Source of the DNA: Escherichia phage vB_EcoM_H12 | DNA: 64,000 bases | Strand: one strand, 5' to 3' | Sequence record: PP952733.1 | Shown here: piece after piece, positions 1-64,000 of the stretch | Layout of the letters: each line of letters begins with the position of its first letter | How positions within the stretch are numbered: position 1 is the stretch's first letter | Position numbers and translations under genes: made by a program | The notes under the pieces: generated by a model | Databases searched by the model: none | What the model was told of the DNA's origin: nothing | The model's input: the letters and a program-made list of their open reading frames with translations, nothing else

Positions 1-1100
1 GCCCCCTTAACATTCTCTTAACAATTTCTTAACAATCCCTACATAGTTATGCTTGTTAGAGACTTGTTAGCCCCTTGTTAAATCTCTGTTAAGACCACGT
101 AAAAGCCTTGTAAGAGCCTTTAGCATAGCCTTTAAAGCCCCTGTAAAGCCCTATAAAGAGCTTTCTACATAGTTGGGGTGTAATTACTAGGAAGAGACTA
201 AAAAGAGCTTATAAGGAGCTATAAAGGGCTTTTAAGAGGGCTATTTAAAAAGTCACTAAGAGGGAAAGGGAACGATAAGAAAAGAGATAGTGACCATGTT
301 AATAGCTTGTTAAAAAGATTAAACACTTGTTAGGAACTTGTTAATTATCTTAACAAAATAACTCTTTAAAATTAACTTGTTAGCTCTTGTTAGTCATCTG
401 TTAAGACTCTGTAAAGCCTATGTATCAACTGTTGAGACTCTGTTACAGCCTTGTTAGTTCTGTTAAGAATCTGTTAAGACCTCTGAAGAGATGTTAAGAG
501 GATGTAGTAGCTGTTAAGAGATTGTTAAGGATATTTTAAAATTTTGCAAAGGGATGGTAAGGGAGCTGTTAAGGGCTACCAAGCAGATATACATCTTTTA
601 CAGATATTTTTCAGTTCCTTCAAAGACCCTAAAAAATGACTTGATAGTCCTATTTTATAAAAATTTTAAAATTCTGAATAATTACCTAAACAGTCTTCTA
701 AAAATACAGGCATAAACAGGCTTATAAGATACCTTGTTAGTACCGTGTTAGACCTTGTGAGATAAGGTCTGTAAAGATATTCCTGTTAAGTTTGTTAAAA
801 CAGTCTATATAGAGGCTTAGTAATACCTAGTGAACACCTATAGAGGGTAACATAGCTGACATAGAGATTAAGAGGTGTATAGGAGCTTCTAAGAGGGTAT
901 AGAGGTATGGTTAAGGTGATTGTATAGGTTGTTAAGAGGGCTTGTTAGAAGGTTTATTAGAAGGCTATTTAGAAGGTTTATACAGAGGGGCTATTAAGAC
1001 CACTAGATAGTTACTAAGATACTATATAGTACTATATAACTATATAGAGAGTAAGATTAAGAAGGTTGTTAAGAAGGGTAGATATTTTATTCACATATGA
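1..1100. repeat. Non-coding array of about 30 short direct repeats (consensus YTGTTARR, often CTGTTAAGA or CTTGTTAG), plus TAAGAGG-like motifs
   Basis: Repeat copies counted by eye, nearly all in plus orientation, several at 10-12 bp spacing (e.g. 375/386/398 and 461/471/483); two inverted copies (TTAACAA) near position 20; no ORF of 60 aa or more in the track for 1-1180. Confidence 0.7.
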
Positions 1101-1180
1101 TGGTGACCCAGAGGTTGGGACAACCGATAAAATTTTATAAAAATTAAAAAGCCCCCAATTAAGGAGGCTCTTAAGATATT

Positions 1181-1774
1181 TTAAATCAGTGTTTCCAGAA
1201 CTGTTTTCAATGATGACTTGGTTGTCTGATAAAAATGAGTAAATCCATTGTTGTTATCAAATACCTGCATCATGATGTCATCTCCCTTGATTGGGTACAC
1301 TCGGATATCATAGTGAAAACCATTAAAGACACAAGAACCACTACAGAATGCTCTAAAGTCATCCACTGAGATATACTCTTCATGTCCTGTGATTTTTATA
1401 CAAACACCTTTACTCGGTCTCTTAGGGTTGATATCTTCCATCACAGACATACTCTGTCCACCAAGAGATACCATAGTGACCACTTTACGGTTCTTCTGTT
1501 TAAAGTACATCTTAACTTTCTGCAAAGTGTCTTCATAGAACGGATAAGACTTCTCTACAAAGACTCCTTCAAGTGGGTCTTTACCATTTTGAACCTCTCT
1601 GTAACCCCGTACTGCAAAGATAATTTGTTCTAACCTATTAAGGCTTTCTTCGTAGAGTGCTCCACGAATATCATTCCAGTCAAGGACTAGGTAGTTACCT
1701 TCAACTTCTTTTAAGTTATCTTTTTCCATAACTATCACACCATTATCGTAAGACTTGGTAATCTGGGACTGCAA
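1181..1774 (-). CDS. hypothetical protein (197 aa)
   Basis: ORF in track; first gene of a leftward co-oriented block; no motif recognised. Confidence 0.5.
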   Translation of the reverse strand: MQSQITKSYDNGVIVMEKDNLKEVEGNYLVLDWNDIRGALYEESLNRLEQIIFAVRGYREVQNGKDPLEGVFVEKSYPFYEDTLQKVKMYFKQKNRKVVTMVSLGGQSMSVMEDINPKRPSKGVCIKITGHEEYISVDDFRAFCSGSCVFNGFHYDIRVYPIKGDDIMMQVFDNNNGFTHFYQTTKSSLKTVLETLI

Positions 1775-2207
1775 ACTTGTTGTCTTTGTTTTTAATGAGG
1801 TCTTCTTTTGTTACAAAGAATGTAAGCCCACATAAGTGTGTATGGTGGCTATCATACTCAAATACTTTAAGTAAGTATTCACCGTCATCATAAACATGCT
1901 CTACTACACCTTTTGCAACAACCTTTCCAGTCTTGAAATCTTTAAGTGGATATACATTACCAACTTTAGGAACTGTTTTCATCTCAGGTTCTTTTAGCTT
2001 CTCACCAGCTTCTACATCACCTAGTAAGTGAGAACTCTCAAACGCTACATATTGCATATAAGCTTCTGAGCATTCCCAGATAAAACAATGTACAAGAGCC
2101 TTAGCAGCATGTCTTGAACAATTCAACTTATCGCAAATCTCTTTGTACATTTCATCTTTAGTTGAGTTGTCGAGCATTGCTTTTCGAACTGTTTCTTTAA
2201 CTTTCAT
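1743..2207 (-). CDS. hypothetical protein (154 aa)
   Basis: ORF in track, short overlap with neighbours typical of phage operons. Confidence 0.5.
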   Translation of the reverse strand: MKVKETVRKAMLDNSTKDEMYKEICDKLNCSRHAAKALVHCFIWECSEAYMQYVAFESSHLLGDVEAGEKLKEPEMKTVPKVGNVYPLKDFKTGKVVAKGVVEHVYDDGEYLLKVFEYDSHHTHLCGLTFFVTKEDLIKNKDNKFAVPDYQVLR

Positions 2208-2625
2208 AAGCTCTCCGAATAACCCTATTAAGCATCTCTAAAGTCAGCTTTCCAGATTCTAAATGTGGCATAATGAGCTTTAAAGCTTCTTCAACATCAT
2301 GCACGACATCTATTATACCTTCTTCATAGGCTTCTACAAGGATATCTTTTACGTTTTGTGGGTTAACTTTTTGCGGTATCACTAGACGCATATCAAACTC
2401 ATTTGCTTGAGGATGGTTCTTACCTTGCCAATAACCGTCTTTGTTAAAGCTGATGTAGTCACCATGATAAAAGTGTATACCATTAGCTTTAAACTTTTCC
2501 AGCACAAGGCATTGAATGGGGTATTCAGTATTCCAATCCCTAACTCCTATAGCCTTCACTGTTGCGATATACTTCTGTGTTTTTGCATCTACGATGTCAA
2601 GTTCTTGACCAGCAATGATTTGCAT
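2197..2625 (-). CDS. hypothetical protein (142 aa)
   Basis: ORF in track; no motif recognised. Confidence 0.5.
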   Translation of the reverse strand: MQIIAGQELDIVDAKTQKYIATVKAIGVRDWNTEYPIQCLVLEKFKANGIHFYHGDYISFNKDGYWQGKNHPQANEFDMRLVIPQKVNPQNVKDILVEAYEEGIIDVVHDVEEALKLIMPHLESGKLTLEMLNRVIRRAYES

Positions 2626-2679
2626 ATTCGCTACCTTCTAAGTTTCTACAAAGGGGCTATCAAGTAACCCCTCAAGTTA

Positions 2680-2904
2680 CTACTCAGACTTTTCAGTCTT
2701 CTTATCGGATTTCTTACTAGTCTTCTTCTCAGCTTTCTGCTCAGGTTCCTTCTCAGAAGTTGCCTTGATAACCATATCAAGAAGCTCTGATAAGTCACTC
2801 TTCAGCAGAGTAACAGGCTGCTCATTGTAGAAGTTTTTGTCAAGATAAACTTTGAACTCTTCAATAGAAGGAAATCCAAAAATTGGTACAGGTGTCTTAA
2901 TCAT
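2680..2904 (-). CDS. hypothetical protein (74 aa), lysine-rich C-terminus
   Basis: ORF in track; C-terminal KAEKKTSKKSDKKTEKSE tail. Confidence 0.4.
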   Translation of the reverse strand: MIKTPVPIFGFPSIEEFKVYLDKNFYNEQPVTLLKSDLSELLDMVIKATSEKEPEQKAEKKTSKKSDKKTEKSE

Positions 2905-2980
2905 TACTTAGTTTCTCCATAGGCATCTTTTAAGATTGCCTTGTTAATCATTTCAGCGATTGCAAAACGAACACATACAG

Positions 2981-3484
2981 CTATAATTGTAGGTTGCATT
3001 CTTTACTTACCTCTTCAAGTTTAACCTCAGAGTCCTTAAGTCGTTTCTTATGAACTCTGAATCTCATTAGTGCGATGATGATACCAACTAAAGGAACAGC
3101 ATACAAGTACCAAACATCATACCCCTTTGCAGTAATCTGTGTAATGGTCAAGTCTTGAGCTATGGAACTGATTGCTGATACTGCCAGTAATGTTGCTAAG
3201 AAAAATGCCAGTACCATTACCGTACTTAAACAACCTCTGGCATGGTGTTCATGCTTAATGCACTTATTCTTTTCGTCAACAACCCTGTTATAGTCGTTTG
3301 TAAAGTCTCTGTAGAAAGCTTTCAAGTATTCTTTATTGTATCCTTCAAAGCAACCTGTACCGTACCAATAATCACCACCAAAATGTGCTATGATACCAGT
3401 GTCCCCATTCGGTTTAGTTACTCTCAAAGAGGTGTGATGACGAGTGTCTTGATAATCTATTTTGTATCTTTCTTCGTAAATCAT
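2981..3484 (-). CDS. putative membrane protein (167 aa)
   Basis: Two hydrophobic helices (VMVLAFFLATLLAVSAISSIA and AVPLVGIIIALMRF) in translation. Confidence 0.5.
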   Translation of the reverse strand: MIYEERYKIDYQDTRHHTSLRVTKPNGDTGIIAHFGGDYWYGTGCFEGYNKEYLKAFYRDFTNDYNRVVDEKNKCIKHEHHARGCLSTVMVLAFFLATLLAVSAISSIAQDLTITQITAKGYDVWYLYAVPLVGIIIALMRFRVHKKRLKDSEVKLEEVSKECNLQL

Positions 3485-3699
3485 TTTCTAATCCCTCTCA
3501 ATCGTTTGTTCCACTCAAGGTCAACAAGTCTTTGTAGGACTTTCCCTCTAGGTGTTACACCTCTTAAGTCTGCATCGTAACAATGGTAAAAGTCACCTTC
3601 AGCGTATCTACCATAGCATTTTCTGATATTCTGACTCCTACGATACTGCTCTAACAGGGACAGTTTGTAGTAATCTTCAACTGTAGTTAGTTTTTTCAT
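3481..3699 (-). CDS. hypothetical protein (72 aa)
   Basis: ORF in track, start overlaps stop of upstream gene. Confidence 0.4.
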   Translation of the reverse strand: MKKLTTVEDYYKLSLLEQYRRSQNIRKCYGRYAEGDFYHCYDADLRGVTPRGKVLQRLVDLEWNKRLRGIRK

Positions 3700-3782
3700 T
3701 CTTTCACCACGTATCTTCTCAAGAAAATAAAAAGGGAACTACCTCTCGATAGCTCCCATCATAGTTAATACTGCATATTTGG

Positions 3783-4364
3783 TCAAGAGTATTTTTTAGG
3801 CAGTAATGCACTGCGCTTGTTACTCTCTTCACTCAATAGTGCGATAAATTCATCACCTTTCCCTTTCCACGGACTGAATGTAGGGATGTGCTCTCGGATA
3901 GCCTCAATCACTGTTTTCAGGGCGTTGTTCTTTAACCACCAATCAGATACTGCCGAAGCTACAATGTAGTAAGCACCATCATCTGTGAAGATTGGCTCAG
4001 AGATACATGGTGAAATCATAGTGGTAATGATAGAACCATTATTCATGTAGTATGTTCTTTTTTCAACCTTGTCAAGCAGTTTATGAAGGTCTGCAAAGAG
4101 ACTTACCACCTCTTTATGGTCAATATCTTTTTCAAGATTTGCCCTGTATTTCAATAGTGCAGCATCAACCTCTTTATCATTGAATTTGAAGTATTGAACT
4201 TCTTCATTCACACATACACTGATGTTGTTGGTGTTTATCGTCAATTTGCACAGTTTGACTGGAGAGTTAATGTTGGTCTGAAAAAGTGCTACACAGCCTT
4301 CTACATTCCCGAAATGTTTGACTAATGTAACTTCTGGTTGGATGTGCTCATGTTCTTCTGACAT
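3783..4364 (-). CDS. hypothetical protein (193 aa)
   Basis: ORF in track. Confidence 0.5.
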   Translation of the reverse strand: MSEEHEHIQPEVTLVKHFGNVEGCVALFQTNINSPVKLCKLTINTNNISVCVNEEVQYFKFNDKEVDAALLKYRANLEKDIDHKEVVSLFADLHKLLDKVEKRTYYMNNGSIITTMISPCISEPIFTDDGAYYIVASAVSDWWLKNNALKTVIEAIREHIPTFSPWKGKGDEFIALLSEESNKRSALLPKKYS

Positions 4365-4708
4365 TATAGTTTCCTCATTAAATACTTTTTAAGTTGTGTG
4401 TTAGGTTTCTCAAAAACTTCTATAGAAGATATCTTGACAGACTCACCACGCATACCTGTATGTTTAAATATGTAATACTCTAACATCCCTATGTACTTTG
4501 CTGGTAAGTCATGTTTGACATAGACTGTTACAGAATCTTCAAATTCAACAACCTTTGTACCATCCTTGTAGTTAAACTCTTTAGGATGGTTGTAGTTGTC
4601 GATGTCGTACATTAAAAAGAGTCTTTTCCGTTGCATGTCAAGCTTATTGGTTAAAGATTCTTTGATATCTGAGAAGTTTTTATATACTATGACATGGAGC
4701 TTACTCAT
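4364..4708 (-). CDS. hypothetical protein (114 aa)
   Basis: ORF in track, abuts upstream gene. Confidence 0.5.
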   Translation of the reverse strand: MSKLHVIVYKNFSDIKESLTNKLDMQRKRLFLMYDIDNYNHPKEFNYKDGTKVVEFEDSVTVYVKHDLPAKYIGMLEYYIFKHTGMRGESVKISSIEVFEKPNTQLKKYLMRKL

Positions 4709-4994
4709 CGTTAAACTCTCTGACGAAGAAATAGTTGACTTTGTTATTACCTACCATAAGGTCAAAGCAGGTGTTCTCAAAAGGTTTATTGTAGGCATCA
4801 TAGGAAGTGTACGTATCAGCTACTTGTTTAGTATTGAGCTTTTTACTTGATGGATTTAAGAGGCCACCATACAGTTTCTTGATAGCCTCTTCTACAACAG
4901 ACCAGATAATTTCGTCAGTAATTTCTTCGTACAGGTCAAGTTCACGCTCTAGTGAGAAGTCACAAATAGGGAAGATAACCTGTACTTTGCTCAT
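4701..4994 (-). CDS. hypothetical protein (97 aa)
   Basis: ORF in track. Confidence 0.45.
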   Translation of the reverse strand: MSKVQVIFPICDFSLERELDLYEEITDEIIWSVVEEAIKKLYGGLLNPSSKKLNTKQVADTYTSYDAYNKPFENTCFDLMVGNNKVNYFFVREFNDE

Positions 4995-5389
4995 TAACGA
5001 ATAACCTGTGTGACTTGAATTGCTTCAGTTACGGACAAATCACCAACTTTCTCTTCTTTGATGAAAGTAAAGGTGAGTTCAACAGGTTCTTGCTCTTCTT
5101 GCTCAACTGGAATACCGTTAAGCTCATCAAAGATTGATTGGGTAGTCCAGTCTTCTCCACCATCTGGATAGTGGATGGCATAAAGAGGAAACTCTAAATT
5201 ATACCAAGCAAAAACAGGACAACCGTCTGCATCATCTCGGCATCTGTGGAGGTACGTATTTGTACCTTCAAAATGCAAATGAAGATTGCCATTCTTCTCA
5301 AATAGAAGAGCATCTCGCAGGTCTAGTTCCTCATTTTCGCTGTAACGACTGACATCAACTTTAACGTGGATATGACTGTTATTATTCAT
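4994..5389 (-). CDS. hypothetical acidic protein (131 aa)
   Basis: ORF in track; Glu/Asp-rich segments. Confidence 0.5.
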   Translation of the reverse strand: MNNNSHIHVKVDVSRYSENEELDLRDALLFEKNGNLHLHFEGTNTYLHRCRDDADGCPVFAWYNLEFPLYAIHYPDGGEDWTTQSIFDELNGIPVEQEEQEPVELTFTFIKEEKVGDLSVTEAIQVTQVIR

Positions 5390-5780
5390 AAAAACCTCTC
5401 TCTGCTTGTTCGATTTTTGCTCTTAAAGTTTCGCAATGCTGTAAATGGTAGTTAGCTTCTTGTTCATGTGTTGCTAACTGCCTTTCAAGAACAGTTTTAT
5501 AGTAACCTGCAAGTTGCTCTTTTGTCAATGGGTGCTCTGAAATAATATCAAGTCCACTTTCACCAAGAGGATTGAATTGTCCATGCTCATTGACATTGTA
5601 AGTCTCAAACTTGAACATACCATTGTTCACAGACTCAATAGGTGACAGTTCAACAAGCTCTACAGTAAACCGTGTATACACCTTGTCGCCTCTTGAAACT
5701 ACATTGTTTCCAATGATGCGTACAAGCGAACCATTACGAGTGTATTTAAAAGTCCCAAAATCACTAGCCCAAAGCTTCAT
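5382..5780 (-). CDS. hypothetical protein (132 aa)
   Basis: ORF in track; AAGGAG-like RBS upstream of start on minus strand. Confidence 0.5.
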   Translation of the reverse strand: MKLWASDFGTFKYTRNGSLVRIIGNNVVSRGDKVYTRFTVELVELSPIESVNNGMFKFETYNVNEHGQFNPLGESGLDIISEHPLTKEQLAGYYKTVLERQLATHEQEANYHLQHCETLRAKIEQAERGFYE

Positions 5781-5791
5781 AGTTTTCTCCT

Positions 5792-5821
5792 TAGAAAATA
5801 AAAAAGGCTCCCGAAGGAGCC
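5792..5821 (-). terminator. Rho-independent terminator-like hairpin downstream of endolysin gene
   Basis: GGCTCC-CGAA-GGAGCC stem-loop (5806-5821) followed on the minus strand by a T-run (plus-strand AAAATAAAAAA). Confidence 0.5.
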
Positions 5822-5831
5822 TATGAAGATA

Positions 5832-6296
5832 TTACTTTGGATATACACTGTCAAGATAAATGTCAGCTTCCATTCTACGTCTGTTTTTCAAGCCGTTTGA
5901 AGTGACCTTCTTACCTTTGACTGTAATCTTGTTCCACCACTGCATAGCTTCTGCACAACCTACCTTATTACCAGCATTGTGGCGCTTGATAAATGTAGAG
6001 TCCTGCATAGCTGTGATACCAATGTTATATGTTTCACTTACAAGTGCATCGAACTCATTCTGAGAAGTTGGAGCCTTGATAGCTTTGTTCACTGCTGCAA
6101 CAAACTTTTCAACATCTGCGAGAAGATACTGTTCAGCTTGTTCAGCCGTGATTTTCATACCCATCTTAACAGGTTTACCAGAAATACTGGTTGTCCCATA
6201 CCCAATTGTTGGGATTCCAGCAGAGTCTTCGTAAGCCTCTAACTTAAGACCCTCAAAGAACTTAATGGCTTCTAAACCTTTTCTTGAGAGTTGCAT
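5832..6296 (-). CDS. endolysin, GH24 (T4/lambda-type) lysozyme family
   Basis: N-terminal motif LEAIKFFEGLKLEAYEDSAGIPTIGYGTT matches the catalytic Glu / TIGYG signature of phage lysozymes. Confidence 0.8.
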   Translation of the reverse strand: MQLSRKGLEAIKFFEGLKLEAYEDSAGIPTIGYGTTSISGKPVKMGMKITAEQAEQYLLADVEKFVAAVNKAIKAPTSQNEFDALVSETYNIGITAMQDSTFIKRHNAGNKVGCAEAMQWWNKITVKGKKVTSNGLKNRRRMEADIYLDSVYPK

Positions 6297-7429
6297 TATT
6301 CACCTCCTGCTGGATTAACTGTAACTGTTGCCGCATTAGATGTTACCGAACCACCTGCGCCAGTTACTACACAAGTGTAGCTTCCTGCATCAGCAGCGGT
6401 TGCACCTTCTTTGGTGTAAGTTGCAGTAGTTGCGTCTGGGATGTTTTCCTCACCCTTCTTCCACTGATAGCCTGTTGCACCTGTTGCCACAACATTCAGC
6501 GTTAAGGTCTCACCTTCAGTGATTTCTTGATTGGTTGGCTGTTGAGTGATTACAGGAAGAGCATTCACAGTTACTGTCGCTGCATTAGATGTGACTGAAC
6601 CACCTGCACCAGTTACAACACAAGTGTAAGAACCTGCATCTGCTGGAAGCGCACCAGTCTTGCTATAGGTAGCATTTGTAGCTGAAGGGATGTTAGAGCC
6701 ATCTTTCTTCCACTGGTAACCTGTTGCACCTGTTGCAGTCACTTCCAAGCTAATGCTTCCACCCTCATTGATGGTCTGGCTAGAAGGTTGCTTGGTAATC
6801 ACTGGTAGAGCATTAACAGTAACTGTTGCCGCATCTGAAGTAACACTTGTCCCAGCCTCTCCAGATACAACACAAGTATATGAACCAGCATCGGCAGGTA
6901 CTACAGATTGTTTTGTGTAAGTTGCAGAAGTGGCACTGGAGATGTCCTCACCATCCTTCTTCCACTGATATCCAGTGGCGTTATTTGCGATAACGTTTAA
7001 GGTCAGTGTGTCACCCTCATTAACCGTTTGGTTTGTTGGTTGCTGAGTAATTGCGGGTGGCTTAATAGCATCCTTCAGCTTAGCATTCAACATTGAGAAC
7101 GGCTTAACCCTCGCCAACCACTCACAATACACTGTATCAACGTCTTTACCATTGATGATTGCATACTGTAAATCCATGAAGAAATCAGCAGTCCTCATCT
7201 GTGCACCAACACTGTAAAGGAGTTCATCACTAAAAGGGACTTTGTAGTCTGGTTTGTAGTCAAACTTCTCAACCTCTGCAATATCAGCTTCAGGCCAATA
7301 TGAGCTATAGGTGAGTGGTAAAATAGCTTCTTGATATGTTCTAAAATCATATCTCTTACCAGCCTTTACATTTGCGATGAAGCCCTTCACAAATTCTTTG
7401 AAGTCTGGGTAAGTCTTTGCTTTAATCAT
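6296..7429 (-). CDS. protein with N-terminal domain plus three tandem Ig-like repeats (377 aa)
   Basis: Three consecutive ~85-aa repeats (ITQQPTNQ...GYQWKKDG...AGSYTCVV...ATVTVN); N-terminal ~120 aa is paralogous to the adjacent 123-aa protein. Confidence 0.6.
   Translation of the reverse strand: MIKAKTYPDFKEFVKGFIANVKAGKRYDFRTYQEAILPLTYSSYWPEADIAEVEKFDYKPDYKVPFSDELLYSVGAQMRTADFFMDLQYAIINGKDVDTVYCEWLARVKPFSMLNAKLKDAIKPPAITQQPTNQTVNEGDTLTLNVIANNATGYQWKKDGEDISSATSATYTKQSVVPADAGSYTCVVSGEAGTSVTSDAATVTVNALPVITKQPSSQTINEGGSISLEVTATGATGYQWKKDGSNIPSATNATYSKTGALPADAGSYTCVVTGAGGSVTSNAATVTVNALPVITQQPTNQEITEGETLTLNVVATGATGYQWKKGEENIPDATTATYTKEGATAADAGSYTCVVTGAGGSVTSNAATVTVNPAGGE
6299..7072 (-). repeat. 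Three tandem ~258-bp coding repeats (Ig-like domain units)
   Basis: Direct repetition visible in the protein and in the nucleotide sequence. Confidence 0.7.
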
Positions 7430-7797
7430 TTCTTTTTAGCCTCTAAACGTGCGTTTAATCTGAAATAGCCTTTATGTTGTGGAGACACATCACTAACAAC
7501 AATACCTTCAACTTTATAACCCTTACCAATTACATACTGGATATCCATAAGAAACGTACCAAGACCAACAATGTGGAACATTGGGTATAGTAACTTATCT
7601 GAATCTGGAAGTTTGATGTCTGGTTTATAGGTAGGTTGCTCGGCAGTTGGTGTAATATCTTCTTCAGGCCATCTACTCATTCTCCATGTTAAAGGTGATG
7701 AAATAACATCGTTAAGATTGTATTTTTCACCATTCTCCACGGAGCGGATATAGGATTGTAGGAAGCAATAAAAGTCTTTTGCACTCTTAGCCTTCAT
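7426..7797 (-). CDS. hypothetical protein (123 aa), paralog of N-terminal domain of the Ig-like repeat protein
   Basis: Shared motifs KDFxxFxxxxIxxVxxGxxY, WPExDI, YKPDxKxPxSDxLLY, FxMDxQYxIxxGxxV with 6296..7429. Confidence 0.55.
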   Translation of the reverse strand: MKAKSAKDFYCFLQSYIRSVENGEKYNLNDVISSPLTWRMSRWPEEDITPTAEQPTYKPDIKLPDSDKLLYPMFHIVGLGTFLMDIQYVIGKGYKVEGIVVSDVSPQHKGYFRLNARLEAKKK

Positions 7798-7844
7798 TAA
7801 ATATCCTTATAAATAGATAAAGGGGCGTTAGCCCCTGTTGACAC

Positions 7845-8435
7845 TTAAGCTTTGGTCTTAAGTAGGTTCTTAAGCTTTTTGAGATTCATGCTCTCGTCAA
7901 ACTTAAAACCAAATCCATTGACATAATCAATGAACTCGGATTTCTTACTAAGTGATAGTGCGTAACTCATATCAAAGTTATTACTTGTTTCTGCGTCTGG
8001 ACTAGAGTTCACATCAAATGAAATTTCTGTAGGTTCTTGTTTGCTGCTTCTCATGTTATCAATCAATAGACAGGTATAGTTTGCTGGATAGAAGTTAACA
8101 CTCCCGTCAACATACCCATACTTATTATTGTGAATGAGGCTGGAAAATACCTTAAGGAATGTTTCTGCGTCGTGGCATACAAGTTTGAATTGACTACATT
8201 CACCAAGAGCCACTAAAGAGTAAGGACTTTCACTATCAATGTCATAATTCGGATTTGATGTTGTAACCGTCACACGCATCAGGTTATTGGCAATAGTCTT
8301 CTGCTTAAAAGAATTTGGAACATAGTGAAGACCTCTGTCACACTGATTAACTAACTCTTTCAATAGGTCGTTTGCATATGGTGAATTAATTGATACAGAG
8401 CCATCACTATTGTAATTAAAACTTACTGTTAACAT
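7845..8435 (-). CDS. hypothetical protein (196 aa)
   Basis: ORF in track. Confidence 0.5.
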   Translation of the reverse strand: MLTVSFNYNSDGSVSINSPYANDLLKELVNQCDRGLHYVPNSFKQKTIANNLMRVTVTTSNPNYDIDSESPYSLVALGECSQFKLVCHDAETFLKVFSSLIHNNKYGYVDGSVNFYPANYTCLLIDNMRSSKQEPTEISFDVNSSPDAETSNNFDMSYALSLSKKSEFIDYVNGFGFKFDESMNLKKLKNLLKTKA

Positions 8436-8662
8436 TTTTCAGTTCTCCTGCGATTTATAATTTTGCTGCAATAGAGAAACGAAGTAAACTCACTGGAAGA
8501 AACCATTAAGTGTTGTTCACTAGATTGAGCCATTGCCCTGAAATACATTCCAGTCAAAGCATCATAGTGACTATTCTTTCCAATTGAGGTTATATAGCCA
8601 TGACTCTTTGCAGTTTGATATAAATCTATAATATCTGCGATTTCTAATTGGGAACTACACAT
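8429..8662 (-). CDS. hypothetical protein (77 aa)
   Basis: ORF in track; GAGG-type RBS upstream on minus strand. Confidence 0.4.
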   Translation of the reverse strand: MCSSQLEIADIIDLYQTAKSHGYITSIGKNSHYDALTGMYFRAMAQSSEQHLMVSSSEFTSFLYCSKIINRRRTEKC

Positions 8663-8805
8663 AGATAATCCTCTTGTCTTCTGTAATTTTGAAAGAACAG
8701 GTACAGACCAATTTCAGAGGATGAATAGTAGAGTAACTCTACCCTTTTTGATTCCTTACAGTGATTGGTATTTTTACCTTTCTTCGGGTTATTTGATTTT
8801 CTCAT
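8644..8805 (-). CDS. small basic protein (about 53 aa; start moved to internal ATG)
   Basis: Internal ATG preceded by AAGGAG; track ORF 8644..8826 starts further upstream. Confidence 0.3.
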   Translation of the reverse strand: MRKSNNPKKGKNTNHCKESKRVELLYYSSSEIGLYLFFQNYRRQEDYLCVVPN

Positions 8806-8903
8806 TAAGTCTCCTTTGTAGAACAAGGCAGACCTACAGCTTTAAGTAAGATGGTACAGTAATCCATACAACAAGTCAAGAACTATTGCAAGTTAAAAAA
8901 GTT

Positions 8904-8928
8904 GTTGACAAAGTACTTGACAAGGTGT
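8904..8928 (+). promoter_or_regulatory. Conserved 25-bp promoter-like element GTTGACAAAGTACTTGACAAGGTGT at divergent junction
   Basis: Two TTGACA boxes 12 bp apart after an A-tract; near-identical copy (one mismatch) at 50936-50960. Confidence 0.55.
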
Positions 8929-9054
8929 AGGCTTATAAATACTTAGAAGATAACTTAAAAGGTTCCTCTAAAAAGGCTATTTAAACAGATATCTTTCTGG
9001 ATATCTATCTTTTATCTTAAAAGCCTTTTAAGAGGTCTTATAAGAGGCATACCA

Positions 9055-9426
9055 ATGAAAAACAGAACAAACAAAGGCCAGTTTAAAAAAGGCCAGTCTG
9101 GAAACCCATCTGGAAGACCAAAAGGCTCTCGTAACAAAAGCTCACTTGTAAAAGCTCAACTGACCATTGATAATTCTGCTGAGTTTGCTGCAAAGTTGTT
9201 TGAAGCGATTGTTACAAGGGACGCTGCTAAGCTTGCAGAGTTTGGTCTAAACACAGATGACGTAACCATCAAGAGCATGATTGAGGTCGGTAAAACTATC
9301 ATGACTCACTCAGCAGGTGAGATGAAAGCAATTGCAGCAGATACTAAGAAGACCCCTGATAATGGTGGTCAGTCACAGACAGATAACAAACCAACGTTCT
9401 CTGCTGTAGCTACTCTCAAAAAATAA
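9055..9426 (+). CDS. hypothetical protein (123 aa) with basic Gly/Pro-rich N-terminus
   Basis: AAGAGG RBS; N-terminal KGQFKKGQSGNPSGRPKGSRNK. Confidence 0.5.
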   Translation: MKNRTNKGQFKKGQSGNPSGRPKGSRNKSSLVKAQLTIDNSAEFAAKLFEAIVTRDAAKLAEFGLNTDDVTIKSMIEVGKTIMTHSAGEMKAIAADTKKTPDNGGQSQTDNKPTFSAVATLKK

Positions 9427-9507
9427 TTTTAAAAGGTGTTGACAGGCTCTACAAAGTTGCTCTAAAGTCTGTCACATCAAACAACAAATGAGAGAAGAGA
9501 GTAAAAT

Positions 9508-10923
9508 ATGAGCGAATTATTTAAACATGCGCACCTTCATGCAGGTCGAACTGAAAATGGTGCTGTAAACCATACTTCATCAATGTCTGCTCTGGTAGAC
9601 TTCTACAAAGCCGCTGGCTCAAGCCGTAGCAATGTAGAAATCTTACCAGACCTGTTCTACAAAGCTTTGCGTGAGGATGTTGATGTTGCAGTTCGTATTT
9701 TACTGCATATGCGAGATGTACGAGAAGGTATGGGTGAGCGTAAAGCTTTCCGAACTGTTTTACTTCAAGCGATTGAAGATAAAGTTTTAGAGCCTACACA
9801 GGTTCTTCGCATTATGGATAAGATTGCAGAACTTGGTCGTTTTGATGACTTCAAAATCTTCGTAGGTACTCGTTTTGAGACAGATGCCTTCAAACATTTA
9901 GAAGCAGCATTACTAGACCCTGCAACAGCAGGTTTAGCGGCTAAGTGGTTACCACGAGTAAAACCACGCCACAAACAGTTTGTAAAACGTTTCTGTAAGT
10001 TTGCAAACTTAAGTGAGAAGGAGTATCGCACGCTGTTATCTGCACTGTCTGATACGGTTGAGCAAAAAATCTCTGCTAATGAGTTTGGTAAGATTGACTA
10101 CAGCAAGATTCCTTCACTCGCTGCTGCACGTTACCAAAAGCTCTTTAACCGTAAAGATGGGGAACGTTACAAAGCTTACATCGAGTCCCTCTCAAAAGGT
10201 GAGGCTAAGATTAACGCTGGTGCTGTTTACCCATACGATGTGATTAAATCTATCAAGTATGGTAATGCAGATGTTGCTAATGAGCAGTGGAAAGCACTAC
10301 CAAACTGGATGGCAGAAGGTGAGAACATCTTGTGTATGACTGATGTTTCAAGCTCAATGTCTTGGGTGAATCTTGGTTCAATCACTGCCCTTGATATTGG
10401 TGTATCACTTGCTTTGTATGTAGCAGAACGCAACACTGGTTGCTTTAAGAATGAGTTAATGGTTTACTCAACAAACCCTCACTTCATCGAACTGAGTGGT
10501 GATTTACGAAACCGTCATCGTCAGGTAATGCGTCATGTTGAATACGGTTCAACTAACTTACAAGCAGCTTTTGACCGTATTCTTGAGGTAGGTAAGCGAA
10601 ACAACTTGACTCAGAAAGATATGCCAAGTAAGCTTATTATCTTCTCCGATATGGAGTTCAATCAGGTTGATGGAGCTAACGGTCGTACAAACTTTGAAGC
10701 AATTCAGAGTAAGTACAAAAAAGCTGGATACGAAATGCCACAACTAGTATTCTGGTACTTAGCAAACCGTAATGGTACTTGCGAAGTATCTGTTAAGGAT
10801 AATGGTGTAGCAATGGTATCAGGGTTCTCTCCAGCCACTTTAAAAGCTCTGCTTGGTGGTGAGAAGTTTGACCCAATCAGCATAATGCTCAAAGCGGTAA
10901 TGATTGACCGTTACATCTGGTAA
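9508..10923 (+). CDS. vWA-domain protein with MIDAS motif and long helical N-terminal domain; candidate Ro60-like (TROVE-vWA) protein
   Basis: DxSxS MIDAS motif (CMTDVSSSMSW) about residue 277 preceded by hydrophobic strand; about 270-aa N-terminal domain; TROVE-like assignment is inference from domain layout only. Confidence 0.6.
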   Translation: MSELFKHAHLHAGRTENGAVNHTSSMSALVDFYKAAGSSRSNVEILPDLFYKALREDVDVAVRILLHMRDVREGMGERKAFRTVLLQAIEDKVLEPTQVLRIMDKIAELGRFDDFKIFVGTRFETDAFKHLEAALLDPATAGLAAKWLPRVKPRHKQFVKRFCKFANLSEKEYRTLLSALSDTVEQKISANEFGKIDYSKIPSLAAARYQKLFNRKDGERYKAYIESLSKGEAKINAGAVYPYDVIKSIKYGNADVANEQWKALPNWMAEGENILCMTDVSSSMSWVNLGSITALDIGVSLALYVAERNTGCFKNELMVYSTNPHFIELSGDLRNRHRQVMRHVEYGSTNLQAAFDRILEVGKRNNLTQKDMPSKLIIFSDMEFNQVDGANGRTNFEAIQSKYKKAGYEMPQLVFWYLANRNGTCEVSVKDNGVAMVSGFSPATLKALLGGEKFDPISIMLKAVMIDRYIW

Positions 10924-10934
10924 AAAGTTTTAAA

Positions 10935-10970
10935 AAGGGTATTGACAATGTGTTTAATACCCTTTAATAT
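10935..10970 (+). promoter_or_regulatory. Sigma70-like promoter (TTGACA-17-TAATAT) embedded in a 9-bp inverted repeat
   Basis: TTGACA at 10942-10947, TAATAT at 10965-10970; AAGGGTATT / AATACCCTT arms flank the -35 box. Confidence 0.55.
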
Positions 10971-11033
10971 GTTCTACATAGAAACGAAATGAGAGCTTTT
11001 CTAAGATACTGAAAAATATTTTAAAAAAGTTCT

Positions 11034-11062
11034 TGACAACCACTAAAAAATAATGTTAAAGT
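11034..11062 (+). promoter_or_regulatory. Promoter-like element upstream of tRNA array
   Basis: A-tract then TTGACA at 11034-11039; weak -10 (TTAAAG). Confidence 0.4.
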
Positions 11063-11088
11063 GGTTACATAGAGTTTGAAAAGTTTAT

Positions 11089-11165
11089 CTCTGTTTAGCT
11101 CAGCTTGGTAGAGCGTTCCGTTTGGGGCGGTAAGGCCGGAGGTTCAAGTCCTCCAACAGAGACCA
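11089..11165 (+). tRNA. tRNA-Pro (anticodon UGG)
   Basis: Cloverleaf folded by hand: 7-bp acceptor CTCTGTT/AACAGAG, anticodon loop TTTGGGG, T-arm GGAGG-TTCAAGT-CCTCC, CCA encoded. Confidence 0.85.
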
Positions 11166-11172
11166 AATTAAT

Positions 11173-11250
11173 GTTCCAGTAGACAAAATGGTAAAGTCAC
11201 CACTCTTTCAAAGTGGATATTTGAGGGTTCAAATCCCTTCTGGAACGCCA
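11173..11250 (+). tRNA. tRNA-Glu (anticodon UUC)
   Basis: Acceptor GTTCCAG/CTGGAAC, anticodon loop CTTTCAA, T-loop TTCAAAT, CCA encoded. Confidence 0.8.
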
Positions 11251-11257
11251 GTTTTGA

Positions 11258-11330
11258 CAGAAGACCAATTGCAGCAAACTTAATCTTATTCATCTGACAC
11301 GAAATCGGACAAAGAAGAGATTTGGTCTGG
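11258..11330 (+). ncRNA. Stem-closed RNA-like element A (CAGAAGACCAAT...TTTGGTCTGG)
   Basis: Terminal inverted repeat AGACCAA/TTGGTCT enclosing about 50 nt; conserved CAGCAA next to 5' arm; one of four related elements. Confidence 0.4.
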
Positions 11331-11341
11331 TCATTAAGAAT

Positions 11342-11418
11342 TGCGGGTATAGAGAAAGGGCGTCTCACATGTCTCATTAGCATGGTATCGGCAGGTTCGA
11401 CTCCTGCACCCGCCTCCA
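11342..11418 (+). tRNA. tRNA with anticodon CAU (Met or Ile2 type)
   Basis: Anticodon loop CTCATTA, T-arm GCAGG-TTCGACT-CCTGC, CCA encoded; first acceptor pair mismatched. Confidence 0.75.
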
Positions 11419-11424
11419 AATTTA

Positions 11425-11488
11425 CAGAAGACCGTTTACAGCAATATTTATTAAATTTTTAGCGGAAAAATTGAAAGATACGGTCTGG
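11425..11488 (+). ncRNA. Stem-closed RNA-like element B (CAGAAGACCGTT...ACGGTCTGG)
   Basis: Terminal inverted repeat AGACCGT/ACGGTCT; compensatory changes relative to elements A and C. Confidence 0.4.
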
Positions 11489-11501
11489 TAATACTAAACA
11501 T

Positions 11502-11578
11502 GGTTAGGAAGCACATAAGGTATGTGCGGTCGCCTGTTAAGCGAATGGCACAGGGTTCGAATCCCTGACTAACCGCCA
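11502..11578 (+). tRNA. tRNA-Asn (anticodon GUU)
   Basis: Anticodon loop CTGTTAA, T-arm CAGGG-TTCGAAT-CCCTG, CCA encoded. Confidence 0.8.
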
Positions 11579-11587
11579 AATTTAAAT

Positions 11588-11675
11588 GTGTCGTTATCCC
11601 GTAGATGGTAGCGGTGGGGACTGTAAATCCCTTGTCATTGAGACTCGGTAGGTTCGACTCCTACACGGCACACCA
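11588..11675 (+). tRNA. tRNA-Tyr (anticodon GUA), long variable arm
   Basis: Anticodon loop CTGTAAA, about 14-nt variable arm, T-loop TTCGACT, CCA encoded. Confidence 0.8.
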
Positions 11676-11681
11676 AATAAA

Positions 11682-11759
11682 GGTTATGTAGTTTAATCTG
11701 GTTAAAATACTCCCCTGTCACGGGAGATGATGAGGGTTCAAATCCCTTCGTAACCGCCA
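11682..11759 (+). tRNA. tRNA-Asp (anticodon GUC)
   Basis: Anticodon stem CTCCC/GGGAG with loop CTGTCAC, T-loop TTCAAAT, CCA encoded. Confidence 0.8.
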
Positions 11760-11845
11760 AATTATAATAAGTATTTCAAAATGATGTTTGAGAGGGCTAT
11801 TCAGCCCCTCCCTTAAAGAGTTTTTACGAGTATTCTTTAAAGGAG

Positions 11846-11918
11846 CAGAAGACCAAATTCAGCAAGTTACTTAAAATTTCAAGCCAATTTAATTTTGAAA
11901 AATTTAAAACTTGGTCTG
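11846..11918 (+). ncRNA. Stem-closed RNA-like element C (CAGAAGACCAAA...TTGGTCTG)
   Basis: Terminal inverted repeat AGACCAA/TTGGTCT; conserved CAGCAA after 5' arm. Confidence 0.4.
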
Positions 11919-11932
11919 ACTCAACAAATTTA

Positions 11933-12064
11933 CAGAAGACCGTTTACAGCAAAACTTAAACAATCTATTTCTCCGGTAAAGAAAAGGCGAAGGTTCGATT
12001 CCTTCACTCGGCAGATGTCGAGTTGGTGTAATGGTAGCACTTAAGATGATAAACAACGGTCTGG
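11933..12064 (+). ncRNA. Stem-closed element D with permuted tRNA-like module (Y RNA-like candidate)
   Basis: Closing stem AGACCGTT/AACGGTCT; inside, in order: T-arm GAAGG-TTCGATT-CCTTC (11989-12005), 7-bp hairpin ACTCGGC-AGAT-GTCGAGT (12006-12023), D-arm-like TGGTGTAATGGTAGCAC; no anticodon arm or CCA. Confidence 0.45.
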
Positions 12065-12065
12065 T

Positions 12066-12209
12066 AATTATCTTTGTAGATAAGTTATTAAGCTTACTTG
12101 TGAGTATGCGACCACAAAGGGTGAAAGGGTAAATTCTAGATTTAAACCCAACAACGCACATCGCTACAGACCTTAAGCAAGTCTGGGTAGCTTATCTACA
12201 AAGATAATT
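12066..12209 (+). repeat. 19-bp perfect inverted repeat (AATTATCTTTGTAGATAAG / CTTATCTACAAAGATAATT) enclosing about 105 nt
   Basis: Arms at 12066-12084 and 12191-12209 are exact reverse complements; inner hairpin CAGAC-CTTAAGCAA-GTCTG. Confidence 0.6.
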
Positions 12210-12223
12210 TAATGGAAGTGTAG

Positions 12224-12289
12224 CAGAATGGTGATGCGGCAGACTTTTAATCTGACAGGCGATGGGTTCGAATCCCTCCACTTCTACCA
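12224..12289 (+). tRNA. tRNA-Lys (anticodon UUU)
   Basis: Acceptor GGAAGTG/CACTTCT, anticodon loop CTTTTAA, T-loop TTCGAAT (T-stem has two mismatches), CCA encoded. Confidence 0.7.
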
Positions 12290-12293
12290 ATAT

Positions 12294-12370
12294 GGTTCAG
12301 TCGCAGATAAGGTAATGCAGGGGTCTCATAAGCCCTATGAATGTGGGTTCGATTCCCATCTGAACCTCCA
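12294..12370 (+). tRNA. tRNA-Met (anticodon CAU), second copy
   Basis: Anticodon stem with three consecutive G-C pairs, loop CTCATAA, T-arm GTGGG-TTCGATT-CCCAT, CCA encoded. Confidence 0.75.
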
Positions 12371-12371
12371 A

Positions 12372-12447
12372 GCTGGTATAGTTAAGAAGGTTATAACACT
12401 CCCCTGATAAGGGAACATCGGTGGTTCGATTCCACCTACCAGTACCA
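12372..12447 (+). tRNA. tRNA-Ile (anticodon GAU)
   Basis: Anticodon loop CTGATAA, T-arm GGTGG-TTCGATT-CCACC, CCA encoded. Confidence 0.8.
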
Positions 12448-12462
12448 ATTTCAATAAAGTTG

Positions 12463-12491
12463 TTGACATTGAGATGTGACCACTTTATAGT
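12463..12491 (+). promoter_or_regulatory. Sigma70-like promoter TTGACA-17-TATAGT inside tRNA array
   Basis: TTGACA at 12463-12468, TATAGT at 12486-12491, upstream A-tract. Confidence 0.55.
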
Positions 12492-12783
12492 AACTAAAAT
12501 ACTTCATAATATGTATAATTCAAACACCAATACATGAGCGTTAGACGTAACACAATGTGGGGAAATTTGTTGTACATATTCTGAATAGTTTTCGTTGCGT
12601 AGCGTCTATTTTGCAAATTTAAAATAAATGCAAACGACAATGTTTTTCTGGCAGTAGCTTGATAGGCTAAACACCAGTGAGGTCTTCCAATCCCTCATCA
12701 AAGAATTTGGCGTACTAGCCCACGGTATGATTAATAAGGTGGGCATCTTTAAGTACTTTCTAAGAGAGTCTTTAAAGATTAAT

Positions 12784-12860
12784 GCACCCTTAGTTCAATT
12801 GGATAGAGCAACGGTCTTCTAAATCGTTAGTTACAGGTTCGAATCCTGTAGGGTGTGCCA
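12784..12860 (+). tRNA. tRNA-Arg (anticodon UCU)
   Basis: Acceptor GCACCCT/AGGGTGT, anticodon stem ACGGT/ATCGT with loop CTTCTAA, T-loop TTCGAAT, CCA encoded. Confidence 0.8.
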
Positions 12861-13001
12861 AATAGTTAGCAGATTGCTTAGACGACCTTATCGGGTCTCC
12901 GTGTAAGGAGGTGGTCTGTATCTCATGTTTCCAGAACATGTAAATAATCTGAGAAGGGGCTTTACAGTGTTGCGAAAATACGGTAAGCTTCGAATTATAG
13001 T

Positions 13002-13084
13002 GTGGGACGATGTTAAGACTCTAAGGCATGAGCAACGGCCTCCAAAACCGTTTCAAAGGGGTTCAACTCCTCCGTCCCATGCCA
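13002..13084 (+). tRNA. tRNA-Trp-like (anticodon CCA), atypical expanded D region
   Basis: Acceptor GTGGGAC/GTCCCAT, anticodon loop CTCCAAA, T-arm AGGGG-TTCAACT-CCTCC, CCA encoded; about 26 nt between acceptor and anticodon stem. Confidence 0.45.
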
Positions 13085-13097
13085 AAGTCTTATTAGG

Positions 13098-13185
13098 GGT
13101 AGGTAGCGGCTAATGGCAGCCAAACAGTCTTGAAAACTGTTGCCACTGTAGAGATACGGTGAGGGTTCGACTCCTTTACTTACCG
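13098..13185 (+). tRNA. tRNA-Ser (anticodon UGA), long variable arm
   Basis: Anticodon stem ACAGT/ACTGT with loop CTTGAAA, long variable arm, T-loop TTCGACT; CCA not encoded. Confidence 0.75.
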
Positions 13186-13340
13186 CCTAATAAGATTTAA
13201 AACCAAGCTTCATTCGGATGTTGCTTTGGTATCCCTCGTGTATTGTCGTACACAAGTAAAGCACCTAGTAGGTGTCACGGAGAAGAGATAATATCAAGCT
13301 CTCCAAAGGTTCTAGTCACCGGATTAAACAAGACTATGCA

Positions 13341-13361
13341 AAGACCTATTTAGGTCTTTTT
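13341..13361 (+). terminator. Terminator-like hairpin inside tRNA array
   Basis: AAGACCT-ATTT-AGGTCTT followed by TTT; AT-rich stem so probably weak. Confidence 0.4.
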
Positions 13362-13440
13362 AGAGGGCTTCTAAGGTTATTACAGCTTGTTGTGGAACCT
13401 TGTTGCTTAGGTTCTTAGAAGTTCTCTAAAAAGATTTAAT

Positions 13441-13518
13441 GGGAGATTGACGGTAATTGGTAAACCTACCATCCTTAGAAGTTGGTGTTTGAGGGTTCGA
13501 ATCCCTTGTCTCCTACCA
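13441..13518 (+). tRNA. tRNA with anticodon UAG (leucine-type anticodon) but short variable arm
   Basis: Acceptor GGGAGAT/GTCTCCT, anticodon loop CTTAGAA, 5-nt variable loop, T-arm GAGGG-TTCGAAT-CCCTT, A73, CCA encoded. Confidence 0.7.
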
Positions 13519-13525
13519 AATTAAT

Positions 13526-13601
13526 GCAGGTGTAGCAAAATGGTTATGCGGCTGACTCTTAATCAGTAAGACGATGGGTTCAATTCCCTCCACCTGTACC
13601 A
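13526..13601 (+). tRNA. tRNA-Lys (anticodon CUU)
   Basis: Close paralog of the UUU tRNA at 12224; anticodon loop CTCTTAA; CCA encoded. Confidence 0.75.
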
Positions 13602-13605
13602 AATT

Positions 13606-13681
13606 GGGGTCATAGTTTATATGGTTAAAATTCGAGTTTTGCAAACTTGGGAACTGAGTTCAATTCTCAGTGACTCCACCA
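13606..13681 (+). tRNA. tRNA-Ala (anticodon UGC)
   Basis: Acceptor GGGGTCA/TGACTCC, anticodon loop TTTGCAA, T-arm CTGAG-TTCAATT-CTCAG, CCA encoded. Confidence 0.8.
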
Positions 13682-13687
13682 ATTAGT

Positions 13688-13762
13688 GCATCCATAGTTT
13701 AAACGGGAAAATTACAGTCTTCCAAACTGAGGTTGAGGGTTCGATTCCCTCTGGATGCTCCA
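13688..13762 (+). tRNA. tRNA-Gly (anticodon UCC)
   Basis: Acceptor GCATCCA/TGGATGC, anticodon loop CTTCCAA, T-arm GAGGG-TTCGATT-CCCTC, CCA encoded. Confidence 0.8.
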
Positions 13763-13769
13763 AATTAAT

Positions 13770-13845
13770 GCTCCTATCGTATAATTGGCTATTACGGTTG
13801 CCTTGTAAGCAACTTATCAGGGTTCGAATCCTTGTGGGAGCACCA
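13770..13845 (+). tRNA. tRNA-Thr (anticodon UGU)
   Basis: Acceptor GCTCCTA/TGGGAGC, anticodon stem GTTGC/GCAAC with loop CTTGTAA, T-loop TTCGAAT, CCA encoded. Confidence 0.8.
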
Positions 13846-13850
13846 ATTCA

Positions 13851-13936
13851 GAGGTCAAGTGAAAGACCGCTTTGAGTCAACTGAAGACCGTAACAAATCC
13901 CACGGAGTTGAGTTAGCGGCACAACTTCAGACCTCT
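13851..13936 (+). ncRNA. Structured hairpin element between tRNA-Thr and tRNA-Val
   Basis: 6-bp closing inverted repeat GAGGTC/GACCTC around about 75 nt with nested complementary segments (TCAACT/AGTTGA) and a GAAGACCGT motif; no canonical T-loop. Confidence 0.35.
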
Positions 13937-13941
13937 TTCAT

Positions 13942-14016
13942 ACTCGCTTAGTTTATATGGTAAAACATCACCCTTACAAGATGAAGAAAAAGGTTCAAGC
14001 CCTTTAGTGAGTACCA
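13942..14016 (+). tRNA. tRNA-Val (anticodon UAC)
   Basis: Acceptor ACTCGCT/AGTGAGT, anticodon loop CTTACAA, T-arm AAAGG-TTCAAGC-CCTTT, CCA encoded. Confidence 0.7.
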
Positions 14017-14017
14017 T

Positions 14018-14095
14018 GTTCCAGTATCCCAATTGGCAGAGGATGCAAGCTCAAACCTTGTACTAGTGACGGTTCGAATCCGTCTTGGAACACCA
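14018..14095 (+). tRNA. tRNA with anticodon CAA (leucine-type anticodon) but short variable arm
   Basis: Acceptor GTTCCAG/TTGGAAC, anticodon stem GCAAG/CTTGT with loop CTCAAAC, 6-nt variable loop, T-arm GACGG-TTCGAAT-CCGTC, A73, CCA encoded. Confidence 0.7.
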
Positions 14096-14100
14096 ATTTT

Positions 14101-14176
14101 GCAGGATTAGTTCAAATGGATAGAGCAACAGTCTACGAAGCTGTTAATAGGGGTTCGAATCCCTTATCCTGCGCCA
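14101..14176 (+). tRNA. tRNA-Arg (anticodon ACG)
   Basis: Acceptor GCAGGAT/ATCCTGC, anticodon stem ACAGT/GCTGT with loop CTACGAA, T-loop TTCGAAT, CCA encoded. Confidence 0.8.
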
Positions 14177-14195
14177 ATTTAAAGAGGCTATTTAG

Positions 14196-14753
14196 ATGAG
14201 ATATTTGAAGTATGCTTCATGGATTTTCTTAGCTTTGTTAGAGCCATTTGCAGCAATCTTAGCAGTTATCTTAGCACCTTTTGTAGTTCCATTCTACAGT
14301 GAAAAGAAAGGACACTTACCTTTCGGCTTCAGATGGATGGAAACATATGACAACCCAATTGATGGTGATGAAGGTCATGTTGAACGATGGGCTAAGATTA
14401 GAAAGATTGGTAAGCTTGGTGTCTATATGCAGAGAGTTGGTTGGCTCTGGAGAAACAAAGCTTATAACTTCTCTTACCATGTGTTAGGAAGAGATGTAAA
14501 AGATGTTACTAAGTGGAAAGGTAATATCAATGTAAGTTCTAACCCTGAAGATAATCAGACAGGTTATCTCCTAATGTGGAACAGTAATGCTTGGGGATTA
14601 TTCGCTTTTATCCCATCAATTAAAGTCTTTGGTAAGCAATTCTACTGGAGAATTTATGTTGGATGGAAACTTAAAAGTGTTGTTCCAAAAGAAAGAGCAT
14701 TCTCAAGGGAAAGAGTTATGTTGGCATTCTTTATTCATCCACTAAGAAAGTAA
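14196..14753 (+). CDS. putative membrane protein (185 aa) encoded inside the tRNA array
   Basis: AAAGAGG RBS; N-terminal hydrophobic helix (WIFLALLEPFAAILAVILAPFVVPF); Trp-rich. Confidence 0.55.
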   Translation: MRYLKYASWIFLALLEPFAAILAVILAPFVVPFYSEKKGHLPFGFRWMETYDNPIDGDEGHVERWAKIRKIGKLGVYMQRVGWLWRNKAYNFSYHVLGRDVKDVTKWKGNINVSSNPEDNQTGYLLMWNSNAWGLFAFIPSIKVFGKQFYWRIYVGWKLKSVVPKERAFSRERVMLAFFIHPLRK

Positions 14754-14761
14754 AGATTTAA

Positions 14762-14837
14762 AGGGGATTAGTTTACAAGGTTAAAACCTCGGTCTTTGAA
14801 ATCGAAGAAGTTGGTTCAATTCCAACATCCCCCGCCA
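14762..14837 (+). tRNA. tRNA-Gln (anticodon UUG)
   Basis: Anticodon stem TCGGT/ATCGA with loop CTTTGAA, T-arm GTTGG-TTCAATT-CCAAC, CCA encoded; first acceptor pair mismatched. Confidence 0.75.
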
Positions 14838-14839
14838 AT

Positions 14840-14918
14840 GCTCCATTACTCCAATTGGTAGAGAGGCCAGACTTAAAATCTGTGTTATGTATCGGTTCGA
14901 ATCCGATATGGAGTACCA
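14840..14918 (+). tRNA. tRNA with anticodon UAA (leucine-type anticodon) but short variable arm
   Basis: Acceptor GCTCCAT/ATGGAGT, anticodon loop CTTAAAA, about 7-nt variable loop, T-arm ATCGG-TTCGAAT-CCGAT, A73, CCA encoded. Confidence 0.7.
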
Positions 14919-14923
14919 AATTT

Positions 14924-14999
14924 AGCGGTATAGCATAACTGGCAATGCAGCAGTCTCTGAAGCTGTCTTATTAAGGTTCAAATCCTTATGCCGCTGCCA
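14924..14999 (+). tRNA. tRNA-Gln (anticodon CUG)
   Basis: D-stem GCAT/ATGC, anticodon stem GCAGT/GCTGT with loop CTCTGAA, T-loop TTCAAAT, CCA encoded. Confidence 0.7.
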
Positions 15000-15030
15000 C
15001 TTCTAAGGATTCTTACGAGAGTCCTTAAAT

Positions 15031-15106
15031 GTGGCCTTATCATAAATGGTAATGACCCATGCTGTGAACATGGTCTATACGGGTTCAAATCCCGTAGGTC
15101 ACCCCA
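15031..15106 (+). tRNA. tRNA-His (anticodon GUG)
   Basis: Acceptor GTGGCCT/AGGTCAC, anticodon stem CCATG/CATGG with loop CTGTGAA, T-arm ACGGG-TTCAAAT-CCCGT, CCA encoded. Confidence 0.8.
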
Positions 15107-15111
15107 ATTTA

Positions 15112-15188
15112 TAGTCCAAGTAGCTTATATGGTTAAAGCGCGTGTCTGAAAAACATGAGAAGAGGGTTCAAATCCCACTGGACTACCA
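15112..15188 (+). tRNA. tRNA-Phe (anticodon GAA)
   Basis: Acceptor TAGTCCA/TGGACTA, anticodon loop CTGAAAA, T-loop TTCAAAT. Confidence 0.75.
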
Positions 15189-15204
15189 ATTTCAAAGGTG
15201 CTTA

Positions 15205-15939
15205 ATGAAAGAGATGACAGAACAAGGTAAGGAGATTTTTAATCTCTTAAAAACTGGTAAAGGGTTATCTAACCCCCTTATTACTGGTGCAGCAGTTCTC
15301 GGTGGAACAGTAGCTGCCTCTACATCACTTGTAAGCTCTATTAGCTCTGTAACAGACCCTACAATAAAGGATAAGCTTATTGCTGCTGGACTTACAACAG
15401 TTCTGCTTAACAGCTTTACCACAAGTCTGACAAGCACTACATCAACTACTAAAACACTGACAGATTACGGTCAAAAGTCCATTGATGAGTTTTCATCACG
15501 TATGCAGGTAGCAAAAGGTTATTCTAATGTTATGGGTGCAGCAGGTGAACAAGTTGGCTGTACACCATTTAGTGGTATTATGGGTGTTGCTACAGAGTAC
15601 GGTCAAAAAGCTATTGACACAATTAACAGCACACTAGACGGTGTTAATGATGTATTAAGTGACTTACAAGACGCTATTGACAAAGGTCTTGATACTATTT
15701 CTGATTTAGCTAACCAAGCTGTTAGTAAGATTAATGAAGGTATCTCGAAGATTACAGCTTATGCAGATGAAGTTGTGCAGATGATTGAAGAAGAAGCTGC
15801 CCTTATTGCAGAGTACCTTAAAACAAATATCAATGGGTTCTTAGCAGGTATCTTACCAGACTGGTTTGATGATGCTTGTAAAACTGGTGTAATTGATACT
15901 ATTGCAACACCAGAGATGAAGAACGCATTACAGAAATAA
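15205..15939 (+). CDS. hypothetical Ser/Thr-rich protein (244 aa) inside the tRNA array
   Basis: Start moved from track 15142 to ATG 15205 (AAAGG RBS) so it does not overlap tRNA-Phe; low-complexity S/T segment. Confidence 0.5.
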   Translation: MKEMTEQGKEIFNLLKTGKGLSNPLITGAAVLGGTVAASTSLVSSISSVTDPTIKDKLIAAGLTTVLLNSFTTSLTSTTSTTKTLTDYGQKSIDEFSSRMQVAKGYSNVMGAAGEQVGCTPFSGIMGVATEYGQKAIDTINSTLDGVNDVLSDLQDAIDKGLDTISDLANQAVSKINEGISKITAYADEVVQMIEEEAALIAEYLKTNINGFLAGILPDWFDDACKTGVIDTIATPEMKNALQK

Positions 15940-15941
15940 AT

Positions 15942-16034
15942 GGAAGATTAACCCTAAAAGGTAAGGGAGCAGTTTGCTAAACTGCCAGTAGCTGAGAAAT
16001 CGGTGTACCAGTTCAAGTCTGGTATCTTCCTCCA
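15942..16034 (+). tRNA. tRNA-Ser (anticodon GCU), long variable arm
   Basis: Acceptor GGAAGAT/ATCTTCC, anticodon stem GCAGT/ACTGC with loop TTGCTAA, long variable arm, T-arm ACCAG-TTCAAGT-CTGGT, CCA encoded. Confidence 0.8.
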
Positions 16035-16038
16035 ATTT

Positions 16039-16114
16039 GAATCCGTGACAGAAATGGATATGTACCTGTCTGCAAAACAGGTTTATAAGGGTTCGAGTCC
16101 CTTCGGATTCTCCA
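16039..16114 (+). tRNA. tRNA-Cys (anticodon GCA)
   Basis: Acceptor GAATCCG/CGGATTC, anticodon stem CCTGT/ACAGG with loop CTGCAAA, T-loop TTCGAGT, CCA encoded. Confidence 0.8.
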
Positions 16115-16276
16115 AGTTATTTTACTCTCTCTCAATTAAAATAATAATAATGCCCTGCTATAAGTATTCTTCCTTTCGCTACCGAAGAGTATTTTTAGAC
16201 AGGGCTTTTTTACAGAGTTATACTTTATAAGAAGACTTATACAGTATGTCTCTGACGTACATTGTGGTTTCTCCTT

Positions 16277-16300
16277 GACGGTCTCTGTACCGTCTTTTTT
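16277..16300 (+). terminator. Rho-independent terminator after the tRNA array
   Basis: GACGGT-CTCTGT-ACCGTC hairpin followed by TTTTTT. Confidence 0.7.
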
Positions 16301-16336
16301 AAGGGGAAACATGGTTAAATATTTGGAGAAAACATA

Positions 16337-16537
16337 ATGAGCGAGACCGTTTATAAAGAACTTTATGAAGCTAATAAGAAGCTAGAATTTATGCAGAATA
16401 CTATCATGGCAATTGCAGACAGATTATCTGTAGCAACAGGTATTGATATTAAAGAAGCATCTATGGATGCACTTCTTGATGCTGTTGATGCAAAGTTCGA
16501 AGTTAAGAAAGAAGAGACTGCTACAGACTCTGAATAA
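16337..16537 (+). CDS. hypothetical small acidic protein (66 aa)
   Basis: GGAG RBS; just upstream of large terminase; too small to call small terminase. Confidence 0.4.
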   Translation: MSETVYKELYEANKKLEFMQNTIMAIADRLSVATGIDIKEASMDALLDAVDAKFEVKKEETATDSE

Positions 16538-16558
16538 TTCTATTTGCGGAGGTGCTTA

Positions 16559-18160
16559 ATGGACTTAAATGCTGTTAAGCAGAAGCGAGTGGAAGATGTT
16601 AGGAAAGTCCTAGCTGGAGAGTTGGGGCTTTCTGATGAAGTAAAAGAAATTATCAAATCATTCGGTAAAGACCCCTCTAAATTCCTTCCAACTCAAATTC
16701 TGACTTTATTAAGATACACACCAGACCAAGTTAGACTTATCTTCAAATTGATGACTGATAAGAACTATGTAGCCCCTCAGCCGGGTTCTCAAGAGGTCTT
16801 TTTAAATACTAATGCTGACTTGGTTCTCTATGGTGGTGCTGCTGGTGCTGGTAAGACTGCTGCATTGTTAATGGACTCTTTAAGGTTTATTGATGACCCT
16901 AACTATAACGCTGTCTATTTCCGTCGAAACACAACACAGTTACAAGGTGGTTTGTGGCCTGCTGCAAAGAAACTATTTGGTAAGTTTGGTGGGGTTCCTC
17001 ACGAGCAGAAGATGACTATCACATTCCCTTCTGGGGCAACTATCAAGTTTACCTATCTAGAACTTGAAAAGCACGCTGAAGGTCATCAGGGTATTGAATA
17101 CTCAGCCATTTACTTTGACGAAGGTACACACTTCTCTGCTTCACAGATTTCATACCTACAGACTCGTCTACGTTCTGGGGCTGAAGGTGATTCATACATG
17201 AAGATTTCTATGAACCCAGACAGAGACCACTTTATTTATGATTGGGTAGAACCATTCTTAGATGAAGAAGGTTACCCAGACCCTGAAAAGTGTGGTCGTA
17301 TTCGTTGGTATGTAATGAATGATGGTGTTATGGTTTCTGATTGGGAGAGAGACAAGATTCTTGAAATGTTTCCTCTTGAGATTCCTCAAACATATACATT
17401 CATCTCTGGTACGATTGATGATAACCCAATTCTTGACTTCTTAGAACCTAAATATCGTGGTAAGTTGGAAAACAACACCCCTGTAAACGTTGCAAGACTT
17501 CGTTTCGGTAACTGGAAGGCTCGTGCAGAAGGTTCAAACTATTGGCAAAGACAATGGTGTGAAATTGTTGATTCACTCCCAGAAGATGTATTCGATGTCA
17601 GAGCATGGGACTTAGCAGCAACTTTACCATCTGAGATTAACCCTAATCCAGACTGGACAGCAGGTGTTAAGATGGGTAAATCTAAAAAAGACGGTTGCTA
17701 TTATATCATTGATGTAGTAAGATTTAGAGATAGACCCTCTGGAGTCGAAACACAAATTAATTTGACTGCTGAAAGTGACGGTAAGCGAACTGGTATTTTT
17801 ATCCCTCAAGACCCAGGCGCTGCTGGTAAATCCTACGCAACATCCCTCATCAGGAAACTTGCCGAGAAAGGTTATCGAGCAAGAGCTAAACCAACAAATA
17901 AAGATAAAGTTACCCGATTTGCGGGGTTTTCTGCTGCTTCTGAAGCTGGACTTGTAAAAGTCTTGAGAGGTAGTTGGAACGAAGCTTACTTCCAAGAACT
18001 TGAAGGTTTTTGTGGTGATGGTAAAACTAAAGATGACCAAGTGGATGCTACCAGTGATGCTTTCAACAGTCTTAACGAAGTTAAATTATTCAAGCCACCA
18101 TCAATGGGTGCTCACACAGACTTAGTGAGAGGAAACCCATATGAGGGGCTTAGACGTTGA
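16559..18160 (+). CDS. terminase large subunit
   Basis: Walker A LYGGAAGAGKT; start moved to ATG 16559 preceded by GGAGG (track starts at TTG 16544). Confidence 0.85.
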   Translation: MDLNAVKQKRVEDVRKVLAGELGLSDEVKEIIKSFGKDPSKFLPTQILTLLRYTPDQVRLIFKLMTDKNYVAPQPGSQEVFLNTNADLVLYGGAAGAGKTAALLMDSLRFIDDPNYNAVYFRRNTTQLQGGLWPAAKKLFGKFGGVPHEQKMTITFPSGATIKFTYLELEKHAEGHQGIEYSAIYFDEGTHFSASQISYLQTRLRSGAEGDSYMKISMNPDRDHFIYDWVEPFLDEEGYPDPEKCGRIRWYVMNDGVMVSDWERDKILEMFPLEIPQTYTFISGTIDDNPILDFLEPKYRGKLENNTPVNVARLRFGNWKARAEGSNYWQRQWCEIVDSLPEDVFDVRAWDLAATLPSEINPNPDWTAGVKMGKSKKDGCYYIIDVVRFRDRPSGVETQINLTAESDGKRTGIFIPQDPGAAGKSYATSLIRKLAEKGYRARAKPTNKDKVTRFAGFSAASEAGLVKVLRGSWNEAYFQELEGFCGDGKTKDDQVDATSDAFNSLNEVKLFKPPSMGAHTDLVRGNPYEGLRR

Positions 18161-18167
18161 TAGCTAG

Positions 18168-19643
18168 GTGAGAAGAATGGCAGATATTACAGAAACACAA
18201 GAAAGCTTACCACCATTTAGAATGGGTGAAGTAGGTTCTTTGGGTCTGAAGGTTAAGAATGGAAGAATCTATGAAGAACCTCGTCAGGCACTAAGGTTCC
18301 CTGAAAGTATTAAAACTTTCCAATTAATGATGCGTGACCCTGCTGTAGCAGCATCTGTAAATATTATTAAGATGTTTGTCAGAAAAGTCAACTGGAGATT
18401 CGTACCTCCAAAGGGAAAAGAGCAAGACCCTAAAATGCTTGAAAGAGCAGACTTCTTTAATTCTTTAATGGATGACATGGAGCATGATTGGGCAGATTTT
18501 ATTAACTCTGTAATGTCATTCTGCACTTATGGGTTCTGTGTTAACGAAAAGGTTTATAAGAAACGTCAGGGTAAAAAAGGAAAGTACCAGTCAAAATTTG
18601 ATGATGGTCTAATTGGGTGGGCTAAATTACCAATCAGAAACCAGTCAACGCTTGATAAGTGGTATTTTGACGAAGATTTTAGAAAAGTTACTGGTGTTAG
18701 ACAGAATCTGAGAAATGTTTCACATATTGCTGGAGCAATCAATCTCGGAGAAAGACCACTAACAAGAAAACTTCCACGAGCTAAATTCATGCTGTTTAAG
18801 TATGATGATGAGTATGGTAACCCAGAAGGTCGTTCACCATTACTTAATGCTTATGTACCGTGGAAATATAAAGTACAGATTGAAGAGTATGAAGCTGTTG
18901 GTGTTTCAAGAGACTTAGTAGGTATGCCAAAGATTGGTTTACCACCAGACTATCTGGATGAAAATGCAGAGCCTGAAAAGAAAGCTTTCGTACAATACTG
19001 CAAAACTGTTGTTAATGACATGATTGCTAATGACAGAGCAGGCTTAATCTGGCCTAGATATATCGACCCAGAAACTAAAGAGGATATCTTTGAGTTCTCA
19101 TTAGTTTCTAGACAGGGTGCTAAAGCATATGATACAGGTTCTATCATTGACAGATATTCCAAGCAAATTATGATGGCATTTATGTCAGATGTTCTTGCTA
19201 TGGGTCAGTCAAAATATGGTTCATTCTCTCTTGCAGATTCTAAGACAAGCCTGTTAGCAATGTCAGTAGATATCCTGCTGAAGCAAATTAAGAACGTAAT
19301 TAACCGTGATTTAGTTGCACAGACTTATGCTCTTAATATGTGGGATGATGAAGAACATGTACAAATCACATACGATGATATCGAAACTCCAGACCTTGAA
19401 GCAATTGGTTCTTATATTCAGAAGACTGTTGCAGTAGGTGCTTTGGAAGTTGACAAAGAGCTATCTAACAAACTTAGAGAGCATATTGGTCTTCCTCCTG
19501 CTGATGAGTCTCAGCCAGTATCTGAAAAGCTTTCTCCAAATAGCCAAAGCCGTTCAGGAGATGGTTATAAGACCGCTGGAGAAGGTACTGCAAAGACACC
19601 TTCAGCGAAAGACCCAAGCACAGCAAATAAGGCAAATAAATAA
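18168..19643 (+). CDS. portal protein (putative)
   Basis: About 490-aa ORF directly after large terminase; track start is GTG, alternative ATG at 18177. Confidence 0.7.
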   Translation: MRRMADITETQESLPPFRMGEVGSLGLKVKNGRIYEEPRQALRFPESIKTFQLMMRDPAVAASVNIIKMFVRKVNWRFVPPKGKEQDPKMLERADFFNSLMDDMEHDWADFINSVMSFCTYGFCVNEKVYKKRQGKKGKYQSKFDDGLIGWAKLPIRNQSTLDKWYFDEDFRKVTGVRQNLRNVSHIAGAINLGERPLTRKLPRAKFMLFKYDDEYGNPEGRSPLLNAYVPWKYKVQIEEYEAVGVSRDLVGMPKIGLPPDYLDENAEPEKKAFVQYCKTVVNDMIANDRAGLIWPRYIDPETKEDIFEFSLVSRQGAKAYDTGSIIDRYSKQIMMAFMSDVLAMGQSKYGSFSLADSKTSLLAMSVDILLKQIKNVINRDLVAQTYALNMWDDEEHVQITYDDIETPDLEAIGSYIQKTVAVGALEVDKELSNKLREHIGLPPADESQPVSEKLSPNSQSRSGDGYKTAGEGTAKTPSAKDPSTANKANK

Positions 19644-20143
19644 TGGCTGAAGTTATCTCTATTTCAAATGCTACACGAGTGCATTCGTATAGGGGTGTCC
19701 TTATCATTACTGATAAGTTATCTGTAGAGGCTGGCTCAAGGGTCAGCCTTTCAGGTTATGTTAGTGATGGTGGAGTCTCTGACGTTTTCACTATTTGCAG
19801 GTTACTTGATGCACCAATGAGTGGTAAACCGTTTATTTCAGGAAATTGTAGTGAAATTGTTAAAATTCCATTTGACAGTTCATGCCTTTTGGGTGTAAAG
19901 TTATATAACTGCGAGAATAAACGTATCAATGTTAATAGCATTGAAGCCGCTTTCATTACCCTCGACACTGCATTTCAATCCCCAATGACAGTTAACAAAG
20001 AAACAAACAGACTTGAATACATTTTTTCACAAAATGATTACAAAGTACTTGTCAAAGGTAAAGTATATGATATGATTGTAAATGTGGTAGATGAATCTGG
20101 TAACCATTCAACAGTCCTTAAACAAAAAGTAAGGTTTAATTAA
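19643..20143 (+). CDS. hypothetical head-module protein (166 aa)
   Basis: ORF between portal and protease genes. Confidence 0.45.
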   Translation: MAEVISISNATRVHSYRGVLIITDKLSVEAGSRVSLSGYVSDGGVSDVFTICRLLDAPMSGKPFISGNCSEIVKIPFDSSCLLGVKLYNCENKRINVNSIEAAFITLDTAFQSPMTVNKETNRLEYIFSQNDYKVLVKGKVYDMIVNVVDESGNHSTVLKQKVRFN

Positions 20144-20475
20144 TGGGAACATTAACTATTGATGGTAAGAATAAAATCCTCGCCACGCTAACCCCAACGA
20201 CTATTATTTTACACAATGTAGACCCAACGGCAGACCCTACAGCAAATAAGGTTACTCAGCCAGTGGCTATTTATTTTTCTGAACCGGATAATGGCTTAAT
20301 TGTCTCAGAAGATACAGTTAATATTACTGTTCCAGCTTCTGCAACGGTCTCACACTATAGCTTGTGGGATGCTAACGATAAATGCGTGGCAACTGGTGCT
20401 CTTAGCAAACCTCAATTCTTTGCTGAAGAAGGTATCTATGTTATCTCTTCAGTCTCTGTAGATTTAAACAAATAG
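20143..20475 (+). CDS. hypothetical head-module protein (110 aa)
   Basis: ORF abutting flanking genes. Confidence 0.45.
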   Translation: MGTLTIDGKNKILATLTPTTIILHNVDPTADPTANKVTQPVAIYFSEPDNGLIVSEDTVNITVPASATVSHYSLWDANDKCVATGALSKPQFFAEEGIYVISSVSVDLNK

Positions 20476-20486
20476 GGTGAGTAAAA

Positions 20487-21833
20487 ATGAGTTCGAATAT
20501 CTTCAGACTTGCTGATAGATTATTCAACCAACCTTTACTAGCCACTGAATCATTAGCTCACTCAGCAGCAACTTATGTGAATAACAGATTGCTGGGTGAT
20601 GTCCAAGCAGCAGTAAACTTTGATAAACCCAAAGGTGAAGCAAGAAGTCTTTTAAAAGTAAAAGATGATATTGCTATTGTTCCTATTATGGGTGGCTTAA
20701 CCCATCGTATGACATTCATTGATGCAATGTGTACAGGTGGTTTAAGCTCTTATGAAGGTTTACGCAGAGGCTTTGACGAAGCTTTAGCAGATGAGTCAAT
20801 TAAGACTATTGTTCTGCACATCGATTCTGGTGGTGGTGAAGCTTCAGGTTGCTTTGAATTAGCACGTCACATTATGGCTTCAAGAGGCCAAAAGAAAATT
20901 ATTGCTTATGTAGATGAGTTCGCTTGTTCCGCTGCATATGCTCTTGCATCTTCTGCTGAAGAAATTATTGCATCACCAGATGCAGATGTTGGTTCTATCG
21001 GTGTAATCATGGTTCATCAGGAATTAACTAAGGCATTTGAAAAGAATGGCGTAACAATTAACGTCATCAAAGCTGGTGAGTTTAAAGGTATGGGTTCACC
21101 ATTCCAAGCACTTTCAGAAGAAAGCAAAGAAAGACTTCAAAAGAGAATTAATGATACCTACGCAACCTTCACAGGTTTTGTAGCTGAATCACGTAATATC
21201 TCTGAAGAAGCTGTAAAGAATACTGAGGCGAATGTTTATTCTGCTCAGGAAGCTCTTGAACTTGGTTTAATTAACTCAATCATGTCTCAAGATGATTTCT
21301 TAAATTACTTACAAGGTTCTGAAGAGGCTCCTGTAAGTTTAAACGTTAACAATTCAGGTGAAGAAATGACTGAACAAGAAAAGCAAGAACTAGAAGCTTT
21401 GCGTCTTCAGGTTGCTCAAATGAAAGCTAAAGAACAGGAAGCTGCTTTGTCAGATTTGACTAATAAGATTTCTGCTTCTGCTGAAGCTTTTGGATTTGAT
21501 GCAAAAGAAGCTGCAACGACTATTTTAGGTGCTGGTCTTGATAACCCTCTGAGTGTTCTGTTTATGAATGCTATGGAAGGTGCTAACCAGAAACTTAATG
21601 AAACTATCGCGTCCCATGCTTCTGCAATGGAAGAAAAAGAATCAGAAATTACCAAGCTGAAAGAAACTGCTGGTGCTGTTCTTGAACATTCCAACGCTAT
21701 GGAAGAAGTGGGTAATGACGGCGAAGCTGATTTAGTTGAAGAAGAAAAAGAACCAGCTAAGAATGCTTCCGAAGACACCGCTGAACAACGCAAACTGGCT
21801 CTCCAGAATGCTCTAAAATCTCTTATCAAATAA
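20487..21833 (+). CDS. prohead protease (S49/ClpP-like) fused to coiled-coil scaffold-like C-terminus
   Basis: N-terminal half has S49-like segments (IVPIMGGLT, HIDSGGGEASG, YVDEFACSAAYALAS); C-terminal half is Ala/Glu-rich. Confidence 0.7.
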   Translation: MSSNIFRLADRLFNQPLLATESLAHSAATYVNNRLLGDVQAAVNFDKPKGEARSLLKVKDDIAIVPIMGGLTHRMTFIDAMCTGGLSSYEGLRRGFDEALADESIKTIVLHIDSGGGEASGCFELARHIMASRGQKKIIAYVDEFACSAAYALASSAEEIIASPDADVGSIGVIMVHQELTKAFEKNGVTINVIKAGEFKGMGSPFQALSEESKERLQKRINDTYATFTGFVAESRNISEEAVKNTEANVYSAQEALELGLINSIMSQDDFLNYLQGSEEAPVSLNVNNSGEEMTEQEKQELEALRLQVAQMKAKEQEAALSDLTNKISASAEAFGFDAKEAATTILGAGLDNPLSVLFMNAMEGANQKLNETIASHASAMEEKESEITKLKETAGAVLEHSNAMEEVGNDGEADLVEEEKEPAKNASEDTAEQRKLALQNALKSLIK

Positions 21834-21844
21834 GGAACACAATA

Positions 21845-22222
21845 ATGGCATATCAAGGTTTTACTAAGTTAGGTAAAAGAGAACCTCTGAATGATATCAT
21901 TCTTTGGGAACAGGTTACCCCAACAGGCCACTCTCGTAAAGAGTACACCCCACAGGCATCTACAGAATATCGTGTAGGTGAGGTTCTGAAGGCAGACGGT
22001 ACTAAAGTTACAGCAGGGCAAGAAGCTCAGGCTGATTCGGTATGTATCGTTAACTTCTATGCAGACCTGCAACTGTCTTACCACGGTCAGTTGAAAGTTG
22101 TTGGTATTTACCGCGACGCAGAACTAAAAGACCTGCTTACTCTTGAGTCAGGTGTTGATGCTGCCGCAGTCAAGACAGCTCTGGCTGCTAAAGGTATCGA
22201 TTTCGTACCAACTGGCCTGTAA
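21845..22222 (+). CDS. putative head accessory or decoration protein (125 aa)
   Basis: Position between protease/scaffold and major capsid genes; no motif. Confidence 0.4.
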   Translation: MAYQGFTKLGKREPLNDIILWEQVTPTGHSRKEYTPQASTEYRVGEVLKADGTKVTAGQEAQADSVCIVNFYADLQLSYHGQLKVVGIYRDAELKDLLTLESGVDAAAVKTALAAKGIDFVPTGL

Positions 22223-22255
22223 TAACAATAATAAGACATTCTGGAGAATTTTACA

Positions 22256-23359
22256 ATGTTGACTAATTCTGAAAAAAGCAGATTTTTCCTTGCTGACCTG
22301 ACTGGTGAAGTCCAGTCTATCCCAAATACTTATGGGTATATTTCCAACTTAGGTCTGTTCCGTTCAGCACCAATCACCCAAACTACTTTCCTTATGGATT
22401 TGACTGATTGGGATGTTAGCTTGCTTGATGCGGTAGACCGTGATAGCCGTAAAGCAGAGACTAGCGCACCTGAGCGTGTTCGTCAAATCAGCTTCCCAAT
22501 GATGTACTTCAAAGAAGTTGAAAGCATTACTCCTGATGAAATTCAGGGTGTACGTCAGCCAGGCACTGCAAACGAACTGACTACTGAAGCTGTAGTACGT
22601 GCTAAGAAGCTGATGAAGATTCGTACCAAGTTCGATATTACTCGTGAGTTCCTGTTTATGCAAGCTCTGAAGGGTAAAGTTGTTGATGCTCGTGGTACTC
22701 TGTATGCTGACCTGTACAAGCAGTTCGACGTTGAGAAGAAGACTGTTTACTTCGACCTTGACAACCCTAATGCTGACATCGACGCTTCTATTGAAGAACT
22801 GCGTATGCACATGGAAGACGAAGCTAAGACTGGCACTGTAATCAACGGTGAAGAAATTCACGTAGTTGTTGACCGTGTATTCTTCAGCAAGCTGACTAAA
22901 CACCCTAAGATTCGTGATGCCTATCTTGCACAGCAGACCCCACTGGCTTGGCAACAGATTACTGGTTCTCTGAGAACTGGTGGTACTGACGGCGTTCAGG
23001 CTCACATGAACACTTTCTACTACGGTGGTGTTAAGTTTGTCCAGTACAACGGTAAGTTCAAAGACAAGCGTGGTAAGGTTCATACTCTGGTGAGCATTGA
23101 TGGTGCTGGTGCAGAGGTTGGTGTAGGACACGCTTTCCCTAACGTTTCTATGCTGGGTGAAGCAAACAACATCTTCGAAGTGGCATATGGTCCATGTCCT
23201 AAGATGGGTTATGCAAATACGCTTGGTCAGGAACTGTACGTATTTGAATACGAAAAAGACCGTGACGAAGGTATCGACTTTGAAGCTCACTCTTACATGC
23301 TGCCATACTGTACTCGTCCTCAGTTGCTGGTAGACGTTCGTTCTGACGCTCAAGGCTAA
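22256..23359 (+). CDS. major capsid protein (lambda gpE-like family)
   Basis: 367 aa; GGAG RBS; segments resembling lambda E-type capsid proteins; position after protease and accessory protein. Confidence 0.75.
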   Translation: MLTNSEKSRFFLADLTGEVQSIPNTYGYISNLGLFRSAPITQTTFLMDLTDWDVSLLDAVDRDSRKAETSAPERVRQISFPMMYFKEVESITPDEIQGVRQPGTANELTTEAVVRAKKLMKIRTKFDITREFLFMQALKGKVVDARGTLYADLYKQFDVEKKTVYFDLDNPNADIDASIEELRMHMEDEAKTGTVINGEEIHVVVDRVFFSKLTKHPKIRDAYLAQQTPLAWQQITGSLRTGGTDGVQAHMNTFYYGGVKFVQYNGKFKDKRGKVHTLVSIDGAGAEVGVGHAFPNVSMLGEANNIFEVAYGPCPKMGYANTLGQELYVFEYEKDRDEGIDFEAHSYMLPYCTRPQLLVDVRSDAQG

Positions 23360-23380
23360 TATTCTTAAGGAGGGTTATGA

Positions 23381-23830
23381 ATGTGCTATACAGGCGACCC
23401 AGCCAATAACCCTCTTGATAGAGTAAGAATCCTCTGCACAGACACCAATAATGATGAAATTCTTATTGAACAGTCTGTGCTAGAGTGGTTCTATCTAGAA
23501 TCTGGAAAGGATGAAAAGAAAGCAGCCATCAAAGCTCTTAAATATTTACTCTTTCAAGTAGCCAAGATGGGAGATGAGAAGGTTGGTGGTGTTTATTTAC
23601 GTAACTCTTCCAGATTCAAATCTCTGAAAGCTGTTTATGACGACCTTGTTAAAAGCTCTGTTTCAGGACTACCCTATGCAGGTGGTATTAATCAGTGCGA
23701 CATTGATATGCGTCGTCAAAATCCTTGCTCTGTCAAGAAATACACAGAATATGGTGATGCTGCCAGATACGAAGGCAGAGATTACTGCAACCGTGTTAAT
23801 GGCGTATTTATTATCGAGCGAGATGAATAA
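23381..23830 (+). CDS. putative head-tail connector protein (149 aa)
   Basis: Position after capsid gene; GGAGGG RBS. Confidence 0.4.
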   Translation: MCYTGDPANNPLDRVRILCTDTNNDEILIEQSVLEWFYLESGKDEKKAAIKALKYLLFQVAKMGDEKVGGVYLRNSSRFKSLKAVYDDLVKSSVSGLPYAGGINQCDIDMRRQNPCSVKKYTEYGDAARYEGRDYCNRVNGVFIIERDE

Positions 23831-24312
23831 TGGTTAAAAGGGTTATTCACCCCGCTAGAGCAAAATTAGTCGGGGCTATGAAGAACTTGCAAACGGCTAA
23901 TGCTCAAGTTGGGTATTTTCAAGAACAAGGTCAACATAGCTCTGGTTTTTCTTATCCTGCTTTAATGTATTTACAAGAAGTTATTGGGGTTCCCTCAGCT
24001 TCTGGTAAAGTATATCGTAGGTTGTTTGAAATCACTATGATGCTAAACAGACAGACCTTGTTAGAGCAGACTAAGAAGAATCTATATAAGCAGCTTAGCA
24101 GTCTCAACACAGACCCTTCAAATACCTTAGAAGCATTTGCAAAGAATGCTCAGAAGGCAATTAAAAGAGGTTTTGGTAATTCTGCTATACTCCCTCCTAA
24201 CGCACCTTCCACAGTCAAGAAAAAAGGCTTTAACGCACCTCTTGTTGAGACAGGTGACTTAAGGGACAACCTTGCTTATAAAATTTCTACTAAGAAGGGT
24301 ATTAAAAAATGA
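23830..24312 (+). CDS. putative head completion or adaptor protein (160 aa)
   Basis: Position in head-tail joining region. Confidence 0.4.
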   Translation: MVKRVIHPARAKLVGAMKNLQTANAQVGYFQEQGQHSSGFSYPALMYLQEVIGVPSASGKVYRRLFEITMMLNRQTLLEQTKKNLYKQLSSLNTDPSNTLEAFAKNAQKAIKRGFGNSAILPPNAPSTVKKKGFNAPLVETGDLRDNLAYKISTKKGIKK

Positions 24313-24710
24313 GACTCTTAAACAGACACAGCTTTGTAGTAAAGCGTAAAGTCTCTGAAGACGGTTATTATAATGATGATGGTGATTGGGTAGCTTCACA
24401 AGATATTGTAGAGGTTAACTGTAAAGGTAATATCCAGCCATACATCAAAGGTTCTGTAAAGAACGGTACACAGATTGCTTTACCAGAAGGTATTAGACTC
24501 ACTGATACGAGAATCTTGTATACCACATATAAACTTAGAACTTCAGATGATGTAGAGTGGAATGAGTCTGACATTGTTATGATTGATGGTCATGAGTATG
24601 AAGTATTTATGACTATGGATTGGTCACAACAATTAGCCCATACGTCCCATTATGAATATATCATTATTAGAAGGGATAAAATGAATGCAGTTAGAAACAG
24701 CAGAACTTGA
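24309..24710 (+). CDS. hypothetical virion protein (133 aa)
   Basis: ORF in late operon. Confidence 0.4.
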   Translation: MRLLNRHSFVVKRKVSEDGYYNDDGDWVASQDIVEVNCKGNIQPYIKGSVKNGTQIALPEGIRLTDTRILYTTYKLRTSDDVEWNESDIVMIDGHEYEVFMTMDWSQQLAHTSHYEYIIIRRDKMNAVRNSRT

Positions 24711-25284
24711 AAAAGGTCTAGTTAGAACCTTAGTGGATGTTATTGGTCACAGACTAGCTCGTGATAAAAATAATAGACCAAATGTAATTAGAGCTTACCC
24801 TTCTGATAACTCAAATGACAAAGGTTTAAAACCTGACCAGCCATTTATTACCGTATATTGTCAAGATGCTGCAACACCTTATGGTTGGGTTCTTGATAAG
24901 TTTGTTGAGGATGATGTAGTTTGCTATAGAATTGCTTTTCAAATTCCAGTATTAATTACGGTAAATGGTAAAGGTGCTCACAGTATTATGCTTGAGCTTA
25001 AACAACGATTAGAGATGAGTTCAGTCAGAGATTTAATTCTTGAAGAGACAGGAGCTACAGTTTTAGACACTGGAGCTATCCCAAATGACTACACTTATCT
25101 TAATACAGATTTCGAAAATTCTGCACCTCTTGTTGTAACTCTTGTAAAAAATTCAGTCCTGAAAGATGAACGTGGAGGTATCATTGAACGTGTCATTGTT
25201 GATGGTGAATTAGTTTACGAAGAAGGACAAGAGCCACCAGAATATACTATCCATCTAGATGTAGACTCCAAAGGGGTAAAATAA
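24685..25284 (+). CDS. hypothetical virion protein (199 aa)
   Basis: ORF in late operon. Confidence 0.4.
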   Translation: MQLETAELEKGLVRTLVDVIGHRLARDKNNRPNVIRAYPSDNSNDKGLKPDQPFITVYCQDAATPYGWVLDKFVEDDVVCYRIAFQIPVLITVNGKGAHSIMLELKQRLEMSSVRDLILEETGATVLDTGAIPNDYTYLNTDFENSAPLVVTLVKNSVLKDERGGIIERVIVDGELVYEEGQEPPEYTIHLDVDSKGVK

Positions 25285-26637
25285 ATGTGGAATCCAATTG
25301 TTAATGTAGATATTACATTGAACACCGCAGGAACTACAAGAGAAGGTTTTGGGCTGCCACTATTTTTAGCTTCAACAGATAACTTTGAAGAAAGAGTCCG
25401 TGGTTACACTTCCTTAACTGAAGTTGCTGAAGATTTCGATGAAAATTCTGCTGCATATAAGGCTGCTAAACAACTTTGGAGTCAGACTCCTAAAGTAACT
25501 CAGCTTTATATTGGTAGACGTGCTATGCAGTACACTGTATCAATTCCTGATGAGGTTACTGAGAGCACCGACTATTCTTTAACTGTAGCTGTGAGCGGTG
25601 GAGTTTCTCAGCCATTCCAGTACACTTCACAGTCAGAAGATACTGCTGAGAAGGTGCTACAGCAGCTTAAAACTCAGATTGAAGCAGAACCTTCTGTAAA
25701 AGACCTTGTTACTGTCAATGTAACTGGTGCTGGCGGTTCAGCAACAATGGTAATCACCAAAGCTGGTGTCAACGACTTCGTGAAGGTTACTACTACAGCA
25801 CAAACAGTGTCAATTGCAAGCACAACTGCTGACACAGCATCGACTGCTCTGGCAGCTATTGAAGCGTATTCAACTGACTGGTATTTCATTGCAGCAGAAG
25901 ACAGAACTCAACAGTTTGTCTTAGCAATGGCTTCTGAGATTCAAGCTCGTAAGAAGATTTTCTTTACAGCTAACTCCGATGTAGCAGCACTGCAAGGTAC
26001 AGAATTAGCGAGTGCAAATGATGTTCCAGCACAGCTTGCTAAGAATCAGTACACTCGTACAGTTTGCTTGTGGCATCACACAGCAGCAGAAGACTATCCA
26101 GAAATGGCTTATATTGCTTATGGTGCTCCGTATGATGCAGGTTCAATTGCTTGGGGTAACGCACAGTTAACTGGTGTAGCTGCTTCTCTACAGCCATCTA
26201 ATCAGAGACCTCTGACAAGTATTCAGAAGTCAGCTTTAGATGCACGTCACTGTAACTTTATTGACCTTGATGGTGGTGTTCCAGTGGTTCGTAGAGGGAT
26301 TACTTCTGGTGGGGAATGGATTGATATCATCCGTGGTGTTGACTGGTTAGAATCAGACCTGAAAACTTCTCTGAGAGACTTGCTAATTAACCAGAAGGGT
26401 GGTAAGATTACTTATGATGATACTGGTATTACCCGTATTCGTCAAGTCATTGAAACCTCTCTGCAAAGAGCAGTCAACAGAAACTTCCTGTCATCTTACA
26501 CAGTTAATGTTCCTAAAGCCTCTCAAGTTGCTTTGGCAGACAAGAAAGCTCGTATCCTGAAAGATGTTACCTTCGCAGGTATCTTGGCAGGGGCTATCTT
26601 GGATGTTGACTTGAAAGGTACAGTGGCTTACGAATAA
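25285..26637 (+). CDS. putative tail sheath protein (450 aa)
   Basis: Size and position upstream of a 148-aa tube-like protein, chaperones and tape measure; no motif. Confidence 0.45.
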   Translation: MWNPIVNVDITLNTAGTTREGFGLPLFLASTDNFEERVRGYTSLTEVAEDFDENSAAYKAAKQLWSQTPKVTQLYIGRRAMQYTVSIPDEVTESTDYSLTVAVSGGVSQPFQYTSQSEDTAEKVLQQLKTQIEAEPSVKDLVTVNVTGAGGSATMVITKAGVNDFVKVTTTAQTVSIASTTADTASTALAAIEAYSTDWYFIAAEDRTQQFVLAMASEIQARKKIFFTANSDVAALQGTELASANDVPAQLAKNQYTRTVCLWHHTAAEDYPEMAYIAYGAPYDAGSIAWGNAQLTGVAASLQPSNQRPLTSIQKSALDARHCNFIDLDGGVPVVRRGITSGGEWIDIIRGVDWLESDLKTSLRDLLINQKGGKITYDDTGITRIRQVIETSLQRAVNRNFLSSYTVNVPKASQVALADKKARILKDVTFAGILAGAILDVDLKGTVAYE

Positions 26638-26652
26638 TAGAGGTAAATTGGA

Positions 26653-27099
26653 ATGGCTATGTATCAGCAATATTCCCCTAAAGACGTTGTGTGTAGCTGG
26701 AATGGTATTGCCATTGAAGGCTTTGCCCCAGACTCATTCTTACGTCTACAGAGAACATCACCACTTGTGACACCAGTTGTAGGTGCAGGTGGTCAGGTTG
26801 CTCTGACAAGAAATGCAGACAAGACAGGTACTATTGAGATTGAGCTAATGCAGACTTCTCTCTCTAATCAGATGCTTTCTGCAATTCAAGCTAAACAAGA
26901 CAATATGGAACTTGAAGAAGATATCTCTTCTAACTTCGTAATCTACGACCCATCAGGCTCTGTTCTGGCAACTGGTATTAATGCTTGGTTGCAGGAATTA
27001 CCACAGATTGAACTTGGTCGTGACCAGAACTCTAAAACTTGGATTTTTGGTTGTGAGAAGCTAGACTACACTTCTACAATTCCAGCGTCAAGTGTTTAA
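26653..27099 (+). CDS. putative tail tube protein (148 aa)
   Basis: Size and position; followed by a strong terminator-like hairpin. Confidence 0.45.
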   Translation: MAMYQQYSPKDVVCSWNGIAIEGFAPDSFLRLQRTSPLVTPVVGAGGQVALTRNADKTGTIEIELMQTSLSNQMLSAIQAKQDNMELEEDISSNFVIYDPSGSVLATGINAWLQELPQIELGRDQNSKTWIFGCEKLDYTSTIPASSV

Positions 27100-27111
27100 T
27101 AAATCCTATAA

Positions 27112-27144
27112 GGGGGAGACTTTAAAAGGTCTTCCCCTTTTTTG
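27112..27144 (+). terminator. Rho-independent terminator after putative tail tube gene
   Basis: GGGGGAGAC-TTTAAAAG-GTCTTCCCC hairpin followed by TTTTTTG. Confidence 0.65.
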
Positions 27145-27172
27145 TTTCTTTTAAAAGTATTAAGGAATCACA

Positions 27173-27571
27173 ATGAAAACAGAATCTAGAGTAATTAATG
27201 GTAAGAAAGTAAATATCGTTCTGCTTGGGGCAAGAGATGGTATTAAGATGTCTATGAAGTTGGGTAAAATTGTTGTTCCAACATTTGCACAGATGCTGTC
27301 AAGCCTGACTGATAAAGATAAGAAAGAAGCTCCAATGGTTCCATTTAAAGAACTTGTTGAAGCTTGTTTTGACAGAATTGAAGAAATTAACCTTGAAGAA
27401 ATGGCTACCCTGTTATTTCAAGGGGCAACTGTTGATGACTTCCCACTTAATATTGATACATACTTCCAAGCAAACTATGGTGAATTTATTGATTACTTAG
27501 TATTTGCGCTGGAGGCAAACTTCGGAAGTTTTTTCGAAGCAAGCATTTTCAAAAGCCTAACTTCTCAGTAA
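27173..27571 (+). CDS. tail assembly chaperone (132 aa)
   Basis: Position upstream of tape measure; slippery heptamer near 3' end. Confidence 0.55.
   Translation: MKTESRVINGKKVNIVLLGARDGIKMSMKLGKIVVPTFAQMLSSLTDKDKKEAPMVPFKELVEACFDRIEEINLEEMATLLFQGATVDDFPLNIDTYFQANYGEFIDYLVFALEANFGSFFEASIFKSLTSQ
27529..27535 (+). other. Candidate -1 frameshift slippery heptamer T_TTT_TTC
   Basis: X_XXY_YYZ heptamer aligned to the zero frame; the -1 frame runs without a stop into the downstream 79-aa ORF. Confidence 0.5.
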
Positions 27572-27573
27572 AC

Positions 27574-27812
27574 ATGGGTAACACTCTACAGACACCACTG
27601 ACTGATGCTGCTGTAGAGGCAACCTATGAAGAAGCAGACGAGATGAAATTTGTGCTTGCTATTTATGGTATGGAAGGGTGTAAAGAAACACTTGACCAAC
27701 TCTTTGCTATGACATTCTCTGATTTATTATCATTGAGACAATTTCTTGAGATTCAGAGGTCGTATAAAGAGGAAATTGCTTACAACGAACTTAGAAGAGC
27801 AGGAAAAATGTA

Positions 27813-27813
<1 letters not shown>
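27574..27813 (+). CDS. tail assembly chaperone frameshift extension (79 aa ORF in -1 frame)
   Basis: In -1 frame relative to 27173..27571 and abutting tape measure start. Confidence 0.45.
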
Positions 27814-33197
<5,384 letters not shown>

Positions 33198-33198
<1 letters not shown>

Positions 33199-34667
33199 TG
33201 GCAGGATTAACTACAACAGGATTACAAACTCTAAGATATCAGGAGATTTTTGATAATATCAAATCAAGACTTCTTAGAGATATTTCACCCAATCTTGACG
33301 TTTCTGAAGATAGTCAATTAGGACTCTTCCTAGCTTCAATTGCAAGGTCTTTAGCAGATACTCATGAGATTCTATCAGAAATCTACGATGGTGGGACAAT
33401 TGATAAAGCTGAAGGTTTTAACCTTGACGACATTACAGCTTTGAACGCGGTGTATAGGTATGTTGCTCAGGCAACAAGAGGTCAGGTTGAGTTTACTGGA
33501 ACAACTGGTGCTACCATTCCTTCAACAACAAGATTAAGAAGTACTGCCGGAAACATCTTTTATCCAGTTAATAACATTACCCTTACTCCATCATATTGTG
33601 TTGAAGCTATCCTTGAAGTTAACTCTTTACGAACTGATGCAGATTATGTTATTATTATTGATAACGTCATTTTCTCATATAAACCAACCTCATTAGACAC
33701 AATCACCACGCTGCTAACAAAATTAGCAGAAGCTATTAATGGTGGTATTGTAGCAAAAGCAGAAGTCATTAATGATGGAGCCGCACTAAGAGTCTATAAA
33801 GACGAGGGTGATATCATTGCAAGAACAAACCCTATGGTTGTCACTGCAACAACGTTTCTGACCTTTACAAAAATTACAACTATTTCAGATGTAGTAGCTG
33901 AAGAGGTTGGTGCTACCCCTGCTTTGGCTGGTACGCTTATTGAGATTGAGACAACTGTTGATGGTCTTGACAGTATTTATAACAGGTATGATTTAACAAC
34001 TGGTAGAAACGAAGAAACTGACACAGAACTTAGACAGAGATATTTAGAATCTTTAGCAGTTACTGGTGTAGGGACTTTGGATGCAATTGTAGCTGCTGTT
34101 AAAAGAGTTCAAGGTGTCTCAGATGCTTCAGGTGTTGAAAATGATACTGAAGAGACAAGCTCAGAAGGTCTTCCACCAAAATCTTTTAAGATTGTTGTGG
34201 TTGGTGGTCAAAATGATAATGTTGCTCAAGCAATCTGGGATACAAAACCTGCTGGTATTAGGGCTTATGGCTCAATTTTTGGTACAGCCCATGATTTAGG
34301 TGGTTTGGCACATAATATTTATTTTAGCAGACCAACACCAAAATACGCATTTGTTAAAGTCTCTTACTCTTTATATGATGAAGAAAGCTTGACAATCCCT
34401 GAAGAGGATATCAGAGACAGCATTGTACAAGGTATTAATGCTTATGGAAGAACTCTTAAGGTTGGTAATGATGTTATCCCTAACAGAATCTATGGATATA
34501 TCTATGACGTGATTAAAGGTATTGAGATTAATGAGGTTAAAGTAGCCTTATCAAACAGCCAATCAGTCCCACCTAGTGACGGGCAGTATACTACAGCAAG
34601 AATTACTGTTGACGGTGACCAATATACTGTTTGGGAAAGCAGCCAGTATACCATCACTAAGGAGTAA
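33198..34667 (+). CDS. putative baseplate J-like protein (489 aa)
   Basis: Size and position. Confidence 0.45.
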
Positions 34668-34669
34668 TA

Positions 34670-35524
34670 ATGTTTGAAAAGATTGATAGTGTTTATTACA
34701 AAACACTTGATGAAAGGACTGTAACACAGTTTAAAGATAAATTTATCTATACAAGTATCTTGAAAGCAATCACTGATGAATTACAAACTCTAGAGGATGT
34801 TTGCTGGCAGATGCACACAGAGAGAAATATCAGGACGTCAGTAGGCCAACAACTTGATAACATTGGCTCACTGATTAAAGTTCCTAGACCTTTAGGTGCA
34901 GATGATGAAACATATAGGGCTATGCTTTATATTCAAATCTTCCTAAGACGCTCTGACACCACCCCAACATTCTTGCAAAAAGCAATTATGACGCTATACG
35001 GTGCAACTTTCTCTCAGATTTTTGAGCATATTACTCCTAAGATTGGTGGTATCGTTATCCGTATCAACACTAGAAAAAGCGTTCTAGATGCTGCATATAC
35101 ACTATCAAAGATTTCTGCAACAACTACTGGCTCCGCTGTTATCTTAAGAGATGTTACTTTAAATGGGACTGCTTGGACACCTGTAGAGGTTGCTGATTCA
35201 TCACTTGCTATTGTTGATGATAAAGAGAACTGGTTTGTAACTGATGCTAACAGGGGTCTTGTCACAAATAACACTGGTGGCTCTCTGGAGTCCAACTTAG
35301 TAGGTAGTCTTGCAGATGCTGGTGTTATTGATGGTTACTTTAGGGTTGACAGAACAGCAAACTCACAGAGTGATGATTATATGACTGTAGATAGGTCCAA
35401 TAATAGTGGCTATTTCATCGTTGGTAAAGAAGCTATTGCAGGTGGTGCATATGGAATCATGGCTGAGGTTGCACAAATTGTCAAAGGCAGAAAAGATAAA
35501 TCACAACAAGAAGGAAATTCTTAA
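34670..35524 (+). CDS. putative baseplate or tail-fiber-associated protein (284 aa)
   Basis: Position upstream of tail fibers. Confidence 0.4.
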
Positions 35525-35826
35525 TGGCAGTTTTAAATTGGTCTACAAATGAAGTAGATACTGATGGTAACCAGTTAAAAGTTTTACCACCACCGGAAGT
35601 TCAAGAGACAGGTCTTTTAAAGGGTGAACCTATGGGTAGACAGTGGTTCAACTATATTATCAACTACCTGCTTAATAAAGTAAACGGCACTGTTGGTGAA
35701 GTTCGCTCATATGCAACTCAGCAACCAGATTTAGTAGCCAATGGCTGGAAACTAATTAAGTCTGAGACAGGGACTGCAACAACAAGTACAAAGAACCTTT
35801 ACACATATGAATATGTAGGAGCTTAA
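35524..35826 (+). CDS. small tail protein (100 aa)
   Basis: Position. Confidence 0.4.
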
Positions 35827-35828
35827 TA

Positions 35829-37004
35829 ATGGCAGTCGGTGAAATTCAAATTAGTGCCTTGCCACAAGCGGCATTACCTGTTGATTTAAGTGATATCTTC
35901 CATCTTAAGCAAGGTGTTGAGGATAAAAGATGTACGCTTGAACAGTTGTTAGCACCTCACGCATCTTTGAGGAATAATCCTCATGGTGTAACCAAATCGC
36001 AAGTGGGTCTTGATAATGTTATTAACTCTCTTCAATTAGTTGCAGCTAATAACTTGTCAGACATTGTGAATGTTGCTGAGGCAAGAGCAAATCTACAAAT
36101 TATGTCGTCAGAGGAAGTGAATAACTTAATTCAGCAACATATTGACGACAAAAGTAACCCACACAATACAACGAAAGCACAGGTCGGTTTAAGTAATGTT
36201 CAGAACTGGACAACATCTAATCTGTACAACGAAGATGCTGATAAGTACGCCACCGCGAGAGCAGTGAATAATTTATACAAAGCTATTCAAGCATCATATC
36301 CAGTAGGGACTATTCATCTATCTGTTAACTCTGCCAACCCATCCACTTACTTGCTTTGTGGAGGTACTTGGGAGTTAGTTTCTAAAGGTAGAGCACTAGT
36401 TGGTTACGATACAGATTCTAGACCTGTTGGTTCAATGTTTGGTTCTCAGACTGTAGCATTAACGAATAATAATTTACCAGCACACACACACTCTATCTAT
36501 CTAACAGGTGGTGGTCATACACACTCTGCAAGTGTATCTATCTCTAGTTTTGATTATGGTTCAAAGAGTACATCAACTTTTGACTACGGTACAAAAACGA
36601 CTAATAGTGCTGGTGCTCATACTCACACGTTTAGTGGTACAACAAGTAATGCTGGTAACCACAACCACAGAGTACCTATGAGGGGTAATGATAGGGGTGG
36701 TACAAATGCTATTACTGCATCTGCTGATGCTGGTGTTGGTAATGCTATGTATACTGATTTAGCTGGTGCTCACACCCATAGCTTCTCAGGCACAACTGCA
36801 TCATCTGGTGCTCATAGCCATACTCTTGCAATTGGTGCTCACAGCCACACTGTTAATATTGGTTCACACAGTCATACGGGCACTGTTACTGTTTCTAGCT
36901 CTGAGCATACACACTCAGGGACATCTGGTTCTGTTGGTGGTGGTCAAGCTTTCAGTGTTGAGCAACCATCTTTTGTAGTATATGTGTGGCAGAGAACAGC
37001 TTAA
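35829..37004 (+). CDS. tail fiber protein with His-rich repeat tip
   Basis: Repeated PHxxTKxQVGLxNV motifs and C-terminal GAHTHxFSGTT / GAHSHT repeats; C-terminus related to 37051..39600. Confidence 0.7.
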   Translation: MAVGEIQISALPQAALPVDLSDIFHLKQGVEDKRCTLEQLLAPHASLRNNPHGVTKSQVGLDNVINSLQLVAANNLSDIVNVAEARANLQIMSSEEVNNLIQQHIDDKSNPHNTTKAQVGLSNVQNWTTSNLYNEDADKYATARAVNNLYKAIQASYPVGTIHLSVNSANPSTYLLCGGTWELVSKGRALVGYDTDSRPVGSMFGSQTVALTNNNLPAHTHSIYLTGGGHTHSASVSISSFDYGSKSTSTFDYGTKTTNSAGAHTHTFSGTTSNAGNHNHRVPMRGNDRGGTNAITASADAGVGNAMYTDLAGAHTHSFSGTTASSGAHSHTLAIGAHSHTVNIGSHSHTGTVTVSSSEHTHSGTSGSVGGGQAFSVEQPSFVVYVWQRTA

Positions 37005-37013
37005 TTTCTTTAC

Positions 37014-37034
37014 AGGGGCTTTGTAGCCCCTTTT
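37014..37034 (+). terminator. Terminator-like hairpin between the two tail fiber genes
   Basis: GGGGCT-TTGT-AGCCCC followed by TTTT. Confidence 0.55.
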
Positions 37035-37050
37035 AAGAGGAAAATTTATA

Positions 37051-39600
37051 ATGGCAGATTACAAATTGAGTCAATTAAACTCAATCGACACAATTCGTTC
37101 AGAAGACCTATTGCACATCAGAGTTAAGAAAAGACCTGAAATGTTGGGTGACGAAGACCGTAGAATGACCTATCAAGACTTCTTAGCTTCCTTCAAACTA
37201 GAAAGGTTTGTTCAGATTGCTGGGAGTACTATGGTTGGGGATTTAGGTATTGTCAAGTTACTTTACGGTGGTAAGGCAGTATTTGACCCAACAGGCTCTT
37301 CTGAGATTACTATTGGGGATATTTTAAAGTCTTTTAAAATTAACTCAAATGGGCTTAAACTCACTATTGCAGATGCCACAAGGTCGGCAACTGTTTATCA
37401 TACTTTGAATAAACCAAGCCCTAATGAACTTGGTATGAGAACTAATGAAGAGAATGATGCAAGATATGCAAGGCTTGCTGTTACAAACACATTCTCTGGG
37501 ACTCAGAACATTCAAGGTGATGCTAACTTACTTCGCCTTAGAAACCGAAATGCAAACAATGCACAATACATTGAAGGTGTAAACCCAGATGGTTCAGCTA
37601 GATGGTGGGTTGGTATTGGTAGCAATGGTTCTGACGAAGTAAAACTGTACAATAACAAATACAACTCAGTCTTGACTGTTGCAAGTAATATCTCTGTTAA
37701 TAAGTCTTTAGCAATCACTGGACAAGTCCAACCTTCAGATTTCTCTAACTTAGATGCTAGATACTTTACTCAGACAGTTGCTAATCAGAGATTTGCACAG
37801 TTAGCTGGTAATAACACTTTTACAGGTGCTAACACATTTAGGACTATGAGTGTTATTTCAAATGCTGCTGCTATCACACTGCAATGTGCATCAGCAAACG
37901 AATCCCTGTATCTACTTGCAAAAGATTATGAAGGTGGAAACTTATGGTATCTCGGTAAAGGTAGTTCAGGTGCTGGTGTAACTATCTACAACTATACCAC
38001 TAACACCTCTTTGGTCTTAGATGCTGCTGGAGTATCAGCAAATAAAAATGTCAGAATCACTGGACAAGTTCAACCTTCAGATTGGGCTAACATTGACTCT
38101 AGATATATTCCGGCAGCAACATTAAGTACAATTGCAAGAACTAATGCAAGGAATACTTTTAATGGTGTACAGACAGTTGTTACGGATAATGAAGGTCTGA
38201 TTGTTAAAAACTCTACTCAGAATAGACCATTATATATTCGTGGTGTGGACACTACTAATGTATCAAGATGGTGGATTGGTGTTGGTGGTGCTGATACGAA
38301 TGATGTTACCCTAAATAACAGTTATTCTGGAACCCAATTGGTTCTCGGAAATACAACATCATACATTAACAAAACATTGACTATTGCTGGACAAGTTCAA
38401 CCTTCAGATTTTTCTAACTTAGATGCTAGATACTTTACGCAAAGTGCTAGTGATAGCAGATACCTAAGAATCAGAAGCACTAGCTTCAATGTGGGAAACA
38501 CTGATAAGTGGGCTAAAATTGCCACTGTTGTGATGCCACAATCAGCATCAACTGCTGTTATTGAGGTATTTGGTGGGTCAGGTTTTAATATTAATACACC
38601 ACAACAAGCAGGTAAATGTGAAATTGTTCTGCGAACTTCAAATAACAATCCAAAGGGCTTAAATGTTGTTGCTTGGAGAACATCAGACAACACCATTGTC
38701 AGGGATATTGGTTATGTGAATACTTCTGGAGACACCTATGATATTTACTATCTTGCTGGTACGTATCAAAACAGCACAACGACAAGGGTTCAGTCTTCTA
38801 GTAATGCAAGTGTACAGTTGTTTGAAGTCCCACAGACATTTGATGATGCTCCACAAGGTATTGTGAAGGGTACAATTGCAAAATACTACACAAGTTTGCA
38901 AAAACCAACCCCTTCAGAAATTGGTGCATACACTAAAGCAGAGACTGACCAGAAGATTGCAGAAGCAATTAGTGACTCTACAGACCTGAATAAAATCTAT
39001 CCAGTAGGTATTGTGACGTGGTTTAATAGTAATGTTAACCCTAATACAGCACTTCCTGGTCTAACTTGGACGTACCTGAATAATGGTGTTGGCAGAACTA
39101 TTAGAATTGCAGCAGCAAATGGTTCAGATGTTGCTACAACTGGTGGTTCAGACTCTGTAACGTTATCTGTTGGTAACTTGCCTTCACACACGCATAGTTT
39201 CTCTGCTACTACTTCATCATTTGATTATGGTACTAAGACTTCTAGTACAACTGGTAACCATAACCATAACAGAGGGACTATGGAGATTACTGGTACAGTA
39301 GGTTACTTTAGAAGTGACTCTAGCAGCTTCTACACAGCAAGTGGTGCATTTACACTTGGTAGCTCAACTGCTTCTAAAGGCTTTACTGGTTCTCACTTCA
39401 CTTATGGTATCCCTGCTAACTTCAATGCGTCAAGAACTTGGTCTGGTGTAACTAACACAACTGGTAACCACAGCCACACTGTTGGTATTGGTGCTCACAG
39501 CCACACAGTTAGTGGTAACACAGGTGGTACTGGTTCTGGTTCAGCATTTAGTGTTACTAACCAGTTCTACAAGTTAATGGCTTGGGTGAGAACTGCTTAA
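37051..39600 (+). CDS. large tail fiber protein (849 aa) with His-rich repeat tip
   Basis: Repeated QVQPSD(F/W)(S/A)N(L/I)D(A/S)RY modules; C-terminal LPSHTHSFS and GNHSHTVGIGAHSHT repeats. Confidence 0.7.
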   Translation: MADYKLSQLNSIDTIRSEDLLHIRVKKRPEMLGDEDRRMTYQDFLASFKLERFVQIAGSTMVGDLGIVKLLYGGKAVFDPTGSSEITIGDILKSFKINSNGLKLTIADATRSATVYHTLNKPSPNELGMRTNEENDARYARLAVTNTFSGTQNIQGDANLLRLRNRNANNAQYIEGVNPDGSARWWVGIGSNGSDEVKLYNNKYNSVLTVASNISVNKSLAITGQVQPSDFSNLDARYFTQTVANQRFAQLAGNNTFTGANTFRTMSVISNAAAITLQCASANESLYLLAKDYEGGNLWYLGKGSSGAGVTIYNYTTNTSLVLDAAGVSANKNVRITGQVQPSDWANIDSRYIPAATLSTIARTNARNTFNGVQTVVTDNEGLIVKNSTQNRPLYIRGVDTTNVSRWWIGVGGADTNDVTLNNSYSGTQLVLGNTTSYINKTLTIAGQVQPSDFSNLDARYFTQSASDSRYLRIRSTSFNVGNTDKWAKIATVVMPQSASTAVIEVFGGSGFNINTPQQAGKCEIVLRTSNNNPKGLNVVAWRTSDNTIVRDIGYVNTSGDTYDIYYLAGTYQNSTTTRVQSSSNASVQLFEVPQTFDDAPQGIVKGTIAKYYTSLQKPTPSEIGAYTKAETDQKIAEAISDSTDLNKIYPVGIVTWFNSNVNPNTALPGLTWTYLNNGVGRTIRIAAANGSDVATTGGSDSVTLSVGNLPSHTHSFSATTSSFDYGTKTSSTTGNHNHNRGTMEITGTVGYFRSDSSSFYTASGAFTLGSSTASKGFTGSHFTYGIPANFNASRTWSGVTNTTGNHSHTVGIGAHSHTVSGNTGGTGSGSAFSVTNQFYKLMAWVRTA

Positions 39601-39679
39601 TCACTTGTTGACTGATTGTTAAGATGGTGTTAATATTCTTTATGGGTATTCTCACCATCTTGGCTGATGAGGTGATTAA

Positions 39680-39877
39680 ATGCCTACAATCCTAGCAATT
39701 CTTCTAAAAAATCTAGGTAGCTTCTTCTGGAAACTCATTTTATCCCTTCTAAGTGAATACATGATTGAGAAAGTGTTCTTTAAGCTTGCAAGATATCTTG
39801 CGAGTAAGACAGATACACCTATTGATGATGAGTTCGTAGATAACTTAGAAAAAGCTTTTAAGGGGGAGAATAAATGA
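39680..39877 (+). CDS. small membrane protein (65 aa), holin-like candidate
   Basis: N-terminal hydrophobic helix; last genes of late operon. Confidence 0.35.
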   Translation: MPTILAILLKNLGSFFWKLILSLLSEYMIEKVFFKLARYLASKTDTPIDDEFVDNLEKAFKGENK

Positions 39878-40245
39878 AGTGGCTAGAGGAAGCTTTTAAA
39901 AATAATATTGGTGCAATTGTAGTTGGTATTTTTAGTGTTATTGGGATGTATACCACCATGCAAGTTTCGGATGGTAAGCAAGAAGTGTCTGTCACAACAA
40001 AGTTACAGCAGCTAGATAATTATAGCAAATCTAATTACTCAGCTATTCGTGATTTACAGTCTGACATGAGACTGATTCAGCTAGGGATGGAGAACCAGAA
40101 AGTTCAGTTAGAGAATGTTAAGGGTGAGAACGCAAAACTTACTAAAACTCTGGACAAATTCTCTGACAGTGTGAACAATCTGGCTCAATCAGTATCAGCC
40201 TTGCAAGCTATTACTGAAAAGAACACAAAGAATACTGAAAAATAA
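39874..40245 (+). CDS. membrane-anchored coiled-coil protein (123 aa)
   Basis: N-terminal hydrophobic helix (IGAIVVGIFSVIGMY) then helical region. Confidence 0.4.
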   Translation: MKWLEEAFKNNIGAIVVGIFSVIGMYTTMQVSDGKQEVSVTTKLQQLDNYSKSNYSAIRDLQSDMRLIQLGMENQKVQLENVKGENAKLTKTLDKFSDSVNNLAQSVSALQAITEKNTKNTEK

Positions 40246-40252
40246 AATTTAA

Positions 40253-40277
40253 GGCTCCTTTTTACGGGAGCCTTTTT
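40253..40277. terminator. Terminator hairpin at convergent junction
   Basis: GGCTCC-loop-GGAGCC followed by TTTTT on plus strand and A-rich tract upstream; between convergent late and thyA blocks. Confidence 0.6.
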
Positions 40278-40280
40278 GTT

Positions 40281-41180
40281 TTACTTGCCTACTGACAGAG
40301 GTGCTTCAATCTTACCTGCATGTTGGTAGTTATTAATCCCACCAATAAAATCACTTGCTGTAAGATGTTTTAAGTCACTTAAAGTGTTAAGTGGAATACC
40401 AATCTCAAAAGTTGGTGCATGGAACTCTTCATTGTTCATCAGTTCATAAACCTGCTTCATATGGTTCTGATAAATCTGAGTATCTCCAAAGACACCTATC
40501 AAGTACCGTGGAGTGTATCCAGTCATCTTACAAAGAACTTCCAGAATAAAACCGTAAGATGCAATATTAAACGGAAGTCCTAAAAAGGTGTCTACTGAAC
40601 GCTGATACCATTGTAAGTCAACTTCACCCTCGTTAGTGATATAAATCTGAAACAGAACATGACAAGGTGCTAAAGCCATCGAGTTTGCTGCAATATCTGC
40701 TGCATTCCAAGCATTAACAAGCATGTAACGGTCTGTGATATCACCCTTCATCTTCGTTACTAAGGTCTCTAGTTGGTCTACAACACAACCATTATGACCT
40801 TCAAAGTTTCTCCACTGAACCCCATAGATTCTTCCACCTGCATCCTCTAACCAATCTTGTTCAGAAGAATAATTAGAGCTTAACCAGCGTTTAAAATCAT
40901 CTGACCAGATAGTCCAGCGTTCCCCATCATTTTCACCCCAAGTGCGGTAACGGAGTTCACCCAGCTTATTCTCACCGTTCAGGAACCATAAAGCTTCACC
41001 GATAACTTGTCGTGTAAACACCTGTTTAGATGTTAAGAGTGGGAAACCAGTTCGCATATCAAAACGAAACTGAGGTGGAGCAAATGCAGAGATAACATCA
41101 CCAGTTCGTGTAGTACGCAGTTCACCAACGGATAAAACATGGTTCAGGATATTTTTGTAACTTGTATCTGCTTGTGACAT
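40281..41180 (-). CDS. thyA: thymidylate synthase (ThyA family)
   Basis: LAPCHVLFQ with catalytic Cys, QRSVDTFLGLPFNIASY with dUMP-specifying Asn; DHFR gene adjacent. Confidence 0.85.
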   Translation of the reverse strand: MSQADTSYKNILNHVLSVGELRTTRTGDVISAFAPPQFRFDMRTGFPLLTSKQVFTRQVIGEALWFLNGENKLGELRYRTWGENDGERWTIWSDDFKRWLSSNYSSEQDWLEDAGGRIYGVQWRNFEGHNGCVVDQLETLVTKMKGDITDRYMLVNAWNAADIAANSMALAPCHVLFQIYITNEGEVDLQWYQRSVDTFLGLPFNIASYGFILEVLCKMTGYTPRYLIGVFGDTQIYQNHMKQVYELMNNEEFHAPTFEIGIPLNTLSDLKHLTASDFIGGINNYQHAGKIEAPLSVGK

Positions 41181-41181
41181 A

Positions 41182-41727
41182 TCAAAAGTGTCCTTTTACT
41201 TGTGGTGTATAGATATCAAAAGTTGCTTTTCCATCTGCTGATGGTCTTGACTGAATCTTAGCGAAAATTTTACGGTCATGCAACTTGTCAAAGAAGTTCT
41301 CAAAAGGTAGATATACAGTTGCCTCTTCATTAACTTCATGGAAAACTGTATGGAACACTACATCAGCATACGGTAAAGCACTGACAAGGATACCTGAACC
41401 ACCAATTACGAAAACATCTTCTTCAATATTACTGTCAAGATACTTTAAAAATGCTCCAAAAGAGTCTTGATGAGCTTTAGCAAACATAACATCATCTTTA
41501 CTAAAATCTATACCGTAATAAGGCACAGAGTTTGTCAAGATAAGGTTTTCACGTTCAGGTAAAGGGTTACTTCCCAGAGTCTTGAAAGTCTCATTACCCA
41601 TTACTACTAAGTTGTCTTTAGTGAGTCTCTTAAACTCTTGCATATCCTCTTTATGTCGAGGCCACGGCATACCAGTTGGAGTACCAAACTCACCATTTTC
41701 ACCACTTGCAAAGATTAATTTAATCAT
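41182..41727 (-). CDS. dihydrofolate reductase
   Basis: N-terminal IKLIFASGENGEFGTPTGMPWP and GNETF motif; AAGGA RBS; adjacent to thyA. Confidence 0.75.
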   Translation of the reverse strand: MIKLIFASGENGEFGTPTGMPWPRHKEDMQEFKRLTKDNLVVMGNETFKTLGSNPLPERENLILTNSVPYYGIDFSKDDVMFAKAHQDSFGAFLKYLDSNIEEDVFVIGGSGILVSALPYADVVFHTVFHEVNEEATVYLPFENFFDKLHDRKIFAKIQSRPSADGKATFDIYTPQVKGHF

Positions 41728-41984
41728 TTTGTAAATCCTTTCTTAATGAACCAGTTGATAACATTCTTCACAGCTTTATTGCTATGGTAGATTAAGTGTG
41801 GCGTAGGCTGGTATGAACCATAAGCCCAGAAAGCAATAATTTCACTACACCCTGTACACCTTGTACTCTCTTCAGCAATATGACCGTTGACTATTTCACT
41901 TACCTCACCTTGTAAGTCTGTGCATCCACAATGTGGACAACGGATAGGTGCTCCGTCAGACTCATAGCAGTGTTCAATTTTCAT
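41724..41984 (-). CDS. small zinc-ribbon protein (86 aa)
   Basis: CPHCGC ... CTGC cysteine pairs. Confidence 0.45.
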   Translation of the reverse strand: MKIEHCYESDGAPIRCPHCGCTDLQGEVSEIVNGHIAEESTRCTGCSEIIAFWAYGSYQPTPHLIYHSNKAVKNVINWFIKKGFTK

Positions 41985-42500
41985 TTATTTAACCTCAAAA
42001 ACTGGTTCAAGAACCAATATAAAATCTACACAGTCATCTTCTTCATCCAGAATACCATCAAAGTTCTTAGGAACGAAGTCGAAGAGGCTCATAACAAAGC
42101 AGTCAGAAGTAACCCTAATAGTGCCTCCCATATTCTCTACAGTCAACACTGTACGGCTTTCTTTTACCTCTCTCAGAAGATTACTCACAAAGTCATCTAA
42201 GAAGTACTTCATCAGTGACTTAAAGCCTTTAGGGTAATCTGTACCAGAGTATGTTTCAATCTGAGGTACAAGCTTAACATTTATACTGGTCTTTGTTAAG
42301 AATGTGCTAGAGAACATGCTATCAGGTAACTTACAAACAGTCTTTTCAGTACCTTCATGTTCAATCTCAACAAAACCAGCTTCATCGCCACATGTGACTA
42401 TTTTAAAAGATGCTTCATTATCACCCTGTGAAGCCATAAACTTTTTAAGCATCACTTTAAGGAAATCTGCATGAGCATCTTGTAAGTATATATCAATCAT
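41985..42500 (-). CDS. hypothetical protein (171 aa)
   Basis: ORF in track. Confidence 0.5.
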   Translation of the reverse strand: MIDIYLQDAHADFLKVMLKKFMASQGDNEASFKIVTCGDEAGFVEIEHEGTEKTVCKLPDSMFSSTFLTKTSINVKLVPQIETYSGTDYPKGFKSLMKYFLDDFVSNLLREVKESRTVLTVENMGGTIRVTSDCFVMSLFDFVPKNFDGILDEEDDCVDFILVLEPVFEVK

Positions 42501-42513
42501 AATTCATCACCTA

Positions 42514-42873
42514 TTATGGGAACAGACATTTGATGTCATCGTTTTTGAAAACGAAGCTTGTGTAGTTGTGACCGTCAACATCCAGCCAAACAGCCTGAAC
42601 ATCTACACCATCAAGATTGTGGTAAAGCTCTTTGATGAAGTGGTCTTTCACAATCTGGCTGCTAGTTGTCTCCAGCTTAATGTTTGAGATTGCTGAACCT
42701 ACAGCCATATAACCCATGACACGTTTCTTCTCAGTATGCTTAATCTTACCATCTTTGTAAGCCATAATGAGATTGGAAAGAATCTTCACACCATAATACT
42801 TTTCAAGGTGAGTAGGTACACCATAAAAGCCTAATGCGAAATTTTCAGAGTGGATAATGTTTTCACGTTTCAT
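42514..42873 (-). CDS. hypothetical protein (119 aa)
   Basis: ORF in track. Confidence 0.5.
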   Translation of the reverse strand: MKRENIIHSENFALGFYGVPTHLEKYYGVKILSNLIMAYKDGKIKHTEKKRVMGYMAVGSAISNIKLETTSSQIVKDHFIKELYHNLDGVDVQAVWLDVDGHNYTSFVFKNDDIKCLFP

Positions 42874-42874
42874 A

Positions 42875-43174
42875 TTAATCTGCCAGCCTTAAATTAAAAT
42901 TAACACCAAATTTTTCGCATACTTCCAACATAAACTCAAGAGAGACATTACCAGTGAGATTGATTATGTTGGATACGCGAGCCTGAGAGATACCACAAAT
43001 TTTAGCAACTTGCTCTTGAGAAAGACCTCTGGATTTAATCTCTCTCTTAAAACGATGTGCAACGAAGTCTCTCATTTCGTCTACATCCATTGGACAAATA
43101 TAATTCTCCATTTCAGCCTCTCTGTCAGCCTCCCAATCATCTTGTGGAGCATAAGGGTCAAAAACCTCATTCAT
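42875..43174 (-). CDS. HTH (XRE-like) transcriptional regulator
   Basis: Helix-turn-helix LSQEQVAKICGISQARVSNIINL; start moved to internal ATG (track start is TTG at 43204). Confidence 0.55.
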   Translation of the reverse strand: MNEVFDPYAPQDDWEADREAEMENYICPMDVDEMRDFVAHRFKREIKSRGLSQEQVAKICGISQARVSNIINLTGNVSLEFMLEVCEKFGVNFNLRLAD

Positions 43175-43379
43175 CTTTCTTCTTCCGTTTTCGTGAAGTG
43201 TCAATCAATGAATCTATGTTTGTAGACCTAACCTTTTCACGTTCATCGTTAAGATAATCGTCAAGAATCTTTTCAATCTGTGAATCATCTTGACAGATAA
43301 CTGTAAAGACTGTAAAGCCGTCTGTATCATCAATTATCTTACCATAACCGCTTCTGGGATGTAACTTTTTAAGAGCCAT
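43167..43379 (-). CDS. hypothetical small protein (70 aa), basic C-terminus
   Basis: ORF in track. Confidence 0.35.
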   Translation of the reverse strand: MALKKLHPRSGYGKIIDDTDGFTVFTVICQDDSQIEKILDDYLNDEREKVRSTNIDSLIDTSRKRKKKDE

Positions 43380-43380
43380 A

Positions 43381-43764
43381 TCAAATACCTGTGCAGCTTC
43401 TGTTTTCTAAGAAATACTCAACACCATACATAGCTTTTTGCATCAAATCTTCTTTAAACTGCATGCGATGATTGAGCATAGCCTGTACATCAATATCATC
43501 AGGGTGCTTCTCTTTAATGTTTGCAGATTGCAGGAAATACTCTGCAAGAACACGATACTGATAGTCAGTTACCTTATCAGTCATCTCTGTTAAAGACTCT
43601 TCAGAGATTGGTTTAAGTAGCTCACCATTAGATAGAGCAACACCTTTAACAATCTGACAAGTGTCTTCTGGAACACCTGATAAGTCCACATTTGGAAGTT
43701 CTGTTGCATTGACTGGTAAATTCATTGCCATAACCATTGCAGCAGCTAATAAAATCTTTTTCAT
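43381..43764 (-). CDS. secreted or periplasmic protein with signal peptide (127 aa)
   Basis: N-terminal MKKILLAAAMVMAMNLPVNA signal-peptide-like sequence. Confidence 0.55.
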   Translation of the reverse strand: MKKILLAAAMVMAMNLPVNATELPNVDLSGVPEDTCQIVKGVALSNGELLKPISEESLTEMTDKVTDYQYRVLAEYFLQSANIKEKHPDDIDVQAMLNHRMQFKEDLMQKAMYGVEYFLENRSCTGI

Positions 43765-43860
43765 AATGACCTCAAAGTTATATTAAATTTTGTATTACAT
43801 TGAGTATAAAAATAAGCTATAACACCTGACTTGTCAACAGATTTTATAGCTTATTTGGCA

Positions 43861-43997
43861 GATTTTTTATAAGGCTACTGCCATCCTTCCATACCTTACC
43901 ACACCAAACCACACCATACCGAGCCACACCCTACCAGACCCTACCAAACCCGACCGAGCATCACTTAAAAATCCTCTTAGAAGACTCTTAAGTGATG
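43861..43997. repeat. ACC-rich intergenic repeat copy 1 with 10-bp inverted repeat
   Basis: GGCTACTGCCATCC then ACC/CCA-rich tract, then CATCACTTAA ... TTAAGTGATG; homologous to 45261-45388. Confidence 0.65.
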
Positions 43998-44009
43998 TAA
44001 TCGAATTTT

Positions 44010-44108
44010 AATGTAGCTCCGATTAACTACCCGCACTTTACCAAACCTCACCCTACCCTACCAGACCTTACCTAACCGCGCCGTACCTCATTAAAAGACC
44101 CTCTTAAA
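44010..44108. repeat. ACC-rich intergenic repeat copy 2 (degenerate)
   Basis: CTACCC..ACCAAACCTCACCCTACCCTACCAGACCTTACC tract similar to copies 1 and 3. Confidence 0.5.
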
Positions 44109-44139
44109 GACCTTTTAAAAAGGAGCCTCCGAAGAGGCT
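44109..44139 (-). terminator. Terminator-like hairpin downstream of 44151..44591
   Basis: AGCCTC-CGAA-GAGGCT with T-run on the minus strand. Confidence 0.5.
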
Positions 44140-44150
44140 ACCTAGTCAAC

Positions 44151-44591
44151 TTAGAAAGGTTTTCTACGTTGCTTATTAATGTTAGCTTTCATAGCAGCTA
44201 AATGGTTTTGCTGTTCAATCAGTCGTGAGCGTTCTTGATGGCTAAGTGCCATAGTGTTCACATTCTCAATCGCTTGAGTGGCTTGCTTTAAAGCTCGACC
44301 AATCTTGCCAGACATTTTACGTTTTGCAATAGTTGCTTGATGCTTAGGTTCAACCACACGATAACCAACACCCATTGAAGCAACCAGATAAATCTTCTCT
44401 TCTTTAAGAAGCTTCTCAATAAACTTCTCAAGTCGGTTTAGACGTGTAAGCGCATAAGCCTTCATTTCATCTTCGTACTTAACAATGTCACCTTGATAAG
44501 TTGGCTTCACAATACCTAAGAATGTGTCCATCTCAGAATGTGATACAGTGTCACCGTAACTAAACTTTGCTGCTAATGCTTTTGTATTCAT
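44151..44591 (-). CDS. hypothetical protein (146 aa)
   Basis: ORF in track; flanked by ACC-rich repeats. Confidence 0.5.
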   Translation of the reverse strand: MNTKALAAKFSYGDTVSHSEMDTFLGIVKPTYQGDIVKYEDEMKAYALTRLNRLEKFIEKLLKEEKIYLVASMGVGYRVVEPKHQATIAKRKMSGKIGRALKQATQAIENVNTMALSHQERSRLIEQQNHLAAMKANINKQRRKPF

Positions 44592-44593
44592 AA

Positions 44594-45199
<606 letters not shown>

Positions 45200-45260
45200 T
45201 TAGTTGATTGTTAAGTTGTTTGTAAAGAACCCTCAACAGAAGACTCTTTAGAAACTTGGT

Positions 45261-45388
45261 AGATTTTTAACGTGGCTACTACCATCCACCCAGACTTTAC
45301 CATACCTCACCAGACCATACCTCACCTGGCCGCGCCTTGCCTTGCCAAACATCACTTAAAAACCCTTTTAAAAGACTCTTAAGTGATG
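45261..45388. repeat. ACC-rich intergenic repeat copy 3 with 10-bp inverted repeat
   Basis: GGCTACTACCATCC then ACC-rich tract, then CATCACTTAA ... TTAAGTGATG; homologous to copy 1. Confidence 0.65.
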
Positions 45389-45442
45389 CTGGTGAGTACC
45401 CGTTGGTTTATGCTGCTCAGTATACTCACCAAATTTTCTATG

Positions 45443-45631
45443 TCAACAACTTTCTAATAAAGTTTTATGAAGATTTTGCTTAACAACCCGCCTCACATGT
45501 CTGTGCTCTTTCTTAATAAAGAGTGACCTCTTCTTGATAGAGCGCCTATTCTTGTAAGTGTTGCTAGGGTATTTATCATGAACCGGACAACAACTACCCG
45601 GTTTTGCAAACTTGATAATCTCTCTTTTCAC
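45443..45631 (-). CDS. small basic protein (62 aa)
   Basis: ORF in track; Lys/Arg-rich. Confidence 0.35.
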   Translation of the reverse strand: MKREIIKFAKPGSCCPVHDKYPSNTYKNRRSIKKRSLFIKKEHRHVRRVVKQNLHKTLLESC

Positions 45632-46734
45632 TATTCATAATCTCGTATAACCAGCCCAACAGGGAACTGTAAAGACCCCTTACGAGTCATCTTCTGGAAC
45701 TGAACCGTTAAAGGCTTCCCGATAAACTCTTCAGGATGCTCAGCAAGATACTGTTTCTTCTCATGAGTAGTCTTCCATGAGACATCTACAAAGACGTTAG
45801 GAAGAGTCTCTACAACGAACTTGCCATGACCACGTTTATCGGTCTTTACACCAGTCACTTTAAACTCTTCAGTGTGCATCTTCTTGTGTTTAATCAAGAA
45901 GTATGAACGGTGACAACACTCGTAGAAGGAGTCTTCAGAGATTGAACGGTACATTGCACCTTCAAACTTAGCTTCAACCCACTTATCATGAGCTTCATCG
46001 AACTCTTCCCAAGAATTTACACGACGAGACTTAACAGGGACAACTTTACAGCCATCTCTAAAGTCATTCAATGGTGAAGTCTCAATAATATCTCTACGCT
46101 CAGGCCACGTCTTAGTACTGTCACAGATATCGTACCAGTAAAACTTGAGCAAGTGTCTGTCAGGATTGTCTTCATTTTTAATCATAGAGACAATATCTTC
46201 TAAGTCCCACCCATGAGCATAAATCTCTCCATCAAATTCATCAACATCTTTGTGGAGCCTTAACATTGCCATAATGTCAGGTATTAGTTCAGTAGGGATT
46301 TTGTAAACAGTATTTTCACGAGAATATGCTGTGAATACACTGCCAATACTTAAGTGCCTTGAAATCCTACAACGGACACCATCAAGTTTCGGTTGAGCAT
46401 CAGCAGGGAACTTCAGATACTTTGCATGACTAACCTTTGCAGCATCATGAGCAAGCTGTACACCTACCTTCTCAGTATTCTGTGCAGACTCTTTTGTGTA
46501 AGCATAACCTTTGCGGTCAACTTGTTTTTTATACTTAGCAGCAACTTCAAAGAGAGCTTGCTGTTCAGCGTTACGCTCGTTCTTTTTACCGATGTTTTTA
46601 GGTTCTGCTGTATACTCTTCAAACATCATCTTGCCATTTTCTTTACCGTAGGTTGTAATAACTTTGTCACCTACAGCGACACATGACCAGACGTTAAAAG
46701 AGCCATCTTTATTTTGTTTGTATAGAGTTGTCAT
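45631..46734 (-). CDS. ATP-dependent DNA ligase
   Basis: KxDG adenylation motif (PKLDGVRC); start moved to internal ATG preceded by GAGGA. Confidence 0.75.
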   Translation of the reverse strand: MTTLYKQNKDGSFNVWSCVAVGDKVITTYGKENGKMMFEEYTAEPKNIGKKNERNAEQQALFEVAAKYKKQVDRKGYAYTKESAQNTEKVGVQLAHDAAKVSHAKYLKFPADAQPKLDGVRCRISRHLSIGSVFTAYSRENTVYKIPTELIPDIMAMLRLHKDVDEFDGEIYAHGWDLEDIVSMIKNEDNPDRHLLKFYWYDICDSTKTWPERRDIIETSPLNDFRDGCKVVPVKSRRVNSWEEFDEAHDKWVEAKFEGAMYRSISEDSFYECCHRSYFLIKHKKMHTEEFKVTGVKTDKRGHGKFVVETLPNVFVDVSWKTTHEKKQYLAEHPEEFIGKPLTVQFQKMTRKGSLQFPVGLVIRDYE

Positions 46735-46735
46735 T

Positions 46736-46927
46736 TTATTCCTCTGAGTGATACCAAGTATTGCAAGCATTACATGCGTAAAGCTCTAAGTCATTTTTAT
46801 CTGGTTTATGAAAACAGTTTGCTCCGCAGTGGCAACGAAATGGCTTTCCATCAACTGTAAGGATGAAGGATTGAACCTTTCCATCAGGAGTTCGTACAGC
46901 ATTTTTATGCTTATCTTCTTTGTTCAT
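46736..46927 (-). CDS. small zinc-finger protein (63 aa)
   Basis: CHC ... C ... CNAC cysteine/histidine pattern. Confidence 0.4.
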   Translation of the reverse strand: MNKEDKHKNAVRTPDGKVQSFILTVDGKPFRCHCGANCFHKPDKNDLELYACNACNTWYHSEE

Positions 46928-47083
46928 TTTATCTCTTGCCTTTGTCAGATTTCATATATGACATGTTACTACGCCTTTTAATGAAATGCACAACGCATTT
47001 TGGTGTATTTTTTGCATCTTTGATGTGCAACCTTTCGAAACTGCGCACTGTGAAGGTTGCATCTGTCATTGTTTGCTTAGGTT

Positions 47084-47290
47084 TCATTTTCTCTTACCAC
47101 CAATCTCTACGTCGATAACTTGAACATCACCAGCAACATCAAACTTATGGATGATGCTTTCCACAGTGTAAGTCCAACCCTCGATGCGAACCAACTCACC
47201 TTCTCGTGGGATGATTGGGTTACGTTGAGCTACGGTTGTAGTGGAGTGAACAACATCATAACAATAGATATAGTTTACTAGGACTTCCAT
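47084..47290 (-). CDS. hypothetical protein (about 68 aa; start adjusted)
   Basis: Track ORF 47084..47389 overlaps the lipoprotein gene; internal ATG with GAGG RBS avoids the overlap. Confidence 0.4.
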   Translation of the reverse strand: MEVLVNYIYCYDVVHSTTTVAQRNPIIPREGELVRIEGWTYTVESIIHKFDVAGDVQVIDVEIGGKRK

Positions 47291-47300
47291 CGTGAAAACC

Positions 47301-47558
47301 TCACTCAATAACCGTAGTGTGTGATTGACCATTTTTCCCATAACTATAAGATGTTGTTGTTTGAGAGTTTGGACATCTGACAACAACAATATCTCTGCTT
47401 ATGGCATCACCATGTAACTTATAGACTTTGCAATCTTGCATCTCTGGTGGGAGGCTATAAGAAGCGTTTTTGTCCTCGTAAGAGGGGTTGCAGCCAGATA
47501 GAAAAATTACTCCAAGTGCAACCATTGCTTTCACACAACTCTTAACCTTATTGTTCAC
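47301..47558 (-). CDS. putative lipoprotein (85 aa)
   Basis: Signal peptide with lipobox (ALGVIFLSGC), small Cys-containing mature domain. Confidence 0.55.
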   Translation of the reverse strand: MNNKVKSCVKAMVALGVIFLSGCNPSYEDKNASYSLPPEMQDCKVYKLHGDAISRDIVVVRCPNSQTTTSYSYGKNGQSHTTVIE

Positions 47559-47690
47559 GATAGTCTACCTCTCTGTATGTTTTTAAATAGTGAGTAATGA
47601 GTTCTGGTAATTCACTACGTTTAACGTTTGAACGAAGAAGTGTCCAGTCAAAACCTTTACCAACCCTTCCCCAGAGACTGTACATTTTCT

Positions 47691-47924
47691 TCATAGCAAC
47701 TCCAGAATATCAATACGTTCACCTTTAAGTACTCCAGTACGGTCTTTTGCAATCTTACCGTCAACGATAAGGATGTGTGTAGACCTTAAAGCGTCGTTGT
47801 TAAAGGTTTTTACGAACTTACTAGGCATGACTACAATGGACATCTCCTGAATTAACTCTGGAGTGTAGCAGTTATCATGAAGTTGCTGAATAACGTCTGC
47901 AAGTGTCATTTTTGATGTCTCCAA
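47691..47924 (-). CDS. hypothetical protein (77 aa)
   Basis: ORF in track. Confidence 0.45.
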   Translation of the reverse strand: METSKMTLADVIQQLHDNCYTPELIQEMSIVVMPSKFVKTFNNDALRSTHILIVDGKIAKDRTGVLKGERIDILELL

Positions 47925-48115
47925 TATTCAATATCTACAAGTTCTTGTGCAATGCTTTTCAGATTACCTTTCAAGAAAACCTTCTCAGAACCTGAAAGAG
48001 ATGAATTGTCAATCAACCTGTTTATTCTCTCAAACAACTTCTGCTTACGATTCTTGATAGTTTCCTTTGAAGCACCTTTCATCATTGCTGCATGGGTTCT
48101 TCCACGGTGGCTCAT
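47906..48115 (-). CDS. hypothetical basic protein (69 aa)
   Basis: ORF in track. Confidence 0.4.
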   Translation of the reverse strand: MSHRGRTHAAMMKGASKETIKNRKQKLFERINRLIDNSSLSGSEKVFLKGNLKSIAQELVDIEYWRHQK

Positions 48116-48176
48116 AATCGCTCCTATATAAGATATTGTATAAGGTACTCTTCCATGAGCACCTTGTCAATACTAA

Positions 48177-50876
48177 TTAGTGAACCTCAAGCCAGCTTTT
48201 ACCAACCTTACCAGTACCTGTAACAAGTGTTTCTTTCTTAAGACCTAAGTTCTTAGAAGCTTGTCCATAATACCAGTCAGTAACTGCTTTCACTTCTGCC
48301 GTCATACTTTCTGGACATTCCCAGCTTGTTTCATCGTGATATGCGCAGAGCAAACGAGCACCAATAGCTGGTTGACGACCATTCAACTTCATCAAACCTT
48401 CGTCAATCATACGACGACAAGCAAGGTTAATTGCCTCGTTTTGAATCTGAGCCTCCGAACCCATAAGCAAATAATTCAATAGCTTATGTGGAGATTTACA
48501 CCATAACCAAGCTCCAGCAACCTTTACAAAACCCCCTTTAGAGATTGCAGCAGTCTTACCAAACACCTCTTCAAGTGCCTTTTTAGTCGCTTTGTAGTCA
48601 GCTTCCAAGTCATCTAGCAGCTTCTTAATTTTAGGCAAACGAATAAAGTAAGTCTGTTTAGTCAGTGCACCTTCCTGAGTAGTTGCAGCCTTAATTGTCT
48701 TAGCAAACTTCTCATCACCTGCACCGAACAGTAGTGCATAGATACCATTCTTAGCTTTCTTACGACCCTTACTAATCTCATGAAGAAGATTCTCATCCTG
48801 AGTAGCTCGACAAGTCAAGATATCCTGCTCATCATTCAAGCTAAAGTAAATACTGTTCAGTGTGTGTGCATCAGTCCCTGAATAGACAACGTAAAGGTCG
48901 TTCTCAGAGTCATAGTGAAGGTACTTATCAACCTCTGGGTTGAGGTACTCATCAAAGTGTTTGCAGTAATAGCGTCCATCTTCTTGACGAATAAACTCAA
49001 TCTCTTCTTTACCTTGCGTTACCGCTTTGGTGAAGTCTTTGTCACCCATAAAGTTACAAAGAAGAACTAGCTGGGCTGAGTTCATGTCTACAGAGACAAC
49101 GTTAGTACCTTCTTCACAAATCCACACTGCCCTCATTGGTTCCCCATAGACAGCAGCACCAGACGGTACGTTTACAATACCATACTGTGTCATACGTCCA
49201 GTTGAAGTACCAAACACCATTGCACCAGCACTAAGGCGACCATCTGGACGAATCTGGTTCAACCAACCTTTTTCATCATCCTTTGAGTTCTCAATAGTTC
49301 TGCGTCTGTGCATCAAAGTATAGTACTTAGCAATCTTCTGTCCAAGCTCACCTTCAATCGTATCATAAGATGATTCAGTAAGTTTTGGTGAAGTACGGAT
49401 TAAGCAAGGCTCAAGCAAATCTGTGTACTTCTTCACAGACCAGTTATGTTCAATGTACTGGACACCTTCATGTTCAACATAACTCAAACCACACCGTTCC
49501 ACCATCTCATCCCACTTAGGATGTTTTGTAATCATCTTTTTGTTGTCTTTGAAACGACAAACCTTAACAGGACGACCATCTGAGTCTTTCTTGTAGTTCC
49601 AGTCATCTGGAATCCAACCAACTGATTTCAAGTAGTCTTTAACAACTGCTACCTGAGTCATACGAGAAACTTCGAACTCAATTGGTGTATATGGTGCATC
49701 AATCAAACCTGTGTAGCGACTTGACTCAAGTTCAAAGTGGTTAACAACATGACTGTTATAGTACTTCACAGTTTTAACTGTTTTTACTGGCTTCCAGTCT
49801 TTACACTTCTTACCAATCTTTGCATTCAACTCATTGCAAATTGCACGAGCATCCTTCATTGCTACAAAGCCTTCCTTGTACTCTTCGCCAGTTACAGAGT
49901 TGGTTGGTGTATAGCAATTCCGCTTTTCAATGTTAAAAATCTTTGTAGTTGGCTTACCAAATGGCTTGATTTCATATGTCTGCATCTCACCGTTACGTAC
50001 CTGCTGACGATACTTTGTCTTAGGGTACTTGGTAATTCTCTTCAGTCCATCTGCATGACCGAATGCTTCAACATACTCATTCCAAGCTTTTGCAAATTCT
50101 TCTCCAGTGACTTTACCTTTGGTCTTAATAGTTGGAGGAAGATGTGGTTCAACTTCTGAAGCAAGCTCATTAGTCAACTTGTCAAGTTCCTTTACATGGA
50201 ACTCCATAAGTTCTTTATCAGCTTTCCAACCATTGATAGCTTGTTGACTCATCCAGAAAGATGTTTCTTTAGCTCGCATGTAGGTTTCATAAGTATCTAC
50301 GCCACACTTCTTCAGCTTGAGATATTCATTATCCAGTGCGCGTTTAGTTTTGGCGTTAATACGAATATCTTCTACAACACGAGTGAAGATTTCTGCATTC
50401 CACACACCCCAATGTTCAATCTCTGGTTTACGTACACCAACACGAGCACCCCATGCTGCCAAGCCATGAGCGCCTTTATAGCCTTTTGGAGTTGGTCTAT
50501 CCATCCACTGAACACGAGACTGGATAAGAGAATCCTGAAAGAAATTACTCCACGGCTTACACTTTGGATTATCAAAGTTCCACAAATCAGGTGCAATGTG
50601 ATTGAAAACCCACCAGTCATATCCCAGACCATTATGGATGCAAAGTCGTTTTGCCTTTAACGCAAACTCAACACCTTCACGCAAGCCACCCTTAATGTAC
50701 TTGGTATACTTGTGACCGAGGATAGGTTCATCTGTAAAGACCCATACAGGCGGCTCTTCATCGTCAGATTTATAGTCTGCGAAAGCCATTACGTGCACTT
50801 TAGTGAACTCAAGGAGTAAACCATCAGTTTCTGTATCACCAACTAAATGTAAGTTTTTAAAATCTACGTTTTCCAT
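48177..50876 (-). CDS. DNA polymerase, family A, with 3'-5' exonuclease domain
   Basis: Exo I motif HLVGDTETDGL near N-terminus; about 900 aa; start moved to internal ATG preceded by GAGGGA. Confidence 0.85.
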   Translation of the reverse strand: MENVDFKNLHLVGDTETDGLLLEFTKVHVMAFADYKSDDEEPPVWVFTDEPILGHKYTKYIKGGLREGVEFALKAKRLCIHNGLGYDWWVFNHIAPDLWNFDNPKCKPWSNFFQDSLIQSRVQWMDRPTPKGYKGAHGLAAWGARVGVRKPEIEHWGVWNAEIFTRVVEDIRINAKTKRALDNEYLKLKKCGVDTYETYMRAKETSFWMSQQAINGWKADKELMEFHVKELDKLTNELASEVEPHLPPTIKTKGKVTGEEFAKAWNEYVEAFGHADGLKRITKYPKTKYRQQVRNGEMQTYEIKPFGKPTTKIFNIEKRNCYTPTNSVTGEEYKEGFVAMKDARAICNELNAKIGKKCKDWKPVKTVKTVKYYNSHVVNHFELESSRYTGLIDAPYTPIEFEVSRMTQVAVVKDYLKSVGWIPDDWNYKKDSDGRPVKVCRFKDNKKMITKHPKWDEMVERCGLSYVEHEGVQYIEHNWSVKKYTDLLEPCLIRTSPKLTESSYDTIEGELGQKIAKYYTLMHRRRTIENSKDDEKGWLNQIRPDGRLSAGAMVFGTSTGRMTQYGIVNVPSGAAVYGEPMRAVWICEEGTNVVSVDMNSAQLVLLCNFMGDKDFTKAVTQGKEEIEFIRQEDGRYYCKHFDEYLNPEVDKYLHYDSENDLYVVYSGTDAHTLNSIYFSLNDEQDILTCRATQDENLLHEISKGRKKAKNGIYALLFGAGDEKFAKTIKAATTQEGALTKQTYFIRLPKIKKLLDDLEADYKATKKALEEVFGKTAAISKGGFVKVAGAWLWCKSPHKLLNYLLMGSEAQIQNEAINLACRRMIDEGLMKLNGRQPAIGARLLCAYHDETSWECPESMTAEVKAVTDWYYGQASKNLGLKKETLVTGTGKVGKSWLEVH

Positions 50877-50935
50877 TTTTACTCCCTCTAAAATCATTAA
50901 CCTCATACATTACTGCAAAAAATTATAAAAAGCAA

Positions 50936-50960
50936 GTTGACAATGTACTTGACAAGGTGT
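50936..50960 (+). promoter_or_regulatory. Conserved 25-bp promoter-like element GTTGACAATGTACTTGACAAGGTGT at second divergent junction
   Basis: One mismatch relative to the element at 8904-8928; two TTGACA boxes. Confidence 0.55.
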
Positions 50961-51071
50961 TAATCTTTGCGAAGTGGGTTTTTACTTAAAAGGTTACTTA
51001 ACAGTTTAACTATACAGATACTTTAAAACTCTTAAAAGATTATTTAATAGCTTTTAAAAAGCTTTAAAGTA

Positions 51072-51090
51072 TAACGTATAGAATACGTTA
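51072..51090. promoter_or_regulatory. Palindrome TAACGTA-TAGAA-TACGTTA, operator-like
   Basis: Perfect 7-bp inverted repeat 45 bp upstream of the first gene of the rightward block. Confidence 0.4.
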
Positions 51091-51133
51091 AGATAAAAGA
51101 TTAAAACTTAATAGTTACTTAAAAGAGGCTTAC

Positions 51134-51556
51134 ATGCAGAAAATGTTTGTTCACCCAGACATAGCTGACTTTGTTAGGGCTTTGCAGAAGTTGGAAGAAC
51201 TTGACATTGCTGCTCAACGGGAATATGCTCACCATCACAGGAGAATGGTTGATATACAACATGAAATAGAGTTGTCTGAAAACTATGAAGATGACTTAAA
51301 ATGCTCTGTATTTGAGCATATGAAAGATGTTGCTACAGCGAGACGTAAAGCTAAAGATACAGTTGCTTTACTAGATTCTCTTAAAAAGAGGTTGCAAAGT
51401 GGTACAGACCTGTGTAATCTAGCGTCACTGATTAACGATGTTGAAACTTCTTGGGATAGACATTACTATCCACGTTCTGAAAAGGCACTTGACTTTTCTT
51501 CATCAGAAAACTTAAAATATTCTAGAAAGAAACTTAACCAACTGAGAGAGAAATAA
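51134..51556 (+). CDS. hypothetical protein (140 aa)
   Basis: AAGAGG RBS; ORF in track. Confidence 0.5.
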   Translation: MQKMFVHPDIADFVRALQKLEELDIAAQREYAHHHRRMVDIQHEIELSENYEDDLKCSVFEHMKDVATARRKAKDTVALLDSLKKRLQSGTDLCNLASLINDVETSWDRHYYPRSEKALDFSSSENLKYSRKKLNQLREK

Positions 51557-51557
51557 T

Positions 51558-52370
51558 ATGAATACTACTGTAGACCAGATGCTTGAAGAAAAAGGTATTG
51601 ACGAAGCATTCTTAATCAATGCCGTAGAAAGCATGGCTATTATTCTTCGTGGAAACAACTACACAGAACAGTTTATGCCTGCAAGCTATAACTTGCCTAA
51701 AGACAAGTCTGATAACGGTGCTTTTGCAGAACAGGTTAATATGATGCTGTGTGACAAAACGCTTGCTTTAGCATCTATCGTTGTAGGTGTTGATGCTCTT
51801 GCAGAGTTCATTTTTTATGAGATGCAGAAAAATGACTATATTGCCATGACCTCTGAAGAAAAAGACTCGCTACTGCTCTTAGATAATAATGAGCTAGTTG
51901 ACCTGTTAATTTCGTCAACTAGTGCTGTTATGGCTGCTCTTGAGAAGCGCATGGAAGAGAAGTTGTCACGATATGAAAAACTTGATTGGGGTGTAGAAGA
52001 GTTAAACCCACGAATCAAAGAGATTATCCAGCAAACTAAAGACTCTTTAGCAGAAGCTGTGAAAGATGATTCTGTAGCTGATGTAGAACCACTACAGGTG
52101 AAGGTCGCTCTGATGATTCCAGCTATTTCTACAATGATGAATATCGTTGCACTAATCCAACTTTCTCAGATGTTGGGTGTCACCATTGAGTTCGTTGAGG
52201 AGATGACTGGTGGTGTAAGTATGCAAGCAATCAATGATGTTTTGGTAAACATTGGTGCTTCAATCATTGAAGAGAAACTGCGTATTAACTTCGGTGATGA
52301 TTTTGTGAAGCAAATCTCAGCTATGGCTGAAAAAGAACACTCACAGATTAATACTGACCGACTGCACTAA
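51558..52370 (+). CDS. hypothetical protein (270 aa)
   Basis: ORF in track. Confidence 0.5.
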   Translation: MNTTVDQMLEEKGIDEAFLINAVESMAIILRGNNYTEQFMPASYNLPKDKSDNGAFAEQVNMMLCDKTLALASIVVGVDALAEFIFYEMQKNDYIAMTSEEKDSLLLLDNNELVDLLISSTSAVMAALEKRMEEKLSRYEKLDWGVEELNPRIKEIIQQTKDSLAEAVKDDSVADVEPLQVKVALMIPAISTMMNIVALIQLSQMLGVTIEFVEEMTGGVSMQAINDVLVNIGASIIEEKLRINFGDDFVKQISAMAEKEHSQINTDRLH

Positions 52371-52431
52371 GTCTTTATAAACCTTACAAGCCTCCTTAGT
52401 TGGGGGCTTTTTAGTAATTAAGGGAGACAAA

Positions 52432-53175
52432 ATGAGTAATATTATTGCATTTACTGGAAAGGCACGTTCTGGAAAAGACACCTCATGTTCTATTGTTAAG
52501 AATATCTTAGAAGATGAGTATGGCTACAATGTTGCAGTAATGGCATATGCAGACAACCTTAAGCTATCTGCATCAAAGATATTTGACCTGACTTGGAATG
52601 ACCTATACGGTGAAACTAAAGAGACTCCACAGGTTTTTGATTTATCATACTCTGAACTAATGTTCAAAGTTACAGAAGCTATGGAGTTCACCTTCAGAGA
52701 TGAACGTTACCATATGGACTTTAAGCTTATGTCGGAGTTAACCGGACGATTAATCATGGAACTTAAGAAGGTCGCTAAACCGACTCTATTGACACGTCTG
52801 GGGTTTAGTAAAAAGTATAAATTCTCATCAAGGCAAATTCAACAGATTTGGGGCACTGAAGTTATCCGTAAAGTTATGGGTGACAAATTCTGGGCTAAAG
52901 ACCTCGAAACACGGATGGTTCGCTTCTTTGAATCTTGTTCACTAAGGAATCAAGAGGGTGTTGTTTTAATCAGTGACTTAAGGTTTGACTCTGAAGCTGA
53001 GTGGCTGAGTAGATTTGCACACCAAACTATTGAAGTAAAAAGAGACAATGTGGATAAGGTTTCATCACATGTTTCAGAAAATGGGATTTCTACCAAATAT
53101 GCGCGTGACATTATCCATAATAATGGTACTCTTGAAGACCTTGAAAGCAAGCTAAGAGCTATCCTGAAAATTTAA
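52432..53175 (+). CDS. deoxynucleoside monophosphate kinase-like protein
   Basis: N-terminal P-loop AFTGKARSGKDT resembling T4 gp1. Confidence 0.6.
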   Translation: MSNIIAFTGKARSGKDTSCSIVKNILEDEYGYNVAVMAYADNLKLSASKIFDLTWNDLYGETKETPQVFDLSYSELMFKVTEAMEFTFRDERYHMDFKLMSELTGRLIMELKKVAKPTLLTRLGFSKKYKFSSRQIQQIWGTEVIRKVMGDKFWAKDLETRMVRFFESCSLRNQEGVVLISDLRFDSEAEWLSRFAHQTIEVKRDNVDKVSSHVSENGISTKYARDIIHNNGTLEDLESKLRAILKI

Positions 53176-53183
53176 AATGGAGA

Positions 53184-53384
53184 ATGAAGATGAGAGTAAA
53201 AGATAATTTTAAGGTTATTGACCATCGTTTAGTGGAACTCTCATCTCTTTCCAATGAGGTAATGATTGAACGTCTTAAGAGAGTTGAATCACGAAGGAAA
53301 GAGATTGCAGATGAGATTCATGAACTGGACAAGATTGAAAATGGATTGAAGGCAGAACTACAACGAAGAGGTGCTAATGTCTAA
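53184..53384 (+). CDS. small coiled-coil protein (66 aa)
   Basis: ORF in track. Confidence 0.4.
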   Translation: MKMRVKDNFKVIDHRLVELSSLSNEVMIERLKRVESRRKEIADEIHELDKIENGLKAELQRRGANV

Positions 53385-55362
53385 AGGTCGTAAATTGAAA
53401 GAGGCTGGTCAGTTTATTGGTCATTGTGCATGTCCACGTTGTGGTTCATCAGATGCTGGTTCAATCTACCATCATGACGATGATTCTTATTCGATGACTT
53501 GCTTTAGTTGTAACAAAGGTTTCCCAGAGTGGGATTTTGATAAAGGACAAATCGTGAGCACTTATTCTACCGGTTCAGATAATAAAAACCGTACTTTCCG
53601 TGGAATGGATTTAGATGATGTAAAAGAAAACCTAGAAGCAATGGACTTGAAAGACAGGAAGATTCCTGCAAAAGTCCTTGAACGTTTGGGTATCAAGGTT
53701 GACATTGACAGTGATGGTGAAATTGACGCACATTTCTACCCAACTTACAAACGTAATGAAGATGGCAAGCTAGAACATGTTGGCTACCGTGTTCGTCACC
53801 GTTACCCAGAAGACCACCCAAAAGAACACCTACGTGGTAAGCTAAAAGACTTTTCAGGTGGTGTTGGAGATATTAAAGGCGAACTGGCAATGTTCGGTTC
53901 ATGGATTGCTCCAGAAGGTGGGAACCGACTGTTCATCTGGGAAGGTGAGATGGAATGTGCGACAGCTATCTACATGACTTCTTTGGCGATTAAAGATAAG
54001 TCTCGTCGTAAGAATTACTGTCACGTATCTGTTCCATCAGGTGCAAACATTAAGTCTATTAAGGACAACTATCAGTACATCACATCATTTGATGAGATTT
54101 ACTTGTGCTTTGATAACGATGAAGCAGGTGCTAAAGCTACCAAAGAGGCTGCTGGTATCCTACCTATTGAGAAGGTTCGTTTGTTCCAGTATCCAGAAGG
54201 TGTAAAAGACCTTAACGAATGGTGGACAAAGTTCTATAAAGAGAAAGACACAGTTCTGGAAGGATTTAAACAGCGTATCTACAACGCACCTCGTTACTGC
54301 CCTGCTGGTATCAAGAACTTCGCAGATGGTTTTGAGGCAATGAAGAATCGTGGTCAGATTCCATTGATTCCTTTCCCAGAATCTTTCGGGGATTTGAATA
54401 GGTTGACTTATGGTGGTTACGGTTTAGGTGAGATTACAACTCTGGCAGCACCATCTTCAGTAGGTAAATCAGCATACACCCGTGAAATGATTTACACTGC
54501 TTGGAAGGAAACCGATTACAATATTGGTGTAATTCCAGTTGAAGATACCTATGAAGAGTTGATGGAGATGCTATGTGCAATCCACCTGAGCAAGCAGATT
54601 TCTGAGATTCCTTATGACGAACGTGATTGGGATGAATTAAAGGAAGCACACGCAGAACTATCTAAAGGTCGTCGTATCCACATCGTAGACCATCAAGGGG
54701 CAATTGACCAAGATAACCTGCTGGAATTTGTTGACTATCTTGTTAACAGTTTAGACTGTAAGATTATTATTCTTGACCCTATTACGTTGGCTCTGTCACG
54801 TTCAGATACGGATGAAGAGGAAGTTTTGTCTGAACTATTGCGTCGTTGCAAACGCTATCAGTATGCACAGGTTAACGTCTGTCACGTTCGTAAGAGTGCA
54901 GGTGGTCAGAAAGCCAACTCTGAAGGTGGAGATATCTCTGAAGAGGATATTAAGGGTTCTGGTGCATACTTCCAGATTTCCATGAACAACATTCTGTTAA
55001 TGCGTAACAAGGTTGACCCAGACCCTGTTAAGAAAAACTTGACAAAAATCAAGTTAACTAAGTGTCGTCGTCATGGTAAGTCAACAGGTATTGCTGGTCA
55101 TACTTGGTACAATCCAGACACAGGACGTCTTATCAAAGCTTCTGGGTGTGGTGTTGACATTGATGGTGCAGCAGAAAATATTCGTCAACAGTTTGGTATT
55201 GGTGAAGCTGAAGACCATTATGATGACTCTTTACCTCATTATGAGGATGAAGTGTTTGACCGTGAGACTGGTGAAGTTTATACTGAAGAACAGCGTCAAA
55301 GCTCAACGATTCCACCTGTATTAAGTGAGGATGCAGATGACTGCCCGTTTGAAACTGAGTGA
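53371..55362 (+). CDS. bifunctional DNA primase-helicase (T7 gp4-like)
   Basis: Cys4 zinc ribbon (CPRCGSSD ... CFSCNKG), TOPRIM-like EGEMECATAI / FDNDEAG, helicase Walker A APSSVGKSAYT and Walker B IIILDPI. Confidence 0.8.
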   Translation: MLMSKGRKLKEAGQFIGHCACPRCGSSDAGSIYHHDDDSYSMTCFSCNKGFPEWDFDKGQIVSTYSTGSDNKNRTFRGMDLDDVKENLEAMDLKDRKIPAKVLERLGIKVDIDSDGEIDAHFYPTYKRNEDGKLEHVGYRVRHRYPEDHPKEHLRGKLKDFSGGVGDIKGELAMFGSWIAPEGGNRLFIWEGEMECATAIYMTSLAIKDKSRRKNYCHVSVPSGANIKSIKDNYQYITSFDEIYLCFDNDEAGAKATKEAAGILPIEKVRLFQYPEGVKDLNEWWTKFYKEKDTVLEGFKQRIYNAPRYCPAGIKNFADGFEAMKNRGQIPLIPFPESFGDLNRLTYGGYGLGEITTLAAPSSVGKSAYTREMIYTAWKETDYNIGVIPVEDTYEELMEMLCAIHLSKQISEIPYDERDWDELKEAHAELSKGRRIHIVDHQGAIDQDNLLEFVDYLVNSLDCKIIILDPITLALSRSDTDEEEVLSELLRRCKRYQYAQVNVCHVRKSAGGQKANSEGGDISEEDIKGSGAYFQISMNNILLMRNKVDPDPVKKNLTKIKLTKCRRHGKSTGIAGHTWYNPDTGRLIKASGCGVDIDGAAENIRQQFGIGEAEDHYDDSLPHYEDEVFDRETGEVYTEEQRQSSTIPPVLSEDADDCPFETE

Positions 55363-55374
55363 TAGTTATAAAAG

Positions 55375-55396
55375 AGAGGGGTTCATACCCTTCTTT
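55375..55396 (+). terminator. Terminator-like hairpin after primase-helicase gene
   Basis: GGGT-TCAT-ACCC followed by TTCTTT. Confidence 0.4.
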
Positions 55397-55433
55397 GAAG
55401 AAAAAAGTTTAAATAAATTTCAGGAAGAGTGTT

Positions 55434-55461
55434 TGACAAAGATTGATAGGTTCTATAGAAT
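55434..55461 (+). promoter_or_regulatory. Sigma70-like promoter TTGACA-16-TAGAAT
   Basis: TTGACA 55434-55439, TAGAAT 55456-55461. Confidence 0.5.
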
Positions 55462-55615
55462 GCTCTACATGAAATGTGATGGAGGCGTTGAGGTAGAAGA
55501 AAAGTTCCATCACAGTATGATAACAGTCACTATTACTATACCTCGACATAATATTGGTTGGTTGTTTATAATTAAAGAAAATGTGTTTGAATATCAAGTA
55601 TATCGGAGAATATCA

Positions 55616-55762
55616 TGAAACACTCTAAAGCATTTGAAAAAGTTTTTGGGGATTCCTTAAAAGCCACTGCTGGCAAACCAGCAAAATACTATGAAGAGAA
55701 GCGTGTAAGAACTGGAAAAACTGCACGTAAAGCAGCTTCTAAAGATAAGCACAACTTCCAGT
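55616..55762 (+). CDS. small basic protein (48 aa), not in ORF track
   Basis: ATG 55616 to TAA 55760-55762 reads MKHSKAFEKVFGDSLKATAGKPAKYYEEKRVRTGKTARKAASKDKHNFQ; between two promoters. Confidence 0.3.
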
Positions 55763-55771
55763 AATTAATGT

Positions 55772-55800
55772 TTGACAATAGAGTATCAACAAATTAGAAT
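55772..55800 (+). promoter_or_regulatory. Sigma70-like promoter TTGACA-17-TAGAAT upstream of SSB-like gene
   Basis: TTGACA 55772-55777, TAGAAT 55795-55800. Confidence 0.6.
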
Positions 55801-55836
55801 TGGTACTCTTCATAAATTGAGATAGAGGTTTAAATA

Positions 55837-56694
55837 ATGTCTAAAGTTGTTAAAATGAAAGCTCCGGTAGAGAAGTACAACGGTACTGAACGTCAAACTC
55901 TGCGTTACCTGCTGAAAGATGTCTGGTTTTATTACCTGAACACTTCACCACGTCCGGGAAAAGGTAAATCAATTGATAAGAAATTCCCAGGAAAAGACTG
56001 CAACTACAGTGTTTCAATTCTGGCAGAAGATGGTAACAAGCTGTTTAAAGAGTTCACTAAGTCTAAGAGAAACCCAGAAGGTTGGGATAAAGTTACTACT
56101 GAAGCAGTTGATGCAGATGACTTCGAAGAGAAGTTTGGTTGCAAACCACCATTTGAAGCAGACACTTACTACATCTTGAAAGTAAGTCGTGCAGCAGCTT
56201 ATAAGGATGGTGCTGTGTGGACAGCTAAACAGTCATTCCCTGTAATGCTGATTGAAGAAGTAAACGGTAAGCGTGTAGCTGTTAAGCAGCCGATGAAGAA
56301 AATCAAAGCTCAAGCATCTGATAAGCATGAAGATGACAAGAACTATGATGTAATTCATCCAGATATTGCAGTTGGTAACGGTTCTTTTGGTAGTGTGATT
56401 CTTTCTACTCACTTCTACACCTTTGAGAACAATGTTCTGACAAAACCTATTCAGGAACAGTTTATCATTGATACTCTTGTGCCTTACACTGGTGGTAACG
56501 GTGCTAATGGCGAACCTGAACTGGATGAAGACGAACTGGCTATGCTTGGTCTTGATGGTGTTGAAGATAACGGTGAAATCACTGAAGAAGATGCAAAAGA
56601 CCACAAACCTTCGAATGATTCTGATGATGGTGACGATGAAGACTTGCCAGACCCAGATGACGAAGGAGATGAAGACTTCGATACAGAAGACTAA
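55837..56694 (+). CDS. single-stranded DNA-binding protein (T7 gp2.5-like) with acidic C-terminal tail
   Basis: Strongly acidic C-terminus (DDGDDEDLPDPDDEGDEDFDTED); position in replication module. Confidence 0.6.
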   Translation: MSKVVKMKAPVEKYNGTERQTLRYLLKDVWFYYLNTSPRPGKGKSIDKKFPGKDCNYSVSILAEDGNKLFKEFTKSKRNPEGWDKVTTEAVDADDFEEKFGCKPPFEADTYYILKVSRAAAYKDGAVWTAKQSFPVMLIEEVNGKRVAVKQPMKKIKAQASDKHEDDKNYDVIHPDIAVGNGSFGSVILSTHFYTFENNVLTKPIQEQFIIDTLVPYTGGNGANGEPELDEDELAMLGLDGVEDNGEITEEDAKDHKPSNDSDDGDDEDLPDPDDEGDEDFDTED

Positions 56695-56756
56695 TCTCTA
56701 AAAGTTACTTTAAAGCCCTGTACTTAGTATGGGGCTTTTTCATATGGAGAGTCACA

Positions 56757-57797
56757 ATGGAGAAGTATACGCTAACAAAACTTCCCGATTCAGTTACACA
56801 TGTCTTTATTGATTCTGACAGTATTGCCTATAAAGGTGCTTGTGTAGTTGAGAAAGCAAAATATAAATACATCAATAAACTCACAGCAGAAGAATCTGAA
56901 TCATTTGATAATGCAAAAGATGCTGCAAGATGGTTAGCAGACCAGAGAATCTTTGTAGAAGAGCTTGGCCTAACATTTGATGAAGATGAATGGGAAAGAC
57001 AGACTTGGAAAGAAGCTAAGAGTGAAAAAGAAGCTATAATGGCGACTCAGCAGGTTCTTCAGGAATGGCTTAAGGTTGTTGGTAAAGAAAGAACTTGGGT
57101 AGGTTACTTAACAGAGAAGGGTGTACATAAACATAAAGACATTAAAGGTCTTGAGCACCAATATCAAGGTAACCGTAAAGAGGCTGTCACACCAACACAC
57201 TTAGTTGCTTGTCGTGAATATCTTCTGTCAAGACCAGAGTTCAAGCTTTTAAAAGGTGGCTTTGAAGCTGACTCAATCGTAATTGCTAAAGCTGAAAAGA
57301 TGGGTAAGAAGGCTGCTCTTATGAGTATTGACAAAGACCTTCGACAAGCTGAAGGGACTTATTGTATTGACATGACTTATGAGAAGTCACCACTAATTTT
57401 TATTGCTGACAATAATGTTGGTAATATCTGGGATTGTCCTATCAAATCAAAACCAAAAGCTGCAAAAACAGTTGGTGTAGGTTTTAAATTCTTGTGTTAT
57501 CAGGCTGTTGCTGGGGATAATGCAGACAACTACTTCGGCCTTAAAGGTGCTGGTAAAGTAGCTGTGATGAATGCTTTAGATGGTAAAGAGACCTATAAAG
57601 AGTGCCTTGATGCTATCTATGAACTCTATGCTAAAAAAGAGTCATACACCTATGTATCATGGGATGGACAGACTATCACAAAGACACCATTAGAGTTAAT
57701 GGAACAGCATTTCTGGATAGCATATCAAGAGAGAAATCCAAAAGATAATTTCTCTTTTAAGAAATATAATTGGGAGCCGTGTATGAATGAAGATTAA
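56757..57797 (+). CDS. RNase H / 5'-3' exonuclease (FEN family)
   Basis: Segments VFIDSDSIAYKG, YQGNRKE, GFEADSIVIAK, MSIDKDLRQ align by eye with T4 RNase H acidic-residue motifs. Confidence 0.65.
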   Translation: MEKYTLTKLPDSVTHVFIDSDSIAYKGACVVEKAKYKYINKLTAEESESFDNAKDAARWLADQRIFVEELGLTFDEDEWERQTWKEAKSEKEAIMATQQVLQEWLKVVGKERTWVGYLTEKGVHKHKDIKGLEHQYQGNRKEAVTPTHLVACREYLLSRPEFKLLKGGFEADSIVIAKAEKMGKKAALMSIDKDLRQAEGTYCIDMTYEKSPLIFIADNNVGNIWDCPIKSKPKAAKTVGVGFKFLCYQAVAGDNADNYFGLKGAGKVAVMNALDGKETYKECLDAIYELYAKKESYTYVSWDGQTITKTPLELMEQHFWIAYQERNPKDNFSFKKYNWEPCMNED

Positions 57798-58284
57798 AGG
57801 ATTTGGCAATTGTCCTACCTATGGTCATTGGGTATCTTTATGTGGGGAAGTTGACCCCACTAAACATTTTGGCTTTGTCTATTTAGTACACTGTAAGAAA
57901 ACCGGACAATACTATATCGGAAAGAAACAGCTTAATAGTGTGACCAAAAGAAAGGTTGCTGGGAAGACTCGGAAGAAGGTAGTCACTAAGGAAAGTGATT
58001 GGATGACTTACGAGACTTCTTCTGAGTATATTAAAAAAGATATTGAGAGCTTTGGAAAAGAATTTTTTGACTTTTACATTATTCAGACCTACTACACTAA
58101 AGGCGGTCTAGTTTATGGCGAAGCAAACCTTCAACATAAATTCGATGTAATGACAAAAAGGATTGACTCTAAGCTCAGACTCTTCTACAATGCCAATATT
58201 GCAGCAATTAAGTTTATTACTAAAGAAACTTATGAAGATGCTGAAAAAAGAATCCATAAGGTAATGAAAGCAAATTGTGCTTGA
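57787..58284 (+). CDS. GIY-YIG homing-endonuclease-like protein
   Basis: N-terminal FGFVYLVHCKKTGQYYIGKK matches the GIY-(10-11)-YIG pattern; free-standing small ORF. Confidence 0.65.
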   Translation: MKIKGFGNCPTYGHWVSLCGEVDPTKHFGFVYLVHCKKTGQYYIGKKQLNSVTKRKVAGKTRKKVVTKESDWMTYETSSEYIKKDIESFGKEFFDFYIIQTYYTKGGLVYGEANLQHKFDVMTKRIDSKLRLFYNANIAAIKFITKETYEDAEKRIHKVMKANCA

Positions 58285-58290
58285 TAACTA

Positions 58291-58554
58291 TTGAGAGAGA
58301 ATAAAATGTTTAACAAAAGCAAAGCTGTGAGTCATGTAGCAAAAGTTGACAGCAAGATTGAAGAACTTGAGCGCATCCTTGCAAATGCTAGAGAGTCAAT
58401 AATCAAAGAAGTTGAAGCTGTTGAATCTCAAATGCAGCACCTAATGCTTAAACGTCAAGAGCTACGTGAGCATCTAGAATATATTGAAACACGAGAGCTA
58501 AAAGTTAACAGATATTTTAAGGAGTCCGAATGTTTAACTCAAGAGAATCAGTAA
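58291..58554 (+). CDS. small coiled-coil protein (87 aa)
   Basis: ORF in track. Confidence 0.4.
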   Translation: MRENKMFNKSKAVSHVAKVDSKIEELERILANARESIIKEVEAVESQMQHLMLKRQELREHLEYIETRELKVNRYFKESECLTQENQ

Positions 58555-59285
58555 AAAACTGGAACCTTCGTTGTGGAAACACTCAAAAGCAACCTTACAG
58601 TAATGAGTATTGGGAATCTTTAAAATCTCAATCTCTGTGTATGCTTGAAGAAGCAAAAGAGCTTGTAAAAGCAATTGAAGAGAAAGACCCCATTGAGACA
58701 CTGGATGCTCAGGCAGATTTACAATATGTTCTTGACGGTTTGATTTACCTGTCACAACATGACCATAACGGTGCTATGGAAGCTGTTTGCCATAATAATG
58801 ACCTGAAGTACACAGACAACTATGAAGAAGCTTTAAAACGTCTTGCAGACATTGAAAAGCGTACTGGTCAAGAATGTATCATCAGAATGTCAGTAGTTGA
58901 TGGTAAAGAGTGGTATGCAATTGTTCGTGCAGCAGATGGGAAGATTATGAAGCAATCTAATCTCCCTAAAGTGCAGCTTGGTGAATACATTGTAGAACTT
59001 GAAAGCCAAGAACTTTTTGTGGTAGTATCTGAGACATGCGTTATCTGCAAAGGTATTGTATGTAGCTTAAAGGATTTGGGTGTAGATGGTTTTGTAGAAG
59101 TTAATCCAATTACCTCTAAAGCAGATAAAGATTTCTGTAAAGAGAATGGACTATGGATTGCAGATATTGTCTACTATGATGGTGAGCAGTTCCATGTAAC
59201 CTCATACCCGAAACTGAATTATGATGCTAATAACCTGAAGTGCTGGTTAAAAGGGGTTGGTTATAATGGATTCACAGAACATTAA
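58530..59285 (+). CDS. hypothetical protein (251 aa), possible MazG-like N-terminal domain
   Basis: EExxE ... E ... D pattern (LEEAKELVKAIEEKDPIETLDAQADLQYVLDGLIY); weak. Confidence 0.4.
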   Translation: MFNSRESVKNWNLRCGNTQKQPYSNEYWESLKSQSLCMLEEAKELVKAIEEKDPIETLDAQADLQYVLDGLIYLSQHDHNGAMEAVCHNNDLKYTDNYEEALKRLADIEKRTGQECIIRMSVVDGKEWYAIVRAADGKIMKQSNLPKVQLGEYIVELESQELFVVVSETCVICKGIVCSLKDLGVDGFVEVNPITSKADKDFCKENGLWIADIVYYDGEQFHVTSYPKLNYDANNLKCWLKGVGYNGFTEH

Positions 59286-59589
59286 TAAAGAAGGTGTGGC
59301 TCAGAAGAGCCACTTCTCAAACTACAATATTTCTATGACGGTGTTTATGAATGACCCGTTACTTGAGAAGTATGGTGAGACTCCAGATACACTTCTGGAT
59401 AATGAACAAGTTTTAAAAGCAGTCCTGTACAAATACGGGATTGATATTGAGAAAGAGTATTCTTTTGAAATCTGTCAACACAGGAATACTTTTGGTAAAG
59501 TTGTAATGGCTCCACTCTTCATGGGTGTAGAAAGAACTGACTATGGTTGGTTATATCTAAAAAGAAACTTGGAGAAATACCGTGTCTAA
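59257..59589 (+). CDS. hypothetical protein (110 aa)
   Basis: ORF in track. Confidence 0.4.
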   Translation: MVIMDSQNINKEGVAQKSHFSNYNISMTVFMNDPLLEKYGETPDTLLDNEQVLKAVLYKYGIDIEKEYSFEICQHRNTFGKVVMAPLFMGVERTDYGWLYLKRNLEKYRV

Positions 59590-59914
59590 AGCAAAAAAGT
59601 TATCTTATGATGACATTATCTCAGGTGCTAAATTAGGTGTTGATAGTATCGGACAAGATGTTAAGCACGGAGACACAGTTATGTACTGTGACGACCGAAG
59701 AGGCAGAAGTGCAATCTTGTTTGGAAGAGTTGTTTGCAAGATGCGAGGTAATTACGTTGTTGAAGACATGAATGTGGATGTCACAAAACAGCTTGAAATA
59801 ATTATGAATAGTAATATATCATGGTTCGTCAATTGTATGCACACTTCGTCAGTCACAAAGGTAAGTGATAAGTTTTACGATATGTGGCAGAATGAGCAAA
59901 TTTTCAAGATTTAA
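59582..59914 (+). CDS. hypothetical protein (110 aa)
   Basis: ORF in track. Confidence 0.45.
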   Translation: MSKAKKLSYDDIISGAKLGVDSIGQDVKHGDTVMYCDDRRGRSAILFGRVVCKMRGNYVVEDMNVDVTKQLEIIMNSNISWFVNCMHTSSVTKVSDKFYDMWQNEQIFKI

Positions 59915-59920
59915 ACTAGG

Positions 59921-59945
59921 GAGCCTCTTCGGAGGCTCTTCTCAT
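59921..59945 (+). terminator. Terminator-like hairpin upstream of nrdA
   Basis: GAGCCTC-TTCG-GAGGCTC followed by TTCTCATCT. Confidence 0.5.
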
Positions 59946-59960
59946 CTGTAGGATTCAAAA

Positions 59961-62195
59961 ATGATTAAGACAATTAAAAAATCAAACGGTACAGTAGTAA
60001 GCTTTGACCCAGAAAGACTGAATAAGTGGGCATCATGGGCAGATAAGCGTGGAATTATCTGGTCAGAAGTCACTATGGAAGCCATGAAGCGTGTCTATGA
60101 GGGTTGCACTACAAAAGAGATGCACCAAGCCATGATTGATGTTTGTGTTGATAAACAAACTCAAGAGTACTCAGATATGGCTGGACGGCTACTTCTGGGG
60201 ATTATCTACAAAGAAGCCTTTGGAGGCTTTACTAAGGTTCCTACGCTGGTTACCTTCGTTAAAAATATGGAGAGAGCAGGACTTTGGGAGAAGATGGACT
60301 ATTCTCAGGAAGAGCTTGAATATCTGCAAGGATACATTGTGCACTCAAAAGATATCTCTTACGGCTATGCAGTGTTGAAACAGTTCAGAGATAAATATGG
60401 TATCCGTGATATTAAAACGGGAAGACTTTTTGAGTCACCACAATTTATGTTTATGGGTATGGCTATGAAAGCCTTTGAGAAGCAACCAAAGCACCGTAGA
60501 CTGCAAGATGTTATTAAGCTGTACACTTACCTATCTGACCTGAAGATTAATGCTCCTACACCTTATCTGAATGGTTTACGTGCTACTAAGTCAGGTTATG
60601 CGTCATGCTGTTTGATTAAGGCAAATGATACTGCTGAGTCTCTTGGTATTGCTGCAAAGGTTGCTTATAATATGACCACAAAGCAAGCTGGTATTGGTAT
60701 GCTGATGGAGACACGTACTATTGGTGATGGTATCCGTCAAAATACGATTGAGCACATGGGTAAACTACCTTATTACAAGCTTGTACGTTCATCTGTAGAG
60801 GCAAACAAACAGAAGAGTCGTGGCGGTTCAGCTAATAACTTCTACACTGCTCTAGACCCGCAGATTGAAGATTTACTGCGTTTGAAGCACCCTACAACGG
60901 TTCCTTCTAAACGTATTAATGAGATGGACTATTCATTCGGCACAAACGATTATTTCTGGCAGTGTGTTCAGTATGATACAGATTGGTTGCTATTCTCTTA
61001 CAAAGATGCACCAAAACTCTATGACATGTTCTACACAGCATCTGCTGATGAGTTTGCTATGGCAGTTGGTCATGCAGTACATTCAGGTGTTAAGCACAGA
61101 CGAGTCAAGGCTCGTGAAATTGCTAAGCTGTTTATTCAACAGCGTTATGCTACAGGTCGTGTGTATCCATTCTTCACTAACAATGCAAACACACATACAC
61201 CATTTAAAGAACCATTGAAGATGTCAAATCTTTGTATGGAAATTGTATTGCCAGTGTATGGTTTTGAGAAAGAGACAGACCTTTACAGAGACGATGCTGT
61301 GAAAGAGGATGGTGAGGTGGCTCTTTGCTTCCTAGCTAGTTTGGTTGCAGGGAGAATTTCAGAAGATGAATACGCTGACGTTGCTTATTATGCTCTTGCA
61401 ATGGTTGACTCCGTTATTGACCTTATGGATTATCCGTATCCGTCGATGCGTAACCATGTTCAGAAGCGTCGTTCTGTTGGGATTGGCCTTACAAATGTGG
61501 CTCATTACCTTGCGAAGAACTACGTGAACTATTCTTCAAGAGCAGGTAAGACGAAGCTTCATGAGCTTGCTGAAATGCACTCTTACTACTTACACGAAGC
61601 TTCTTTGAGACTTGCTAAAGAGCGTGGTGTTCCAGAGTACATGAAGTTCACTAAGTATCCTGAAGGATGGGTTCCTCCAAAAACAGCTAACAAGAAGATT
61701 GATGAAAAGCATGACGCAAAACTACGATATGATTGGGATGACTTAGCACAGCGTATCAAAGAAAATGGTGGAATCCGAAACTCTGTATTAGAAGCTTACA
61801 TGCCTAATGAGAGTTCTTCACTAGCAACTAATACGACAAATGGCTTGTACCCAATTCGTGACTTTATTTTAACTAAAAAGTCTGCAACTGGTAACGTGCT
61901 GTTTATTGTTCCAGATTATGAAGAGTTGAAGTATGTCTATGAAATTGCTTGGGGTATTGACACCTTTGACCTGATTGATTGTTATGCAATTGTTCAAAAG
62001 TTCACTGGTCAAGCTATCTCTTCAGATTTCTATGTTGACTACGCAAAAGCTAAGAAGGTATCATTGGCTCAAGCTTTGAAATACATGATTTATGCTAACT
62101 CAGTAGGTATGAAAACCATGTACTACCTTAACAGTCGCATTGGTGTAGGTAAATCTGCACTACAAGATGCTTATTGCGAGGGTTGTGGTGTTTAG
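59961..62195 (+). CDS. nrdA: ribonucleotide reductase large subunit (class I, NrdA-like)
   Basis: 744 aa; active-site-like NLCMEI; C-terminal Cys pair (CEGCGV); followed by small subunit gene. Confidence 0.85.
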   Translation: MIKTIKKSNGTVVSFDPERLNKWASWADKRGIIWSEVTMEAMKRVYEGCTTKEMHQAMIDVCVDKQTQEYSDMAGRLLLGIIYKEAFGGFTKVPTLVTFVKNMERAGLWEKMDYSQEELEYLQGYIVHSKDISYGYAVLKQFRDKYGIRDIKTGRLFESPQFMFMGMAMKAFEKQPKHRRLQDVIKLYTYLSDLKINAPTPYLNGLRATKSGYASCCLIKANDTAESLGIAAKVAYNMTTKQAGIGMLMETRTIGDGIRQNTIEHMGKLPYYKLVRSSVEANKQKSRGGSANNFYTALDPQIEDLLRLKHPTTVPSKRINEMDYSFGTNDYFWQCVQYDTDWLLFSYKDAPKLYDMFYTASADEFAMAVGHAVHSGVKHRRVKAREIAKLFIQQRYATGRVYPFFTNNANTHTPFKEPLKMSNLCMEIVLPVYGFEKETDLYRDDAVKEDGEVALCFLASLVAGRISEDEYADVAYYALAMVDSVIDLMDYPYPSMRNHVQKRRSVGIGLTNVAHYLAKNYVNYSSRAGKTKLHELAEMHSYYLHEASLRLAKERGVPEYMKFTKYPEGWVPPKTANKKIDEKHDAKLRYDWDDLAQRIKENGGIRNSVLEAYMPNESSSLATNTTNGLYPIRDFILTKKSATGNVLFIVPDYEELKYVYEIAWGIDTFDLIDCYAIVQKFTGQAISSDFYVDYAKAKKVSLAQALKYMIYANSVGMKTMYYLNSRIGVGKSALQDAYCEGCGV

Positions 62196-62207
62196 TTTTA
62201 ACAACTA

Positions 62208-62227
62208 TGAGGGTCGTAAAAGACCCT
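62208..62227 (+). promoter_or_regulatory. Hairpin GAGGGTC-GTAAAA-GACCCTC between nrdA and downstream ORF
   Basis: 7-bp perfect stem; no T-run, so attenuator or processing site rather than a canonical terminator. Confidence 0.4.
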
Positions 62228-62250
62228 CTAAAAATAACTTTGGAGAGACC

Positions 62251-62526
62251 ATGTTAGAACTTATTAAAGCTGCAAGATTGAGAAGTAAAGATAGCTCATT
62301 GTATTTGTATTATGCGCCAAGAAAATCACTGTACTATATTGCAGATTTAGATTTAAAAGTTAAAATGCCAGATGGCTCTTGGAAAGAGCATATACGTTAC
62401 ACTGACTGTTTCAATCCTAAACAGACATATGCAAGGCCACTTGACATGTTTAAAACCGAACGCTGGGTTGTAATGACAACACCTGAAGCCAGAGAATTTC
62501 TTAATACAGGAAGATTACCAGAATGA
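62251..62526 (+). CDS. hypothetical protein (91 aa) between nrdA and nrdB
   Basis: Start moved to ATG 62251 preceded by GGAGAG; track ORF 62167 overlaps nrdA. Confidence 0.4.
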   Translation: MLELIKAARLRSKDSSLYLYYAPRKSLYYIADLDLKVKMPDGSWKEHIRYTDCFNPKQTYARPLDMFKTERWVVMTTPEAREFLNTGRLPE

Positions 62527-63596
62527 TTAACCAACACCCAATCTTTTTAGGTGGTGAGAGAAAAACTTTTGACTCACTTAACAAGCACTACCCAAAAATC
62601 TTTGAACTTTATAAACAACAAAAAGCACAAGACTGGTCAGAAGATGAGTTCCCTTTTGAACAATCCCGTCTTGATTTTGAGAGTGTCCCAGCATCAATGT
62701 CAGGTGTAATGCTTGAGATTCTTAAGTGGCAGTGGGAAGCAGACACTCAAGTTGCTAAGAGCTTGGCATTTGCCTTTGCACCCTTTATCTCTGATGACAT
62801 CTATGCAACTGCAATTATGAAGCAGTCTGAGATTGAAAACCTACATGCTCTTACTTACTCAGAGATTGTAAGACAATGTATTAAAAACCCTGAAACAATC
62901 TTAGATGAGATTAACCAGAATGTTGCTGTGCAAGACCGATTAAAAACTGTGAATCGTGTTCTTGAAGAATTATTGGATGAAGGGATAAACTACCGACTGA
63001 GTTATGTCCGTGATTCACTTCTGGACAAAGACCCTTTACACTTCCATAAAGTGATTCTAAAAGGTCTATTTGCAGTGACTGCACTTGAAGGTATATCTTT
63101 TATGGCATCCTTTGCATGTACTTTTGCACTTGATGCTCAAGATAAATTTCAGGGTATTGCTCAAGCTGTCCAGAAAATTATGCTTGATGAAATCCTTCAC
63201 ACTAAAATTGATATTGAAGTTTTAAAAGAAACTTTAAGAGATGATGAGTGGCAAAAAGCTTTCCAACAAATTCTTCCAGAGATTAAAGTAATCTTAGATG
63301 AAGTAGTTGAAAGTGAAGAAAAATGGTCGTATTATATCTTCTCCGAAGGACGTGCTGTAGTTGGTTTAAATACAAAGCTTCTTCATGAGTGGGTTTACTA
63401 TAATGCTGCCCCACTGTATGATATGTTTGGCATTCCCAGAGATTTTGTAGCTCCTAAAGAACCACCTTTGAAGTATATGATTAAGAAGATGGAAATTGAT
63501 AAAGAGCAGAATGCTAATCAGGAGCAACAGAACGGTGCGTACCTGTTGAATACTGTTGTAGATGATTTGAATAGTGGATTTTTAGAGGTTCCTTAA
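62523..63596 (+). CDS. nrdB: ribonucleotide reductase small subunit (NrdB-like)
   Basis: 357 aa; position directly after nrdA; helical ferritin-like segments (EILHTKIDIE). Confidence 0.8.
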   Translation: MINQHPIFLGGERKTFDSLNKHYPKIFELYKQQKAQDWSEDEFPFEQSRLDFESVPASMSGVMLEILKWQWEADTQVAKSLAFAFAPFISDDIYATAIMKQSEIENLHALTYSEIVRQCIKNPETILDEINQNVAVQDRLKTVNRVLEELLDEGINYRLSYVRDSLLDKDPLHFHKVILKGLFAVTALEGISFMASFACTFALDAQDKFQGIAQAVQKIMLDEILHTKIDIEVLKETLRDDEWQKAFQQILPEIKVILDEVVESEEKWSYYIFSEGRAVVGLNTKLLHEWVYYNAAPLYDMFGIPRDFVAPKEPPLKYMIKKMEIDKEQNANQEQQNGAYLLNTVVDDLNSGFLEVP

Positions 63597-63838
63597 TGAC
63601 TTATGTGATTTACTCCAAAACTGGATGCCCTCAGTGTGAGACTGCAAAGAATTTTGCAAAAGCTCGTGGTATTGACCATGTTGTGAGAATGTTAGGGCAG
63701 GATTATGAACTGTCAGACCTGATGGATATTGCACAGATGCCAGTTCGTCAGATGCCATTCATCATGAAAACTGATGGACAAAGCCTAAAGCCTGTTGGGA
63801 CGCTACAGAATTTTATGGCAGAGGTGAATAATGCTTAA
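63596..63838 (+). CDS. glutaredoxin-like (NrdH-type) redoxin
   Basis: CPQC redox motif near N-terminus; 80 aa; directly after nrdB. Confidence 0.6.
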   Translation: MTYVIYSKTGCPQCETAKNFAKARGIDHVVRMLGQDYELSDLMDIAQMPVRQMPFIMKTDGQSLKPVGTLQNFMAEVNNA

Positions 63839-64000
63839 ACGCATTTGGGAAGGTTTGGTTGTTGATGCACCAGCTATTGTGATTGGTATGCTGATTGTTA
63901 ACCTATTTACTGATTTTGAACAAGGTTCATTGTTTGGGGCCATGTTACTATGGGTTATCTTTGAAATATTAGAGATACAGCTAGGCATCACTGAAAAACT
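63829..64000 (+). CDS. partial ORF, hydrophobic small protein (runs off window end)
   Basis: ATG 63829 overlapping the redoxin stop; hydrophobic stretch; no stop before the window end. Confidence 0.3.

What the first reader, a model, noticed from the sequence alone, without database searches (positions are those of the whole stretch)
27529..27535. Probable programmed -1 frameshift in the tail assembly chaperone pair
The heptamer T_TTT_TTC is aligned to the zero frame 37 nt before the stop of 27173..27571, and the -1 frame is open from there through the downstream 79-aa ORF, which ends at the tape measure start. This matches the conserved G/GT chaperone frameshift upstream of tape measure genes in tailed phages. 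The expected fusion product would be about 210 aa.
Basis: partly seen in the sequence, partly recalled or inferred. Interest (0 to 1): 0.5.

Follow-up and report, generated by a model that had tools for sequence, protein, structure and literature searches.

The report
Tail chaperone G/GT -1 frameshift site
This is the usual programmed backward ribosome slip that lets a Felix O1-type phage make a short and a long tail-assembly chaperone from one gene pair; it looks real and strongly conserved, but it is already annotated and published for this phage group.

Summary
T_TTT_TTC lies at 27529-27535 in phase with the 132-aa ORF 27173..27571. The -1 frame is open from 27535 to 27813 and includes the 79-aa ORF. 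It ends in TAATG with the tape measure start. The predicted fusion is 213 aa.

The window is a Felixounavirus, 99.9% identical to Escherichia phage vB_EcoM_DE17. The upstream ORF is a Pfam Phage_TAC_15 tail assembly chaperone and sits between the tube and tape measure genes.

- **Conservation:** T_TTT_TTY occurs at the homologous Ser/Cys-Phe-Phe position in every relative examined: 9 GenBank phages from 7 lineages and 72 of 72 IMG/VR loci (21 clusters at 50% identity). Some relatives share only 24-26% protein identity or have 65% G+C. The -1 frame is always open for 76-124 codons.
- **No own start:** most lineages lack a start codon for the downstream segment.
- **Stimulators:** there is no stable 3' structure in this clade. 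A GGAGG lies 13 nt upstream and is kept at a synonymous site, so it may be a 5' stimulator.

The frameshift is already annotated as a joined CDS in Salmonella phage Meda and Citrobacter phage Mordin. It is stated in the Moogle, Michonne and Mijalis announcements and described for 231 Andersonviridae in a 2025 paper. No experiment was found. Verdict: correct, ordinary, already known.

The parts
26653..27099 (+). Tail tube-like virion structural protein gene (148 aa). It is the upstream neighbour that fixes the locus as the tail-tube / chaperone / tape-measure module.
   Evidence: Pfam KPP10_Orf10 at 3.2e-07 and phrog_280 at 1.2e-47. It follows the sheath gene 25285..26637 (phrog_205 tail sheath, 1.6e-125).
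27173..27571 (+). G-type (TAC-N) tail assembly chaperone ORF, 132 aa. This is the product of standard translation.
   Evidence: Pfam Phage_TAC_15 at 2e-19 (70.8 bits, cut-off 22). phrog_1613 'tail assembly chaperone' at 1.4e-48. AAGGA at 27162-27166 lies 6 nt before the ATG.
27511..27515 (+). GGAGG, a Shine-Dalgarno-like pentamer 13 nt upstream of the heptamer. It is a candidate 5' stimulator that would pair with the anti-SD of the translating ribosome. This role is inferred.
   Evidence: Sequence. The Glu codon here is GAG followed by G in 44 of 50 unique relatives, against 19.5 expected from local codon usage. It is the majority form in 17 of 21 clusters at 50% identity. The 13-nt spacing lies within the 9-14 nt reported for -1 stimulation (PMC5009743).
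27529..27535 (+). Slippery heptamer T_TTT_TTC. The P-site codon is TTT and the A-site codon is TTC, both read by tRNA-Phe(GAA).
   Evidence: In-phase position. It is conserved as T_TTT_TTY in 9 of 9 GenBank relatives from 7 lineages and in 72 of 72 IMG/VR loci. Nucleotide identity among three Ounavirinae genera peaks at 0.98 across 27526-27555, against a mean of 0.80.
27535..27571 (+). Dual-coding overlap. The zero frame encodes the G tail (EASIFKSLTSQ, then stop). The -1 frame encodes the start of the extension (RSKHFQKPNFSV).
   Evidence: Translations. The nucleotides are almost invariant across Felixounavirus, Mooglevirus and Suspvirus.
27535..27813 (+). T (TAC-C) segment: 92 codons in the -1 frame. 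It includes the mechanically called 79-aa ORF 27574..27813 and ends in TAATG with the tape measure start.
   Evidence: phrog_4963 'tail assembly chaperone' at 2.8e-55. The segment is conserved as protein across the family. The ATG at 27574 has no SD and is ATA in a 98%-identical relative (L022). Most other lineages have no start codon near this position.
27813..30041 (+). Tape measure protein gene (742 aa), the expected client of the chaperones.
   Evidence: Pfam TMP_3 at 2.3e-17 and phrog_4036 at E = 0.

Best explanation
The window carries the tail module of a Felixounavirus (Andersonviridae, Ounavirinae). Most ribosomes translating the chaperone gene 27173..27571 stop at TAA 27569-27571 and make the 132-aa chaperone (G, or TAC-N).

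A minority slip when TTT (27530-32) is in the P site and TTC (27533-35) is in the A site. Both tRNA-Phe(GAA) molecules re-pair one base back, on TTT (27529-31) and TTT (27532-34). Decoding then resumes at CGA 27535 in the -1 frame and adds 92 residues up to TAA 27811-27813. The product is a 213-aa G-T fusion (TAC-NC) with junction sequence ...ANFGSFF/RSKHFQKP....

By analogy with lambda gpG/gpGT, the shared N-terminal part coats the tape measure protein (27813..30041). The rare T extension recruits the tube protein. Neither chaperone ends up in the virion.

The slip probably runs at a low, fixed level of a few per cent or less. No 3' stem-loop exists in this clade, and the only candidate enhancer is the GGAGG 13 nt upstream.

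Shown: the sequence anatomy, its conservation and the family membership. Inferred: the slip itself, its frequency, the role of the GGAGG and the assembly function.
For: - **Anatomy:** the heptamer is in phase, the -1 frame is open for 92 codons, and it ends at the tape measure start.
- **Identity:** the G ORF is Pfam Phage_TAC_15 and phrog_1613. The T ORF is phrog_4963. Neighbours are sheath and tube upstream and tape measure downstream. The window is 99.9% identical to Escherichia phage vB_EcoM_DE17.
- **Conservation of the heptamer:** TTTTTTC sits at the same position with 92-94 open -1 codons in Mooglevirus, Suspvirus, Kolesnikvirus, Yersinia phage P778 and Pectobacterium phage Wc4-1. In Vequintavirinae CR8 and Av-05 (26% identity) it has 123-124 open codons. 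In IMG/VR, 72 of 72 loci have T_TTT_TTY with 76-105 open codons, and 21 of 21 clusters at 50% identity carry it.
- **Synonymous-site selection:** given the peptide, the heptamer is expected in 9.2 of 50 unique sequences and observed in 50. In genomes with G+C of 0.55 or more, 0.5 are expected and 13 observed.
- **Nucleotide conservation:** identity peaks at 0.98 over the heptamer and overlap.
- **T has no start of its own:** this holds in most lineages, and the start is lost (ATA) in one Felixounavirus.
- **Motif class:** H_HH.U_UU.Y is among the most efficient in E. coli and is used by IS elements (PMC4066793).
- **Independent curation:** joined CDS 'Tape measure chaperone frameshift product' in Meda, a Felixounavirus with 97% identity in G, and in Mordin. 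Statements appear in PMC4319497, PMC4591319 and PMC5543628. A conserved GTTTTT motif was reported in 231 Andersonviridae (PMC12846349).
Against: - I found no experimental demonstration in this phage group: no junction peptide and no reporter assay.
- There is no significant RNA structure downstream in this clade. The 90 nt after the site fold with z = -0.76. The 55 nt from +3 fold at -3.2 kcal/mol with z = +1.3. Efficiency may therefore be very low, since the motif alone gives only somewhat above 0.1% in reporter constructs.
- The IMG/VR set was retrieved with a peptide pattern that requires Ser/Cys-Phe-Phe. It tests codon choice, not the presence of the peptide.
- The sequences are phylogenetically related, so the P values quoted are upper bounds on significance.
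- A product identical in sequence could arise from an mRNA with one extra U.
Confidence: 0.88

Rival explanations
1. Transcriptional slippage instead of ribosomal slippage. RNA polymerase adds one extra U on the T6 run at 27529-27534. Standard translation of that minority mRNA then yields the same 213-aa fusion.
For: - The site is a homopolymer run, T6 in the window and T7 in 7 of 72 relatives.
- A weak hairpin lies directly upstream of the T run and was flagged as terminator-like (27509-27525). Upstream hairpins can enhance slippage (PMC5009743).
- The protein product would be identical, so peptide data cannot separate the two mechanisms.
Against: - Productive bacterial transcriptional slippage is described for runs of about 9 A or T (PMC5009743). 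Here the run is 6.
- The run always starts at the third base of the preceding codon (NNT TTT TTY) in 72 of 72 loci. It is never NNV TTT TTT, which would give an equally long run. That phasing is the rule for tandem tRNA slippage and is irrelevant to polymerase.
- The upstream hairpin is weak (6 pairs, 2 of them G-U). By my own reading of the relatives' sequences it is not clearly conserved.
Confidence: 0.05
2. Two separate proteins. The 79-aa ORF is translated on its own from ATG 27574, for example by termination-reinitiation 2 nt after the G stop. No fusion is made, and the heptamer is incidental.
For: - In the window an ATG lies 2 nt after the G stop codon.
- Most GenBank records of felixounaviruses annotate two independent 'tail assembly chaperone' CDSs.
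Against: - No SD precedes ATG 27574 (upstream sequence CCTAACTTCTCAGTAAAC).
- The codon is ATA in a 98%-identical Felixounavirus (L022).
- There is no start codon at or near this position in Kolesnikvirus, Yersinia P778, Wc4-1, Vequintavirinae and most metagenomic lineages, although the T segment is conserved as protein.
- The -1 frame stays open upstream of the ATG back to the heptamer in all lineages.
- Codon choice maintains the heptamer against genomic bias.
Confidence: 0.04
3. Chance. An in-phase heptamer near the end of a gene whose neighbour happens to lie in the -1 frame.
For: In-phase X_XXY_YYZ heptamers are common in this window (80 found). One falling in the roughly 26-codon two-frame-open stretch is about a 10% event.
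Against: Conservation in 21 of 21 protein clusters and 81 of 81 loci examined, including genomes with 65% G+C where the expectation is about 4% per sequence.
Confidence: 0.01

Closest known systems
Phage lambda gpG/gpGT tail assembly chaperones (Levin, Hendrix & Casjens 1993; Xu, Hendrix & Duda 2004, 2013, 2014, as summarised in PMC5009743)
   Same: - Two overlapping ORFs lie directly upstream of the tape measure gene.
[quoted passage not shown]
- The minor fusion product shares the whole N-terminal chaperone.
- In lambda no 3' stimulatory structure is needed (from my own knowledge). None is detectable here.
   Different: - Lambda is a siphovirus and uses G_GGA_AAG (from my own knowledge). This is a myovirus using T_TTT_TTC.
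- The chaperone belongs to a different Pfam family (Phage_TAC_15), and no sequence similarity to lambda gpG was tested here.
- Lambda's 30:1 ratio and its function are experimentally established. Here nothing is.
Annotated frameshift in Felix O1-like phages: Salmonella phage Meda MH586731 (Felixounavirus), Citrobacter phages Mordin KT363872, Moogle, Michonne and Mijalis (Mooglevirus)
   Same: It is the same gene pair, the same heptamer at the homologous position and the same 213-aa-type fusion. Meda has 97% identity in G and a joined CDS noted as 'Tape measure chaperone frameshift product'.
   Different: Nothing substantive. The window's nearest relatives (DE17, EC6, ekra and others) annotate two separate CDSs.
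TAC-N/TAC-NC frameshift of Vandenendeviridae (Pseudomonas phage Adele, Pakpunavirus) and Andersonviridae (PMC12846349)
   Same: That paper reports an invariant GTTTTT motif near the 3' end of TAC-N and an uninterrupted -1 frame. It covers 56 alleles from 159 Vandenendeviridae and 231 Andersonviridae. Andersonviridae is the family that contains Felixounavirus. The motif is the same as the G-TTTTT inside AG TTTTTTC here.
   Different: In the passages I read, the paper describes the signal as GTTTTT and not as the phased heptamer T_TTT_TTY. Those passages do not mention the upstream GAGG.
E. coli dnaX and IS3/IS911-type -1 frameshift signals
   Same: There is an in-phase heptameric shift site with an internal Shine-Dalgarno-like sequence 9-14 nt upstream. 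U_UU.U_UU.C is one of the heptamers used by IS elements.
   Different: dnaX and most IS signals also have a 3' stem-loop or pseudoknot and reach tens of per cent. This site has no 3' structure. The action of its SD-like element is untested.
Phage P2 gpE/gpE+E' (Christie et al. 2002; recalled from memory, not checked here)
   Same: A myovirus tail chaperone pair upstream of the tape measure gene, with a -1 slip on a run of T (TTTTTTG, as I recall).
   Different: It is a different protein family and tail lineage.

Membership tests
G/GT-type tail assembly chaperone programmed -1 frameshift (Xu, Hendrix & Duda 2004) | The gene pair is located between the major tail (tube) gene and the tape measure gene | tested here: met
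   The order is sheath 25285..26637, tube 26653..27099, G 27173..27571, T to 27813, then tape measure 27813..30041.
G/GT-type tail assembly chaperone programmed -1 frameshift (Xu, Hendrix & Duda 2004) | The second ORF is in the -1 frame, overlaps the 3' end of the first, and is open back to the shift site | tested here: met
   The -1 frame is open from 27535 to 27813, 92 codons. The same holds in all 81 related loci examined.
G/GT-type tail assembly chaperone programmed -1 frameshift (Xu, Hendrix & Duda 2004) | A canonical slippery heptamer X_XXY_YYZ lies in zero-frame phase within the overlap | tested here: met
   T_TTT_TTC at 27529-27535. It belongs to the efficient H_HH.U_UU.Y class in E. 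coli.
G/GT-type tail assembly chaperone programmed -1 frameshift (Xu, Hendrix & Duda 2004) | The shift site and two-frame organisation are conserved among homologues beyond what the protein sequence requires | tested here: met
   The heptamer is present in 50 of 50 unique sequences against 9.2 expected from codon usage, and in 21 of 21 clusters. Nucleotide identity peaks at 0.98.
G/GT-type tail assembly chaperone programmed -1 frameshift (Xu, Hendrix & Duda 2004) | The downstream segment is not expressed on its own | tested here: inconclusive
   Sequence evidence only. There is no SD before ATG 27574, the ATG is lost in L022, and most lineages have no start codon there. Expression was not measured.
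G/GT-type tail assembly chaperone programmed -1 frameshift (Xu, Hendrix & Duda 2004) | The fusion protein is made at a low fixed ratio. Both products are required for tail assembly and absent from virions. | not testable with these tools
   This needs proteomics, reporter assays and genetics. The Bas63 cryo-EM paper mentions no such chaperone in its text (PMC12609058). The only 'chaperone' hit there is in a reference title, so this is weak negative evidence.
Pfam Phage_TAC_15 (PF21822) | The score against the family HMM is above the curated gathering threshold over most of the model | tested here: met
   70.8 bits against a cut-off of 22. E = 2e-19. Residues 9-124 match model positions 1-124 of 127.
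SD-stimulated -1 frameshift (dnaX / IS type) | A Shine-Dalgarno-like sequence lies 9-14 nt 5' of the shift site | tested here: met
   GGAGG at 27511-27515 is 13 nt upstream. The spacing rule is from PMC5009743. GAG-G is kept in 44 of 50 unique sequences and 17 of 21 clusters.
SD-stimulated -1 frameshift (dnaX / IS type) | A 3' stem-loop or pseudoknot lies 5-9 nt downstream | tested here: not met
   The window folds with z = -0.76 (90 nt) and z = +1.29 (55 nt, -3.2 kcal/mol). Only some GC-rich distant relatives have a 9-12 bp stem starting 6-8 nt downstream.
SD-stimulated -1 frameshift (dnaX / IS type) | Mutating the SD lowers frameshifting | not testable with these tools
   This needs a reporter assay.
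Programmed transcriptional slippage | A long homopolymer run, about 9 A or T in bacterial examples | tested here: not met
   The run is T6 in the window and T6-T7 in relatives. The criterion is from PMC5009743.

The most novel reading that the evidence does not exclude
The frameshift in this chaperone family may be tuned by a conserved internal Shine-Dalgarno-like GAGG (GGAGG in the window, 27511-27515), not by a 3' RNA structure. The element sits at a fixed 13 nt upstream of T_TTT_TTY. It is held in place by synonymous selection on a Glu codon across lineages that share only about 25% protein identity. Lineages that lack it, or that live in GC-rich hosts, may compensate with a 3' hairpin. I did not find this 5' element mentioned in the annotations or in the passages of the papers I read.
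Probability: 0.4. Interest if true: 0.25.

Novelty: already known. Interest (0 to 1): 0.1.

Why it matters
There is little new biology here. The practical value is in annotation. Most of the roughly 300 public Felix O1-like genomes, including the window's nearest relatives, list two separate 'tail assembly chaperone' or 'hypothetical' genes. They should carry a short product plus a joined 213-aa frameshift product.

Felixounaviruses are widely used for Salmonella and E. coli biocontrol and typing, so correct tail-module annotation matters for engineering them. Recoding or codon-optimising this region would destroy the heptamer and probably tail assembly.

The deep conservation makes this chaperone family a clean natural data set for studying how shift sites and their stimulators co-evolve. 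It spans 21 protein clusters and 35-65% G+C, and it shows a possible trade-off between a 5' SD-like element and a 3' hairpin.

Tried and rejected
- **3' stimulatory structure:** I folded 27536-27625 and 27500-27680 and the 55 nt from +3 in 50 distinct related downstream sequences, including the window.
- **Hairpin at 27584-27621:** it is real but lies about 50 nt downstream, too far to act at the mRNA entry channel. I did not pursue it.
- **AlphaFold2 of G from a single sequence:** mean pLDDT was 41.5, which is unusable, so no fold search was run. An alignment-based model would have needed the expensive protein-database search.
- **Profile search of solved structures with the G alignment:** nothing significant. 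The best full-length match was 5ir0_A 'uncharacterized protein ORF19' at E = 0.18, and the nsp8 hits at E about 0.04 are spurious.
- **NCBIfam:** no family matched either ORF.
- **Second candidate from the in-window scan:** A_AAG_GGG at 30823-30829 is the ribosome-binding site of the next gene, whose ATG is at 30838.
- **Terminator-like hit at 27509-27535:** I considered it as support for transcriptional slippage. I rejected it as weak and, by my reading, poorly conserved.
- **Vladimirov et al. 2022 on T4-like chaperones:** I tried to read it, but it is not held in the library.

Full report
**1. Observation**

The sequence at 27529-27535 is T TTT TTC. ORF 27173..27571 (132 aa) starts at 27173, and 27530-27173 = 357 is a multiple of three. 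TTT (27530-32) and TTC (27533-35) are therefore codons 120 and 121, and the heptamer is in the X_XXY_YYZ phase needed for tandem -1 slippage.

After a slip, decoding resumes at CGA 27535. That frame is open for 92 codons to TAA 27811-27813. It contains the ATG (27574) of the mechanically listed 79-aa ORF. It ends in TAATG, sharing one base with the ATG of the 742-aa ORF 27813..30041.

The heptamer is separated from the G stop codon by 33 nt (11 codons). The fusion would be 121 + 92 = 213 aa.

**2. Is it more than chance?**

Taken alone, barely. A crude gene call of the window contains 80 in-phase X_XXY_YYZ heptamers. One falling in the roughly 26 codons where both frames are open is about a 10% event. 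Only two of the 80 are followed by a -1 frame open for 40 or more codons. The other (A_AAG_GGG, 30823-30829) is simply the ribosome-binding site of the next gene, which has its own ATG at 30838. The case therefore rests on context and conservation.

**3. Context**

The window is a Felix O1-like myovirus. The region 26650-28100 is 99.9% identical to Escherichia phage vB_EcoM_DE17 and at least 95% identical to about 210 other records, mostly Escherichia and Salmonella felixounaviruses. NCBI taxonomy places the genus in Andersonviridae, Ounavirinae.

The gene order is as follows:
- sheath, 25285..26637 (phrog_205);
- tube-like protein, 26653..27099 (Pfam KPP10_Orf10, phrog_280);
- a strong intrinsic terminator, 27110-27149;
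- the 132-aa ORF (Pfam Phage_TAC_15, 70.8 bits against a cut-off of 22; phrog_1613 'tail assembly chaperone', 1.4e-48);
- the 79-aa ORF (phrog_4963 'tail assembly chaperone', 2.8e-55);
- the tape measure protein (Pfam TMP_3, phrog_4036).

This is the canonical position of the G/GT chaperone pair.

**4. Conservation**

I fetched the locus from representatives of other genera. TTTTTTC occupies the homologous position, in phase, in all of them:
- Mooglevirus (Mordin), Suspvirus (EcSzw-2), Kolesnikvirus (phiEa104, FIfi106), Yersinia phage P778 and Pectobacterium phage Wc4-1, with 92-94 open -1 codons ending at the tape measure gene;
- Vequintavirinae CR8 and Av-05, which share only 26% identity in G, with 123-124 open codons.

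A scan of IMG/VR with the conserved peptide E[AVK]N[FY][GKS][SC]FF returned 72 loci, including metagenomic phages down to 23-30% identity and up to 65% G+C. All 72 have T_TTT_TTY (65 with C, 7 with T), followed by 76-105 open -1 codons.

Because the pattern fixes the peptide, the informative test is codon choice. The Ser/Cys codon must end in T and the first Phe must be TTT.
- From each locus's own codon usage, the heptamer is expected in 9.2 of 50 unique sequences. It is present in 50.
- In the 13 sequences with G+C of 0.55 or more, 0.5 are expected and 13 observed.
- Grouped by single linkage at 50% identity of the fusion protein, 21 of 21 clusters carry the heptamer.
- Among Felixounavirus, Mooglevirus and Suspvirus, mean pairwise nucleotide identity is 0.80 over the locus but 0.98 in 27526-27555. 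That stretch covers the heptamer and the dual-coding overlap.

These sequences are related, so the nominal probabilities overstate significance. The per-cluster result does not depend on them.

**5. The downstream segment is not an independent gene**

Its translation aligns across the whole family. The Ounavirinae share ...MTFSDLLSLRQFLEIQ..., and distant lineages share ...W(S/T)LDD(L/V)..A..(L/V)LD(M/A)..., so it is protein-coding.

The ATG at 27574 has no Shine-Dalgarno sequence. It is ATA in a 98%-identical Felixounavirus (L022). It is absent, or lies deep inside the segment, in Kolesnikvirus, P778, Wc4-1, Vequintavirinae and nearly all metagenomic lineages. Several GenBank records accordingly annotate nothing, or only a 37-aa fragment, in that interval. 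The only consistent way to express the segment is as an extension of G.

**6. Mechanism**

- **Shift site.** The P- and A-site codons UUU and UUC are both read by tRNA-Phe(GAA), and after a -1 slip both face UUU, a cognate codon. Systematic measurements in E. coli put U_UU.C second only to A_AA.G among tetramers. They place H_HH.U_UU.Y heptamers among the most efficient. They list U_UU.U_UU.C among motifs with more than 0.1% shifting without any stimulator, and IS elements use it (PMC4066793).
- **No 3' stimulator in this phage.** The 90 nt after the site fold no better than shuffles (z = -0.76). The 181-nt context gives z = -1.1. The 55 nt from +3 fold at only -3.2 kcal/mol (z = +1.3). Some GC-rich distant relatives do have a 9-12 bp stem starting 6-8 nt downstream (L070-L084, L075). 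Stimulators therefore appear to be lineage-specific.
- **Candidate 5' element.** GGAGG at 27511-27515 lies 13 nt before the heptamer. This is within the 9-14 nt window in which an internal Shine-Dalgarno sequence stimulates -1 shifting in dnaX and many IS elements (PMC5009743). It is formed by a Glu codon plus the next G. That codon is GAG in 44 of 50 unique sequences, against 19.5 expected. In lineages where GAG is the minor codon it is GAG in 27 of 31, against 8.9 expected. It is the majority form in 17 of 21 clusters. The -1 frame is not translated upstream of the shift site, so dual coding cannot explain this preference. I regard a stimulatory role as plausible but unproven.
- **Expected level and function.** By analogy with lambda I expect a low, fixed frameshift level. 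In lambda the G:GT ratio of about 30:1 is critical, G coats the tape measure and T recruits the tube protein (PMC5009743). I expect the same division of labour here. These functional steps are inferred.

**7. Rivals**

- **Transcriptional slippage.** It would give the identical protein. However, the run is only T6, whereas productive bacterial cases use about 9. The strict NNT TTT TTY phasing in 72 of 72 loci is a ribosomal requirement, not a polymerase one. A weak hairpin-plus-T-run flagged at 27509-27535 is marginal and not clearly conserved.
- **Independent initiation of the 79-aa ORF.** This is contradicted by section 5.
- **Chance.** This is excluded by section 4.

**8. Comparison with what is known**

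This is a member of the G/GT class defined by Xu, Hendrix and Duda (2004). All sequence-level criteria are met. The biochemical ones cannot be tested here.

It is also not new for this group:
- Salmonella phage Meda, a Felixounavirus with 97% identity in G, carries a joined CDS labelled 'Tape measure chaperone frameshift product' with the same coordinates relative to the heptamer.
- Citrobacter phage Mordin has the same joined CDS.
- The genome announcements of the Felix O1-like phages Moogle, Michonne and Mijalis state the -1 frameshift explicitly (PMC4319497, PMC4591319, PMC5543628).
- A 2025 paper on Pseudomonas phage Adele reports an invariant GTTTTT motif at the 3' end of TAC-N and an uninterrupted -1 frame. 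It covers 159 Vandenendeviridae and 231 Andersonviridae genomes (PMC12846349).

Most felixounavirus records, including DE17, EC6, ekra and Felix O1 itself, still annotate two separate ORFs.

**9. Verdict**

The feature is already known and interest is low.

- the phased T_TTT_TTY form of the signal holds across 21 protein clusters, against strong codon bias;
- this clade has no 3' structure;
- the nominal start codon of the 79-aa ORF has been lost in one close relative;
- a synonymously conserved GAGG at -13 may be a 5' stimulator.

**10. What failed**

A single-sequence AlphaFold model of G was unusable (pLDDT 41.5). A profile search of solved structures gave nothing significant. NCBIfam has no model for either ORF.

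Noticed in passing
window 11089-16114: A cluster of 26 tRNA genes on the + strand. It includes tRNA-Phe(GAA) at 15113-15188, the species that would occupy both sites during the slip on T_TTT_TTC. The phage therefore supplies its own copy of the shifting tRNA.
   Followed up: no
window 27110-27149: A strong intrinsic terminator (13-bp stem AAGGGGGAGAC.../...GTCTTCCCCTT, then a T run) lies between the tube gene and the chaperone gene. A terminator is annotated at the same place in Meda and Mordin. It probably lowers transcription of the chaperone and tape measure genes relative to sheath and tube.
   Followed up: partly
window 30823-30829: This is the only other in-phase heptamer in the window with a long open -1 frame. 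A_AAG_GGG lies 9 nt before the stop of 30041..30838 and leads into 30838..31179. The AAAAAGGGGA stretch sits 8 nt before that gene's own ATG, so it is most simply its ribosome-binding site and not a recoding signal.
   Followed up: partly
window 27584-27621: A hairpin with an 8-bp outer stem (CUCUACAG/CUGUAGAG) lies inside the T segment, about 50 nt downstream of the heptamer. In EcSzw-2 and Mordin the inner stem is CCCCA/UGGGG and CCCCG/CGGGG respectively, a compensatory A-U to G-C change. It is too far downstream to be a classical stimulator, and its function is unknown.
   Followed up: no
window 27509-27535: A weak hairpin (6 pairs, 2 of them G-U) followed by the T run was flagged as terminator-like. 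It overlaps both the SD-like GGAGG and the slippery heptamer. It may be a by-product of the conserved peptide LEANFGSFF.
   Followed up: partly
loci L070-L084 and L075 (IMG/VR), 6-8 nt after the heptamer: GC-rich distant relatives carry a 9-12 bp stem-loop (for example CCGCGAGCG...CGCTCGCGG) at the classical spacing downstream of T_TTT_TTC. The window's clade has none. This suggests lineage-specific swapping of stimulators.
   Followed up: partly
locus L022 (IMGVR_UViG_3300045988_004167), position homologous to window 27574: A Felixounavirus contig 98% identical in G has ATA in place of the ATG of the '79-aa ORF'. Gene callers would truncate or miss that ORF there.
   Followed up: yes
GenBank records LR597658 and LR597663 (VpaE1_ev108 and VpaE1_ev78): The features listed under the match to this locus are named 'Ne1 neck protein', 'Hc1 head closure protein', 'Tail sheath protein' and 'Tc1 tail completion protein', where other records have tube, chaperones and tape measure. 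In one of them the G gene itself is labelled 'Hc1 head closure protein'. This is probably an offset or automated mis-annotation.
   Followed up: no

Follow-up and report, generated by a model that had tools for sequence, protein, structure and literature searches.

Two tail fibers with related T4 gp37-type tips in a wV8-like Felixounavirus

The closest known systems to the two fibers analysed here are Bas63 gp26/gp27, Sf14 gp52/gp53, wV8 gp82/gp83, Felix O1 NP_944921/NP_944923 and VpaE1 gp74/gp75. In VpaE1, mass spectrometry identified both fibers in virions, and the two have gp37-like C-termini in common (PMC4690856). Cryo-EM of Bas63 revealed a short tail fiber (STF) of 430 Å and a long tail fiber (LTF) of 630 Å, which each combine a structurally conserved baseplate-binding domain (BPBD) with a gp37-like collar, needle and head tip containing HxH motifs, the LTF also carrying gp34-like beta-helix repeats (PMC12609058). 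The architecture in which both fibers share a tip has been known since 2015 (VpaE1) and was described again in 2025 (Sf14 and Bas63 cryo-EM). LPS is the receptor of Felix O1-like phages. A sequence-only reading of the present locus had proposed two distinct fibers with a common His-rich tip, in agreement with the structures of the orthologous Bas63 STF and LTF (PMC12609058); its observation is correct, yet the fibers are ordinary and already described.

Identity of the locus and its two fiber genes

The window, a 64,000-nt stretch of DNA from Escherichia phage vB_EcoM_H12 (PP952733.1), derives from a wV8-like Felixounavirus, an Ounavirinae myophage of E. coli O157, and is 96% identical in nucleotide sequence to ZX4221, KEP3 and wV8. 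Two of its genes, whose coordinates had been given exactly (Table 1), very probably encode the STF and LTF of this phage, both with a receptor-binding tip of the T4 gp37 type at the C-terminal end. The product encoded immediately upstream is a full-length match to chain S of PDB 9NDY, 'LTF platform protein (gp025)' of Bas63 (E=1.9e-57), and to phrog_4141, and an upstream gene matches the Bas63 wedge 1 gp024 chain of the same entry (E=6e-157), which places the 391-aa and 849-aa ORFs at the gp26 (STF) and gp27 (LTF) positions. [quoted passage not shown] The whole STF, equal in length to Sf14 gp52, aligns with positions 205-600 of the 644 in the phrog_2097 tail fiber profile (E=1e-138). The LTF matches phrog_4277, a PHROG tail-fiber family, over its full length (E=0), and is 100% identical to a public protein (P0121). 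The wV8 orthologs of both genes are annotated as tail fiber proteins.

A Pfam Gp10_C collar domain was detected in the STF, and its name, 'Baseplate structural protein Gp10, C-terminal domain', could suggest that this 391-aa product is not a fiber but a gp10-like wedge or adaptor protein of the baseplate. We consider this highly improbable. The gp10 match is limited to the ~120-aa collar, a fold common to gp10, gp11, gp12 and gp37 (PMC6957217), whereas the match of the needle to gp37 is stronger and longer (STF 145-362 against PDB 2XGF, the T4 gp37 tip; E=1.9e-26); moreover, the chain continues beyond the collar with nine HxH motifs and a hypervariable head, and the Bas63 ortholog is a 430-Å fiber by cryo-EM (PMC12609058). 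Between the STF and LTF genes lies a hairpin which is probably a leaky intrinsic terminator. The equivalent site in wV8 is annotated as a rho-independent terminator; a consensus terminator scan did not pick up the hairpin in H12 because it is followed by only 4 T.

Domain layout of the two fibers

Table 1. Features of the fiber locus (positions in the window).
Feature	Coordinates	Strand	Evidence
LTF-platform protein, T4 gp9-like, putative long-fiber attachment point (context gene)	35524..35826	+	PDB 9NDY, phrog_4141
STF gene, 391 aa, ortholog of Bas63 gp26, Sf14 gp52, wV8 gp82	35829..37004	+	phrog_2097, 9NDY synteny
STF N-terminal baseplate-binding region, aa 1-45	35829..35963	+	conservation, faint motif common with LTF
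STF shaft, aa 46-153, helical segments, two NPHxxTKxQVGL repeats (aa 50, 110)	35964..36287	+	regex, AF2
STF collar domain, aa 154-218, gp10/gp11/gp12/gp37 D10-type fold	36288..36482	+	
STF needle, descending strand, aa 219-280, 4 HxH and duplicated FDYG(S/T)K unit	36483..36668	+	regex, 2XGF alignment
STF head, aa 281-314, 34 aa, hypervariable	36669..36770	+	homolog identity, T4 position
STF needle, ascending strand, aa 315-362, 5 HxH	36771..36914	+	regex, 27-nt repeat, T4 gp37
STF C-terminal return segment, aa 363-391, ...AFSV...VWQRTA	36915..37001	+	z=11.8 vs LTF tail
Intergenic hairpin GGGGCT-TTGT-AGCCCC, then TTTT, then RBS AAGAGG	37015..37034	+	read from sequence
LTF gene, 849 aa, ortholog of Bas63 gp27 and wV8 gp83	37051..39600	+	phrog_4277, wV8 annotation
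LTF N-terminal baseplate-binding region, aa 1-60	37051..37230	+	conservation, faint motif common with STF
LTF shaft, degenerate unit aa 60-141, clear units aa 142-240, 241-354, 355-463	37228..38439	+	Pfam, alignment, AF2
LTF mid-domain, aa ~472-612, beta-rich globular cassette	38464..38886	+	AF2, homolog identity classes
LTF collar domain, aa 647-712	38989..39186	+	Pfam Gp10_C, PF21939, z=9.2 vs STF collar
LTF needle, descending strand, aa 713-739, 2 HxH and FDYGTK	39187..39267	+	regex, 2XGF alignment
LTF head region, aa 740-806, 67 aa between HxH blocks, variable	39268..39468	+	homolog identity, alignment
LTF ascending needle (aa 807-818) and C-terminal return segment (...AFSV...AWVRTA)	39469..39597	+	regex, DNA repeats

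The N-terminal region of the STF is 89-98% conserved across Felixounavirus-like homologs, and AF2 places helices at 66-106 and 143-156 in the shaft region that follows. A regex search located the nine HxH motifs at aa 219, 230, 264 and 278 on the way down the needle and at aa 315, 329, 338, 347 and 360 on the way up, with GAHTHSFSGTT at aa 313 and GAHSHTV at aa 336; the ascending strand includes three tandem 27-nt coding units (36795-36876). The head occupies the position of the T4 gp37 tip subdomain (932-959) and has an AF2 monomer pLDDT <50. The return segment is modelled at pLDDT 86-90 with a strand at 381-389, and may rejoin the collar by analogy with T4 gp37, in which D10 takes in residues 1010-1026, ending IVRLA. 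Nearly all Felixounavirus-like STF homologs carry the C-terminal signature (V/L)YVWxR(T/V)A.

In the LTF, the N-terminal region is 93-100% conserved among 120 homologs. Four QVQPSDxxNxDxRY modules had been counted in this protein, a figure that needs correction: the exact motif occurs three times (aa 225, 339 and 448; regex), within the junction GQVQPSDxxNxDxRY that ends each of the three clear shaft units, and a fourth junction with a degenerate sequence (NKPSPNELGMRTNEENDARY, aa ~120-139) can be aligned with these. The junctions are also visible in the DNA as a 76-nt repeat at 37697, 38039 and 38366. Pfam gp37_trimer covers the shaft in three stretches (E=1e-76), AF2 predicts beta-rich units (pLDDT 70-90), and Foldseek matched the monomer model, with low TM-scores, to T7 gp17 (2e-4) and T4 gp34 (3e-3). 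Beyond the mid-domain (pLDDT 70-87), the AF2 monomer pLDDT is <50 for aa 613-849, head included. The collar scores 24.7 bits against Pfam Gp10_C, just below the gathering cut-off of 27; PF21939 is precomputed for most LTF homologs and the segment is 96-100% conserved in all homologs listed. The four HxH motifs of the needle (regex) lie at aa 713 and 737 and at aa 807 and 816, the second pair being encoded by two 27-nt units, with GNHSHTVGIGAHSHTV at aa 805 and GAHSHTV at aa 814. Every complete LTF homolog listed ends in LMAWVRTA.

Both heads may be the receptor-contacting tips, since no other segments vary as much across relatives, a pattern expected of such surfaces. Homologs of the LTF sort by head identity into classes of 97-99, 81, 75 and ~20%, and mismatches with wV8 in this head peak at nt 39340-39430. 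It is nevertheless conceivable that one fiber alone binds the receptor and that the tip of the other is structural or triggering, docking on the sheath when retracted or sensing for baseplate triggering, with no receptor specificity of its own. Both Bas63 fibers are indeed folded against the sheath (PMC12609058), no receptor has been assigned to either individual fiber in any Felixounavirus, and it is chiefly in the LTF, gp75, that VpaE1 departs from its relatives (PMC4690856). We nonetheless regard this alternative as unlikely: in the STF, too, variability peaks in the head, at only 15-35% identity in most homologs versus 60-96% for the flanking segments, which is expected for a surface under host-driven diversification and not for a conserved internal docking surface.

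Relationship of the tips to each other and to T4 gp37

Both fibers end in HxH-rich modules and a W-x-RTA tail (WQRTA in the STF, WVRTA in the LTF; regex), as the sequence-only reading had it, and the similarity of the C-termini is significant over ~200 aa. BLASTP with composition adjustment aligned STF 157-342 with LTF 650-820 at 32% identity (E=6e-16). The two tips have a high content of G, S, T and H, with short repeats inside each, and one might suspect a compositional artefact of low-complexity sequence rather than homology. This explanation, to which we attach practically no credence, is refuted by composition-preserving controls with 1000 shuffles per segment pair, in which z was 15 for the whole tips, 8.7 for needle plus head, 9.2 for the His-poor collar alone and 11.8 for the C-terminal tail, and in which none of the 1000 shuffles reached the observed score for any tip segment; the similarity is therefore not an artefact of His/Gly/Ser composition. 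Furthermore, the STF and the LTF (707-828; E=1e-6) independently match the same solved structure, 2XGF. The N-terminal and central regions had been said to differ. This is true of the shafts, which show no similarity to one another (shuffle z=0.9), but less so of the first ~45 aa, where a faint motif is common to both proteins, D-hh-H-h-[KR]...G-x-E-D-[KR]-R-x-T (z=3.9; hhalign probability 43%).

A shared tip on distinct shafts had been read as module exchange, and if the two fiber genes of one genome had recently exchanged sequence or undergone gene conversion, this would account for the collar, HxH needle and W-x-RTA tail common to both, as well as for a 60-nt segment that is 75% identical and an uninterrupted match of ~20 nt coding for IGAHSHT. 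We think this very unlikely, because the tips are only 32% identical as proteins, the STF needle is nearer to T4 gp37 (48% identity between the ascending needle and gp37 893-1011; 98 bits) than to the LTF (67 bits), and each family retains its own collar and C-terminal signature, with no hybrid among the STF and LTF homologs examined. On the same grounds of low identity, proximity to gp37 and family-specific C-terminal signatures, the two tips are old paralogs, and their resemblance is not evidence for exchange between STF and LTF.

The likeness to T4 gp37 extends to the collar (D10), the descending and ascending HxH blocks, the small tip at the turn and the return of the C-terminus to the collar. 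A three-way alignment has YP(V/I)G, SSFDYGTK, GxHSH..IGAH(S/T)HTV and a terminal R-x-A in common, while GTVGYF and NFNASRTW of the LTF head occupy the places of T4 HxH motifs. In T4 gp37 the tip subdomain is inserted into the stem and seven HxH motifs match seven iron ions; the matches of both fibers to 2XGF bear out the suggestion that their repeats are of the metal-coordinating type, although the number of motifs differs from that of T4 in both. The T4 tip, moreover, is carried by a protein of 1026 aa, which depends on the chaperones gp38 and gp57A and makes up only one of the four subunits of the T4 LTF, whereas here each fiber is a single gene product; no gp38 homolog was found in the window. 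T4 binds OmpC or LPS; the receptor of Felix O1-like phages is reported to be LPS alone. The beta-rich ~100-aa repeats and short linkers of the LTF shaft resemble T4 gp34 rod domains, the T7 gp17 C-terminal region and Pfam gp37_trimer, but the GQVQPSDxxNxDxRY linker is specific to its own family. Other fibers also carry the tip or parts of it: the HxH needle segment of E. coli prophage tail fibers is 54-57% identical over ~30% of the STF, and tblastn hits to the tip come from lambdoid, Erwinia, Klebsiella and Serratia phages. Lambdoid side tail fibers (Stf) and other enterobacterial phage fibers ('Phage tail fibre repeat'/collar domains) have different N-terminal anchors and usually a tail-fiber-assembly chaperone encoded downstream.

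Exchange between phages and a proposed mechanism

Within the genus, the published HxH counts for Bas63 are 7 (STF) and 6 (LTF), in contrast to 9 (4 down, 5 up) and 4 (2+2) here, and the LTF class with six motifs has a head of 31-45 aa rather than 67 aa. LTF relatives of ~790 aa carry a different mid-domain cassette (PF12604), which is swapped as a unit between near-identical flanks; Sf14 gp53, at 792 aa, probably belongs to this class. Across homologs, LTF segments fall into identity classes independent of one another, those of the mid-domain being 98, 84, 70 and 28% irrespective of its flanks. The mid-domain breakpoints in P0170 lie at DSRY (~aa 471) and KPTPS-IG-YTKAETDQKI (~aa 619). The comparison of H12 with wV8 shows a background identity of 93-99%, which falls abruptly to 63-65% in a stretch flanked by conserved linkers (nt ~37830-38045) and to 80% in the LTF head. 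Module exchange does take place, between phages and within each gene, affecting LTF repeat-unit cores, the mid-domain cassette and the heads, and not between the tips of the two fibers as had been supposed.

From the homology, domain layout, synteny and mosaicism established above, we infer a model that covers trimerization and metal binding, the receptor, and how the two fibers divide their work. Each fiber would form a homotrimer anchored to the baseplate by its conserved N-terminal domain, the STF attaching to the wedge and the LTF to the gp9-like platform protein encoded just upstream. The LTF shaft is a chain of gp34/gp37-like beta-repeat units on conserved GQVQPSD..N.D.RY linkers followed by the globular mid-domain. 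In the tip, the chain would run from the collar down the needle, turn in the small head and return to the collar, which the final ...W-x-RTA strand would complete. By analogy with T4 gp37, each HxH motif from three chains would place six histidines around a single axial metal ion, Fe2+ in T4 and probably iron in these needles, for a maximum of 9 sites in the STF and of 4 in the LTF; the sites would rigidify the needle and be required for folding. The head between the HxH blocks would touch the surface of the host cell, where its most likely ligands are sugars of the LPS core or the O-antigen, as for other Felix O1-like phages. The fibers diversify as related phages recombine at conserved linkers and so swap repeat cores, mid-domains and heads, and gain or loss of 27-nt HxH-coding units probably alters the motif count.

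Two tail fibers of a wV8-like phage

Comparison with curated and structural records places both genes among the tail fibers of wV8-like Felixounavirus phages of E. coli O157:H7, to which the region is 96% identical in nucleotide sequence. Their orthologs in the curated wV8 record are gp82 and gp83, both annotated as 'tail fiber protein', and the tail-fiber families phrog_2097 and phrog_4277 match all of the 391-aa product, p1 (E=1e-138, profile positions 205-600 of 644), and the full length of the 849-aa product, p2 (E=0), respectively. Homologs with 60-100% identity lie on 80-90 kb contigs, and a database protein 100% identical to p2 (P0121) is already in public data. The genes sit directly downstream of those for wedge 2, wedge 1 and the LTF platform, in a gene order identical to that of wV8, and a 489-aa Baseplate_J protein is encoded upstream. 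Orthology to the Bas63 fibers was established through the chains of the Bas63 baseplate structure (PDB 9NDY) that correspond to the upstream neighbours; synteny identifies p1 as the short tail fiber (STF; gp26 in Bas63, and gp52 in Sf14, which likewise has 391 aa) and p2 as the long tail fiber (LTF; gp27 in Bas63). The orthologous fibers are virion components with a structurally conserved N-terminal anchor domain, wedge 2 holding the STF and a gp9-like platform the LTF, and both end in a tip of collar, needle and head with HxH motifs (PMC12609058; PMC11821841; PMC4690856). Two fiber sets have been found in the virions of relatives by cryo-EM (PMC12609058; PMC11821841) and by mass spectrometry (PMC4690856).

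The two ORFs have exactly the boundaries that the sequence-only reading had given them, every peptide that it quoted was recovered by regex search, and the W-x-RTA tail that it described on both proteins is WQRTA in the STF and WVRTA in the LTF. Its count of four QVQPSDxxNxDxRY modules in the LTF has to be reduced to three exact copies, the fourth junction (…NKPSPNELGMRTNEENDARY) being only degenerate, although it aligns with the other three. Histidine makes up 6.1% of the STF, with 24 codons divided between CAT (11) and CAC (13).

Positions in the window of the fiber genes, their parts and neighbouring features, with identity classes of LTF segments among homologs
Feature	Window (nt)	Protein (aa)	Description
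tRNA cluster	11089-16114 (+)		26 genes, tRNA-His(GTG) among them
Wedge 1 gene	34670-35524		full-length match to 9NDY 'Wedge protein 1 (gp024)', E=6e-157
LTF platform gene	35524-35826		full-length match to 9NDY 'LTF platform protein (gp025)', E=2e-57
STF gene (p1)	35829..37004 (+)		391 aa
NPHxxTKxQVGL copies	35976-36011, 36156-36191	50-61, 110-121	STF shaft
STF HxH motifs		219, 230, 264, 278 / 315, 329, 338, 347, 360	n=9 (regex)
GAHTHSFSGTT		p1 313	regex
GAHSHTV		p1 336, p2 814	regex
GNHSHTVGIGAHSHTV		p2 805	regex
Hairpin GGGGCT-TTGT-AGCCCC then TTTT	37015-37040		STF-LTF intergenic, immediately ahead of the LTF ribosome-binding site
LTF gene (p2)	37051..39600 (+)		849 aa
Degenerate QVQPSD junction		~120-139	LTF shaft
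QVQPSDxxNxDxRY, exact		225, 339, 448	LTF shaft
LTF unit 0			identity classes 95 or 66%
LTF unit 1			identity classes 100 or ~60%
LTF unit 2			identity classes 100, 80 or 45%
Low-identity block	~37830-38045		63-65% to wV8; core of repeat unit 2
LTF mid-domain		~472-612	identity classes 98, 84, 70 or 28%
LTF HxH motifs		713, 737 / 807, 816	n=4 (regex)
GTVGYF	39286-39303	746-751	at position of T4 GEHSHY
LTF head			identity classes 97-99, 81, 75 or ~20%
LTF head dip	~39340-39430		80% to wV8 over a 150-nt window
NFNASRTW	39418-39441	790-797	at position of T4 GNHSHTF
Small ORF 1	39680-39877		65 aa, phrog_402, function unknown
Small ORF 2	39874-40245		123 aa, phrog_4038, function unknown
Terminator-like hairpin	40251-40274		AAGGCTCC...GGAGCCTT, bidirectional
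Dihydrofolate reductase gene	41182-41727 (-)
Low-identity patch	41250-41550		79-81% to wV8

A gp37-type tip at both C-termini

The claim that the two fibers share a His-rich tip was said beforehand to depend on the similarity of their C-termini being significant, and it is so both by BLASTP (E=6e-16, 32% identity over 194 columns) and against composition-preserving shuffles. In 1000 shuffles the local score of the real sequences was never attained, whether for the whole tips (z=15), for needle plus head (z=8.7), for the C-terminal tail (z=11.8) or for the His-poor collar alone (z=9.2). A compositional artefact, in which an abundance of His, Gly, Ser and Thr would create the likeness, is thereby rejected, since the shuffles never reached the score even in the collar. 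The accompanying claim that the N-terminal and central regions differ holds for the shafts, which are unrelated (z=0.9), but a faint motif is common to the first ~45 residues (z=3.9; hhalign probability 43%).

Both C-termini are homologous to the T4 gp37 tip and have its domain order. Residues 145-362 of the STF match positions 17-227 of the gp37 receptor-binding tip structure (2XGF; E=1.9e-26) and residues 707-828 of the LTF match positions 101-218 (E=1e-6), with BLASTP identities to gp37 of 48% and 40%. The Pfam gp10/gp37 collar domain scores 66.9 bits in the STF and 24.7 bits in the LTF (cut-off 27), and, as in a gp37-type tip, a collar of gp10/gp11/gp12 fold precedes the needle and the C-terminus returns to it. 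In a three-way alignment, YP(V/I)G where the collar begins, SSFDYGTK, GxHSH..IGAH(S/T)HTV and an R-x-A terminus recur as landmarks; this last element is common to all three proteins, and the W-x-RTA tail is therefore homologous to the strand by which the T4 chain rejoins its collar. In T4, residues 811-881 and 1010-1026 form the collar (D10), residues 882-931 and 960-1009 the needle stem, and residues 932-959 the receptor-binding tip, with seven iron ions, one per HxH layer of the trimer (PMC6957217). By homology with T4 gp37, whose needle has seven HxH motifs, we infer that each fiber forms a homotrimer in which one metal ion (Fe2+ in T4) would be octahedrally bound per HxH layer.

The Pfam gp10 match raises the alternative that p1 is a T4 gp10-like wedge protein. 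The alignment is limited to residues 140-240 of p1 against 439-529 of gp10, and the match is restricted to the C-terminal domain model, the full gp10 architecture being absent, so this identity is rejected. Neither protein has a Pfam match (E<=0.1) to the auto-cleaving Peptidase_S74/IMC C-terminal chaperone. Likewise, there is no homolog of the T4 chaperone gp38 in the window (best tblastn E 0.16), and the authors of the Sf14 study found no fiber chaperone homologs (PMC11821841); gp38 is an accessory feature of T4 and not of the tip fold.

Within this common plan the needles differ. The HxH blocks that flank the head number 4+5 around 34 aa in the STF and 2+2 around 67 aa in the LTF, compared with 3+4 in T4 and with totals of seven (STF) and six (LTF) in Bas63. 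Relative to gp37, the STF has two additional HxH layers, one duplicated FDYG unit included, whereas in the LTF two T4 HxH motifs are replaced by GTVGYF and NFNASRTW. The alignment thus places a 67-aa His-free region between the HxH blocks of the LTF, after loss of His at two head-proximal positions, and suggests that LTFs of this type no longer have the two metal sites there. AlphaFold2 monomer models of the full-length proteins, with family alignments as input, had pLDDT values of 70 (STF) and 55 (LTF) and left the tips essentially unmodelled; structure searches were uninformative for the needle because monomer-only prediction failed there.

Shafts and gene surroundings

The shaft of the STF (aa 46-153) consists of two NPHxxTKxQVGL repeats and predicted helices. 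This segment also matches PHROG families of many unrelated kinds (tail, collar-fiber and structural), and would seem to be a fiber building block in wide use. In a group of STF relatives with 35-38% identity (P0074-P0080), an extra precomputed Pfam domain, PF12788, lies on the N-terminal side.

The LTF shaft is built from three clear units and one degenerate unit of ~100-114 aa, defined by motif-anchored MAFFT alignment together with Pfam, as BLASTP of the protein against itself gave no off-diagonal matches. The three clear units terminate in GQVQPSD..N.D.RY, the Pfam gp37_trimer model matches the shaft three times (E=1e-76), and in the monomer model the units are beta-rich with pLDDT 70-90. 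Foldseek on this model returned tailspike-type N-terminal domains, T7 gp17 and T4 gp34, which is consistent with the gp34-like repeats published for the Bas63 LTF, where five gp34-like beta-helix repeat domains are described (PMC12609058). The LTF thus has the gp34-like beta-helix repeat shaft that is a feature of Bas63-type LTFs. The beta-rich mid-domain, which is followed by a helical linker and then the collar, may be the fifth Bas63-type domain.

Between the two genes lies a hairpin that was read directly from the sequence, the consensus terminator scan having missed it; the same intergenic site of wV8 is annotated as a rho-independent terminator, and the hairpin may govern how much STF is expressed relative to LTF. 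The LTF gene is immediately followed by two small conserved ORFs, in the place that the chaperone gp38 and the holin t take in T4. Neither showed homology to gp38, and they could be fiber-assembly or lysis factors. The N-terminal segment of each is moderately hydrophobic, and the tail of the second resembles a coiled coil. A strong hairpin then stands between the last part of the structural operon and the thymidylate synthase and dihydrofolate reductase genes, which run convergently to it.

Module exchange within each fiber gene

The shared tip had been taken to suggest module exchange. Segment-by-segment comparison of 70 STF and 120 LTF homologs supports exchange of a different kind from that between the two tips of one genome. 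Among the STF homologs, the N-terminus and shaft are conserved at 80-96%, the collar at about 80% and the needle at 60-77%, and the 34-aa head is only 15-35% identical in most of the 70. LTF segments fall into discrete identity classes which combine independently. The 28% mid-domain class corresponds to LTF variants of ~790 aa (P0170, P0174, P0183 and others) with a shorter cassette (PF12604, gp37_C) in place of p2 residues ~472-615 and flanks that are 97-100% identical; Sf14 gp53, at 792 aa, is probably a member. LTFs of the ~20% head class have a head of 31-45 aa and 6 HxH motifs. At the nucleotide level, identity to wV8 is 93-99% except at two places in the fiber genes, namely a sharply bounded block between conserved linkers and a dip in the LTF head. 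The independent classes and bounded mosaic blocks together establish that exchange is real, and that it takes place between phages within each gene. The heads are the diversity hot spots and the recombination boundaries lie at conserved linkers, which in the LTF are 76-nt DNA repeats. Conserved His-box motifs are said to have been proposed as recombination sites in T-even adhesin genes by Tetart et al. in 1998. Outside the fiber genes, identity to wV8 also falls within the dihydrofolate reductase gene, against the same background, which makes this another local mosaic patch.

Exchange between the tips of this genome is rejected, given that the needle of the STF resembles T4 gp37 (48% identity, 98 bits) more than it resembles the LTF (67 bits) and that the C-terminal signatures are family-specific: LMAWVRTA ends every complete LTF homolog among those listed, and (V/L)YVWxR(T/V)A ends nearly all Felixounavirus-like STF homologs. 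On these comparisons the two tips are old paralogs. Alternative tips of the invertible Mu type are also rejected, as there are no inverted repeats in 35829-39600 and both genes are complete and on the same strand.

The HxH units are 27-nt tandem repeats, present three times in the STF gene and twice in that of the LTF, and relatives have between 4 and 11 HxH motifs. We entertain, as a tentative and rather doubtful proposal, that the wV8-type LTF tip is a remodelled gp37-type tip which has lost two head-proximal metal sites and grown its head to 67 aa, so that a receptor-binding knob of distinct structure would accompany phages that infect O157, and, more generally, that Felixounavirus needle length may vary over those 4 to 11 layers as 27-nt units coding for HxH are gained or lost. 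Apart from this proposal, in the mechanism that we envisage the STF trimer would carry up to 9 axial metal sites and the LTF trimer up to 4, which would stiffen the needle, the heads would touch LPS sugars and the two fibers would have two different specificities. Felix O1-like phages are known to depend on LPS (PMC4690856).

The shared-tip, two-fiber architecture is already known. Work on VpaE1 in 2015 described gp37-like C-termini common to both Felix O1-like fibers, with conserved N-termini and variable middle and distal parts (PMC4690856), and the two-fiber architecture with HxH needles was seen by cryo-EM in 2025 for Sf14 (PMC11821841) and Bas63 (PMC12609058). The fiber-tip findings are conceptually not new, and only the variant-specific HxH counts, the larger LTF head and the mapped breakpoints go beyond published work. 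Tail-fiber tips determine which bacteria can be infected, and Felix O1/wV8-like phages are used for typing and biocontrol of Salmonella and E. coli O157. It is useful for host-range engineering that each fiber has a needle of gp37 type whose short head is hypervariable, and that repeat cores, mid-domain and heads swap at conserved linkers. If needle length does change by 27-nt HxH units, this would provide a simple route to tuning the stiffness and reach of the fiber.
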